Source of the DNA: Octopus vulgaris
Lineage: Eukaryota
DNA length: 64,000 nucleotides
Reading direction: 5' to 3'
NCBI GenBank assembly: GCA_951406725.2
Contig: OX597817.1
Span: forward strand, 136,214,001 to 136,278,000
How positions within the stretch are numbered: the first letter of the stretch is position 1; each line of letters starts with the position of its first letter. The position numbers and the translations under genes were made by a program. Positions 1-64,000 of this stretch are shown piece by piece. Below the pieces are notes generated by a model, which did not search any database, was not told the DNA's origin, and saw only the letters and a list, made by a program, of their open reading frames with translations.

Positions 1-70
1 CAGATGCCATGATAATTCTAAGGTATAGGTACAGGAGGTGGTCAAACTCTGCATAAGGAGTAGACAACCA

Positions 71-113
<43 letters not shown>

Positions 114-324
114 TACAGATTGAGGTTCTTTCAGTTTCTGCCTACAAAATTCACACATTAGGCTTTGGTCAGCCTGGGGCTATAGTAGAAGACTTTTGCC
201 CAAGGTGCTACACAATAGGACTGAACCTAGAAACATGTGGCTGGGAAGTAAACTTCTTACCACACAGCCAGTGGATATTAAAACAATGATGATGATGATG
301 ATGACGATATATATATATATATTT

Positions 325-685
325 GTTTATTTGTTTCAGTCATTTGACTGCGGCCATGCTGGAGCACTGCCTTTAGTCGAGCAAACTGACCCCTGGACTT
401 ATTCTTTGTAAGCCTAGTATTATTGGTCTCTTTTGCTGAACCGCTAAGTTACAGGGACGTAAACACACCAGCATCAGTTGTCAAGCGATGGTGGGTGGCG
501 GGGGACAAACATATACATATATATATGACGGGCTTCTTTCAGTTTCCATCTACCAAACCCACTCATAAAAGGCTTTGGTTGGCCTGAGGCTATAGCAGAA
601 GATACTTGCCCAAGGTGCCACGCAGACGGACTGAACCCGGAACCATGTAGTTGGTAAGCAAGCTACTTACCACACAGCCACTCAT
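325..685 (-). mobile_element. tRNA-headed SINE, family S1 (octopus-type)
   Basis: Reverse complement reads gagtggctgtgtggtaag...ggttccgggttcagtcc (A/B-box-like head), gccttg/gtagatggaaactgaaagaagcc body and ccagcatggccgcagtcaaatgactgaaac tail. The same sequence recurs more than 12 times in the window; a partial copy lies at about 120-270. Confidence 0.85.
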
Positions 686-1994
686 ATACACACACACACA
701 CACAAGATCATTGTCATTGTTTCCATTCTTCCGTGAAAACATGTTCAACCTTTGAGCGATGGGGAAATATTACCATACTTGGAGATAGGTGGAGACTGGC
801 ATCATGAAAAACATCATCTGGCTGTAGAAAACCTACCTCAAAGCATTTTGCGTGACCCATGCCAGCATGATGACATTATGATGGTGATGACAATGATGGT
901 GATGACACGAAGCCAGGATGCAACTGTAAGTCTGCTGCATCCCCAAGTGACTGAGATCCTTCTTTTGTGTGAGGAACGTCCCAGACGGCTTGAGGGTAAT
1001 GCTTCTTATTGTTAGTTCAACTACATTAAAACAACAAATGTAAGAGTGGTGAGTTTGCACACTGCCGTACGCCCACACATGAAAACACACCCACACACCA
1101 AACACACAAGTAAATACAAATAAACACACATCAGATCTGAATGTGTTTACAAAGGGAAACGCGTTATTAGGTCATTTTTTTTTCCTTAGCAACAAATTGA
1201 TTTGTGTTGGAATATTGCAAAACACAAAAGATGGCAACTGTTGTTTAAGCAATATTTCTAACATTTATTGTGTTTAGAAATGGTGAGGATATCAGAGAAA
1301 GAAGTGGTGAGGATTGGTGGACTTCAGAGGCCGGCTTAATGAAATGCGTACTAATTAAAATACATGCTCATATGTACACACACACACACACATGTGTATA
1401 TAAATATATACATACATATGTATTTGTATGTATGCATGCATATATATATATTTGTATGTGTATAATACAGTTCACATGATTTGCAAAGAATCATTGTGTT
1501 ACCAAAATTTTCCCTTTGACAGTGAAAATCACCATCACAGCACATGATAATAAAAAAACATGTGTCTCTCTCTAGTTTAAATTAAACATCACTATTCAAT
1601 GGTAAAACTAATTGAGGAAAGAATATTAATTAAACCCTCAACTGATTATGAAATATTGGTGTAAAGATGAAGTTATAGAATTCCAGAGCAGAACATTTTT
1701 AGTGTATTTCTATTAATGTTTGTTTTTAAACAATATTTAGCTTCTTGTTCTGTGTTTAACATGTATTGCATAGTTATGTATGCGTGTATTATTTGCTCAA
1801 TTAACAAAGTAGTGTCGCATCACTCTGTAACATACATTTATAACATACTTCTGCAATATACATCTGTAAAATACCTGAGCAAAAGTTGTTAGTTGCATCT
1901 GTGAAGTTTTGCACCTGACAGAGACAAAAAGGGGTTACTTGTGGCTTTGATTGTTTAATATCTATGTTCTGCATTTGAAATGAAGTGGGGTGAT

Positions 1995-2240
1995 AGTCAG
2001 ATGTTTTCACCTCAACATTCTATTATTATTCACAGTGGGCCAGATGTTTCCACCTCATTATTCCACTATTATTCACAGATGGCCAGGTATCTCCATCTTA
2101 ACACTTCACTATTATTCACAGATGGCCAGATGTTTCTACCTCAACACTCCACTATTATTCACAGATGGCCAGATGTTTCTACCTCAACACTCCACTATTA
2201 TTCACAGATGGCCAACTGTTTCTACCAGAACACTCCATTA
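1995..2240. repeat. 43-bp tandem minisatellite, about 5.5 copies
   Basis: Unit gccagatgtttctacctcaacactccactattattcacagatg; gatgg recurs at 2121 and 2164 (period 43). Confidence 0.9.
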
Positions 2241-3166
2241 GCATTCATAGCATTAATATGGTAGATGTTAGCCTTGTGTATGCAATTAGGGATTTTCAAG
2301 GATTTGGATGTAATGCTTTTGGAATGCTTTTACAGCTAGGTCAATTATCCCCATCACAAGACACTATATAACATGGATTGAGTACATTTTACCATTCTAC
2401 CCATACGAGAGAAGTTTCTAAGAAGAGTAAAATGTTCCGACTACATTGTGTCAGTTTTTTATTCTGAGTTGCTGTGCTCCAAGACATGCTGTCTTCACCC
2501 TAATATAAAGGTTTTACATCTCCTTCATGCAGAGTTTTGTTGGAACTTACAGCTCTGCTAGACATATCAACAAAAAATAACTGCCACAAGAATCAAACCA
2601 TAAATACCCAACTCAAATTAAACACGATACACTACACACGCATACACGAAAGTAATTTAGAAACAAGCATTTGCCAAAACACGCACACATACTGAACTAT
2701 ATTAATACACAAAATACAAAAATCCTTGACCACAATGCACACCACCCCTGAGATCAATCATTCAAATAATACATGATAAGTAAGGAAAATTCTTTAATTA
2801 GTTTAATGGACAACCTCATTAAACCACAACAAACCTCCACCTCATAAAGTACCCTTCATCATTAATCAAAACAAAATTCAAAAAACAAAAGCAAAAACCA
2901 CTCAACCATCGCACACACACACACACAGAAACAAACATATTAAATCAGATGGTCTATACAAAAGATAAGAAAAAAACAAGCTCTAACAACAACACACAAA
3001 CATATCCAAAGATTTTTTTATGATACAAGATTCATATGCTGTAAACCCCCCTCATGGCCACATAATACACTCAGCACCCCACCCTTATTTTTAAGTATAA
3101 ATAAATATTTTATATTTTACTAATTTATATATACTATGAATCATTTGATATTTAATATAATATCAT

Positions 3167-3485
3167 AGGATCACGGTTTCAATTCCAAGACTGGGCATTG
3201 TGAGTGTTTATTGAGCGAAAAACACCTAAAGCTCCACGAGGCTCCGGCAGGGGCTGGTGGTGAACCCTGATGTACTCTTTAACCACAACTTTCTCTCACT
3301 CTTTTTTCCTGTTTCTGTTGTGCCTGTATTTCAAAGGGCCAGCCTTGTCACACCCTTTGTCATGTTGAATCTCCCCGAGAACTACATTAAGGGGCTCAGC
3401 CACTTGCACGTTAATTTCATGAGCAGACTGTTCCGTTGATCTGATCAACTGGAACCCTCGTTGCCGTAAGCAACGGAGTGCCATC
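3167..3485 (+). mobile_element. SINE, family S4 (other copies about 56950-57100 and 60355-60575 on minus)
   Basis: Truncated B-box-like ggtttcaattcc plus core gctcagccacttgcacgttaatttca...gttccgttgatc, found in reverse complement at 60400-60480 and more degenerately near 56960-57030. Confidence 0.6.
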
Positions 3486-4619
3486 ATATAATTTGTATAC
3501 AATACTATAATAATATTATTATAAACTCATAATGTCCCCCAATCTACTGGCTTCCTCCCAATGCCTCCTTTTTCTCTACCCCCACCTCGCACGACACCCT
3601 TAGACACCTGTGCTCACTTGGACCCTCTCAACACCCACCGGAGGGGTGGTAGCACCCAATTTGAGAACCTATGCTGTAAACTAACAACAATCTTTTGCAA
3701 GTGGAACAGATAATCTGGATAAGCCATACCAAAGTGCCTACCCATAAAGAAGTCTTCATTCCTGACCAAAACAAAGAACATTAGCAAAAGCCGCTCAACC
3801 ATGAAATACCATTTAGAAACACCTCTAGAAATAAATATGTCCTTAATTACTTTTACAGTTAAATTCAATCACAAACAAACAAATCATTAAGATTTCCAAA
3901 TTTTGATGGAAATTATATTCTCACCGACCAAATCAACCTTCGATGACATCAATATTCGCAAACACAATATGATATCACAAACTGATCAAAAAAAAAAAAA
4001 TAATAAACATTCAAACCACCATCGTTAAATAGATAAATTCAGTAAATATGCAAATATAACAACAAAATGAAAATTATATACCTACTCCCACTCCTCATCA
4101 ATGGATGAGACAAGAAAACTGAACACCATGTCATGTAAAAAAACCGACAAGGTAGAAAATAATAGTCAATCAGCAAACAGCCAACCAATGAACCGACAGA
4201 GAGAGTGGTGGAAATAGTGATATTAAAATAATTAAGATTGATGGATTCAAGGGATAAAAAATTACAGGAATTAATATAAATTAAGTGGTATAATGTAGTA
4301 CATAATATGATTGATCAAAACGTGTGCAAATTAATAATTGACTTTGCTATAAAGGCAAACGTTATATGTGGTGTGAAAGTTAGTTTTATAAATGTAAGAT
4401 GTGTTATCATGTATAAAATTTAACACATGATATAGAATAACAGATAATGGTATAAAACCATGAAGTGGATCACAACTAACGAGAGAAAGACAATAATCAA
4501 TTAGTTATTGGTTACATAAAATATAAATTAATGAATACAAAATAGTGAATCAAGACTAGTGTCTGACAGAAGGAAAGTAGTCACATTCATTGATTAGTAG
4601 CCTCGATAGTTGTCAGGTT

Positions 4620-6170
4620 TAAAATGCCTTAGAGATATCTTGTGCATGAAGGATGAAAAGAATTCAGCGTTTGTTCAATAGGGGAACTCTGGGAAAAGAA
4701 GACCTCCAGGTTTTCTGTGGTGCAGATATTGCAAAATTATTTATTTCTCAAGACCGATTCCATCCATTTCAAGATCATCCAGCTAAGATTAAAAAGTAGA
4801 GATTGCCCTTAAATTTAAAATGTATGAAATTTGTGATAGTGGATCTGTTGGTGTTTATAAATGGGTGAGAACAGGAACAGCATTATTATTGGGTTCCCGC
4901 CATTTTTTTAATTTTGGAATTTATTGTGTTTTTAAATTTTGTAATCTAATTTTTTTGAGAATTCTATTTTTGAATCATCTTGGAATCTATTTTGTTTTTT
5001 TTTCTAGTTAATTTTAGTTAATTTTTGTTTATTTTCAGATCATTAAAATGGAATGTCAAGTGAAGAAAAACTTCTGCACACAAATTCTCATCAAACGACA
5101 AGGAAATGCTCCCACACTGCTACAGAGAAGCATCTTCACTCGATGGGAAGGGGTCACATGTATGGAGCATGGGTTCCGCATGCTTTAAATGACAACAATA
5201 AAAATCAACAAGCCACAATCTCCACTGGTTTGCTTGCTCGTCACCACTCAACTCATGGACACAAGCAACAATTCCTTTACCGAACCGTTATTGGCGACGA
5301 AAACTGTTGCCTGTACATCAATATGAAGCAGTGTAAGGAATAGCTTAGCCCCGGTAAACAAGCGACACCACGCGTAAAGCAAGATTTTCATCCGTGTAAA
5401 ACGATGTTGTGCGTATGGTGGGACTGGGAAGGGATTATCCATTATGAATTGCTTGAATGGAACCAAACGGTCAATGCGGAACTCTATGTTCAACAGATGG
5501 AATGACTCAATACGACTATTCAAGAGAAAAGACCTAATCGGCAGCATGGAGTTCTTCTGCTGCACGATAACGTCCACCCTCATATCGCCAATATGACCAA
5601 GGAAGCCATTCAAACGCATGGCTGGGAAGTGCAGCCACACCTGCCATACTCTCCTGATTTGGCACCAACGGATTTCCACCTCTTTCGATCTCTTTCAAAT
5701 GCTATGCAAGGAGTTTCGTTCAATACTGATGCAGAATTGAGAGCTTGGTTGGATCAATTTTTCAAGTCGAAATCGAGTGATTTCTACCGAGATTTTGAAA
5801 ATCTTGTTGAACGTTGGGAAGAAGTTGTAAACAACAAGGGTGAATACATTATTGATTAATTAGTTGTTACTTTTTATTAAACCTTTTAAAAAACTTTAAT
5901 TTTAAAAAATGGTGAGAACTTAGTTGCCCACCCAATATTTGAAATGGCTCAGTGTTGTGCCAACATAGGTCTTTGGTATTAGGTTTGAATGCACTATGCA
6001 AGGTAGACAAAGTCCTTGGTGAAACAATTCTGGTCCAAAGAGAATGTGTCAAGGTGATGGCAATTGTATTTTCTACAAGAAATTGGTGGTTGATGTTTGC
6101 TGAGCTGAGAGAAGTTAGAGTTTGTAATGAATTGGTGAAAATGTGGATGTTTGAGTAGGCAACTTTCATA
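4620..6170 (-). pseudogene. Decayed Penelope-like element GIY-YIG endonuclease region, split by a mariner insertion
   Basis: Minus-strand frames give KVAYS, CRKYNC...SLDQNCFTKDFVYLA and KTYVGTTLSHFK (about 5940-6170). On the other side of the mariner they give STITNFIH, LSWMILK...FCNICTTENLEVF and LNKR (about 4640-4885). This resembles the CxC..C..C / VY..YIG / CNLC..EK / LNKR pattern of PLE endonucleases; many stops and frameshifts. Confidence 0.6.
4889..5935 (+). mobile_element. Mariner (DD34D) transposon, internally deleted and inactive
   Basis: Frames give MECQVKKN, GAWVPHAL, VIGDENCCLY, LLLHDNVHPH and YSPDLAPTDFHLFRSL. Terminal inverted repeats ttggg...ttcccgccatttttt / aaaaaatggtgagaac...cccaa are flanked by TA at 4887-4888 and 5936-5937. 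Confidence 0.92.
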
Positions 6171-8449
6171 GTGTTTCTGTCAAAAATTAATTGAGTGGTA
6201 AATTGTTTTCACCACTCAATGATAAAATTAAAAACATTTTCATACTATTCAGGTTGCAACAGTTAAGATGTTGAGCTAAAATGAGGACAAGATATGAGTG
6301 TATCAATTTCATTGCTTTAATGTCCATGTTTGTTAAGGCAGATGTTTCTCAGCCAAATACTCTTCTTCTCACCTGTTTCCAAATTAGGCCTGACTCCTTC
6401 AAACAACAAACAGCAGAAAATGGTCACTTGTGCTTTTATAGAAAATTTTCAATGAATGGTACAACCTGTAGAATGGTGAGATTTGTTTGCAATTAGTGTA
6501 CAGTGTAGAAGCAAAGACACACACACACACACACACACATGATGGGATTCTTTCAGTTTCTATCTCCAAATCTACTCACAAGGCTTGGGCTGACTCAAGA
6601 CTAAAATAGAAGATACTTGTCTAAGATGGCATGTAGTGGGACTGAACCCTCAACCATGTGGCTGTAAAGCCAGCATATCAACCACACAGCCATACCTGTA
6701 CCTATATACGATAATCTTTTAATGTCTGGCAGAGGTTGGAGGATTTGAAAGGATCTGATTGGTTGGAAGTTGGCATTGTGCTCTAATGTCTGCTTTGGCT
6801 GGATGCCTTTCCTAATGCCATCCACTTTACAGAGAGTGAGGGGTGCTGATGTGAACAGTAATGATGATCACACTTCAACTTGTATGGTTAAGACCCCACT
6901 CAACTAAAAGGGACTATAGTAGGGAGGAATGTAGCTTTATGTTAGGTGATGAAATGTTAGAGTATGAAAGAGGGGCCAGAATGAGTTTTCTTGCAGTAGA
7001 GGAGAGAAATGATTCCTAACAGTTTTACAAGTGTGAGAATAATTAAGGGGGAGGGAATGATGACAAAGTATCAGAGTAGGTCCTGGGAATTGAACAGGAA
7101 GGATGGATGCATATATAGGAAGAGTGATGGATAGATAGAGATGGGGTAAGGCGGGGGAAAATATACCAAATGATGATAAGAGTTGAGGAGGGGGGGGTCA
7201 ATGAGTGTGAGTTGGAAGGGAGGTAGGAGGGTAGATGTTGACTAGCAGTTGGTTAGGATTGAGGGATGAATGTAGTTAATGATGAAAAAGGGAAGATAGG
7301 TGATCAATAATACATAAGTTGGAAGGAATGTAGAGGGGAAAGTAAGTGTTGACTGGCAGTAAATAAAGGATGAAAAACATCATAACAGAAATACTACAGT
7401 AGACAAAAGAAGAATGAGGAAATGAGACATGTGTGGGTGCATAGAGAGTATGGGAGAGGAGAGAGACAGATGCAGAGTATGGGCAGTGAGAGAGATGTAT
7501 AGTGGTAGGAAAAAGTCAGAAGAAAGTGGCTCAGTGGAGAGAAGGAGAAAATTTGTAGCAGTGAAAGGTGAGAATGATCAGTGTAAAATGTGAGTGGAGA
7601 AGAACAGTGTTAAGAATGAAGATTAAATGGCAAGTGAAGTAGTTCCAGAAAGTGAGAATGGTAATTAGTATCACAGAAAAAGATGATAGTATATGTAGTA
7701 TTGTCCTTGTTTAATTAAGGCAGAAGACTGCTCCAGTTAAACAAGTGAAGGAAATGCAAGTGATAGAGAGACAAGGGTGTAAGTGGGGATTGCTTGCACA
7801 TACAGATATCGTCATCATCATCATCATTAATGTCCATTTTCCATAATGGTATAGGTTGGATGGTTTGACAGGACCTGGTAAGGCTGTGAGCCATACCAGG
7901 CTCCACTGTCTGCTTTAGAATGGTTTCTACAGCTAGATGCCTTTCCTAACACCAACCACTTTACAGAGTGTACTGGGTGCTTTTTATGTGTCACCAGCAC
8001 CAGTGCTTTTTATGAGGAATCAGCACTGGTGCCTTTTTATGTGGTGCCAACACTTTTTACATGGCACCAACATCAACAGGGTCACCATGTAACTTGCAAG
8101 ACAAACTCCCCTCAGCTGGGAGGAGGGAGTAGTATTGAGGTGGGGGTGCTTTGTGCCAGTTGGTGAGAGATTAAAGGTACAGAAAGACAGGTATAGGTAT
8201 CTTGTTGTAGAACAGATATGTGGATACCCCAGTTGAAAAAGGAAGAAGGGTGAGTTAGAGAGTGACAGTGAGGGAGACAGTGGCAAAGATGTGTTGAGAC
8301 AAGCCCTTGAGAAAAATTGTGGCTGGTGTGAGTGAGGTGATACAGAGGTTTTTGTCTAGGTGAGTGCACAGAATAGAGGTGACCATGATAGATAGGTGAG
8401 GTGTTAACAATACAGGGAAGAGAAGGCACTGAAAAGAGGTGACTGGTGG

Positions 8450-8915
8450 AGGTATGGCTGTGTGGTGAAAGGTTTGTTTCCACACCATATGGTTCTGGGT
8501 TCAGTTCTACTGCATGACACCTTGTGCAGGTACCTTCCACTACACCTCCAGGCTGACCAAAGCCTTGTCAGTGGATATGGTAGACGGAAACTGAAAGAAG
8601 ATTATTGTATATATATACACACACACACATACACATATGTAATGTAAATATATATTTGTGCGTGTGTGTGTGTGTGTGTGTGTGTGCGGGCGTGAGTGTG
8701 TCTCTATGTATTTGTCTCTCAGCACTGCTCGAAAACTAGTGTTGGTTTGTTTATGTCCTCAAAACTTTGCAGCTCAGCAAAAGAGACCAATAGAATATGT
8801 AGCAAATTTTAAAGATGAATGAATAAGTACTGTAGTCAATTTGTTTGACAAAAATCTTCAGGGTGGTGCCCCAGCATGGTCACAGTCTAATGACTACAAC
8901 AAGTAAAAGAATAAC
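8450..8915 (+). mobile_element. SINE family S1, full length with internal (CA)/(TG) microsatellite
   Basis: ggtatggctgtgtggtg head, ggaaactgaaagaag body, ccagcatggtcacagtctaatgact tail. Confidence 0.8.
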
Positions 8916-8951
8916 AGAATGTATATGTCTGTGTGTGTGTGTATGTATATG

Positions 8952-8996
<45 letters not shown>

Positions 8997-8997
8997 A

Positions 8998-9420
8998 ATC
9001 ATCATCGTTTAATGTCCGTTTTCCATGCTGGCATGGGTTGGACAGTTTGACTGAGGACTGGTGAGCCAGAAGGCTGCACCAGGCTTAATCTGATCTGGCA
9101 ATGTTTTTACAGCTGGATGCCCTTCCTGACGACAACCAGTCCAAGAGTGTAGTGGGTGCTTTTACGTGCCACCAGCACGAGGGCCGGTCAGGCGGTTCTG
9201 GTAATGACCATGCTCAAACAGTGATTTTTATGTGCTACATGCATGGGAGCAAGTCAGGTGGCACTGCTAGTGACCACACCCGAATGTTGTTTTTCAAGTG
9301 CTACTGGCACATGTTCCAGTAAGGCAACGCTGGCAACAACCACGCTCGAATGGTGACTTTCATGTGTCCCTAGCATGGGAGCCAATCTATAGCCCTGGCA
9401 ACGATCACGCTCGGATGCGC
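8998..9420 (-). mobile_element. RTE-tailed SINE-like element, family S2, with internal ~50-bp subrepeats and (GAT)n tail
   Basis: atcatcatcgtttaatgtccgttttccatgctggcatgggttggac...acagctggatgcccttcct. Further copies at about 7810-8110, 9615-9872, 14272-14870, 19850-20060, 21130-21540, 30450-30810, 30812-31082, 32760-33200, 40200-40480, 47402-47880, 48180-48700, 49060-49280, 50220-50400, 57700-57945, 59160-59775, 61130-61585 and 63870-64000. Confidence 0.85.
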
Positions 9421-9422
9421 TT

Positions 9423-9466
<44 letters not shown>

Positions 9467-9501
9467 CTCTTTATTTTATCTCCTTATTTCTTTCCATGTT
9501 C

Positions 9502-9537
9502 CTTTCTGTGGAAGAGCGTAGTCTCGAAACGTTAAAG
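9502..9537 (+). ncRNA. Degenerate minimal hammerhead-like motif (family C) in a short (TA)n-associated repeat, about 9462-9615
   Basis: cttt-CTGTGGA-a-gagc-gtag-tctc-GAAAC-GTT-aaag: helix I cttt/aaag, imperfect helix II, palindromic aacgtt; core deviates from CUGANGA. Confidence 0.4.
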
Positions 9538-10103
9538 ACTTTTTCACATTAAACTAATACATCGGTTTGTTGTCTACACCACATGCCTTCGTCTTTTTTT
9601 TTTGTGAATCCCTCCTTGGCGTCCGTGTCAGTGACACGTAAAAGCACCAACCAATCATGGCCATTTGCCAGCCTGCTCTGGCCCCTGTGCTGGTGGCACG
9701 TAAAAAAGACCCACTACACTCATGGAGTGGTTGGCGTTAGGAAGGGTATCCAGCTGTAGATACATTGCCAGATCAGATTGAGCCTGGTGCAGCCTCCATG
9801 GCTTACCAGGCCCCGGTCGAACCAACCAAGCCATGATAGCATGGAAAATGGACGTTACATGATGATGATGATATATATATATATATATAGAGAGAGAGAG
9901 TGGGGGGAGGGAGAGAGAGATAGATAGATAGATATACAGACAGACAGGCAAATAATACATTATAACTGAAAGGCTCTGATTTCCAGTATTCAGAGTCAGT
10001 CATTTCTCATCATCAGCTGATTAAACAGGCCTGGTTTTCTTTTGAAATACTCTACATTTATATTGAGCCCTGTAATTTACTGATTTTAGAGAATGATCAG
10101 AGA

Positions 10104-10169
<66 letters not shown>

Positions 10170-10197
10170 CACACACACACACATACATACATATAGG

Positions 10198-10510
10198 TGC
10201 AGGAGTGGCTGTGTGGTAAGTAACTTGCTAACCAACCACATGGTTCCGAGTTCAGTCCTACTATGTGGCACCTTGGGCTGACGAAAGCCTTGTGAGTGGA
10301 TTTGGTAGATGGAAACTGAAAGAAGCCTGTCGTGTAGGTGTGTTGACAATCGATGCTGGTGTGTTTATGTCCCCGTAACCTAGTGGTTCGGCAAAAGTGA
10401 CTGATAGAATGAGTACTAGGCTCACAGAGAATAAGTCCTGAGGTTGAATTGCTCGACTAAAGGCGGTGCTCCAGGCTGGCGACAATCAAATGACTGAAAC
10501 AAGAGAAAAT
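10198..10510 (+). mobile_element. SINE family S1
   Basis: ggagtggctgtgtggtaagtaacttgc...ggttccgagttcagtcc...aatgactgaaacaag. Further copies about 6540-6700, 20915-21712 (split by S2), 29340-29700, 34680-35020, 35540-35865, 41530-41890, 47000-47370, 59880-59990 and 62820-63010. Confidence 0.85.
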
Positions 10511-10517
10511 ACACACT

Positions 10518-10572
<55 letters not shown>

Positions 10573-11549
10573 CCATGAAGTCAGCAATACATATACTCAT
10601 ATACAATCCACAAAAGGAGTGTGTGGCAGAAAAGCTGTAGAAGTCAATTAGCTTGTTGGATCCAGGGAAGTCACCCCACCCTCGCCACTCCCTCCACAAG
10701 CACATCCCCCGCCCCCCACCGTCGCTGGTTACACTTAAATGATATAGTAGTAAACTATGATGATAAAATAATAAATATAACCTGGAGAGATATTAACTGG
10801 AGAATTTTATGTGTTGGTATTAGAAGTGGAATGGTCAGTTGGTGACCAGCAGTGGCCCAGTGTTTAGCTTGGATAAAAGTAGAAGAGGAATGAGTCAACA
10901 ATAGCTGCCAGTTTATCTCTGGCTGGTCTTTGTAAAGCCAAGACAAGTAGCAGGAGGGCATCGAGGAAGAAGAAGACGAAGAAGGAGAGAAAGCTGAAAG
11001 GAAGAAATAAAAAAAAAAATCAATAGCTATGGGAGAAATCGATATTCATGTCATTATTATTATACTATTACCTTGGCTGGAATTAACAGAAGCAGCGCTA
11101 TTGTTGTGAAGGCCGAATGAGTGGTCAGTAACTATATCTGTCGTTAACAATACTGACCATAGCTGGACACTTTTGGACTTGGCAAGAGACAAGCTGGAAA
11201 GAAGAGTTGAAATGAATCTAATTACAAACGAGAGAGGGAGGGAGGGAGGGGGAGATAGCAGAGGGGAGGTGGTGGTGGTGGAAGAGGGCGGTCAGCTTCC
11301 AAAGAAATTATGACTTGCATTAGTATGTGTTTACTTGCAGATGTGTTTGAGAATTCCTAATAGTGGTTCTGCTCGTTGTTGTTGTTGTTGCTGTGTTTGT
11401 TGTTGTTGATAATGGCATGGAGGCGAGGAGGAGAAGGAGGAAGAGAAGGAGGAGGTATTTGGTGTGAATAATGCAAGTTTGACTGTAATTAGTTGCAGCT
11501 TTTGATGTATGCCTTTTGATAATATAACCACTACCATAAGTAAACTTCG

Positions 11550-11700
11550 ATACACACACACACACACACACATTCACATATATGTATAAAATATGTATAC
11601 ACACATAAACACATATATACATATATGCAAAATACAGATATATTTAAATATTTCTTCTCTTCTAACCTGCATACTGACACAATACACACACACACATGCA

Positions 11701-11764
<64 letters not shown>

Positions 11765-11767
11765 CAC

Positions 11768-11798
<31 letters not shown>

Positions 11799-12190
11799 CA
11801 TATATATGTACATATACATATATGTATCTATATACAAACATACATATATACATATGTATGTATATATATACATACATACATACACAGATATATGTATGTA
11901 TATATATATATGTATGTATATATATATGCATATATATATATATACATACATATATGTATGTACATATATATATAGACTTATATATGTATATATATATATA
12001 TATATAAATACATATATATATGCATGTATATACACATATATATATGTATATACGTATATATACATATATGTGATTGTATATATATATACACATATTTATA
12101 TGTATATAAAAATATGCATATATATGTGTGTGTATATATATATATACACACATATATGTATGTATATATTTATATATATATATGCATATA

Positions 12191-12229
<39 letters not shown>

Positions 12230-12311
12230 ATGTGTTCATATATATATATTGATATATATACACACACATATATATATAAATACATATATATAAACAAATA
12301 AATATAAATAA

Positions 12312-12385
<74 letters not shown>
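11550..12385. repeat. Long compound (TA)/(CA)/(TG) microsatellite
   Basis: About 830 bp of alternating purine-pyrimidine dinucleotide repeats; similar fields at about 28180-28990, 29700-29920 and 37415-37625. Confidence 0.95.
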
Positions 12386-12387
<2 letters not shown>

Positions 12388-13655
12388 GACTTCACATGTC
12401 AGCATTGTCAGAAAAAGACTGACCACGTTCCTAGAGGAAAAATTACTTGCTTACAGACACACAACATGGTTTCCGTCCTGGACGGAGCTGCCTAACACAG
12501 CTACTACAGCATTTCGACTGGACACTAAAACAACAGCTCAACCATTCAAATGTGGATGGGATATATCTCGACCTTGCCTAGGCCTTTGACAAAGTCGATC
12601 ATGGGATGATATGTTACAAATTACATGACCTCAATATCGCTGGCAGACTGGGAGAGTGGCTGCATGATTTCTTGAAAGGCAGAAGTCAGCTGTCACAGCA
12701 AATGGTGCTCTCTCCGAAGTGTCACCAATCCTCAGCGGAGTCCCCCAGGGAACAGTGTTGGGACAACTGTTTGTGGTTGCTCTCTCAGACATGCCCTCAG
12801 CCATTGAGTCAGCCACACTCACCAACTACGCCAATGATACAAAAGTATCGCAGGTGTTCAAGGATCCTACTGACATCTTGAGACTGCAGAACGACCTGAA
12901 CACAGTATTTAAGTGGGCAGATGAGAATAATATGTAGTTCAATGCTGCAAAATTTCAAGCACTCTGCTATCAGCCCACAAACAAATTGCACAGGACCAGC
13001 AGGCAATGTAATCTCCGAGTTAGAGTCGGTGCACAACCTGGGAATCCACATGAGGAATGATGCAACTTTCCATGCGCACATTGCTCAGATAGCAAAACTA
13101 TGCAGGTGGGTGGCAGGTTGGATCCTTAGATCCTTCAGGACCAGGAGCAGAAACATGATGCTTCTGCTTTGGAAAACCTTTGTCCTCAGTTGTTTGGACT
13201 ACTGCTCCCAACTGTGGCCACCACAAAGAGCAAAACTAATTGCAGAATTAGAGGCAATCCAATGCCACTCCACACTGAAGATAGATTCAGTAAACCACAA
13301 GGGCTAATGGAAGAGGTTGAAGGAATTGGGACATGAGAGATATGCAGTGCTATGCATATGGAAAATAATGGAGGGTCTAGCTCCAAATTTCAGAATCGAA
13401 ATCAACAACAATCCCTGAACTGGACAGCACTGCACTGTACCAAAGGTCCCATCTTCTCCATCGAGGATACAAACCCAATATTGTAATAGCTTCAGATTCA
13501 AGGATTCACAACTTTTTAATGCCTTACCACAAAATATCAGAGGTGTAGACATGGAAGTCTTCAAAAAAGGTCTAGACAGTTTCTTATCTGCAACACCAGA
13601 CGAACCCACATTGTGGCAGGAGACACATAGAAAAGCAGCAAGTGAAATTGGCATT
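12386..13655 (+). mobile_element. 5'-truncated CR1/L2-group LINE, reverse transcriptase and C-terminal region, decayed
   Basis: QHGFRPGRSCLTQLL, IYLDLA*AFDKVDH, SGVPQGTVLG, YANDTKV (YADD-like), LQNDLNTVFKWA, NLGIHM, LDYCSQLW; frameshifts and stops. Confidence 0.92.
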
Positions 13656-13679
13656 TTTCAAAGAATTAAAATCTTTATT

Positions 13680-14262
13680 CATAGGTAGGCCCAATTTGAC
13701 AAAAGAATTAGTTAGAGTCTGGTAGCAAACCTGTGTTGTTGTCAATTTTGTACGTGTGTGTAAAATAGCGAAATTTTATGCTTTCGGGCAGATTTCGTCA
13801 AATGGATGTCACAATGGCTAGTGTGCAAAATGCCTGAATTTTGCTAGAGAAATAAAATACTCTTACCTAATCAAAACCTGAAACGCTGTGGAATTAAAAC
13901 AACGAATTGAAATAAGTTTTAGCAAATCAAAACAATTTGCATTGAAATGAAGAATTAGCAAATGCTGAATAGATTACCATTAATAAACTGTCTGTTCATA
14001 CCAATGAAACATTTTTCGTCAAATTTTAGCATTTTTCATCAAATTGATGTCACAATGGCTAATGCGGAAAATGCCAAAATTTTATGATTTTTGAAAAATC
14101 ATTGCTGATTAAAAATCAATTTAAAAAAAAATTCCAAGTGCCTAAGTGACCGCACGGGTATAAGCCCCACATGGGTCAAGTTTCATCAAGGTCTGTTGGA
14201 TAGTCTTGGAGGAGTTAAAGTAACAAATTCACTAACACACAAACTAGCCATTTATTATTATA
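13680..14262 (+). mobile_element. Putative non-autonomous element with an internal direct repeat (possibly Helentron/HINE-like)
   Basis: tttcgtcaaatggatgtcacaatggctagtgtgcaaaatgcc (about 13793) is repeated at about 14034; end motif aagtttcatcaag...ggagttaaagtaacaaa...gccattttattatta. Class assignment is weak recall. Confidence 0.35.
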
Positions 14263-14890
14263 TCTATCTATATCATCATCATCATCGCTTAACGTCTGTT
14301 TTCCATGGTTTGGACAGTTCAACCGGGGTCTGGGAAGTCAGGAGGCTGCGCCAGGCTCCAGTCTGATTTGGCAGTGTTTCTACAGCTGGATGCCCTTCCT
14401 AACACCAACCACTCCGTGAGTGTAGTGGGTGTTTTTTATGTGCCACCAGCATGGGGGGGGGGGGGCGAGAAGAGGCTGGCAAACAGCCACAATCGGTTGG
14501 TCCTTTTTATGTGTCACCAACACAGACGCCAGTCAGGCAGTGCTGGCATCAGCCACATTCAGATGGTGTTTTTACGTGCCACCGGCACAGGTATCTTAAC
14601 TACAATTTCCATTTGTTTTTTAATTTGATGTTCATGTACTTGACTCAATAGGTCCCCTCAAGAACAGTGGGTCACTCTACGGTCCAAAGTTAGCACAGCA
14701 GGCTGTCCTGCAAGCCTTGAACTCACTTCATTTGTTGGGTCTTCGCAGTCACAGCATATCTCAGAGACCTCCGTCTTTCATCATTTCCTCTGTGAGGCCC
14801 AATGTGTCACCAGCACGGGTATCACAACTGCAATATCCATTTGATTTTTATTTTGATGTACTTGACTCAATAGGTCTCATATATATATAT

Positions 14891-15381
14891 AACCATGAGA
14901 AATACATTCTTAGCATGTTGATTGCTGGTTGGCAAAACAATTTGAAAAAATTATAAAGACCAGTTAATTCTATACCCCGAAGTTTCACCATTAATGAAAT
15001 TATCTGTGGATCTTCAGTAGAACCTGCTGGGGATGTATAATTATAAAATTCAAATGCATACCATAAAAGGACACACGTGCACATTGAGTGCTACTGTTAT
15101 ACATCACAAATTCAATTCAAATGTCTTCAACCAATGCGCCAAGCCAGAATAGATCAGCAGTGAATAAAATTCAGCAGTGAATTGTCTGACTCAAGAACTA
15201 AAATATTTAAATAGATACATAAGGGTAAAAATTATTAAAGGTAATAATTTATACCAGTGGCTAGATTCTGTTAAAAATTGTCCATAGACCATCGGAGTAT
15301 AGAATTAACCAATCTTTTTAATTTCTTCAAATTGTCTTGCCTGCCGACAGTTAACATGCTAAGAATTTATTTTTTGTGGTT
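14891..15381 (-). mobile_element. Fold-back PLE-type/retrozyme element, family D, with ~90-bp inverted arms
   Basis: Arm 14891-14979 (aaccatgagaaatacattcttagcatgtt...ttaattctatacccc) is imperfectly inverted relative to 15293-15381 (cggagtatagaattaa...aacatgctaagaatttattttttgtggtt); begins next to (TA)n. Confidence 0.65.
14968..15022 (-). ncRNA. Type I hammerhead ribozyme (family D)
   Basis: Minus strand: ttcta-CTGAAGA-tcca-(16 nt)-tggt-GAAA-cttcggg-GTA-tagaa. Helix I ttcta/tagaa, intact core, GUA cleavage triplet. Confidence 0.7.
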
Positions 15382-15509
15382 TGAGGATTTGACATCTCTT
15401 TTCAGCATGCAAGGAGACCATCTAGTGGTTTTCCTCTCAGTGTGTAATTTATACACATGCATATATATATATCTATGTATATATATGTATGCATATGTAT
15501 ATATATATG

Positions 15510-15544
<35 letters not shown>

Positions 15545-15580
15545 ATGTATATGTATGTATATATATATATTTATTTATTT

Positions 15581-15744
15581 AGTATTAATAAAATAGGAGA
15601 TGGAATGTGTAACAGACTATTGGGTACAACACGTTTCGACCCGTTCTGGGTCTCTTCAGGTACATCAATAAAAAGTCTCACTAGAAACATGTGTTGTACC
15701 CAATAAAGTCTATTACACATTCCATCTCCTGTTTTATTAATACT
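15581..15744 (-). mobile_element. Small fold-back element, family B, with ~56-bp inverted arms
   Basis: agtattaataaaataggagatggaatgtgtaa...gggtacaacac is inverted relative to gtgttgtaccc...ttacacattccatctcctgttttattaatact; follows a (TA)-rich tract. Confidence 0.75.
15624..15663 (-). ncRNA. Minimal type I hammerhead ribozyme (family B)
   Basis: Minus strand: gtac-CTGAAGA-gaccc-agaac-gggtc-GAAAC-gt-GTT-gtac. Canonical core, 5-bp helix II, 4-bp helix I, minimal helix III. Confidence 0.8.
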
Positions 15745-16181
15745 GTAACCTCAACCACCACTACAAAGTTGCTGCAGTAAGTCTACGGATAACAACAGGT
15801 AATCGAAACTGCTGTTGCTTTACTCATCATCCTTTTATACATTTTGTACAATTTCTCCATTATATATATAAATATATAAACACAGATATAAATAACCAGA
15901 TTGAGTTGTAAGAGTTCTTGCCTGAAGATTATAGTGGCATGAAACTTGAGTAACATTCAGTTTAAATAAATCATATACTTTAGAATATTTATTGAGTACT
16001 CCCCATGAATTGAGAAACAAGATGAATGTGAAGCAATATATACCATTTCCATCAACAAATTTCTGAAATGGCACAGCCAAAAAATGAATGATGTAATCTA
16101 GACTGATGGAAAGCATTCCACTTGGAAAGGGACAACAACGCACCAATCCAAGACGTGTTTTCAACTTGCAACTGACCCACA

Positions 16182-16345
16182 CTATTTACTATGGGTTGGT
16201 TGGTTTGTATTTTTAAGCCACATCCTTTGAACATCTTTATTAGGTGTTTTATGAATGTACCAAGTTTCTTTCCGTTCATACTTTGGATAATGACAAGTCT
16301 GTCAACTCTGTATACACCTATGTTTGACTTATATTATTTCCAGGA
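16182..16345 (-). pseudogene. Decayed Penelope-like reverse transcriptase fragment
   Basis: Translates NIGVYRVDRLVIIQSMNGKKLGTFIKHLIKMFKGCGLKIQTNQPIVN, resembling the GLYRDDGL...IIKIF...GLKI..N...VNFLD segment of PLE RTs with the YRDD motif mutated. Confidence 0.65.
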
Positions 16346-16483
16346 TGTATAATCATACTGGCTCGTATGTCTCTGTTTTGTCATAGCAACAATGGAGATA
16401 TGGAAGAATTTGTATTTTTGCTTCTTTTTTTTCCAGGCTGAAATGTCATGGAAAAGGGAGAATTTTCTTACATGCATAATTAT

Positions 16484-16651
16484 AGTTCTATATTTACAAG
16501 ATAAGAAATTATGTATACTACTTACATTATTTACATTTGACAGATATTTGTCCTCATCTTGTTTGTTGTTAACGCAACATTTTGGCCTTCATCAGGTGTC
16601 TTAGGGAAATTTCGAACCTGGGTTCTCGTTCTTAAGGTATTTTTCGATGTC

Positions 16652-16715
<64 letters not shown>

Positions 16716-17067
16716 TCACTGCTTGGAGTCGAACTCTGAGATATTGATAAATTGGGTATAGCTGATCATGTATGGAAAAATGGAGACCACCTCCCCTGTG
16801 GGATGAAGTTAAAATAATATACAGAGAACACCACTGGAAAATACGTAAACTAAAAGAAGCAGCACATATGCTAGGACACAACAACCTCCTAAGCAGACTA
16901 AGTGCAAATATGAACAACATATGAGAACTGGTATTAAGGAAGGATAGAAAAATATTAGATTTATAAGCCCTAAAAATTCACTCCATAATTGCTCATGGGC
17001 ATATGGTGTAGTTGTTAAGAGCGTGGGCTACTAACCCCAAGATTCCGAGTTTGATTCCAGGCAGTGA

Positions 17068-17098
<31 letters not shown>

Positions 17099-17268
17099 GA
17101 TAATAACAACAACAACAACATCGAAAAATACCTTAGGAATGAGGACCCAGGTTCAAAATTTCCCCAAAATACCTGATGAAGGCTGGAGGGTATATCAGCC
17201 TAAACGTTGTGTTAACAACAAACAAGATGAGGACAAATGTCTGTCAAATGTAAATAATATGCATAATT
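16484..17268. mobile_element. Penelope-like element 3' end in inverted configuration (family A: tRNA-like head, (AAT)n, HHR)
   Basis: Minus copy with terminal tail at 16484-16735; plus copy at 16997-17268 preceded by a GIY-YIG C-terminus; flanked by the direct repeat atgcataattat (16472-16483 and 17259-17270). Confidence 0.85.
16740..16966 (+). pseudogene. C-terminus of Penelope GIY-YIG endonuclease ORF, frameshifted
   Basis: DIDKLGIADHVWKNGDHLP / WDEVKIIYREHHWKIRKLKEAAHMLGHNNLLSR, matching the typical SAIAEH.W..DH.I.W..VKI...E..W..RK.KEA.HI motif; one frameshift and one internal stop. Confidence 0.85.
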
Positions 17269-18589
17269 ATGTCCATTTGTCATTCCTTGAATGAGTTGCG
17301 AATCTTGAAGCAATGTCTAGTGCTTTTAATAATAGGGGTTTTCCAGTAGACAGAAATGCCAGATAATGTGAATTTATACAACTTATTTGTGCTTTAAGTG
17401 CTTGAACCAATCTGTGGTGACTGAATTCCCGTTCTGTTGTGTACAACTGGTTGTGGTATTTCAGAATTGATGTTTGCTTTACTGTCTAGTTCTTCTTTCG
17501 TGGTATTTATTAGTCTACGTTTGGGATTGGTCATAAAGTTAAGATTTGTGATCCTTCAGTATTATATTTTTTTTTTGTTTTTGCTAAGCATTTGGTTCTC
17601 TCTCCTATTTATAATTTTGTTGCTAGATCTTTAGCTTCTCTGTTTATCATCTTCTATATATTGGGGTTTTCCCTCTTGAATTTTTTTTTTTTGTTATACA
17701 ATTATTTCGGGTGTTCTTGTAGCATATCGGTGCTTTCCCTTGTCTGCGAATGAGTTTTTCTGGAGTCTCACAGCAATTTGATATCTACGTGGATTTTATT
17801 ATTAAATCTTATCTTTATCATCATATTGATGAGGTCAGCTTTGAATTTGTGTGGGTCAGTTGCAAGCTGAAAACGCGTCATGGATTGGTGCATTGTTGTC
17901 CCTTTCCAAGTGGAATGCTTTCCATCAGTCTAGATTACATCATTCATTTTTTGGCTGAGCCATTTCAGAGATTGTTTGTTGATGGAAATGGTATATGTTG
18001 CTTCGCATTCATCTTGCTTCTCAATTCATGGGGAGTACTCAATAAATGTTCTAAAGTATATGATTTATTTAAACTGAATGTTACTCAAGTTTCATGCCAC
18101 TATAATCTTCAGGCAAGAACTCTTACAATTCAATCAGGTTATTTATATCTGTTGATTGTTAGCGTGTTCATTGGTTTGTTTTGTTTTATGCTACTGGAAT
18201 GATTGGGTTTTTTTTTGTCATCTAATTGTTTATGTTCATTGAATTTGTTGGTGAAAATTTGTTTCTATTTTGTTCTGTTGTATTTTTATTGGGTAGCTTA
18301 TTAATTAATCTAATTAAGGTTGTTTGCTTATGTTTCGGTCAAGTCTGCTTCTTTGATTAGAAGAGGATGGGATCTGTTTTGCATTGTTTAATAATAGAAG
18401 ATATTCATGGTACAGTGATTTTGTTGATGTAGGTTTTGGTCAAGATTAGTGTGTGTGTGTGTGTGTTATATTTGTTGGCAAGAGGTATGTTTGTAGTTTG
18501 TATTTTGTTTTATTGTTTAATTTCTTTTCACAGTTATTGGATGTGATATGGCTCATTGAATTCACCTGCTAAACTCATTAAAAAGGTTT

Positions 18590-18946
18590 GCATTTTATGG
18601 AGAAGCTTCAGAGTATTTCATATCTTGGGAGTAAAACAATCCTTGGCCATGGTTAAGTAACCTTTGCTAATGTGTATTTTGAAATTTTTTAAAGCCCTTC
18701 AACAGCAAAGGGCTAAAAGCCTGGTTTATGGGAGTCGGTGTGTGTGGGTGGGTGGGGGTGATATTGAATTCACCTGACTGCTGATTGGTCAGTCATATTT
18801 CTTTCATTAGGAAGTATTATGTGATTAGGAAGAATTTGTCTCATATTGGTATTAATATTCATGGCTGCTTGCTTTTGTAGGTGGCACTGCTAATGGTTTA
18901 TTTTCTTTAATTTTTGCTTTACTTAAGACAAAATGAGTTGAAAGAC

Positions 18947-18982
<36 letters not shown>

Positions 18983-19265
18983 CTGTATGCATGTGTCTAT
19001 TTGTATATAATCTGGTCAAGGCTTGATTTTATTTAATTTTCGGTGAGTATGTCTGTTGTGTGTTGTATGTCAACTTGGCTTGGGTGTTTATAGTTGAATT
19101 CTTAGGGATGTCATTGTGGATAGGTTAGTTGTCTTATTTTGTTAGGAGTTCAGGCCAGTTTTTAAAGATGAATTTATTTTGGTGTCTGCAGTGTAACACG
19201 GTCTCATTTCTGTTGCCTAGTGGGATGTGTTTACTGTGATCATGTTTAATTTTTCTGTGCACAAA
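18590..19265 (-). pseudogene. Further decayed PLE ORF fragments
   Basis: TEKLNMI / GNRNETVLHCRHQNKFIFK at about 19150-19265 (cf. EK..I..LNKRSE...CRH.NKF) and KIHISKGYL...NTLKL at about 18600-18690. Confidence 0.45.
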
Positions 19266-21834
19266 ATGAATATAAAATATACATACACTGTTATCATTTA
19301 ACATCTGCTTCTTCCCTTGCTGGTATAAGTTGAATGGAATGGCCTGAGTTAGTTTCTGTTCACAGTTACTTCCCTCCTAGGATGCTGTGGCTTCCTTTTG
19401 AACATTTCCCTTTTGGCTTGGTTTCTTTGGTTGGATACCCAGTCTGTCACCAGCGCAAGAGAGGTTGTAATGTCCCTGACACAAGACTAACCAATCTTCT
19501 CGGCCCTACAATGTCTCTCTTCATTCACCAATATCTTCACAGAGTGCACAAGGTGCATTTTATCATGGCACTGTCACGAGAGAAGTTGCCATGTCTTTGA
19601 TGGCATCAGTGAAGTTGTGAGATATCCTATGAGATCAGAGAATCCTTACTACACTCTGGTGTGTCTATTATCTCAAGGTAACACATAAAAAAAAAATTAC
19701 TAGAAGAGGAGATAATGACAGAAAAGGGTGAAGATTGTTGGAGTATGATGGTAGAAATGATATTCAGAGGGAGAGGGAGGTGGCAGAGGAAAAAAGAGTG
19801 GATAGCAATGTAGGTGGATGGTGGTAAAAGTGGATGCACCCATGTAAAAAAGACACCCATGCCGGTGCTATGGCAAAAGCACCCACGCTGGCACCAAGTG
19901 AAAAGCATCCAAAGCACTTTATAAAGTGGTTGGCATTGGGAAGGCATCCACCCAGAGAAACCATGCCAAAGGAAACAAGTGGAGCCTGGTGCAGCTCTCC
20001 AGCCTTGCCAAACCATTCAACCCATACCAGCATAAAAAAAACCAGATGTTAACTGATGATGCAGGTGATTCACAAACACACACACACACACAAACACATA
20101 TCCATGTACATGCACACACATACACGCATTTTATTTTAACATTTACATCCATAAACACGCACACACACACGCACACGTGTACGCACATACAAGTGTTTAA
20201 TTTTGACATTTAGTTTCTTACTGATTAGTATATTGATAAGGTGTTTATTTTGAGAGGAGTGATGGGGTGAGGAAGAAAAGATGAGATGAAAGGAGGAGAA
20301 AGAAGACGGGGAAAGAGAAAGAGTTATTGATTTCTCCCCCCCCCCCCTCTTCCCACCGTCCCAATTTCATTAGGCATTCTGTCCGGAGAACAGTCCTTAG
20401 CAATTGGCAACAGTGCAACAACACCAGTGATGTTGTCATCGTCTACATCGTTTCCATTGTGGAGATGAGAGGGGTGAGGGTGGGGTGGGAATGAGATGTG
20501 AGGAATGGGAGGAGGAGGAAGAGAAGGAGGGGACAGAACCAACAATAACAACAACAAGATGATGGCTGAAAGGGAAGGAACTGATATAAAGGTGATGGAT
20601 TAAAGGAACAAATATCACCACCACCACCACCACCACCACCAGCAGTAGTAGTACAACTACCACTTCCCAAAGTACTACTACTACTACTACTACTGCAGTC
20701 GCCACCCTTGTCAATGAGATACTTAAATTTACTCCCACCGTATCAAACAGAAATTGTATACAGTACAAATAGATGTACTCAGAGTACTGCAGGTGTGTGT
20801 GTGTGTGTATTTAACAGTAGTACTAATGAAATTTTAGTGAATGTTTATTTCATTTCTGCATCTGGTTCGCAAATCTCTTACCACTTCTCTTTCACCTGTT
20901 CCGCTCCTGCTCGTTAGACTGCGGTCATGCTGGAGCACCACCTTGAATGTTTTAGCCAAACATATCCACCCCCGTGTTTATTTTACATTTTTGCTTTTTT
21001 AAAATCTTGCTACTTATTTTATCGGACAGTTTTTGCTGAACTGCTAGGTTACAAAGATGCAAACAAACCAATGCCGGCTGTCAAGTGGTGCTGGGAGATA
21101 AACACACACATACATAGATATATAAACATATCATCATCATCATCATTGTTTAATGTCTGTTTTCCATGCTGGCATAGGTTGGATGGTTTGACTAGGGATT
21201 GGCAAGTCAGGAGGCCGCATCAGGCTCCAATCTGATGTGGCAATGTTTCTACAGCTGAATGCTCTTCCTAATGCCAGCCACTCCGAGAGTGTAGTGGGTG
21301 CTTTTTATGTGTCACCGGCATGGGAGCCAGTCAGGCGGCATTGGTATCAGCTACATTTGGATGGTACTTTTTACGTGCTACTGGCACAGGAGCCAGTCGG
21401 GGTATGGGGGCTGGCATCAACCACATTCAGATGGTGCTTTTTACGTGGTATGGTACGGAGCGCCAGTCAGGCAGGACAGGCAACAACCCATGCAAAAATG
21501 GTGCTTATTACGTGCCACTAGCATGGGAGCCAGTCAGGCGATATATATATATACAACAGGCTTCTTTTAGTTTCTGTCTACCAAATCCATTCACAAGGCT
21601 TTGGCTGGCCTAACACTATAATAGAAGAGACTTGCCCAAGGTGTCGTAGATGGGTACTGAACCCAGACCCATGTGGGTTGGGAAGCAAACTTCTTACCAC
21701 ACAGCCACACCTACCCCGAAATGGTGTGCATTCTCTCCTGGTGACCCCATAAACTTGCTATCATCCAGTATGCAGAGCTTACAACTGGTAGCACTTGTGC
21801 CTGCAAGTTGTTTGCAAAACACGCATATATATAT

Positions 21835-21877
<43 letters not shown>

Positions 21878-21984
21878 AAATTTACATATATCTATGACTT
21901 TATTTCAATCCAGCTGATATACATTCAAATTCCAGGACAGAGACACTAGTTTGTTGTGTGCTTTTATTTCTAACATTACACATT

Positions 21985-22271
21985 AGTACATTATTTACAT
22001 TATTTACATTTGACAGATATTTGTCCTCATCTTGCTTGTTGTTAAACACAACGTTTTGGCTGATATACCCTCCAGCCTTTATCAGGCGTCTTGGAGAAAT
22101 TTTGAACCTGGATTCTCATTTCTAAGGTATTTTTCGATGTTATTATTATTATTATTATTACTATTAAAAAGGTATTTTTCAATGTTATTATCAATCCAAC
22201 TTAGAATCTTGGGGTTAGTAGTCTGCGCTCTTAACCACTATGCCATTTGCCTGTGGGTATATGGCGTAGTG
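21985..22271 (-). mobile_element. Family A tRNA-head/HHR element with short snap-back hairpin
   Basis: Reverse complement of the HHR region at 22045-22090, an (ATT)n tract and the tRNA-like head, then inverted gggtatatggcgtagtg. Confidence 0.8.
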
Positions 22272-22852
22272 TTATTTCTTTGCTGTTTAATCCATGTCAT
22301 TGAAACTTTGGTGTGCTTTCTGTTGGAAATTCTTCCAACTGGAACCCATCTTTGATAAGACTGGTGTCAATATATTTGTCAGCCAGGTAGACTGATGCAA
22401 ATAGGGTTCTGTGCTTTTATTTCTAAGGGATACGACATAACAGACTGTAAAAGGTATTTAATGAAACAGATTAAGGAAACAGATTCTAGATGTAAATTTA
22501 TGATGAATGACAAGAAAGGAGGTGAAAAGTTGGTCTGTGAAAATGTAACACTTCAACTGCCTCGCTCTCTCTCTCCTGATAACACCATACAATATTAATG
22601 TTCCTATTGATGTTGCTGACAAAATGACACTCGACTCTAGGAAATATCTTTGAGAAACGCTTTTCTCACTTTATCATAAATCATGTTAAGGTTAACACTG
22701 AGCTTGGTAAAAACCATTCTTCAAGAGATTACAAAAGAATCTGCAGAAGCTATGAACGCCTGTACACAAAAGTTGCTGTTAGAAGCCTTTAGCTACAACA
22801 GCAGCTAACTATTTCTTCTTCTTCCTTTTTTTCCATTTTCTCAACCTTGTAG

Positions 22853-22931
22853 ATCGTCTCGTTCAGTGCCTGCCTGGGATCGCAGTTAGACTACAAGTTG
22901 GTCTTCTTACTAAAACACCTGGCCAATATTG
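22853..22931 (+). CDS. Candidate internal exon (IVSFSACLGSQLDYKLVFLLKHLANIG), gene unidentified
   Basis: Long polypyrimidine tract ending ttgtag, 79 nt of non-repetitive open sequence, donor G|gtattg. A second frame is also open. Confidence 0.4.
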
Positions 22932-23693
22932 GTATTGCTTGTTCCAAGCTGAAGAAATACTTGTTTAAATTTTGGCATTGTTTCATCTTTTCTTTTTCTA
23001 TAACAACAACAACAATAAACAAAAGAGCGAAGATTCGGTTTCTATCATTGACACATGTAATGAAGACAATCGGAGAGATGAAGGCTATTCTCAGAAATCA
23101 TACAACCGACTTTAATCTTGGTAGTTTTTGTTTTCCACTGGATAGGTCACAGCTAAATCTATCATTTTTATGGCCAAACTTACTTAGCCAACAATTAAAT
23201 AACCATTTTCTACAACAGAACACTAAAGAGGACATGGTATGTTCCAAGCAAAATAACCTACAATCATCATTTTTTCAATGGCCATTTCTCAAATGTCTGT
23301 TCTCTTCTTCTTCCTCCACCTTACACCCCCACCTTTGATTTTTTTTTTTTTATTTCCCAAACTTTCACTTAATACTTTTAGGATGGAAGTTGTTTTTAGT
23401 TCCATATTCACCAAACTATATTCCAAATATTAAACTAAAATACAGCTTTTGTTTCATACATATTAATAATAGAGTTTTTTCTGTCTGTGATGCTGATATA
23501 TAGTGAAACCTAGCTCAAAGTAATGGGCTAAATAATTGATTCTTTACCAACACCTAACTTGCTCTCTGTCTGTCTGTATGTACCCTCCTACCACCCCCCT
23601 CTCTCACTCACTTTTCTTCGCCAGTTGCAATGGAAGCTAACTTACAAACACTCTCACTACAACAACAGCATCATGTATTTTACCTACAACTTA

Positions 23694-23748
<55 letters not shown>

Positions 23749-24081
23749 GTTGGTGATGTTGTTGTTGCTGTTATTATTATTATCATCATCATTAGTGTTG
23801 TTACGTCAATAACAATAAAATTTACTGCAGCTGCCCATGCATTATGATAATCATTTCCACAGTAATGTATTCAAATATGGAAGATGTTGCAGAGTTTGTT
23901 CAGGTCCCCACCCCCTACATCCCTTAAACACTGAATATTCCTCTTTCAGTCCTGATATTCTTATAAAAGAACCCCAATAAAATACTTTCATTGGTATACA
24001 TTGACTGAGAGTTTTAAAAAACGATTTCTTATTTTAGATATGTTTTGTTATTGAGGTTTTGCTATCTTTGATTACCTTTAA

Positions 24082-24302
24082 CCCTTTCGTTACCAATCCG
24101 GCTGAAACTGGTTCTGGCTCTGTAGTGGAAAATGTCTTTCTTTCATAAGTTTTGAATTAAAATCTTCCACCAAACCTTAGTCACAATTTATGTTCCTAAC
24201 ACCAGCTGAATGATAACTAAGTCATTTTACTAAATTCTTTGTTAAATTTAAAATTAATTGAAAGAAACAGAGTGTATCAAAATAAATACAGTAACGAAAG
24301 GG
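24082..24302. mobile_element. piggyBac-type MITE
   Basis: TTAA on both sides (24078-24081 and 24303-24306) and 12-bp TIR ccctttcgttac/gtaacgaaaggg. Confidence 0.9.
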
Positions 24303-24760
24303 TTAATTAATTAGATTGCGAAATTGTAGAGTGATATCTTTAAATATGTTCATTTTTTTTGCTCAAATGATCAGAAGATGCTATAAATATTGTAATATTT
24401 CACAACTCCAGTGTTGAGTGACTGGGTAAAGTGTGCCAACAAGGTAACTGGATATTTAGATTAAGACATAGACAACACAAGGCAAAAAAAATAAATGGGC
24501 AGCAAAAACAACACACAAGATTATAAAGTTAATGTAGTGGGAAAGAAAAGAAAGGAAGACGCATTGACTTTTCAGATATTTGTCCTTTGTCAAAAGGAAG
24601 GAGAAGGAAAATTCAGTGTGGGATTCAGAGATGAAGCATGCTGGGATGGCAGACAAGAAGTGAGTTGATTTAGTGGTTTCCAGCAAAGAAAAAGCATACA
24701 GCAAGGGAGATGAATGTGGGAACAATGATGTGCATGTGTGTGTGTGTAAGTAGACAAGTC

Positions 24761-24791
<31 letters not shown>

Positions 24792-25132
24792 TGTGAATAT
24801 GATTTAATATTGTGAGGTTCAATAAACAGGGCCTCACTGAGTGTGGATTCATGGTAGATCAGAGGTAGAGTGTGTGTTAGTGTATGGGTAGAATGAGTCC
24901 ACAACAAACCAAACATTAAGAACCTTTACACAATGTAATTTGTTTCCAACAAAATAAAATTTCTTCATTACAGAAAAATAAAAATAAAATTATATGGCAT
25001 TGATACTTCACAGAGTTTCCAAAATTTCTCAAAACAGAATCAACATCTAAGAGGTTCTGATTCTATAAATTTGATGACCACATTCTCTTTCTTGCTATGC
25101 TTTTGGCTATAGAATCATATAAAATACTTTGG

Positions 25133-26270
25133 ATCTGTTCAGTTTGGCTCACAGATTTTTTAATTAATTTTGTTTTAACTAAACAGTTTGAAACTTCATA
25201 CACTGGTGTAATTTCTCATGCAGAACACAGTTTACTTTGAACATTTTTGACAAAATTTCGCATTTTAGAAGTTATTTCGTGTTAAAGTCATCGTATTTGG
25301 GTAATTTTAACCAATCAACAACGCATATTCAGTTGAAGAAAGCTACTGCTGTTTGTGATGGTAATCGAAGAGGATCAAATTCCAGGTCATCTCTACTAAA
25401 TGTGACCAAACATACAGCACATACAGCACACCGGTGTTTAAAAGACATATAGAGCTACGGGTCTGCAGCTAGCTTTTTTGTTGTTGACGTATATATACTT
25501 TCAAAATGCTTTATTTTACAATGATGAGATGTATTGTTATTGTTATGATTTTATCTTATTATAATCAACAACAAACACATTTTGTCAATATTAAATTCTT
25601 TATTAGATTAAAAATATCATTATCAAAACATGAAAGTAAAACAAAACAAATATGCTTTATTTTCTTCCAGGCACCAACGTAGCTGTTGTGTTTTACGTTG
25701 TTCACTGAAAAAATCAGTGGAATCAGTCGATGTCCATACATAAATTATTTTCCTCCTGAAACTTATAAAAAAAGTACACATATTAAGTGCACCTTTCTAT
25801 AAGCTACACACTAAATTTTCCAGGTAAAAAACAGGGGCTTATACACCGGAAAATATGGTAATTGTAGTGGCAGTGACAAGTTCGCTCGCTGGTTGGTAGT
25901 TGATAATGTAGAAGTGGCTCTCTGCCAGTGGAGAGAGAAAGAGTAAGGAATGCATGGTGCTGACTAGAAAGAAAGGATAACATATGAATAAAACAGGGTG
26001 GTGACATTTAGTAGAGATGAGCCGGAAGGAGTTCCTCTTTGATTACTATTGCAAACAGCAGTAGCTTTCTTCAACTGAATACACATCGCTGATTGGTTAA
26101 AATTACCCAGATATGACAACTTTAATACAAAATAACTTCTAAAATATAAAATTTCGTAAAAAATGTTCAAAGTAAACCATGTTCTGCATGAGAAATTACA
26201 CCAGTGTATGAAGTTTCAAACTGTTTAGTTAAAAAAAATTATTTAAAAAATCTGTGAGCCAAACAAAACA
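25133..26270. mobile_element. Non-autonomous DNA element with ~270-bp terminal inverted repeats (fold-back/MITE)
   Basis: 25133-25408 is inverted relative to 25999-26270 (mirror ORFs MNIF..I..FRSYFVLK.SYLGNFNQS on both strands); about 590-bp non-coding spacer. Confidence 0.88.
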
Positions 26271-29200
26271 CTACTTCCTCTCCTGGACCCCTGTGTTAAA
26301 AATACTCAGGATGCATCATGTGTCCAATTACAAATTATGTCATTCCCTTCAACATTTAGCTTTTCCTCCTTTTGATGGAGTCTTTGATTATTCCTGAGCT
26401 AAGTTTTAGGTTATTGTTATGCTGCAAATTTCATGATTGCTCCAAAATCTCCAGATTGATTGAGCTATTTTTGATGTCCTTCATCTGATGTATGAAACTG
26501 ACCTCTTTTAATGACATGCTGCCCCAAATTATGACATTACCAATAGCTTAATTAAGTGCCAGATCCTGATTGGTCATTGGATGGACACTTGGCTGTCAAA
26601 ACTAAACCAACTCACTCTCAAATCACTTGACCCTGGTGCTGGTTGCTGGAGCCTACCGGTGAGTATTTAGAAGGAAATTTGGCAGGATGGTCAGTCACCT
26701 GTTGACATTCATTGACGCTGCATTGAAGAAACCAAAGAACAAAAGAAAAAAGGAGAAAGGGAAAAAGCATTCAACACCAGAGCTGAAGACACCTCTGAAA
26801 AAGTGGGGGCACCATGTCGCAAATGTTAGAGGATTAGGGGCCGAAACTGGATGTAGTTCCTCCTGATGATGTCTTTAGCCACTGGATCCTATAAAAGAAC
26901 TGTTGAGGTAGCGAACCACGAACCATGATTGGAATTCCCCATTTGATCAATGAGAGAAAACTTTGTTTTGTATTTCCTAGTGAACATTAAGAAAAACCTG
27001 TTTTTCATAGAAATAAAAGTACAATAAGCACCACAAGCTGGAATTTCTTTGGTCAATGTCTGATAATATTATCCATGTGCAAAATCATTCTCAATCAAAA
27101 GAGTAGTGTACACAGCAGAAGATATACCTTTTGTCCCCACTTCTACTCCAACTGTCAATCCCCTAAGAATGGAATGTGAGTCAACCTTTGCTGAAGATGA
27201 ACCTCAACAGATACCCTGCAGTATCGCACAGGCCAACACAAACAACTACAACAACAGCAAACTCAATAAAAACTAAGTGTTCTCTTACTCCTCCTCCTAC
27301 AGCAATAACAACAACAACAGTGACAATAACAAAAATAAAAATATGTACAACAATAACAAAAACTGCAACAACAGCAACAGAATCAAATCATCAGCAAACA
27401 CAAACTGAAAATCAATCCCATTGGCAGAGATTGACTTATATGTAGAAGACAACACACAGAGTTTAATCCTAGGTAGTGGCACGGGTTAGCCAGTAGGGCA
27501 GAATGTCACTACTGCCTCATATTGCTTTCCCCTTCTCACATGCCATAGTGACAGACAGGATTACAAAAAAAAAAAAAGCATCTACAGAGGATAACAAAAA
27601 CATACAGAATGTAATAAAGATAGATACAGAGGGTAATATAGACATATACAGTGGATAATAAAAGTCACATACAGAGTGTAATTAAAGACATATACAGAGG
27701 ATCTGGAACAGTAGTGGCACTGTGACATTTCGCACCAAATATTCACTTGCTATTCAAACAAATGGTATTGAAACAGTGCTATGGTGGTGTTCCTAAATAC
27801 GAAGAGTTTTTACCCTGTGCAATGAGAGATTTAGGGCTCCTGGAATAATTAAACAATAGTAGAGTACAAAGACTGTTCCTTTTCATGTGGTTTGGCAAGG
27901 TTTTAAGATCCTATCTACCCGGTGTATTTTGATCACTGTTAGGTTGGGTGATAGTCACCACCTTTACAACTGCACGATTCTTAACAAAAGATTCTATGCT
28001 TTCTGACTGGAAGATCATATGTTAATCTTAGATAATCCTGCTATATTCTTATCGTAGAAGAACCAAACAAAGCAAATGCTCTTAAGCAAAATAATTATTG
28101 TGTTCTTTGAGTTAGCACCTAGTGGTACCTTGCAAACTGAAACAACATCAAAAGATTCCTTTGTTCAAGAATTTTATTGTAATTTTACACACAAATACAC
28201 ACATATACTTACATATATGCACACAAATATTTACATATACACACACAAACACGTGATTATATATACACAAAAACACGCTCACACATGTATATACAAACAC
28301 ATACACATACATTCACTTACAAACATATACTTACACACACACATACATATACAAATACATACGCAATCACACTTATACTTACATACACAGATAAATACAC
28401 ACATATACAGTGACAAGTGGGTTAATATATACACATTGATAGATGAGTGCTTATTGGTTTATGTTAAGCACATGTGCATAGTTAAATGCATATGTACACT
28501 CACACACATGTATACATACATACGTATGTACGTACATACGTACGTATGTACATACATACAAATACATACATGTATACATACATACATAGACACATACATG
28601 TATACATATGTACATATATATATACATATATATACATATATATACTTACACACACACACATATACATATGGACATAAATACATACACGCATACATGTATA
28701 CAAACGTACATATATACATACATACATACCACACATATGGACTTCAATAAATGCTTTTATACTACTTTTATACGCATCAACATACATATATGCATATCTA
28801 CATACATACACACACAAACACCTTCACACACATTCATAAACACATACATGCATCCAAGCATACATATATACATCTGCATAGACAACACATACATAAAAAC
28901 ACACATATACATACAAACATACATACTTACACACAAAAATATACATCTACATACATATAAATACATGTACACACACACACACACACACATTAATTCCCAA
29001 AGCAAATCCAATTTGTTTTGGGAATGAAGATTGGCAAAAGGGGCTGCCCATATTGACTGTCCGTTCCCTAGTGGTTGATAAATCCACCACAGGATTAGGA
29101 AGAGACCCTATCACTCTGGCTGCAAGGGAAATTCTGTCCCAGGTTTGGAGCTGCAAGGTCACAGTTCTTATTTTGTCAAAAACATCTCTAAATGAGTTCT

Positions 29201-29696
29201 TGAAGGAAAGGTGGTTGATATGTCATCCAGATTCACTTATTGGATGCTTAAAAAGGCCACTATCTATGTACCAACATATATATATATCAATATAGATATG
29301 TGTGTACACACATACATACACATATATACGTATATTCTTTTATTCTTTTTTAGTCATTTGACTGCAGCCATGCTGGAGTACCACCTTTAGTCAAACAAAT
29401 CGACACTACAACTTATTCTTTGTAAGCCTAGTACTTATTCTGCTGGTCTCTTTTGCCAAACTGCTAAGTTATGGGGACATAAACACACAAGCATTGGTTG
29501 TCAAGTGATGTAGGGGGAACAAACACAGACAGACAAACATATATATATATATACACGACAGGCTTTTTTCAGTTTCTTTCTATCAAATCCACTCACAAGG
29601 CTTTGGTCGGGCTGAGGCTGTAGAAGACACTTGCCCATGGTGCCACGCAGTGGGACTGAACCTGGAACCATGTGGTTGGTAAGCAAGATACTTACC

Positions 29697-29799
<103 letters not shown>

Positions 29800-29800
29800 C

Positions 29801-29834
<34 letters not shown>

Positions 29835-29870
29835 GCATATAGACACATGCATATATATATGTACATACTG

Positions 29871-29917
<47 letters not shown>

Positions 29918-30325
29918 TAAACAATTTCATTTGAAATTACGTCAGCAAATAGCCACAGTGAAAACTACAAATGTATATATGGCATGTGTGTATGAATGTT
30001 TATATGTATGCTTGCGTAACTGATTGTATATGCATGTCTGCATAGCTGTATATATCTACACATACACACACATATGATATATGTATCTACATATGCATAT
30101 ACATACACGAATCTACATCAATAAATTATGCAGACATATGTGAATACATAGCTTAACAATGGACACAGCTTGTTTGTGTGTGTGTGTGTATATATCTTAC
30201 ATACATATCTGTAGCTCAGTAGAGTTTATCTCCCTGCATCTTGAGTATGTATGTCCTAGCTCTATACAGCCTACCTTCTCATACCTCATGTGGATACAGC
30301 TTGTTTTCTTACACTTCATGTATGC

Positions 30326-30359
<34 letters not shown>

Positions 30360-31138
30360 TATCTTTCTAAACCTCATATATGTCCAGCTCTCTATATATA
30401 CCTCATATACACAACGCTAGTTTTTCTATAACTAACATCAACAGCAATATCAAAATCTAATCAAATGAAAATTGTAGTTGTGATCCCTGTGCCGGTAGCA
30501 TGTAAAAAGCACCATCCGAACGTGGCCGATGCCAGTGCCACTTTGATTGGCTTCAGTGCTGGTGGCACGTAAAAACCACCATCCGATCCTGGTCGATACC
30601 AGCTCTCCTGATCTCTGTGCCAGTGGCACATAAAAAGCACACACTACAGTCTCGGAGTGGTTGGCATTAGGAAGGGCATCCAGCTGCAGAAACACTGCCT
30701 GATCTGATTGGGGCCTGGTGCAGCCTCCTGGTTTCTCACACTCCAGTCGAACCGTCCAACCCATGCCAGCATGGAAAACGGACGTTAAACGATGATGATA
30801 ATGATGATATATATCATCATCATCATCGTTTAACGTCCGCTTTCCATGCTAGCATGGGTTGGACGGTTCAACTGGGGTCTGGCAAGCCCGAAGGCTGCAC
30901 CAGGCCAGTCAGATCTGGCAGTGTTTCTACAGCTGGATGCCCTTCCTAACGCCAACCACTCCGAGAGTGTAGTGGGTGATTTTATGTGCCACCGACACAG
31001 GTGCCAGACGAGGCTGGCAGACGGCCACGCTCGGATGGTGTTTTTTATGTGCCACCGACACAGGTGCCAGACGAGGCTGGCCATACATACTTCTATTAAA
31101 GCTGCAAATTGTGTGTGTATATATACACACACATGCAC

Positions 31139-31169
<31 letters not shown>

Positions 31170-31388
31170 GCTTATACCTACATAGTTTGTCTTTATATAA
31201 TTTACATATGTGTGTGTATGTGTGGTGTGTGTGTGTGTATATGCCTGCATCTACATATATATGTTTTTCTTTGGGGTTTAAGTTCTTTACCAAATTCCTG
31301 CCAGTTCCTAACAAAATAACAAGGTTTCCTTGTTTGAATGAAAACAGTTCAAAGGATTTCTGAAAACGTGAGTGAGCATAAGTGTGTT

Positions 31389-31419
<31 letters not shown>

Positions 31420-31504
31420 GTGCCTGTAAATATACATAAGTGTATGTGTGAATAATTTGAGTGAGTGTATATAAGCGTTTATATAAGCATGTGTAATACT
31501 TGAG

Positions 31505-31655
31505 TGAATGAGTGGAGGAAACCTGTGGAAGAGGAAGACCCAGGAAGATGTGGGACAAAGTGTTGAGAAATGATCTTCAGAGGTTGAGCCTCACAGAACA
31601 GATGACAAAGGGCTGCGATTTTTAGCGATTTGCTGGGCTTGAGAAGACCCATCGA
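31505..31655 (+). mobile_element. RTE LINE 3' ORF fragment
   Basis: VEETCGRGRPRKMWDKVLRNDLQRLSLTEQMTK; homologous pieces on minus at about 48040-48180 and 48560-48800. Confidence 0.75.
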
Positions 31656-33249
31656 GTTAAAATCCAGGACATAAAAACATGTCTTTTATAGCCATGCCAC
31701 CACCACCATCACAACCCATCCTCCACTCCAATATATTCACCCATTCCCTGCCCATGCTCACCACCCCTCCATCCTCCCTTACATACTTCTCTGCACACAA
31801 TATGTTCTTGTTGAATCCCTTCCCCACTATATATACTCCTAATAACTCTCCCCCTGCCGCTACCTGTGTCCACTCCCTACATCCCCACCACTACTAGCTC
31901 TCACTCACCCTCTCCATTCCCTGGTTCACTTCCCTATATACACCTTCCAGTAACTTGGTTTTATGGCCTCGCCCCCTTCCCCATCACATTTTCCTCATCT
32001 TCTCTTTTTCCCCTCTCCCTATCCACACACTCTCTCTCTCTTTCACGCCATCTGAGGCAGTCATATTTTCTTTGTAATGTAAAGCATCTTCTTCTGTCTC
32101 TCTATCTGCGCCAATGTAGGGGACCTTGCCCTGCAAGTTACTTGGTGGCCTCACTGCTGCTGGTGCCACACAAAATCATTCATAAAGTGGTTGGTGTTAG
32201 GGGGGAGGAGGGGGGCTCCAGCCGTAGAAACCATTTCAAAGAAGACAACGATGCCTAGTGCAGCTTTCTGGTTTGCCAGTTCCTGTCAAACCGTCCAACC
32301 CATGCCAGCAGGGAAAATGGACATTAAATGGTGATGATGATTTGAACAGCTACTGATGATATGTGTGGAATCTTCCATACTTGTATGGCACAATCAATGA
32401 TCTCAATCCCAGTGTGGAGACTCGGAGGTGTCCTTTCTTCTTTTGTTAAAAAGTGATTTTGTAGTTCTCTCTTCTTGGATAGCAGCAGTACAACCTTTGA
32501 AACATGGCAGGTCTGAGAGTGGCTACCATCCCTGTCAATGTTGATATTGTCTAACTTGCAGCATATTTAGCCATGCATAACTTTCTGCTTGCATGTTGAG
32601 CATTTCTACTCCAAGACCACCCTGCCCACACTATTATAAAGCAGCTAGTATTAAGATGGGTAACCAGCCATGGAAACCTTGCCAAAGCTGACTTCCAAGC
32701 CCAACACTGCTCTCTGGCTCACTGGACCCTGCCAAATCATCCAACCCATTCCAGCATGGAATCATCATCATCATTGTTTAACGTCCACTTTCCATGCTGG
32801 CATGGGTTGGACAGTTTGACTGGGGCCTGACTAGCCAGGTCACTCTGGGCTCCAGTTTAATCTGGCAATGTTTCTACAGCTAGATGCCCTTCCTAATGCC
32901 AACCACTCCGAAAGTGTAGCAGGTGCTTTTTAAGTGCCACCAGCACAAGAGCTAGTCAGGCAGCACTGGTATCGGCCATGTTTGGATGGTGCTTTTTATG
33001 TGTTACTGGCACAGGAGCCAGCCAAGGGGTACTGGCATCAGCCACGTTTGGATGACCCACACATACATGGTACTTATTACATGCCACCAGCATTGGAGCC
33101 AGTCAGGCAGCACTGGCATCAGCCACAACTACAATTTCCATTTGATTATGATTTGACTTGATTTTGATTTTACTTGACTCAAAAGGTCTCCTTAAGCATG
33201 ACGATGAGTTCCACCATTCTTGGTTCACATGGGACAGCTGTGCACTCAA

Positions 33250-33604
33250 AGTACTTCTTCAGGAGTTCTTCACCTAATCTCATGATGATGCTATTTTCAT
33301 TTTTAAGTACACATAAAATATACTCCTTCCTCTTTTTGCTGTTCAGTGGATGCTGTCCAAGTGACATGATGCAGCACTCAGGTGCTGTTTGGACTAACCA
33401 TTTGCCTCTACCATCATCTCTTTGCACAAGATAGATTCTGTCAGCATCACTGTCAATTTGGAAGCTACTTGTAGAGGTAAATATCCTTCTAGTTGTGGAG
33501 CTCATCAAGTGTCCAGCTGATTGTAAGTGACAGCATTGGTACAACAAGAGCCTTCTGGGGATATAGTCTGATGGAATGTTAAACATCTCTGACTGCCAGG
33601 TCAT
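33250..33604 (-). mobile_element. Decayed R4/Dong-like (RLE-type) non-LTR retrotransposon fragment
   Basis: STTRRIFTSTSSFQIDSDADRIYLVQRDDGRG resembles the RKTRK.LT....FHP.SD.DRLY.PR..GGRGL motif downstream of the RT. Confidence 0.55.
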
Positions 33605-35984
33605 CTGAGGAATTCATTTATTACTCTAGCTTTGCCCATGCATATGTATGCACGGATGGAAGCCCACATGCATGTAGCTAGTGTTCCTACACTGTCAGTG
33701 GAGAAAATTGTTGATATTGTAGTAATAATGTTTAGGCTGAGGTAATAGTAAAAGTATTGTGTCAATAATGTTTAAATTGCAGGAATAATGCTTACTCTCC
33801 TCTACAGCTCATATTCATCACCAACCACTCCTTCACCTTTGTTTAACAATATTCCTCCTACCCCTACCTCATCTCTCATCATCTACCACTCTCTTCCACC
33901 CCCATGCTTCGGCAACCTCTGCCCACCCATCCTTTCTGTGCTTCTGTCCCTATTCTCGCTTCCATTCATCTTCTTGTACTTTGAAGTTATACCCTGACAA
34001 CTTGTCAGACCCCTCCCATCTTTATGTCTCTATCCAGCTCTGCCATAAAGTAGCCATGCATCTCATCTTCAGTAATGAATCTCTTCCTATCCCTCAATCA
34101 TACTCTAACCTCAACACCTGGCATGAAACCACCCCTCTTTTTGCAATACTCCTAATCAGCCAAGGCAGAGGTGGCTGGGTGACTGGGTGGAGTCTTTATG
34201 TCTTGCAAATAACATGGTGACCTCACAGTTGCTGGTGCTATGAATAATAGCACCCAGTACTCTATAAAGTGAATGGCATTGAGAAAGCCAACTAACATTA
34301 GAAGCCATGCTGAAGGAGACACTGCAACATGATACAGTCCTCCTATTCATTGGGTCCTGTGAAGCCATTGAACCTATTCTCATGTGGGAATTCATTGGGT
34401 CCTGGGGAGCCATCTGACCTATTCTCATGTGGAAGACAGATATAAAATGACGACGGTAATAATTTTGATATTGTTATAATAATGTTGGAATTCAGTAAGA
34501 ATTTGTGTGAAGTAAGCAGTTGTTTCCACAGTGTTCAGGGTCCATGAGAGACCAGAGATGGTGATGACACACTTGGACAGTTGTAAGTAAATGATCAAGG
34601 GTAAAACATGAAAACTGTCCTAGAAAACATAATTTTGGAAAATGTTCAAAACAGAATGTTCAGTTTTATCTTTTAATATTTACTTGTTTCAGTCTTTAGA
34701 CTGCGGCCATGCTGGGGCAATGCCTCAAAGAATTTCAGTCGAATGAATTGATTCAATAACTTTTTCAAAGCTTGGTACTTATTCTATCAGTCTTTTTTGC
34801 TGAACTGCTATGTTATGAGGATGTAAACACACCAACACAGGCTGTCAATCGGTGGTGGCGACAAACACACACACATATGATGGGCTTCTTTCAGTTTCCA
34901 TCCACCAAATCCACTCACAAAGCTTTGGTTGGCCCAAGGGTCTACTATCACACAGTGGGACTGAACCTGGAATCATGTGATCGAGAAGCAAACTTCTTAC
35001 CATACAGCCACACCTGCACCTATGTAACAACTGTAATTACTGCTTCGTTAGGATTTTCAGAGGGCACAAAACACAGTAACATTAGTAAATTTTATTTGCA
35101 TTACTTCTTGACTCACCTTTGTGTATGCAAAGGTTAAGTCAAAAAGCAACACAAATAAAAATTGCATTACTTTCTGACTCAACCGAGTGTGTGTGTGTGT
35201 GTTTGTGTGTGTGAGCTGAAATACTGAATGTTCCTTTGTTGTTATTTTTGTTTGTTTTACACACACACACACATAAATATACAAATAAAAATGTGAAATA
35301 CAAATTACTTTTTCAGAGTTAATTACTCAACAGTAATCAAAAGTTGTGCTGTTTGATAAATACTTGCATTTTTAATTTCAAATTGTAACAATTTCAATAA
35401 TGCAGTCGCCACCATAAAGCGCTGCTGTCTGTAAGAAATGTTTTTATTCATGACATACAACCTAATTTCATTGCCTTCTGGTGTTTAAATCCATCCAGCC
35501 ATTGGAGGGTAACATGGACAAACAAGACCTTGTGGAGAAACTTGTGGTAAGGAGTTTGCCTCCCAACCACATGGCTCCAGGATCAATTCCAATGCATGGC
35601 ACCTTAGGCAAATGTCTTATACTATAGCCTCATGCTTACCAAAGCCTTGAGTAGATTTGGTAGATGGAAACTGAAAGAATCCCCTCATAGGTGTGTGTGT
35701 GTATTTGTCCCCCACCACTGCTTGACAACCAGTGTTGGTGTATTTATGTACCCATAACTTATCAGTTCAGCAAAAGGGGTCGATGAAGTAAGTACCAGGC
35801 CTAAGGAAAAAGTACTGGATGTCGATTGCCCCAGCATGGCCACAGCCTAATGACTGAAACAAGTCCAGTTGATAGAAGGTGTTGCACTTGTATCTATTTA
35901 TGTCTCTCCTGTTGACAGTTATGCAGACTTAGTGAGAGGCACCTTGGTCAAGGGCCCAATGCAGAAGCACTGGATACAGAATAT

Positions 35985-36200
35985 TCTTTTCTACTCTAGG
36001 TGCAAGGCCCGAAATCTTTGGGGAGGAGCTAGTCGATTAGATCGATCCCAGTACACAACTGGTACTTCATTTATCGACCCTGAAAGGATGAAAGGTAAAG
36101 TTGATCTCAGTGGAATTTGAACTCAGAACGTAAAGACAGAGGAAATACCGATAAGCATTTCGCCCGGTGTGGCGACGTTTCTGCCAGCTCGCTGCCTTAC
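35985..36200 (-). mobile_element. tRNA-headed SINE, family S3 (also about 44925-45110, 60630-60767, 61983-62156)
   Basis: Reverse complement begins aaggcagcgagctggcagaaacg...ttctgagttcaaattcc (A/B boxes) and ends gggccttgcacctagagtagaaa. Confidence 0.8.
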
Positions 36201-36382
36201 TGGACACACAATATTGAGCCATTGAGCTTTTCAGTCTAATTTCACCTAAAAACTAAACCAACCAAGACAGGAAGGGGTGATATGTCAGTGCCTTCAGCTT
36301 ATAGCTTATTACCAATACAACCATACAAAGTCGGAAACTATTGGATGAGAACAACAGTATTATATAGATAACAAGGGAATTT

Positions 36383-36794
36383 ACATTATTTACATTTGTC
36401 GGATATTTGTCCTCATCTTGTTTGTTGTTAACACAACATTTCGGCTGATACACCCTTCAGCCTTCATCTGGTGTCTTGGGGAAATTTCGAACCTGGGTTC
36501 TCATTCCTAAAGAATTTTTCGATGTTATTATTATTATTATTATTATTCAGGTCACTGCCTGGAATTGAACTTGGAATCTTGGGGTTAGTAGCCCGCGCTC
36601 TTAACTACTACGCCATATGCCCACGGGCATATGGCGTAGTGGTCTTAACCCGGGCTTGAAACTTCCCCAAGATACTTGATGAAGGCTGGAGGGAATATCA
36701 GCAGAAACGTGTTAACAACAAACAAGATGAGGACAAAAAATCCGTCAAATGTATATAATGTACATAAGTCCTCATCTCTTAAATATAGAACTAG
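36383..36794. mobile_element. Family A fold-back element with 13-bp target-site duplication
   Basis: Minus copy, hairpin junction ctacgccatatgccc-ac-gggcatatggcgtag, internally deleted plus copy with tail; aacaagggaattt at 36370-36382 and 36795-36807. Confidence 0.85.
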
Positions 36795-37431
36795 AACAAG
36801 GGAATTTGTCTGTTGGAACAGTGTGTAAGATATATGTCAGAAAGGGGCAAAGATGAATAACAACAGTAAAAGTGGGTTTTGTTGGATAAGATGATAACAA
36901 TGCCGGACGTGATCGGTTAACGAATGCCAACTAACAACACCATCAAATGCCATTCGTTGACATTGGAAGAATGCAGTTAAATTGATGGCACTGTCTTTTA
37001 CAATGAGACAATGGTAAAAACAGATGTGGGAGAGTAAGGCATTGGTGATACAGCAGTTAGGTCAGACGTGGGACTGTGGAGTTAGAGCTGTGTGATGACA
37101 GAGGATTGGAGGCACACTGTGTCACAGCTAGCAACACGCCAGTAACGATAGCAATAAGGTGGTGGTGGTGGTGGTGGTTGTGACAATAATGGTGATGATG
37201 TTGGCGGAGCTGATGCTGATGATAATAACAGAGCTGCATGGCAACATATAACGGCCTGTAGATAACATTTGATAAAACAATAATGATGTCTTTAGAATAA
37301 TCATAAAGATAAACTTTCTTTTAAGAATCATTTTAGCAGGTAAAAGAGACACAAATATTACTGGTATTTCATCGATACTGGAAGGACTGAAGAACACAAT
37401 GATATCTGGGCAAGCATATACATACATACAA

Positions 37432-37466
<35 letters not shown>

Positions 37467-37686
37467 TATATATATATTTGTACATATACATACACACACA
37501 CACATATATATTTGTACATATACATATACACACACACACACACATACACATATTTGTACATATACATACACACACATATATATATATATATATACATTTG
37601 TACATATGCATATACACACATACACAATAGATGCTATAGAGAGACAAGTCTGGTACGCAGCTGTTCAGAAAAAATACATTGCCATC

Positions 37687-37741
<55 letters not shown>

Positions 37742-38250
37742 TTTCATTTATTTGCCTCAAGGGTGAAGGATGAGGAGGACAATACAGAGAGAGAGACATA
37801 AAGTGTAGGGGTTTACATATAATGAAATGACAAAAAAAAATGTAAGAAAGAAAGTATACACGGTATACACTGAAAAAGAAGGGACACATACATAGCATAC
37901 AGAGGTTTAAAAACAACAACAACAACAACAACAACAATAAATATTAACAACAACAACAATAAACTCTATATACTGAGTAATTCTATACTTGTTTGATGTT
38001 TAGAAATGTGCCATATTGTGTAAATATTAATTATATGAGATTGCTAGTCCAATCAATACATAACGACTCTGGTAGTAATAAGTCATTTCAGACATTTGGT
38101 AGTTTGGAAAAAAATCCTCATAGAAATCCTTCAAATAGATGTGTGTACAAAGTGTGTGTGTGTTTATCTCCATAAACTGTGATACATATGCACCAATCTA
38201 TCTGCCTGCCTGCCTGTCTGTCTGTCTATGCACCTATCTATCTATCTATC

Positions 38251-38291
<41 letters not shown>

Positions 38292-38459
38292 CATAAGGGA
38301 CTAAAGCCATCTGAATATGGCTAGGGACAGGGCAGGGTGGTGGGGGTGTTACTGTTGCATTTAGCCCCAGGCGAACATCGACGTCACCAGAAAGGCTCGA
38401 CACCGTCACGGTGCCCTTAACCTGCAAAGGGAGGTAATTACCCGATGAAGCGGAAACCA

Positions 38460-38505
38460 CACACGGACCATGGTTTCAAGGTGTATTGCCTATCGTCGGC
38501 GTGTG
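38460..38505 (-). ncRNA. Type I hammerhead ribozyme, CCGACGA-core variant (inverted copy)
   Basis: Exact reverse complement of 38760-38805. Confidence 0.7.
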
Positions 38506-38759
38506 GTAGGCTTCCGCTTCCTCGACGAATCCTCACTCTGCAGGATATTCATATATAGATTTTCAAGCAAAATACATTTGCTGATTTCGAAAATCTGTTC
38601 GAAAGCAATAATGTTATCGAGCAGTTACTGTCTATATCTCTTTTAGAGAATTATTATTGCTTTCGAACAGATTTTCGAAATCAGCAAATGTATTTTGCTT
38701 GAAAATCTATATATGAATATCCTGCAGAGTGAGGATTCGTCGAGGAAGCGGAAGCCTAC

Positions 38760-38805
38760 CACACGCCGACGATAGGCAATACACCTTGAAACCATGGTCC
38801 GTGTG
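38760..38805 (+). ncRNA. Type I hammerhead ribozyme, CCGACGA-core variant
   Basis: cacacg-CCGACGA-tagg-caataca-cctt-GAAA-ccatg-GTC-cgtgtg. Helix I cacacg/cgtgtg, helix II agg/cct, palindromic helix III accatggt, GUC triplet with predicted cleavage after 38799. Confidence 0.72.
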
Positions 38806-39119
38806 TGGTTTCCGCTTCATCGGGGAATTACCTCCCTTTGCAGGTTAAGGGCACCGTGACGGTGTCGAGCCTTTCTGGTGACGTCGATGTTCGCCTGGGG
38901 CTAAATGCAACAGTAACACCCCCACCACCCTGCCCTGTCCCTAGCCATATTCAGATGGCTTTAGTCCCTTATGTTATCGAGCAGTTACTGTCTATATCTC
39001 TTTTAGAGAATTATTATTGCTTTCGAACAGATTTTCGAAATCAGCAAATGTATTTTGCTTGAAAATCTATATATGAATATCCTGCAGAGTGAGGATTCGT
39101 CGAGGAAGCGGAAGCCTAC

Positions 39120-39165
39120 CACACGCCGACGATAGGCAATACACCTTGAAACCATGGTCCGTGTG
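39120..39165 (+). ncRNA. Type I hammerhead ribozyme, CCGACGA-core variant (second tandem copy)
   Basis: Identical to 38760-38805, offset 360; predicted cleavage after 39159. Confidence 0.72.
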
Positions 39166-40544
39166 TGGTTTCCGCTTCATCGGGGAATTACCTCCCTTTG
39201 CAGGTTAAGGGCACCGTGACGGTGTCGAGCCTTTCTGGTGACGTCGATGTTCGCCTGGGGCTAAATGCAACAGTAACACCCCCACCACCCTGCCCTGTCC
39301 CTAGCCATATTCAGATGGCTTTAGTCCCTTATGTTATCGAGCAGTTACTGTCTATATCTCTTTTAGAGAATTATTATTGCTATATATATATATATATTAT
39401 GATAAAAAATACAAAGCAAAAAGCCTTGTGAAAAACAGTTACCCAGGGTTCCCTGGTTGAGATATTAATTTATTTTGCCATTTATGAAGATGGTAAAAGC
39501 AATGACAGTTTAGTAACTGCATACAATGCAACTGACGTTTGAATGAGCACATGCATTTAGAATAAAAATGGAGAAAAATGAAGGGGAGATAATGAACTGA
39601 ACAGTAAATATAACCAGTGTCTTACACGTATGTACAAAAAATTACATAAAACAACACTGGAATGTGTTCTCCTTAAATTTCGCTAAGATGTATTTTATAA
39701 AGTGTGGGCATGAAGAAAAAATCTCATATTTATGCAGTTACTGAAGATTGTTTTCTTTTAAAAAGATACAGCTTTTCAAGTGATCATAGAGAACTTTTTT
39801 TTACTATTAATATAAAGGTTTGGCTTAAGAAAGGATCTCCCATTTGATGCAGTTGATCTCATTATTAAGTCTCCTTTCCCCTCTTCCATCTCTTCTCTCT
39901 TTCTGTCTGTCTCCCTCTTTCTATCTCCATCTTCATGCTGATACTAGTGAGATATCTGTGTTGGAAGCTAGGAACAATTGGTTTAATATCCCTCTTATTT
40001 ATAATGTAACTGCTTTTGAGACCAAACAGAAGCTTGGCACTTCCCATCTTTTCCTCCCAATACAATATCAGGCCTGTGGCAAAGACACCTTATTTGCAAC
40101 ATTCAAATCCACCCAAACAATCTCTAAAGTATCCAACCAGGGTAAGGACAATCATTTTACAGGGCTGAGTTCAATTCCTTGGTTATATAAATCGAACAGC
40201 CAGTGCCGGTTGACTGGGCCACTGCCGCCTGACTGGCATGTAAAAAGCACCATCCAAGCGTGGCTGATGCCAGTACCGCCTGACTGGCCCTCATGTTGGT
40301 GGCTTGTAAAAAGCACCTACTACACTCTCAGAGTGGTTAGCGTTAGGAAAGGCATCCAGCTGTAGAAACATTGCCACATCGGATTGGAGCCTGGTGCAGA
40401 CTTCTGGCTCACCAGCCCTCAGTCAAACTGTCCAACCCATGCCAGCATGGAAAGCGGATGTTAAACGATGATGATGATGAACAGTGAGAAACTAGCTCTG
40501 GTCCGTTTTTTATCCCTAACCATTAGCCTAATGGGTTTGTGTAT

Positions 40545-40762
40545 AAGGGGGTGGGGCTGTAAAATTCCTGGTTTTGGGTAAAAGAAAATTTAGAAGGATC
40601 AGTTAATTATGATTTTATTCAACATATTCCCTTCTCAGGTTCACACACTCATTGCAGGGGTCCTTCAGTTTTTTTAAACCCTGTAAAAGAAGTTAGAAGG
40701 TTGGGCTTCCAACCTGGCCTTTTGCAATGCCCTTAAAGCCAGGAACTATTTTTAACCTCTCA
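40545..40762. mobile_element. Mariner-like MITE
   Basis: Degenerate TIRs ggggctgtaaaattcctggtttt / aaagccaggaactatttttaacc around about 170 bp of non-coding sequence. Confidence 0.55.
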
Positions 40763-42453
40763 CCTGTTGCCAGGTCCATAAGGTGAAACGAAGAGATGAT
40801 TAAATATTTATTTACATGTAGCACTGAAAACATGTAGGAGGAAAATGTGACTTGCTATTCTGAATACATCAGGAAGTTTGTTGAGTGAGATTTCAGAGGA
40901 GAAAGAAATACAGGAAGAGTTTTGCCTGAAAATGGTATTTGACTTTCAAAGAGATGTGTATAAAATTTGCCCAGCACAAGATTAAGTAATCAGCTCTCCT
41001 AGTTCTTGTCTTATTAGTAATGCAGGGTTATTATCATTATTTTTAAAAATTGTAAACAGTGATGAAGTTGCCTTAAATTATGGTGTCAAAGTTTAGATCA
41101 GATCCTTGATATTTATAAATGTTACAGTTTAATTAGTGAGGTAAGTTAATTACAATACATCCTCACTTAATCATTTGTAAACGAATGTTAAAAATAAATA
41201 TGAAACAATTTTTTTTTTGTTGTGCCTGGGGACAGTCACTCTGTTTTAATGCCATATTAATTAACACACTCACCGGTTCAATTTCCATTCATTTATAATT
41301 TTTTTTTTCTAAAATTTCCATTACTTCATGAATCCATTTGCAGATTCATTAATGCATAATACATTAATAAGTTCATTGTAGAGAAAACTATGGTTAAAAC
41401 CAAACATGTTCAGCTAATTGTAGAACCATTTCTCCATGCAAACATGTAGAAATGTTTCGTAAATAGATCGTAAATACAAACAGAAATCGTGTCCAGTCAA
41501 TGGTTTTCATTACTCCTCTTTTTCCCCATCTTTTGCATGTTTCAGTCAGTAGAATGTGGCCATGCTGGGGCACCACATTGAAGAATTTTAGCTGAACAAA
41601 TCAACCCTGGTATTTGTATTTTTTTAAAGCCTGGTACTTTTTCTATCAGTCTCTTTTGCCAAACTGCCAAGTTATGGGGATGTAAATACACCAACACTGG
41701 TTGTCAAATGGGGGGGGGGCAAAAACAGGCACACACACATGACAGGCCTCTTTCAACTTCTGTCTAATAAATCCACTCACAAGGCTTTGGTTGGCTCAAG
41801 GCTATAGTAGAAGATACTTGCTCAAGGTGCCACACAGTGGGACTGAACCTGGAACGTTGAGACTGAGAAGGAAACTTCTTACCACATAACCATAGAAGAA
41901 GAGAAAACAAAAACATTGAATTTTAAATTTGATAGTAATTATTTTTGTTTACAAGTGCACAAAACTAGATTCATAGAGATGAATGAGATGGTCTGACATT
42001 CATGCCTTTCTCAAGGGTTTTACCAGTAAATCAAACAATAACTCTATAGAAAACAAAGTCAGTATTTAGTTTAGAGTGAATGCTAGAATTGAAACCTTAA
42101 CCCTCTAGTATCTACATCTGCTTCAGCTCCTATCTCTTGATGTCTGGTATTCTAAATAAACAATTGAAATCTAATTATATTTACTTATTTGAGTCAAACT
42201 TCATGTTTTCCATGATCTTCTGTAAAACAAGAACAATGGCATTTGCACTCAATAAATTCTTATTTACTCTCCAGTAATCTTTGTTTAAACTGATTACTTT
42301 CTTCGATGGAAACAATATTTTAACACAAAATACTCTCTGATATGCACAAAATAATAAACCTTACCTTGTATTAAATAAACTAACAATAACTATGAAAACC
42401 AAAGAGGAATTTGTTTTGTTTCTATCACACAACTGGTTTCCTATTCTGTACAG

Positions 42454-42523
42454 TCTCTGGTGCTGCTGGATGTGTCTGGCGTGTTACACAGTCCCAGAGT
42501 TCAGCAAAATAGAAGGCAGGATG
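42454..42523 (+). CDS. Candidate internal exon (SLVLLDVSGVLHSPRVQQNRRQD), gene unidentified
   Basis: Acceptor ttcctattctgtacag, strong donor G|gtaagc, 70 nt of GC-richer open sequence in AT-rich flanks. Confidence 0.45.
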
Positions 42524-42979
42524 GTAAGCTCAATAAAAATAATCAATGTTTTAAAACGGTTAACAAATGAATTAAAAAATGCTGTGGTGGTTTTGAGTCA
42601 ACAGTAAAATGGTCAACACTGACTTCTTTCTTTTCCAACCAAACCAGAACCACGGACTTATGGTAATGTCAGAACAAGACTCACAGATGTTTCCTTCCAC
42701 TAGGAGCTTACCTCCACTCTATTTGTGGTTGTTGTTGTTGTTACATTTTAAATCTGAATGTTGACAGGTAATTCATATTATTGGCTTCATTTATTCAGAA
42801 ACACAAATATTTTTTTAAACTTTTATTTTCCATTGACTTGCTGTGGTTCAACAAATCTTTGACTAGCATTAATCAATTAACAGCACAACTATGTTACATG
42901 TTTATCTGTCAAATATTGCCATCTTGGAACATGATGACAAAGAAAATAGCTTTAAAATGCTTTTGATCTACAATGAGAA

Positions 42980-43127
42980 AATTATGTACATTATTTACAT
43001 TTGATGGATATTTGTCCTCATCTTGTTTGTTCTTAACACAATGTTTTGGCTGATATACCCTCCAGCCTTCATCAGGAGTCTTGGGGAATTTTTGAACCTG
43101 GGTTCTCATTCTTAAGGTATTTTTCAA

Positions 43128-43169
<42 letters not shown>

Positions 43170-43306
43170 CATCATTATTATTCAGGTCACTGCCCGTACT
43201 CTTAACCACTACACCATATGCCCTTGGGTGTAGTGGTTAAGAGTGCAGGCTACTAACCCCAAGATTCCAAGTTCGATTCCAAGCAGTGATCTGAATAATA
43301 ATAATC

Positions 43307-43343
<37 letters not shown>

Positions 43344-43532
43344 CAACATCAAAAAATACCTTAGGAATGAGAACTCAGGTTCGAAATTCCCCCAGGATGC
43401 CTGATGAAGGCTGGAGGGTATATCAGCCGAAACGTTGTGTTAACAATAAAACAAGATGAGGACAAATATCCATCAAATGTAAAAAAAATGTAAATAATGT
43501 ACATAATTCCTCATTTCTTAAATTTAGAACTG
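42980..43532. mobile_element. Family A fold-back element (best preserved copy)
   Basis: Minus arm 42980-43222; plus arm about 43226-43532 with A-box-like gtgtagtgg, B-box gttcgattcc (43271-43280), (AAT)n, HHR and a ~25-nt tail; aattatgt at 42980-42987 and 43533-43540. Confidence 0.88.
43396..43441 (+). ncRNA. Minimal type I hammerhead ribozyme (family A)
   Basis: gatgc-CTGATGA-a-ggctg-gagggtatat-cagcc-GAAAC-GTT-gtgtt. Canonical core, 5-bp helix II, palindromic aacgtt in place of helix III. Mutated copies at 17168-17213, 22045-22090, 36430-36475, 36671-36712 and 43036-43080. Confidence 0.8.
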
Positions 43533-43758
43533 AATTATGTTTTCCACCAACAAAGACTAGAATGAATTAAATGAATTCCTAAAACTGGAGTGGAAGAGCT
43601 GAAGTGAGGTTAGCAAGAATATGGAGGTTAATACTTAAGGAGACACTCTGGAAGATGTAATGCAGTTCAAAATATGGAATAATGAATTTTTGAACCAAAA
43701 ATATCATTATTAGAGGAATTTCACTGATTGAAAAATAATGGAAGGTTGCTGTACTCAC

Positions 43759-44098
43759 ACAATATTTTGTTTCTGATTCCTATAATCTTCGGGTCTACAA
43801 ACAGATCCTGAAGCAACAAGCGATCCTGATGCAGAGGAAGTCTTCTCAACACAGCCTTCTAAAGGAGAATTTTGTTCCGTCTGATGGTGGCGTAGTCGAC
43901 GCATATCTTTGTCCCGAGCCTTTTGCAAGCCATCTTGTAGAAAGAATTTGTGGATAATATCCCGACACCATGTAATACGTGTCTGAGGTAGGTAAGACCA
44001 GTGGTCAACGGCTAAGTGGTGCATAGCATCAGCATAATCAGTTAAAAGTTGACCATTCTTGCAGTGTTCTTCCCAAATCTTCTGGAAATCTCCTCCAG
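43759..44098 (-). CDS. SAMTOR: Internal coding exon of SAMTOR/BMT2 (S-adenosylmethionine sensor upstream of mTORC1, C7orf60 homolog)
   Basis: GDFQKIWEEHCKNGQLLTDYADAMHHLAVDHW...RITWCRDIIHKFFLQDGLQKARDKDMRR aligns with recalled human [32 protein letters not shown]...[28 protein letters not shown]. Acceptor ctctctttgacag, donor gtgagt. Confidence 0.9.
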
Positions 44099-45530
44099 CT
44101 GTCAAAGAGAGAAAGACGGTGAATGTTAGAGAAATATCCTGAACTTAGTCATTAAGTTTCTAATTAGAGAATGGAGAATTAACAAACAAATGAATACATA
44201 AAGCAAGAGATGGAGATATTATGAAACAGCATTCAAAATGTTGGCAGAGGTAAAAACAATTAGAAAATATATTAATCCACCTCAAGTGATAGGTGTTATT
44301 TTGAGGTGTGTGTTATTTTTGGGAAGAGCAACAAAATGACTGGTGAGTTAATAAAATTTTCTGAAGTTTATTTTTAATAATCTTAAACATGAAAGACCAC
44401 AACAATACTCAGAGTATCAGTAGATATTAGTCATTTATAAATTCATAGCCTTCCTAAAGATCTATAGAATGTGAAGGTGTTACAAAATCAAAAGTGGAGT
44501 GCTGTAAGAACACAGCAACACTTCCAAATAACCAGATCTGAATTCCTGAGTATGGCTACAGCATGTTTATACAGAGAACAATATCTTTTTAATGTTCAAA
44601 AATTTCTATATATGTCACATCATTATTTACACATCAACAGCAAATAATGTCTTGGAATTTCTGTAGAATAGATTCTGGCAACAGGTGTCTGACAATATCC
44701 ATCTAAAATATAGAATCTAGTTTGGTCAGGAGTCCCAGAAGTTCTTCGGTTTGGTCAGACAACAAGACATGGCACATGTATCCTACAAAAGTGATGCCCT
44801 ATATCTACACATCCACCATTTCTTAGTGAGATTAGACACATGAGCTGGGTTTATGTCCTCAACAGGTTCACAGCACACCAAGATCTTCAATGACATTCAA
44901 CTGATAAATGGTGTCACCTCACACAGGGACAAGGCCTGAAATTTTTGGGGAAGGACAAGTCAATTACATTGACCCCCAGTATTTCACTAGTGCTTATTAC
45001 TTCAACCCTGAAAGGATGAAAGGCAAAGCCAGACTCAATGACGTTTAAAACTTAAAGTGTAAAGATGGACAAAATGCTTTGCAGCATTTGTCCAGAGTGA
45101 TAATGGTTCTGCAAAAGTGAATACATGTGTGTGTGTGTTGCTTTAGAAAGCCATGTATGGAGATATATAGTGTACTGTTCTGTGATGGTAAGATTTAAAA
45201 AAATATACTCCATCTGGTGAGAGATAAATATTATTTAATAAACACAATATGTGTTTTTATGTGCTACTGTTAGTTTCATGTGATGTGAACATGTCAAGCA
45301 GTATTTTTTGATATGTCTGGGGTCTTAGCTCAATCTTCAGGCACTGCCCACATAGCATAACAAACTAACAATGGGATGATAGGATGAGAGAAAAAGCAAG
45401 AAAAGGCAAGAAAGAAGTAGATATAAAAGGTGGAAGGTTGAAAACCCAGAGGGGTGGTGGAGAATTAGAGTTATTGCCCCCTTTGACTATAAAATATAAG
45501 GCTGAAAAGATAGTGGCATAGAGTCTGTGG

Positions 45531-46480
45531 TACAGCTCTTCAATTCGGAGAGGGTGGCACTTTCCAATTCATCAACAGGAACTTAGCCATATGCTTACAA
45601 TACAGGATGCTTGGGCTAAATTCGATAATTTGAATAAGAGAAGAAACTACAATATCCCATCCAGAAATAAAAAAGTATTTTGAAAAATCAAAAAACATCA
45701 ACTTGACTATGGCTGGGATGTAACAGTTACTCAGAGTAGCTGCCCTCAGCTGCCACCATGGCCTCAAGACCCCAGAACCTGGTGTATGTATTCCTCACTG
45801 TGTCCCAGGAGAGATCTTCAAACACCTTCTTGATCTTAGTCACCAGTTTGGCCAATAGAATAGTTGCAGTCTTTCTCAACCGTGTCCACATATAATAACC
45901 CAATGGATAACAAGCAAGAGAATTAGGAGGCCAGAATTTGGGGCTGGTAAAGTTGTAGAAATTTTCTGACAACTCCTTCAGGAGGCATATATAGCAAGAA
46001 GCTGAATCCTGCTATCGTGCATACGGTTTTGCAGCTGCAATCCCCTCCAGCTGGGAACTGACCACACTCTCCAGCCATTTGAATTGCACTTAACACCCTG
46101 TTCAAAGATGTGGGGCAGCATGATGTCACCCTCCCAGGAGACACACACAGAGACAATTTGAAGAAACTTGGCTTTCATGATACATGGGACATCACATACA
46201 TAGTTTTGGTTGTTGTCTGACTGGTTTTGGCAGTTCTTTTCATCTGCAAAGAACCAGACCATCCCTAGATCAACAGGATTCCTCAGCTTGCTCAGGGGCT
46301 TCTTTGCTTTCGTCAAGCAGTTCTCCTTGGCCCCAGTTATCAGAATTTGTCCTTGTACCTCTTGTATGAATAGTAGCAAAGGTCCTTATTCAAGACTGGC
46401 TTCATGGTGACAACTCTAACACCTATCTCTATCACCTAAGTCCGAATTCCATTGCTTTTGGGTCTTCCATCACCTTATTG
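45531..46480 (-). mobile_element. Decayed maT/DD37D-like Tc1-mariner transposon
   Basis: MVWFFADEKN, VPCIMKAKF, EGDIMLPHIFEQG, QQDSASCY and SENFYNFTSPKFWPPNSLACYPLGYYMW across frames. Confidence 0.8.
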
Positions 46481-48801
46481 TTGGATGAATTCTGGTATGT
46501 GGATACAGTCAGAATGCCTGCTGTGTCCCTTCCTGCTGGCCACAGCTTTGTAGTCTCAGTTGCAGCTGTCCATGTCATCTCTTCAAGCCTTTACAATGTT
46601 CACAGAGCATTGAGCAGCAGTCATGGTGTCAGCATTTTGATACTCAGAGCAAATCATCATGACACAGGTGACTGTCTTCCAATATTCAGATGACTTCCAG
46701 TCCTCCAGGTCAGCTAACCCTAAACCAACTACAACTTCTCAATGTTCAGGCTCTCCAATGCCATTAACTGTTCACCAATACATCAAGCTCTTCCTAAAAA
46801 GGGAAATGCGTGTTGTTAGTTTGTGGGCCAGATTGGTTTTTAGGTGTAAGAGAATATATTCTCTAAGCACCTGGTGTACAAAACACCTGAAAGTAAGTCA
46901 GAGTCAAGCGAGACAACTTACATCAAGTCCTTTCTCAGAGTGACAGACATCAAAGTTTCATCACTGTTTTGACATGTATAAATATATATTCTTGTATTAT
47001 TTTATTTGTTTCAGTCATTTGACTGTGGCCATGCTGGAGCACCACCTTTAGTCGAACAAATCGACCCTACAATTTATTCTTTGTAAACCTAGTACTTATT
47101 CTATCGGTCTCTTTGCTGAACTGCTACGTTACAGGGACATAAACACACCAGCATCAGTTTTCAAGCAATGGTGGGGGGACAAACACAGACACACACATAT
47201 ATACATATATATATATATATATACTACAGGCTTCTTTCAGTTTCCATCTACCAAATTCACTCACAAGGCTTTGCTTGGCTCGAGGCTATAGAAGACACTT
47301 GTCCAAGGTGCCATGCAGTGGGACTGAACCTGGAACCATGTGGTTGGTAAGCAAGCTACTTACCACACAACCAAATATATATATATATATATATATATAC
47401 ATATCACCATCATCATCCTTTAATGTTCGCTTTCCATGCTGGGGGTGGGGGGTTGGACGGTTTGACTGAGGACTGTTGAGCCAGATGGCTGCACCAGGCT
47501 CCAATCTGATCTGGCAGAGTTTCTACAGCTGGATGCCCTTCCTAACGCCAACCACTCCGAGAGTGTAGTGGGTGCTTTTGCGTGCCACTGGCATGAGGGC
47601 CAGTCAGGTGGTACTAGCCACGGCCATGCTCAAATGGTGTTTTTACATGCCACCAGCACAGGAGCCAGTCCAGTGGCACTGGCAATGACCTCGCTCGAAT
47701 GTTGTTTTCATGTGCTACTGGCACAAATGCCAGGAAGGCATCACTGGTAACGATCATGCTCAAATGGTGCATTTTACATGTCACTGGCATGGGAGCCAGT
47801 CAGTGGCCCTGGCAATGATCACACTTGATGGTGCTTTTAGCGTTCTACTGGCACAGATGCCAATCATGTGATGCTGTCATTGAATTTGATTTTGATTTCG
47901 ATTTCACTTGCCTCAACAGGTCTTCGCAAGCATAGTTTAGTGTCCAATGAAGGAAAGGTACGCATAAGTGGGCTGGTTATACCACTGGCATAGGCCATGA
48001 GGTTATGGTCTCACTTGGCTTACCGGGACTTCCAAAGGTCTAGGTCACTAGTCATTGCCTCGGTGAGGCTTAATGTTCAAAGGTCGTGCTTCACCACCTC
48101 ATCCCAGGTCTTCCTGCGTCAACCTCTTCCACAGGTTCCCTCAACCGTTAGGGTGAGACACTTTTTCGCCCAGCTATCATCACTTAACATCCATTGTCCA
48201 TGCTGGCATGGCTTCGATGGTTTGACCACGGCTGGCAAACTGGAAGGTTGCACAAGACTCCAGTCTGATTCGGCATGGTTTCTATGGCTGGATGCCCTTC
48301 TTAATGCCAACCACTCTGAGAGTGTAATGGGTGCTTTTACATGACACTGACACAGGTGCCATTTGCGTGACATCAGTATCTGCCACGATTGTGATTTTAC
48401 TTGTCTTGATGGGTCTTCTTCTCAAGCACAACATAATACCAAGGTCTCTGTCATATTTATCATTGTCTCCACAAGGCTCAACACTTAAAAGGCGCTTTTT
48501 ATGTGCCAGGTACATGACACCAGCATCGACCACAACTATGATTTCACTTGGTTTGAAGGGTCTTCTTCTCAAGCACAGCATATCGCTGAAGGTCTTGGTC
48601 ACTAGTCATTGCCTTTGTGAGGTTCAAAGTTCAAAGATCATGCTTCACCACCTCATCCCATGTCTTTCTGGGTCTGCCTATACCACAGGTTTCTTCCACA
48701 GTTAGAGGTCAGTACTACTTTATGCAGCTGTCCTAGTCCATGCACATTACATGACCATATCAGCACAGTCGTCTCTCTTTCACACCACATCTGATGCCTT
48801 T

Positions 48802-48846
<45 letters not shown>

Positions 48847-48917
48847 GGCATTCGCGATGATAGATCGCTAGTCACTAAACCTTTTTCTATTTTCTCTCCT
48901 TGTTTATTTCTGTGTTC

Positions 48918-48953
48918 CTTTCTGCTGAAGAGTGTAGACTTGAAACGTAAAAG
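48918..48953 (+). ncRNA. Degenerate minimal hammerhead-like motif (family C) in a (TA)n-flanked repeat, about 48846-49050
   Basis: cttt-CTGCTGA-a-gagt-gtag-actt-GAAAC-GTA-aaag; same family as 9502-9537. Confidence 0.45.
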
Positions 48954-49277
48954 ACTTTCTCACTTCCCAAGCGTTAAACTAATACATCTGTTTATTGTTT
49001 ACACACCCGTCTTCGTCTTTTGTTGTTTTTTTTTGTAAATTCTCACTATATATATATATCATCATCATCATCATCATTATCGTTTAACATCCGCTTTCCA
49101 TGCTGTCATGGGTTGGATGGCTTGACCGGGGTCTGAGAAGCCAGAAGGCTGCACCAGACTCCAGTCTGATCTGGCAGTGTTTCTAAAGCTGGATGCCCTT
49201 CCTAACACCAATCACTCTGTGAGTGTAGTGGGTGCTTTTTATGTACAACCAGCACAGGGGTCAGAGGAGGCTGGCAA

Positions 49278-50217
49278 CTGAACTACAAAAGAAACGTTGC
49301 ACTGTAAAAGATTATTTGTTTCACGTATGATATTGAGATTATATGGACTTTATGAGATTTCTAGGTAATTTGACATCAGGAAGATGTCACCGATGCACAA
49401 CACCACTCTCTTGAAAACACAAAGATTGCATGTAGGGTTCGAACTCACTTTTTATGAACATGGTAATGCTTGAAAACGCATCTTTGTGAAAAGCATGATG
49501 CACATGCAAAGCACTGACACAATGGGTATAAAAGGCACCCAAATTTACCAACCTGTCATTTGTCCCCTGAACAGAGCTAGCATGCAAAGACTGACATGAA
49601 ATTAGAGGGAGCAAGCCACTGGACGTTTGCATGCTGGTCAACATCCATGGGTCATTGCTAATGACTTGAACAGAGTCAAATGAGTGGCTGAGGGAATGAT
49701 ACAATGCCACAAACAGTACAGATGATCATCCACATAGTGGCCGACCAAGGGTTACAACGGCATGTCAAGATCACCACCTGCACTGACAGCACTTGCAGGA
49801 CCAATTCCAGAGGGCAATGGAATCAGCTAGGCAGACCATAGGGACTCACCACAGACCCATTTATGCAGAGACAGTTCACTGCCAGCTGAAATCTTTCAAT
49901 CTGTCTTGTTGATGTCCAGTTAGGGGCCCTTTCCTCACAGATGGACACGATGAGCCACATCCTTATGATGTCATCAATGGGTACATCTGCAGTGGGCTCA
50001 AAAACGTCAGAACTGGTGATATCAGCAGTGGAAGACTGTAATCTTCTCTGACAAAAGTTGATATTGCATTTTTGCATTTCTATGGCAGATGGCAGAACTA
50101 GGGCTTGGAGAAGAAGGGGTGAACGTCATGACAATGGCTGTGTGGTGGAGAGAGATTCACAGGGAGGACAGAACATCATGGTATGGGGTAGGATTGCACT
50201 CAACCAGAAACTAGTCT
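49278..50217 (+). mobile_element. Decayed, 3'-truncated Tc1-like transposon
   Basis: HSGRPRVTTACQD, WKTVIFSD and DGRTRAWRRRGER...GGQNIMVWGRI; both ends abut S2 copies. Confidence 0.82.
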
Positions 50218-50684
50218 TCCAAAGCACCCACTACACTCTTGCAGTGGTTGGCATTAGGAAGAGCATCCAACTGTAGAAACCTTGCCAAATCAGATTGGAG
50301 CCTGGTATAGCCTCCCAGCTTGCAAGTCCTCAGTCAAGCTGTCCAACCCATGCCAGCATGGAAAGTAGACATTAAACGTCGACAATGATGGTGATGATTT
50401 ACCTACAACTTTGAGTTAGATCTTCGGAATTAATATGTTCCACATTTCCCCTCAAACTAAAACTCACAACATTCATATCTTCTTAAAACCCCTTAAATCA
50501 ACCCTACTCAACCCTTCAACATATAATAAAACACATCATTGTTTTCGAGCTTTGAACAAGGTCCCAATAATACTGTATGTTTAACTTCCTGTATGTCTTC
50601 TTCTCCCCACCCTCTTTATCTTTCTCGTCCAATTCCAGTGCCTTCTTTCCACAAGATGTAAAACAACAGCCAGCCACCCACACA

Positions 50685-50719
<35 letters not shown>

Positions 50720-51125
50720 AACAAGCTTTGCTTAATGGTCAGCTTCAGCCATCACTACACAGAAAAGACGTGGTGACTAATTTGGGATAAAAGTAAAAAT
50801 CTAACTTCATGGCTGAATAACTGATGTTAGAAAAATCAATCAAGTGTAAAATAATTGCCCGAACAATTCATTCTAATGTCATCCGACACATACCTTGATG
50901 TAAACTTGTTATTAAAAAGGAAAAATATTCAGGCAGCAGATGAACACCTGCTTCGGCTTTTGTACAGGAATAAATAAATAAATAAATAAATATCAATCTC
51001 TATGTGTGTATGTATGTGTGTGTGTATACGTGTGTATATATATATATACATACACGTACTCATACACGCATGTATAAAAACACACATAAACATATATATG
51101 TATAGATAAACATAATTACACACAC

Positions 51126-51168
<43 letters not shown>

Positions 51169-54100
51169 GTGTATAAATATGCATATATACAGACATACAT
51201 AAATTGTATGTGTGTGTGTGTGTGTGTTAATATAGATGTATTTGGAGACCGTGAGAAGTGTGAGTACATGCATAATAAAAATTAAACAATTATTTGATAA
51301 ATGCTCGATGTAGTGAGACTGAAGAATTAGATTATGGTATTGAGTGCAGGTGAGAGGTAGGCAGACACTGGAAGAATATTAAGCAAAAAAAAGAGCAATA
51401 GTGTGTGAAGAAGAGGAGGTAATTTTGGTGTGCATCTGTAGAATCTGTACACATGTTTTATATAGAAAACAGATATAAACGCAGATTGGATTGATGTGCT
51501 AGGTAAAAACACAGTTAGAAATGGATAGTTGGCAAGAAAATGATAGAGAGGATGGGAGAAATCTTCCCAATCAATCAATCAATTTATTGATCAGTCTGTA
51601 TGAAATGTCACAATGATAATGGAAACAAGATCACAGAAAATAATAAAGATAGCGATAAAAGAGCATAGATGGACATTGAAAATGGTGAGGGAGGCAGAAG
51701 AAATTCTTATAAAAGAGGAAAAGAAAATTTTATATTTTTCTTTCATTGTAGAGAAATTGTAGGTATTGTTTCATTGAAGACAGCCATCTAATTTTATCTT
51801 GTAGCTGTGTCCGGCAGAAATATGCACATTTCGGTAGATAAACTGGCATATTCTAATCAGAGAAAGAAACAAGGAAGCTAAGCCAAAGAACATTGCTGCT
51901 ATTGATTTAAAGTACAAGACATTTTATTGATTTTGAGATTTTGTTTCTTTGATTGTGAAATCAAGAATTTATTTAGGAGAGGAGGGAGAAAGAAAATTGA
52001 AAAAAAAAAGAAGAAAAAATGAAATAAAAGAAACATATTTATTTACATATTTCTAAACGTCTGTTTATTAATGATGGGGTATGGTGGCGAGGTATTTCAT
52101 TATTTTCATGTCATGTTCAATCTAATTGTAGTTTTTCATTTGTGAAGGGGGAAGCATGAAGACTGCTTCCAGACATCATATTTTGGAAATAAAATAAAAT
52201 TAGTTGAAAACAGATTTTGGACAATCGCTTTAACTTTCTAAATAAATAAGAACATAAACAGAATCAAAACAAAGAAAAAGAATTTTCATGCAAGCTTTTA
52301 AGATCAAAATAATTGTGGTAACATTTGTTGTTATTGCTGGTTGTTTAATATATCAGGGGAAGGTCATTGTCCAGAACCAGTTGGTCCCTGTTGGATGAGA
52401 AAGGTGTGGGGAGACATGAAGCTAATTGATGAGCTTAAAGGGTATGTTGGATTATATTGTATTGAGGGTATAGGGTATTGTGATGAAACGCTGTACAGAA
52501 GGAATAACACAGTATGGTAACGGCTTTGGGATTGAAGGTCTTTCATAAAGAAATGGCTTATTAAAGGGTGTGTGGATGATGATGATGGTAGCAATCAGAA
52601 GAGAATTAGATGAGAGAAATATTTTGCAGATAGATAAGACATGCAGTGGGTTCAGATCTCAAATGCAGACCAAAATATTAGTCCTTACTTTCGAACAGAA
52701 CACTCATTCCTCTTACCATTGCACATTTTGAATTAAATGCTTGCAAAAGTCAATACTGCTGTTTATCATTTAAATAATCACTGGTAATGTATTGGTGGAG
52801 TTTATTCAACCAACATCACCCTCTGTGTGTCTTGTCCAAAAGGAACCAATAATCTATTTTATTTAGTCTGGGTTTGATAATTCTGCAAATTCAGACATTT
52901 TCATCAGTACTTAATTGAAGAACTGCTGGAAGTAAGTGATATTTATTAGCACCAGATTTTATAGAGAAGTTCTCCAGTGTAAGTAATGTCTGACCTTCAA
53001 GGGAGACGAAGAAACTTTCTATTCAAGGATGATGTGTTTATTGCCTTTCTCTTGGGGAACCACTTCTCTATTATGAAGGAGAATCAGGCAGAAATCATCC
53101 CTTAATTGGACAGTGATGTTACATCACATACAACAAAAGAAAGCAACAGTTTGAAGGCGACAGTGAGTTCGAGAATCTTGGGATAGAAGGGAAGTTTAGG
53201 GAAGAGGCATTAATGTTTGTGAAGGGGTGCTGGAAGAATACAGAAAGCCATTACTGACTGAGAGATGGTATTACCCATCTGCTCTCTTATAAAGAAAAGG
53301 AACAAAATCTAATTCTTAAGGGATAAATATCAATTAAAGAAAACGATTTTAGAAGTTTGTATTTATTTAAGCAAAAGCCAGGCAACTCACAAATATTTTG
53401 GTGGAAACAAAATTTTGAGTAGTTGAAAGGTAGTTTGTAAATAAGGAATGCTATCTCAACTGGGTACATTCATGATAAGGATCATCTTTGTAAAATGTCC
53501 TCTTTGCTTGTGTTGGTAGCAGCATGTTGCCAAGAACATTTAGACTAAATAATAACAGACCATTAGCCAACGCCACTAATCTGATACTACCAAACTGTAC
53601 ACAAGCAAACACGCACACATACACACACAGAGACACACACAGGTTTCCAGTGAAAAGCAAATACTTAAATACTCAAATACTAAATTAATAAAAGATATTT
53701 ACATTAAGAAAGAAAAACTTATTAAGGAGGAAGAAATGAATGTATATGTGTATATGTATACAGATAGCTAAATATAAACACATACACACACTTTCTATGG
53801 AAGCTTATATTTCTACATACATATAAGCACATTTATGCGTGTACCCCCCCCCCCCCACATATATACATACATGCTCCTCTATGTCTATGTTGCACATGCC
53901 TGTATAGTGTGTATAAAGTTCATGCATAGTTAAAAAGAGAAAGATACACAGAAATACATGTATAACACACACACACACACATGCATCACATGCGTACACA
54001 CATACATGCATCACACTACACACACATACATACAAATACATGCAGATATTATTCATGCTACCATCTGAATGGTCATGTAAGCATGAAACTTAAGTAACCG

Positions 54101-54674
54101 TACACGTCTCCAGCTGAATAAATATAACTATACTCCAGACAATGTATTGAGTACTTTGTACTCTTGTGTAGTAACAGCAATGATTGCACACACACACACA
54201 CACACACACATGTAGGAGTATGTATGATTATGAATATGATAGCTAAAGTCCAAGGAATGGTCAGTGTGTTGATGGAAAAGGGTTAACTGTAAAGCTGGTT
54301 CTTCATTACAGCAGTGTAAGGGATGGAACAAAGCTTGTTGTTTTGCTGTTTCTGTGGATCTCACTATCAAAGTTGGTTGGTTACTGCAAACATACAGTGA
54401 CCAAGGCAACCACCACCACCACCACCATCACCACCACCACCACCACCGCTGCTACAACCATCGTCATCGCCGTCATGTATGCGAGGAGTTAGTAGTAGTG
54501 CTGCTGAGTCACTGTTTACACTAGCGCTGGCACACAAACTACAGCAAATGGGGCTATTTGTAAACAATGAGTCATGCCAAGCACATTGAACAAAAGACAC
54601 CTTGAGCAACAACAACAGTAAACAACAAATTCTGCATCAATACTAATGCTATCATGAATAATAATAATAATAAC

Positions 54675-54712
<38 letters not shown>

Positions 54713-55121
54713 TAATAATAATGATAATAATAAATAAGTAAATAAATAATGACAACAAAAAGCAGAACAGCAGCAGTAATGGCAGAAAGAGTAAAACAAC
54801 AACAACAACTGCTGGGAAAACAAAACTGAATGTGGAAAAGCAGGAAGAAGGAAAAACATCAAAAAAAAAAAAAAAAGAAATGAGTAATAAATAAATAAAA
54901 ACAACAGCACAAAAAATGAAATCATCATCATCATCATCGTGTCTTTCATAATCATCATCATCATCACCATAACTATCACTACACTATTATCGTCATCACC
55001 ATCATCATCACAACACTGTCATCACCATCATCCTCATCACCATCATCACCGCCACCGCCGCCACCCCTACTATTGCCATCATGACCACCACTACATCATT
55101 GTCTTGTTGTTTGCCCAGTAG

Positions 55122-55332
55122 ATTCAATGCTGCAATTCCAGCTGAAGACTAAAAGACTTCGGTTGGAACCGACTCAAGATTCAGAAGAGAACTTGAGCAC
55201 AAAGACTGTGCCTCATTGGGTTGCATTGTGCCTTGGACAAGTTTACCTCGGACTGGAGAAGGATTTTATACAGAAAGCAATTGCTCCATTGGAACAATTG
55301 CTACAACATCATTGTCATCACCATCATCACGG

Positions 55333-55365
<33 letters not shown>

Positions 55366-55435
55366 TCACCAGTACTACCACAACCATAACCACTGCTGTC
55401 ATCGTCATTACCATCATCATCATCAGCAAAAATAA
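55122..55435 (+). CDS. Candidate terminal exon (QFQLKTKRLRLEPTQDSEE...LEQLLQ plus poly-His); strand ambiguous
   Basis: About 190 nt of complex sequence among microsatellites, acceptor-like tttgcccagtag. The minus strand also gives an acceptor and an open frame to a stop (55252-55149). Confidence 0.3.
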
Positions 55436-55875
55436 CAACAATTAAAACAATAATTACATCAAACAACAACAACAACGACAATAATAATAAAGAAAGCAAT
55501 ATTAAGAACAACAATGACTCGGTAGGGCGGAGTGGTGGTGGGAGGAGTGAGAGGACAACAAAAACATGAAAAATTAAAGACAATATCAGCAACAACAACA
55601 ACAATTCAGAACAAAAAATCCAGAACTGTTTAAATTTATACAAAACAATCTCAGCTCAACCTCCTTCCACACCTCACATATAATTCCTCCTCCTCCTCCT
55701 GTCACCAATCTCTCTGTCTCTCTCCCTCTCTCACACACACACAACAATCTCCATTAAAGCTAGGGTCTGCAAAAGTGTATGGTTAGGGGATGTGTGTGTG
55801 CATAGGGGGGGATTTCACTTGGGTACAAGAGTCGATGCTGTGTGTGTGTGTGTGTGTGTGTATACATGTGCATGC

Positions 55876-55928
<53 letters not shown>

Positions 55929-58027
55929 ATGGACAAATATGGCGATGTTTTGTGTCTAAACAACAGCAGGAAAGTTGGGCAAAAGCAAAACAAACATTTG
56001 TGTCTTCATCAGTCCACCACCACCACCAACCCCACCCCATTATCCACCCTAGTTTTGTTTGGTTTCTACACTTTGTTTTCTTTTGGTGCAGAGGTGGTGT
56101 GGATGGGTGGGTGGGGGTGGGTGGGGAGTAGGTTTTGTTTGTTTGTTTTTTTTTTGTTCTTCTTTTTGGCTAACATGGCAGCTTGAACTAAAGACAACAG
56201 AAGACTTGACAGGGGTGGTGGTGGTGGTGGTGGGGACAGAACACTGGGGGAATTGTGACATAGGAAGTAACGATGATGATGATGATGATGATGATATTAA
56301 TGATAATAACTGTACAGATGATCATATGATGCTGTTGCTGATGATGGTGGTGATGTTCATATATATGATTGTATGTTGATGATGATGATAACAACTGAAA
56401 CAACAAAAGCAAAGAAAAAAAAAGAATGTGGACTTCATCTTAACACTCACTTTTTAAGGACCCACCCCACCCCGTATAGTAAATATAACATACACATAGG
56501 TTGCTATGTGTACACACATACATACACACACACAGGTGAAATAAACATCAGAGATACTTAGCCCCATGCAGAAACTGCAGGAGCTACTCAGAGGTTTTGC
56601 AAACTCTTCTAAATTCATTGCAATGCTGGAAATCCTTCCATATTGATAGCAGCTATCTCAGTGTTACAAGCGTTTTGCCCTTTAGCCTGTATGCTTCACC
56701 TGAGTGGGGCATTGAGGACGACTGAGCTAGCCTTCACCTACAGACCATTTCAACTCACCATCTCTAATCAACAATAGCCATCTTGAGCTGTCATGTCTAT
56801 TTCCTTCATGCCTTTCTTCAGTTGTCCAGCTTCTAGGAATATCTTCTGCAGGAAATAACACCATGATCTACATGGAAAACCATGGCAACCAACTTCAATT
56901 GGGAATATATAACATAAATGTCAATTTCAATGTCTAAATTTCCAGATCCTTCGATCAACTGGATGGTCCTTTGTTACTGAACAAAGAGCTAATTGGTTGA
57001 GGACTCCGAAGACCCATGGACCTCTTAATGTAATTCTCAAACAGAACCAACGCAACGCTGACAAACTACAGTCCATAGGATGGCTTGCTACACAGTTTCT
57101 ATTTATCCAAACTCGTAGACAAAGCTTGGGCCAACCTGAGCTTATGATAAAGGTAATTACCCAAGATGTAATGCAGTGAGATTGAACCTGGGATCTCATG
57201 ATTGCAAAGGGAACTTCTTAAACATTCAGCCATGTTTGCATTCATATCCTCATCACTGTTATCGTCATTGTTGTCATAATATTAACTTCCGTCTCCCAAG
57301 CTCGCATACATACGTCAGATAAAACTTGTTGAGGCAGATTTTTCTACAATCTATTGACAAATATACAAGTGACTGTTCTTTCTCACTTATACACAACTAC
57401 ATATGTATTGCATGAATGTAATGTAATGTATTTTATTTAAATTGAGTCAGTCCCTTCTGACTCAAAATTTTGTCTGCTGGTGCACATAACCTTCAAGCAA
57501 GTTATGACTTGCCTTAACATCCTGTGTAGCCACAGATGAGACTCAGAGTAACAAGAGACTGTAATGAACAAAATAAAATATACCAATCATCTCTATAGTA
57601 TTGAGTACTCATTTTTCCAAGAGTTAACATTTAATACATGCATTGGGCCTCATGGAAGAAGACCTGTCAAGCCAAGCAAAATTGCAGTTGTGGAAGATAC
57701 CTGTGTCATGTAAATTGGCACCTGTGACATGTAAATGCACCCCGGTGTCATGCAAATGGCACCTGTGCTGGTGGCATGTAAAAACACCCATTATGCTCTT
57801 GGAGTGGTTGGTGCTAGAAAGGGTATTAAGCCATAGAAAATCATGTCAAATCAGACAGGAGTGTGGTGCAGCCTTCCAGTGTGCCAGCCTGGTCAAACCA
57901 TCCTACCCATGCGTGCATGGACAACAGACATTAAATGATGATCACACACACAAGGGAAAATAAAAACTGCCTGCACTTTCGTCGAAACATTTTTATTTGG
58001 CTGGACTGCTTTCGGCACATGTATGCT

Positions 58028-59118
58028 ACATGGTGGTTGTATAAGTAAGATTTGCCTTTGATCATTCCAGTTTCCTTTCACACTAAACAGAGTAAACATG
58101 GCCACTCTGTTGGCCATGTGCCCCAAGGAAGAACAGAGACCAGTGATCTGATTTCTCTGGTCTGAAAGTGTGTCAGGGGTCAGGGTCTGTAATTCATCGA
58201 ATACTTTCGGTAAATATGAGGACAATGCTCTACCATGCAGAAATGGGTATGAATGGATTGAGAGCTTTAAAAATGGCTGGATAAATGTGAAGCAAGAAGA
58301 GGAAACAGGACACCGATCAACTGCCTACAAGGTCTAGAGATGATTCTGGCAAAGTGACAAGTGACAATTGATGAGATAGCATATTCTCTGCAAATTAGTA
58401 ATGGCTCTGCATATGAAATCATCAATGACAGGCTTTGCTTCTGTAAAGTCTGAGAGAGCTTACCGAAGCGCAAAAGTGCAACTGTGCAGAGATCTCAGTG
58501 CTTACTCAACCACTACAATGATGAAGGCAAAGCTTTTTAGGATAGAATAATCACAGGAGATGACATCTGGGTCCATCATTTTGAGACAGAATCCAAAAGA
58601 AAAACCATGTGGTAGAAATACCCTGAATCACCAACGAAAAAGAAATTTAAAACTCAACCCTCTTCAGAAAAAGTGATACTAAGTAATCTTTTGGGATGCA
58701 AAAGGGCCCAAACAGGAACTTTAATTGAAAAAAAGGTCTAGCAACTCGTACCAAAAGCCAAGGTCTTATTGTCAAAGCAAGTGTTATTTTTGCACAACAA
58801 TGCACACCCACAAATGGCTACCCACACCATTGAAACCATTGAAAAATTGGGTTTGGAATTGCTGGAACACTCTGCATACAGATAAGATCTTGTCTCTGCC
58901 AACTTTCACTTCTTTGGGCAGCTCAGGAAGCAGTGCATAAATGGCTGCACCACCAGTCAAAAAACTTCTTTTCTGATGGAATGAGCAGGGTAGTGTACCA
59001 CTGGAAGAAGTTCATCAAAAAACAATGATAAACAATGTAATTGTTCAGCTCCAGTTTTTATATTAATAAATCACAGAAACAAGAGTGTGTGTACTTTTTA
59101 AAAATTTACACTTGTATA
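58028..59118 (+). mobile_element. Decayed mariner transposon (irritans-like)
   Basis: MATLLAMCPKEEQRPVI*FLWSE, RIITGDDIWVHHFETESKRKTM, KKKFKTQPSSEKV, FLHNNAHP and DLVSANFHFFG. Confidence 0.82.
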
Positions 59119-59774
59119 TATATATATAAATCAAAACCAAATCAAATCAAATCACAATCAAATGGAAATTGTAGTTGTGGTTGATGCCAGTGCCGCCTGA
59201 CTGGCTCCCATGCTGGTGGCATGCAATAAGCACCATGCATGCGGGGTCATTGCCAGTGCTGCCTGACTGGGTCACTGTGCCAGTGGCACATTAAAAGCAC
59301 CATCCGAATGTAGTCGATGCCAGCATCCCCACCCCGACTGGCTCCTGTGTCAGTAGCATGTAAAAAGCACCATGATAAACATCATCATCGTTTTACATAC
59401 TTGCATAGGTCAGATGCATTCATTGAGGGAGATATTTTACATATCCTTATGGCCAGACATGTTTCACAGAAGTTTGGAAATGAATGACACCCTGCTTAAG
59501 ACAGTGACAATCGTTTACAACTATCACATGGTACAAAGGCAAAGAGGCACTGATATACACATACACACACACGAAACATACACATATATCGGTGGCACAT
59601 AAAAAGCACCCACGACACTCACTGAGTGGTTGGCGTTAGGAAGGGCATCCAGCTGTAGAAACACTTCCAGATCAGACTGGAGCCTGGTGCAGCCTCCTGG
59701 CTTCTCAGCCCCCGGTCAAACCATCGAACCCATTCCAGCATGGAAAACGGACGTTAAATGATGATGATGATGAT

Positions 59775-59846
<72 letters not shown>

Positions 59847-60004
59847 CATACATACATATATGTACACACACAACACACAAGTTTCTTTCAGTTTCTTTGG
59901 TAGAAGACACTTGCCCAAGGTACCATGTAGTGGGACTCAAATCGGAACCATGTGATTAGGAAGCAGACTTCTAAACCATACCACCATGCTTGCTTGCCTT
60001 ACTT

Positions 60005-60037
<33 letters not shown>

Positions 60038-60794
60038 AAATCCTTATTTGCTCTGTGTATTGTGAGATCTGGAGTGGTTATTCACATTTGTATTCTTAAT
60101 GCTTCTAGGCAGGTTCAAACACAAAACATGCGTGTTGTTGTAGTGTACGTCATAAGAGAATAACTACACTCTTTTGCGATGACAGTCTGTTCAACATACT
60201 TGACTCATTGGTGCATGGGATTCTGGGATATTAGTGTTACAGCATGTGAGAAAATGTAATCAATATTTATGCTTTATATAATGTACACGTGTTTCAGGAA
60301 ACCAGCAAAACACCAATTACATGAGCTTAAATGCCCAGTTACGTGGAAAATGCAGCTGGCCGTCCTCCTCAGTATTATTAGCCTAGCTCTCTGTTGGTTC
60401 TGATCAATGAAACAGCCAGCTTGTGAAATTAAGATGCAAGTGGCTGAGCACTCCGCAGCACATGTGCCCTTAACATAGCTCTCAGGGAGATTCAGCAGAA
60501 CACATTGAATTTGACAAGACTGGCCCATTGAACTACATGGACAACTTGCTAGAAATGGGTGGGAGGAGTAGGGGCTTACATAGGGGCACATCCATACACA
60601 CACACACACACACACACACAAATATATTCTTTTCTATTCTAGGCACAAGGCCCAAAATTTTTGCGGAGGGGGCCAGTCGATTAGATTGACCCAGGTATGA
60701 AAGGCAAAATCAACCTTGGCAGCATTTCGCCCAATGTCCTAATGATTCTGCCAGCTCGCTGCCTTACATACATTAATATATGCTCTCATATGTA

Positions 60795-62800
60795 TAGTTG
60801 ACATCAATATGAGAAAGCAGTTAAGGATATGAAAACAAGGAAGTCCCTTGATCCATCAGACATGACCACTGGGATGCTTAAAATATCTGGCAGAGTGGAA
60901 TATGGCTTTGACACCCATATGGTTAATCAGATCATGCAAAAAGGTATCATACCCAATGAATGGCGTAGCAACATTAAAGATAACTTTTACAAGGATAAAG
61001 AAACCTTAGAGTGAAGTAATTACAGTGATATCAATTTGGCAAGTAAAGTGTGATCACAGCTGTAGCCTACACCAGTGTAGCATAACCAGCCCCTTTAAAA
61101 TGTGCCTTTGAATTGTCAGGTGACATGCCATGCTTGAGGAGACCTATTGAGTCAAGTAAAATCAAAATCAATAATCAAATCACAATCAAAAAGAAATTGT
61201 AGTTGTCGCCGATGCCAGTGCTGGTGGCATGCAATAAGCACCATTCATGCATGGGTCGTTGCCAGTGCCACCTGACTGGCTCCCCGCGCCGGTGGTTGAT
61301 GACCCCCCCCCCCCACTGCCCTGACTGGTTCCTATGCCAGTAGCATGTAAAAAGCACCATCCAAATGTGGCCGATGCCAGTGCTGCCTGACCGGCCTTCG
61401 TGCTGGTGGCACGTAAAAAGCACCCACTACACTCTTGGAGTGGTTGGCATTAGGAAGGGCATCAAGCTGTAGAAACATTGCCACATCAGATTGGAGCCTG
61501 GTGCTGCCTCCTGGCTTGCCAGTCCCCAGCAAAACCGTCCAACCCATGCCAGCATGGAAAACAGACATTAAACGATGATGATGATGTTATAGTTTGACAA
61601 ATTAGAGAAAGAGTTATATAAAATGCAGTTTGGTTTAGTGCCAGGGAGAGGTTCTACAAATACTTTTTTTCTAGTAAGGCAACTATAAGAGAAACATTTA
61701 GCCAAATGTGCTGATGTTCTTGGAGACAGTTTTGACAGGGTCTGTTGCACCCTCATCTGATGTTTGCTATGGAAGTTAGGAGTGGATAAATGGGTGGTTG
61801 GAGCCAGCCAAGTCAGTAAGGTAAGAGTTAGCAATAGCATAGCAACAGCTTTAGTGTGCAGGAAGGAATTCATCAGGATTTGGTTCTCAATCTCTTGAGA
61901 GTTTATCAGAGTCCCCTAGGACAGTGGTTCCTAAAGTGGGTGGTTTCACCCTCTTGGGGGCAGTGAAAAGAATAATTTTTTTCTCCTACTCTAGGCACAA
62001 GGCCCGATAATTTTGGAGAGGGGGGGCAGTCAATTAGATCAACCCCAGTATGCAACTGGTACTTAATTTGTTGACCCTGGCGGAATTTGAACTCAGATGA
62101 AATACTGCTAAGCATTTTGCCCAGTGTGCTAACGTTTCTGCCAGCTTGCTGCCTTAAGAATAATGGGACGATAATGGGGTAGCCAAAAGGGGGCAATGGA
62201 TGTAAAAATAACCCCGAAGTAATGGGTTAATTAGGTTAAGTTTTATTTGTGAAATAGTTGTTTTGAATTTGCTGCAGAAAGTGGTCTATGCTTGTGGTGA
62301 TGAGTGGTGGTGGTGGGTGCTAGGAATGTGGACTGGGGGTTAAGGGGGCAGCAGCCTGAAAATGTTTGGAAACTACTGCTCAAGGCCATATCAAAGGAGT
62401 TGACTGTGAGAGCTTCCCAGTATGGATAACCTTGTTCTTATAGCTGAATTTGTATTGGAATTAGAAATGAAACTCCAAATGTGGAAGCAAAACCTGAAAT
62501 CCAAGGGCCTTGAAATTAACTTAGCAGAGATCAAAATTCCAGTAAGCAGGGAAACAAACAACTAATTCCTTCAGGAAAATGGCCCTGCTTGATATATAGA
62601 AATGGCTGTTGGCTGAAATTCCACAGAGTGTAGCAAGTGCAGACTATGGCCTCAACAGTGGAATCACAGGAAACTTAACAAAGTAGATTTTATATATGGC
62701 AGATGCACAGGTGCAATAAACAGTAAGAGCACACAGGAAATAGAGATTTTCTTGAACACCCAGGAGGATCTTCAGATGCAGCAGATAGTTACAGGGAAAT
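60795..62800 (+). mobile_element. Decayed RTE LINE reverse transcriptase region interrupted by S2, a hAT-like MITE and S3
   Basis: KAVKDMKTRKS..PSDMTTGMLK, IIPNEW, MQFGLVPGRGSTNTFFLVRQL*EKHLAK, EGIHQDLVL and WKQNLKSKGLEINLAEIK. Confidence 0.8.
61922..62378. mobile_element. hAT-like MITE carrying a nested S3 SINE
   Basis: Termini cagtggttcctaaa / tttggaaactactg; the 8-bp TSD is only partly conserved. Confidence 0.55.
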
Positions 62801-63737
62801 GAACACACTATCACCAGATGTAAAGCAGTGGTGGGGAACAAACACACACATACAGTGGGCTTCTTTCAGTTTCCATCTACCAAAGTGACACGCAAGGCTT
62901 GGTCGGCTCAAAACTATAGTAGAAGACACTAGTCCAAGGTTCCATACAGCGTGACTGAACCTGGAACCATGTGGTTGGGAAGCAAGCTTCTTACCATACA
63001 GTAAAGCCTGCGCTTAATATATATGTGCGTGTGTGTGTGTGTGTGTAGACGTATATGTGTGTTTGAGAAAGGGGGAGAGAAAAACACAAATCTACATTTC
63101 TCTATTAGTTATATTTGTTATAACATCCTGGTGAAGGTGCCAACTATTAGGGATTAAATAAACATACACACACACACACATTAAGTCTTACACTATTTCC
63201 TGTAACAAAAGTTTAAAACTGAAAGCAGTGTCTATGCTAGGATCTACAGAAAGTGAACTTAATACAGTTTTAATACAGCCTTTTTAATAGTTCTCCTCCC
63301 ATCACCACCAAATGAAGTTTTAACAAATAAAATAACGAAGCAGAAGAAAATGTGTCTTGACACTTAACAGGAACATTTTTCTTCTACAGCGAAATAATCT
63401 CCTTTAAAAATGAATTTCATCTTTTTTAAGTTTACAAAAGCCATTAGATCCAAATCCATATCCATGCTTTAACTTCTAGCCTGAGGTATACTCAACCTTT
63501 CAGTAAGGTACTGACATGCACTTGCAGTGATATTTTCTTTTGTATAGAATAAACAAACCAAAAAAATAAATAAATACAAGTAAAATCTCTCATCTCCCAT
63601 CCACACCCATTTCTCTCTCTCTCTCTCTCTCGTTATACATAATTGGTTGTTAAATATCAAATTACTATATTTATACTCCATGTAAAATATACAGAGAAAT
63701 AGTTTATTATCTTTAGAGAAAACAGCAATGTCTGTAC

Positions 63738-63827
63738 TTGAAGTTCAATATCTGGTGTGTGGATTTTATGCGGTTTGAAGTCAAAAGACTTGGGATCAAA
63801 CAGAGAAATGAGATGACTAACATTGAT
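63738..63827 (-). CDS. Candidate 90-nt internal exon (INVSHLISLFDPKSFDFKPHKIHTPDIELQ)
   Basis: Acceptor ttttctttctaacgttttaag, 30 open codons, weak donor CAA|gtacag. Confidence 0.3.
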
Positions 63828-64000
63828 CTTAAAACGTTAGAAAGAAAATTATAATGTGAGTTCCAGCTCGTGGCCAATGACAGTACCGCCTGATTGGCAC
63901 CCGTGCCAGTGGAATGTTAAAAGTACCATTCGAGTGTGATTGTTGCCAGGGTTGCTGACTGGCTCCCGTGCTGGTGACACTTAAAAGAAGCACCATTTGA

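Follow-up and report, generated by a model that had tools for sequence, protein, structure and literature searches.

A young dispersed retrozyme of Octopus vulgaris with the genomic footprints of Penelope-like element mobilisation

The array at 38288-39381 of the window (the whole 64-kb stretch of DNA analysed) belongs to a small non-coding dispersed element, of which it is a young copy. It is a non-LTR retrozyme whose insertions bear the genomic footprints of mobilisation by a Penelope-like element (PLE), a step that had earlier been proposed. The element works like a non-autonomous PLE while having the anatomy of a non-LTR retrozyme and a variant ribozyme core. We give a probability of roughly two thirds to the reading that this non-autonomous non-LTR retrozyme inserted here recently and was moved in trans by a PLE, probably by a Neptune-type protein with reverse transcriptase (RT) and GIY-YIG domains.

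The 360-nt unit and its variant hammerhead

The features of the locus are as follows (coordinates, strand, description; the reading of the tail follows the accessible text of PMC11167929).

38255..38290, no strand: left (TA)n target microsatellite; its last 2-3 bases are common to the short end of the element
38288..38612, minus: inverted 'short-start' arm, unit positions 43-360 plus 1-7, 3' end outward, without the 44-nt tail; substitution at 38440
38447..38520, minus: hammerhead in the inverted arm, mirror of 38745-38818; predicted cut between 38466 and 38465
38611..38612, no strand: head-to-head arm junction, 2-nt overlap (AT)
38613..38652, plus: 40-nt hairpin loop, unit positions 3-42, incidental to the locus
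38611..38970, plus: tandem unit 1 of the 'long-start' arm, 360 nt
38745..38818, plus: type I hammerhead copy 1, predicted cut after 38799
38800..39159, plus: predicted cleavage-to-cleavage monomer, candidate 360-nt circle
38971..39330, plus: tandem unit 2, identical to unit 1
39105..39178, plus: type I hammerhead copy 2, predicted cut after 39159
39331..39381, plus: partial unit ending at the fixed long 3' end of the family (position 50); the T at 39381 is common to the microsatellite
39338..39381, plus: 44-nt 'tail' between the two fixed 3' ends, which are the putative reverse-transcription starts
39381..39397, no strand: right (TA)n target microsatellite

An earlier note on this DNA had described two identical 360-nt units followed by a 51-nt partial unit, and a 325-nt inverted copy with one substitution and a 40-nt loop. 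Both descriptions hold. Units 38611-38970 and 38971-39330 are completely identical and the opening 51 nt of the unit recur at 39331-39381, while 38288-38612 is the reverse complement of 38653-38977 except for a single substitution (38825 G vs 38440), the loop between the arms being 38613-38652. The long-start arm thus measures 2.14 units and the short-start arm 0.90 unit. Confirmed in the same way are the location of the array inside (TA)n, present on either side (38255-38290 and 39381-39397), the lack of a credible ORF (at most 90 stop-free codons in the circular 360-nt unit), the retention of CpG (18 observed vs 19.8 expected in the unit, for an observed/expected ratio of 0.32 in the whole window) and strong self-pairing (z = -5.8 for 38800-39159 folded as a circular monomer, against 100 dinucleotide shuffles). 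The GC content of the unit is 47%. The RT/GIY-YIG ORF that an autonomous PLE would carry is absent from the 360-nt unit. Within the whole 64 kb, neither a second copy of the element nor a PLE ORF was found, and a 781-aa PLE protein gave no match in the window by tblastn; a blastn search of a phage collection with the element gave none either.

The type I hammerhead that the earlier note assigned to each copy stands as regards its topology, which can be drawn in every copy and covaries, but not as regards a consensus core. Cuts are predicted after 38799, 39159 and, on the minus strand, 38466. Stem I has 6 bp, a 3-nt bulge and a long extension, stem II has 3 bp, and stem III has 2 bp closed by a four-base loop; these stems surround CCGACGA, GAAA and UC. 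The core at 38766-38772 reads CCGACGA and not CUGANGA, with the change U4C at 38767, and a U.U forms the base of stem II (10.1-11.1) at 38773/38787. A canonical CUGANGA/GAAA/UH core with a paired stem II base is therefore lacking. An Rfam scan of 36000-42000 at E <= 5 returned no hammerhead and only chance microRNA-like hairpins, and no antisense hammerhead was found in the element.

An alignment of 14 sequences, covering the family of the window element, its older subfamilies and a sister family B (about three independent lineages), indicates that the hammerhead fold is under constraint. Pairing is kept in 98% of cells, 7 of the 18 pairs have changed on both sides, and compensatory changes affect stems I and II as well as the stem III palindrome. 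None of 500 shuffles reached the covariation score, which also lies above all slid controls, although relatedness inflates it and it is not to be taken as a probability. Stem III and its loop form an 8-nt palindrome (38791-38798), the loop reading CATG, CTAG or TCGA and being palindromic in all three cases. This palindrome is predicted to pair with that of a second copy at -11.2 kcal/mol, which agrees with the dimeric design that PMC4209133 describes in type I hammerheads of metazoans. For a single copy, tertiary contacts ignored, the active fold lies 8.8 kcal/mol above the minimum-energy fold.

The variant core is widespread: the genome holds 1,196 exact copies of the U4C form and 0 of canonical U4 in the identical context. 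Every core of the fetched subfamilies (CCGATGA, CCGACGA, TTGATAA, TTGACGA, TTGATGA) is off consensus, the older subfamilies having U3 with A8 or G8 and the young ones U4C. Family B has the canonical CTGATGA (19/21 copies matched), and a PLE family of the same genome (L109/L117) has the same combination of U4C and U.U. According to the accessible parts of the literature, U4C 'considerably decreases activity in vitro' and is tolerated in a viroid (PMC3088659), the U3-A8 core occurs in PLEs (PMC4209133), an axolotl retrozyme with a U.U at the base of stem II cleaves, the dimer better than the monomer (PMC7229834), and of 9 predicted Xenopus retrozymes 8 failed to cleave (10.64898/2026.07.22.740005). 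Given these natural precedents for U4C and U.U, together with the canonical 5' core of family B, we class the element as a retrozyme variant. Its core is likely weak or dimer-dependent; self-cleavage is plausible on the predicted folds, and would probably be slow or require a dimer. It should be emphasized that hammerhead searches built on the canonical core can overlook a family of more than a thousand copies.

Insertion anatomy of the dispersed family

Searching the genome (2.8 Gb, 227 contigs) with the unit, a check named in the earlier note, gave 207 matches at the 40 scored of 674 candidate places, many of them 98-100% identical. Genome-wide, the long 3' end abuts (TA)n in 773 exact junctions (control 0) and the short 3' end in 621 (control 1). 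The view of the element as a young, (TA)n-targeted dispersed repeat is thus upheld, and the occurrence of an ORF-less tandem 360-nt unit at hundreds of loci is in keeping with a non-LTR retrozyme. Its subfamilies are about 83% to 100% identical to the window copy. Family B is older (2,805 candidate places, copies ~90% alike, unit of ~357 nt) and has the tail and the ribozyme region in common with the family of the window element.

Two sets of loci were analysed. The best-match set comprises 39 places among the 150 best matches listed; it is biased to full units and includes the window locus. The junction-picked set comprises 80 loci among the first 100 long-end junctions listed, 4 more being already in the best-match set and the other 16 left out. 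Two head-to-head arms are present at 29/39 and 63/80 loci respectively, in agreement with the tandem plus inverted, PLE-type insertion suggested earlier. One arm ends at unit positions 44-51 and the other at 2-9 in 27 of the 29 two-arm loci of the best-match set. In the junction-picked set, the long arm was found at 78/80 loci (L131 is without the element and L179 was missed by the parser), and the short end falls at positions 2-9 in 59 of the 63 two-arm loci, at position 7 in 49 of them; 2 of the 4 exceptions extend beyond the fetched stretch.

The tail (unit positions 8-51, 44 nt) is found at one outer end only and, at the window locus, is missing from the outer end of the inverted arm. The earlier note was right that one arm lacks a tail but not about its size and place, having put it at 40 nt. 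The 40-nt loop was considered as the missing tail and rejected: it covers positions 3-42 and depends on where the arms joined, and this inner junction (the pair of arm 5' ends) is distinct in 91/92 two-arm loci.

At the target, (TA)4+ is present on both flanks of 44/58 loci. Among the 14 others, four (L031, L037, L055, L127) show target duplications of ~8-12 bp; these enclose the whole two-arm unit, which indicates that both arms arrive in one event. A target-site duplication is undefinable at the window locus. In the junction-picked set, 53 of 141 arms are longer than one unit, 14 of them longer than two; the longest arm found reaches 10.9 units (L048), and two others (L185, L222) have about 8 units each, limited by the stretch fetched.

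The 5' ends of the arms follow another pattern. The array does not end at the cut site, and arm 5' ends do not accumulate there: run-off on linear monomers, with arms stopping at the cut site, was hinted at by the first 20 loci, but over 80 loci the 5' ends are spread over 190-345 with no accumulation at 190. A gathering of 5' ends at the tail was also dropped, as it was confined to the set selected for full units. Taken as a whole, the insertions have the form of those of a non-autonomous PLE: tandem and inverted 5'-truncated copies, a one-sided tail, and an AT-rich or (TA)n target with a short duplication.

Template, enzyme and competing explanations

Sequence variation lies between loci and not within them, 31/38 loci being homogeneous across their units. 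Among the 7 heterogeneous loci, L048 is a mosaic of several family haplotypes, which could reflect template switching or a mixed linear template. The two arms agree at shared polymorphic sites in 23/29 loci (L057, one of the 23, offers no site common to both arms, and one inner piece of L068, misaligned, is excluded), compared with 5.3 +/- 1.6 after shuffling (maximum 14 in 5,000). For instance, 293A>G is present in 6/6 units of L057, both arms of L044 carry 308+C, and 29T>C occurs in the two arms of L034 and of L062. When long arms of the junction-picked set are compared with short arms, 42/54 match that of their own locus best or tied for best. None of the 146 units spanning the predicted cut site carries an indel at 186-193, which makes end-to-end jumping on cut linear monomers unlikely. 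Furthermore, since nearly all inner junctions are distinct, parental junctions are not copied, and they are almost never carried into daughter loci. Shared haplotypes, clean spans of the cut site and new inner junctions together require a bottleneck of one unit followed by regrowth, which a circular monomer would provide most simply. One monomer template was thus probably copied repeatedly, as the earlier note proposed, and this monomer was probably a circle; on balance, we judge a hammerhead-released circle the probable template. No sequencing run listed as containing the unit is on record as RNA. Contigs of four runs were also searched: a 390-nt closed-loop contig (the unit plus 30 nt) is present both in X1 and in X2, two runs presumed to be RNA, with 1 and 2 differences respectively. 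It fits a circle, a tandem transcript or DNA equally well, contigs being unable to separate a circle from a tandem, and the contigs stop short of crossing the microsatellite.

The most serious competitor, which we consider unlikely, keeps the PLE machinery but has it copy long linear transcripts of a few master arrays, multimers that stay uncleaved, with a weakened or vestigial hammerhead and no circle. The weak variant core and the lack of run-off at position 190 would suit it, as would the in vitro insertion of a PLE, which needs no cleavage (PMC11167929, accessible text). Possible master arrays do exist, namely L185 and L222 and the 10.9-unit arm of L048, and variants confined to two neighbouring units are known, if only at L035, L055 and L061. 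However, many haplotypes each fill whole loci and both arms, so that the single-unit bottleneck and the regrowth would still have to be explained, and linear copying could only shorten arrays. The near absence of inherited inner junctions and the compensatory changes that keep the stems and the stem III palindrome also count against a linear multimer.

How the two arms come together bears on a second, improbable explanation, in which monomers or short arms insert, tandems then grow by unequal exchange (the minisatellite route of 10.64898/2026.07.22.740005, as far as its accessible text goes) and the inverted arm is a fold-back copy of the first cDNA. In 19/59 loci (shuffled expectation 4.1) the short-start arm ends 0-25 nt beyond the long-start arm on the template, and in 1/59 (shuffled expectation 3.5) it stops 1-25 nt short of it, arm ends being BLAST ends and uncertain by a few bases. 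The arms of one locus are not independent. Such close 5' ends would be expected of snap-back, self-priming at palindromic junctions has been argued for PLEs (PMC3846280, in part accessible), and local amplification would also homogenise units. However, in 20/63 loci the arm without the tail exceeds the tailed one in length and hence is no copy of it, and single-unit changes are mostly unmirrored between arms, the exception being the innermost units of L062; a simple fold-back of the tailed arm fails on both counts. The short second arm of L048 matches the outer and not the inner units of the first arm, and near-identical young loci already have multimers in both arms. Either two polymerases travel on one RNA, the trailing one catching up, or the leading cDNA snaps back and anneals to the second cDNA; both fit. 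The window locus, with an offset of -402, lies outside the 0-25-nt class.

As for the enzyme, we are nearly certain that a PLE protein moved the element. The genome holds 6,136 GIY-YIG candidates (150 scored), among them an intact potential source: a young PLE family with 781-aa frames encoding an RT and, at the C terminus, a GIY-YIG domain (9 copies, 96.5-99.7% identical), whose linker zinc-finger motif and C-terminal endonuclease appear to fit Neptune as described in the accessible text of 10.1101/2021.04.23.441226. At L109, an ORF-bearing PLE locus of another family, the arms likewise lie head-to-head in (TA)n, and one of their ends is long, the other short. A blastn comparison of the unit with 50 GIY-YIG loci of the 6,136 candidates revealed no autonomous element having this sequence in common. 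A 46-nt match to the tail at L109 was rejected as a sign of partnership, being a separate family B insertion, and the only other match in these 50 loci was of 21 nt. Comparison of the tail with the 781-aa family gave p = 0.20 for the family of the window element (A) and an uncorrected 0.03 for family B, and alignments of the tail to four PLE families were unconvincing.

The PLE literature, in its accessible parts, describes precisely this form of insertion: partial tandems accompanied by a 5'-truncated copy in inverted orientation, one end bearing a tail of 30-40 bp (10.1101/2021.04.23.441226; PMC3846280). In vitro, an anole PLE cuts and extends both DNA strands at AT-rich sites, its tail extends from one internal start of reverse transcription to the other, and hammerhead cleavage is dispensable for insertion (PMC11167929).

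Other machinery, either a LINE acting by twin priming or a Helitron-like or fold-back DNA route, is very improbable. LINE-1 twin priming also yields inversions, and the search of the 50 GIY-YIG loci found no PLE partner. Against this, the octopus element lacks a poly(A) or simple-repeat tail of its own, it has two fixed 3' ends 44 nt apart, and the same architecture recurs in the ORF-bearing PLE at L109 and in the PLE descriptions cited above. Finally, an assembly or library artefact (a chimeric palindrome, a duplicated unit), which the perfection of the tandem and palindrome might suggest, can be dismissed, as the asymmetric long and short ends recur genome-wide at 86 loci on many contigs, the window locus included, with target duplications and a substitution between arms.

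With PLE mobilisation of a circular template as the preferred reading, the cycle may be pictured as follows. Multi-unit arrays would be transcribed, neighbouring hammerheads, paired by way of the palindromic stem III, would cleave the RNA at unit position 189/190, and a host ligase would close the released 360-nt monomers. The endonuclease would stagger its nicks in (TA)n or other AT-rich DNA, a step that would leave the 8-12-bp duplications seen as its footprint. The nicked strands would then prime internally on the same template, at position 50 and ~44 nt upstream (2-9), where the fixed 3' ends are seen, and each polymerase would travel a variable distance, up to 11 rounds of the unit. The cDNA ends would lastly join head-to-head at a new point each time, often via short microhomology, a step whose footprint is seen at the junctions.

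Tentatively, and at somewhat less than even odds, a broader proposal can be made, namely that PLE integration on circular RNA has left its natural record in the ~800 loci. The RTs of a PLE dimer would work from opposite strands of nicked (TA)n, starting 44 nt apart on one closed 360-nt RNA, for up to 11 rounds before the head-to-head join, with the upstream starter leading. The ribozyme core would have been tuned down in successive subfamilies so as to cut only as a dimer in multimers, leaving the circle intact. If this is true, a single mechanism would account for retrozyme tandems as well as for the inverted PLE ends.

Comparison with known systems

Retrozymes, their circles, shown as RNA in coral, mussel and axolotl, and their proposed mobilisation by PLEs, called 'a strong candidate' for the enzyme that moves animal retrozymes, are already known (PMC7229834, accessible text); the octopus family is known here from DNA. 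Like these metazoan non-LTR retrozymes, it has an ORF-less tandem unit in the 170-400-nt range, one type I hammerhead per unit and a highly self-paired monomer. The axolotl HHR_Amex2 / Rtz_353 likewise combines a 2-bp helix III and tetraloop with a helix II whose base is a U.U mismatch, and HHR_Amex2 cleaves better as a dimer. The metazoan retrozymes of that paper have CUGANGA, whereas the octopus family has U4C or U3-type cores, and its unit GC of 47% compares with <45% in the retrozyme legend. Furthermore, the octopus family displays head-to-head arms, fixed 3' ends, target duplications and (TA)n targets, while 'inverted' and 'target site' each occur 0 times in the main text of PMC7229834 as accessible.

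With the EN+ PLEs (Penelope/Poseidon, Neptune and Naiad; PMC11167929, PMC3846280 and 10.1101/2021.04.23.441226, each in its accessible part), the family shares partial tandems, an inverted 5'-truncated copy, an optional tail at one end, AT-rich or (TA)n targets, short duplications (8-10 bp in these PLEs) and a hammerhead, which in EN+ PLEs lies in the terminal repeat. Unlike them, the octopus element has no RT/endonuclease ORF, one 360-nt unit being the whole element; its tail is 44 nt compared with 30-40, and both of its arms are often multimers. The Chlamys clade, for example MRC1 of Chlamydomonas, includes non-autonomous members, but the clade is described as without hammerheads in 10.1101/2021.04.23.441226; its non-autonomous members resemble their autonomous partner at the 3' end, whereas the 50 GIY-YIG loci searched in octopus hold none with such a resemblance.

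No description of two-arm, dual-start retrozyme insertions or of the octopus family was found in a search of mainly open literature, and the family may be catalogued in repeat databases or subscription journals. Being short, young and numerous, it allows both arms of each insertion to be read against one template, and it offers a ready substrate for in vitro work with PLE protein. That a 360-nt unit with a ribozyme displays the complete signature of PLE insertion bears on two open questions, what moves retrozymes and how PLE ends are formed, the formation of the tandem and inverted ends being stated as open in the accessible text of 10.1101/2021.04.23.441226. A study of vertebrate retrozymes (10.64898/2026.07.22.740005, accessible text) reaches the same overall conclusion, that retrozymes are non-autonomous PLE sequences. 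The argument there comes from genomes that are mostly of vertebrates, by way of co-occurrence and of pLTR phylogeny, and local tandem amplification is proposed, whereas the evidence from octopus is the anatomy of insertion sites, which favours multimers made at insertion.

Mosaic arms and the position of arm ends

At one fetched locus (L048:2093-6348), an arm of the retrozyme insertion comprises 11 units, in which at least three family haplotypes are arranged in blocks, and the short second arm agrees with the outer block of this mosaic. Together, the haplotype blocks of the long arm and the matching short arm suggest that template switching occurred within a single insertion event. The 5' ends of arms fall mostly at unit positions 190-345, the GC-rich hairpin half, and seldom at 52-190. 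This preference holds on the first and on later passes round the unit, and suggests that stalling or joining depends on sequence.

Related copies and neighbouring features

At L064:1920-1978, a family A copy is inserted in the (TA)n bordering the 3' end of a different PLE family. This PLE end is the same as that found at L085 and L091, and the copy is a nested use of the same (TA)n target. An older sister retrozyme family, family B (L140-L164; example L109:5560-5820), has a unit of about 357 nt and 2,805 candidate places. Its 5' hammerhead core is canonical, and it has in common with family A the tail end and the (TA)n target.

The whole unit (window:38611-38970) is also present, with 2 differences, in sequencing run X2 under a second organism label, and sequence words of the unit occur under organism labels C, D and E. 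The window further contains the following features, of which the three frames presumably resemble fragments of LINE reverse transcriptase and Tc1/mariner transposase:

12900-13304, + strand: stop-free frame
45981-46385, - strand: stop-free frame
5251-5694: stop-free frame
1998-2237: minisatellite, 43 bp period
27575-27700: minisatellite, 22 bp period
47625-47862: minisatellite, 130 bp period

ORF-bearing Penelope-like elements

A second ORF-bearing PLE family, distinct from the young one described next, lies at L109:4790-4850 and L117. It carries a hammerhead-like motif in which, as in family A, the core has U4C and stem II has a basal U.U; stem III of this motif is palindromic. A young Neptune-type PLE (L100-L107 and L119) encodes RT and GIY-YIG in a 781-aa frame and has its own hammerhead-like motif (core U3-A8) as well as two 3' ends separated by about 38-40 nt. 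Its frames at an example locus are:

L103:568-2004: upstream frame
L103:1926-4268: 781-aa frame

The upstream frame, of at most 479 aa, had no convincing match in Pfam. Canonical EN+ PLEs are described as having a single ORF; in this young Neptune-type PLE an apparently separate upstream frame precedes and overlaps the 781-aa frame.
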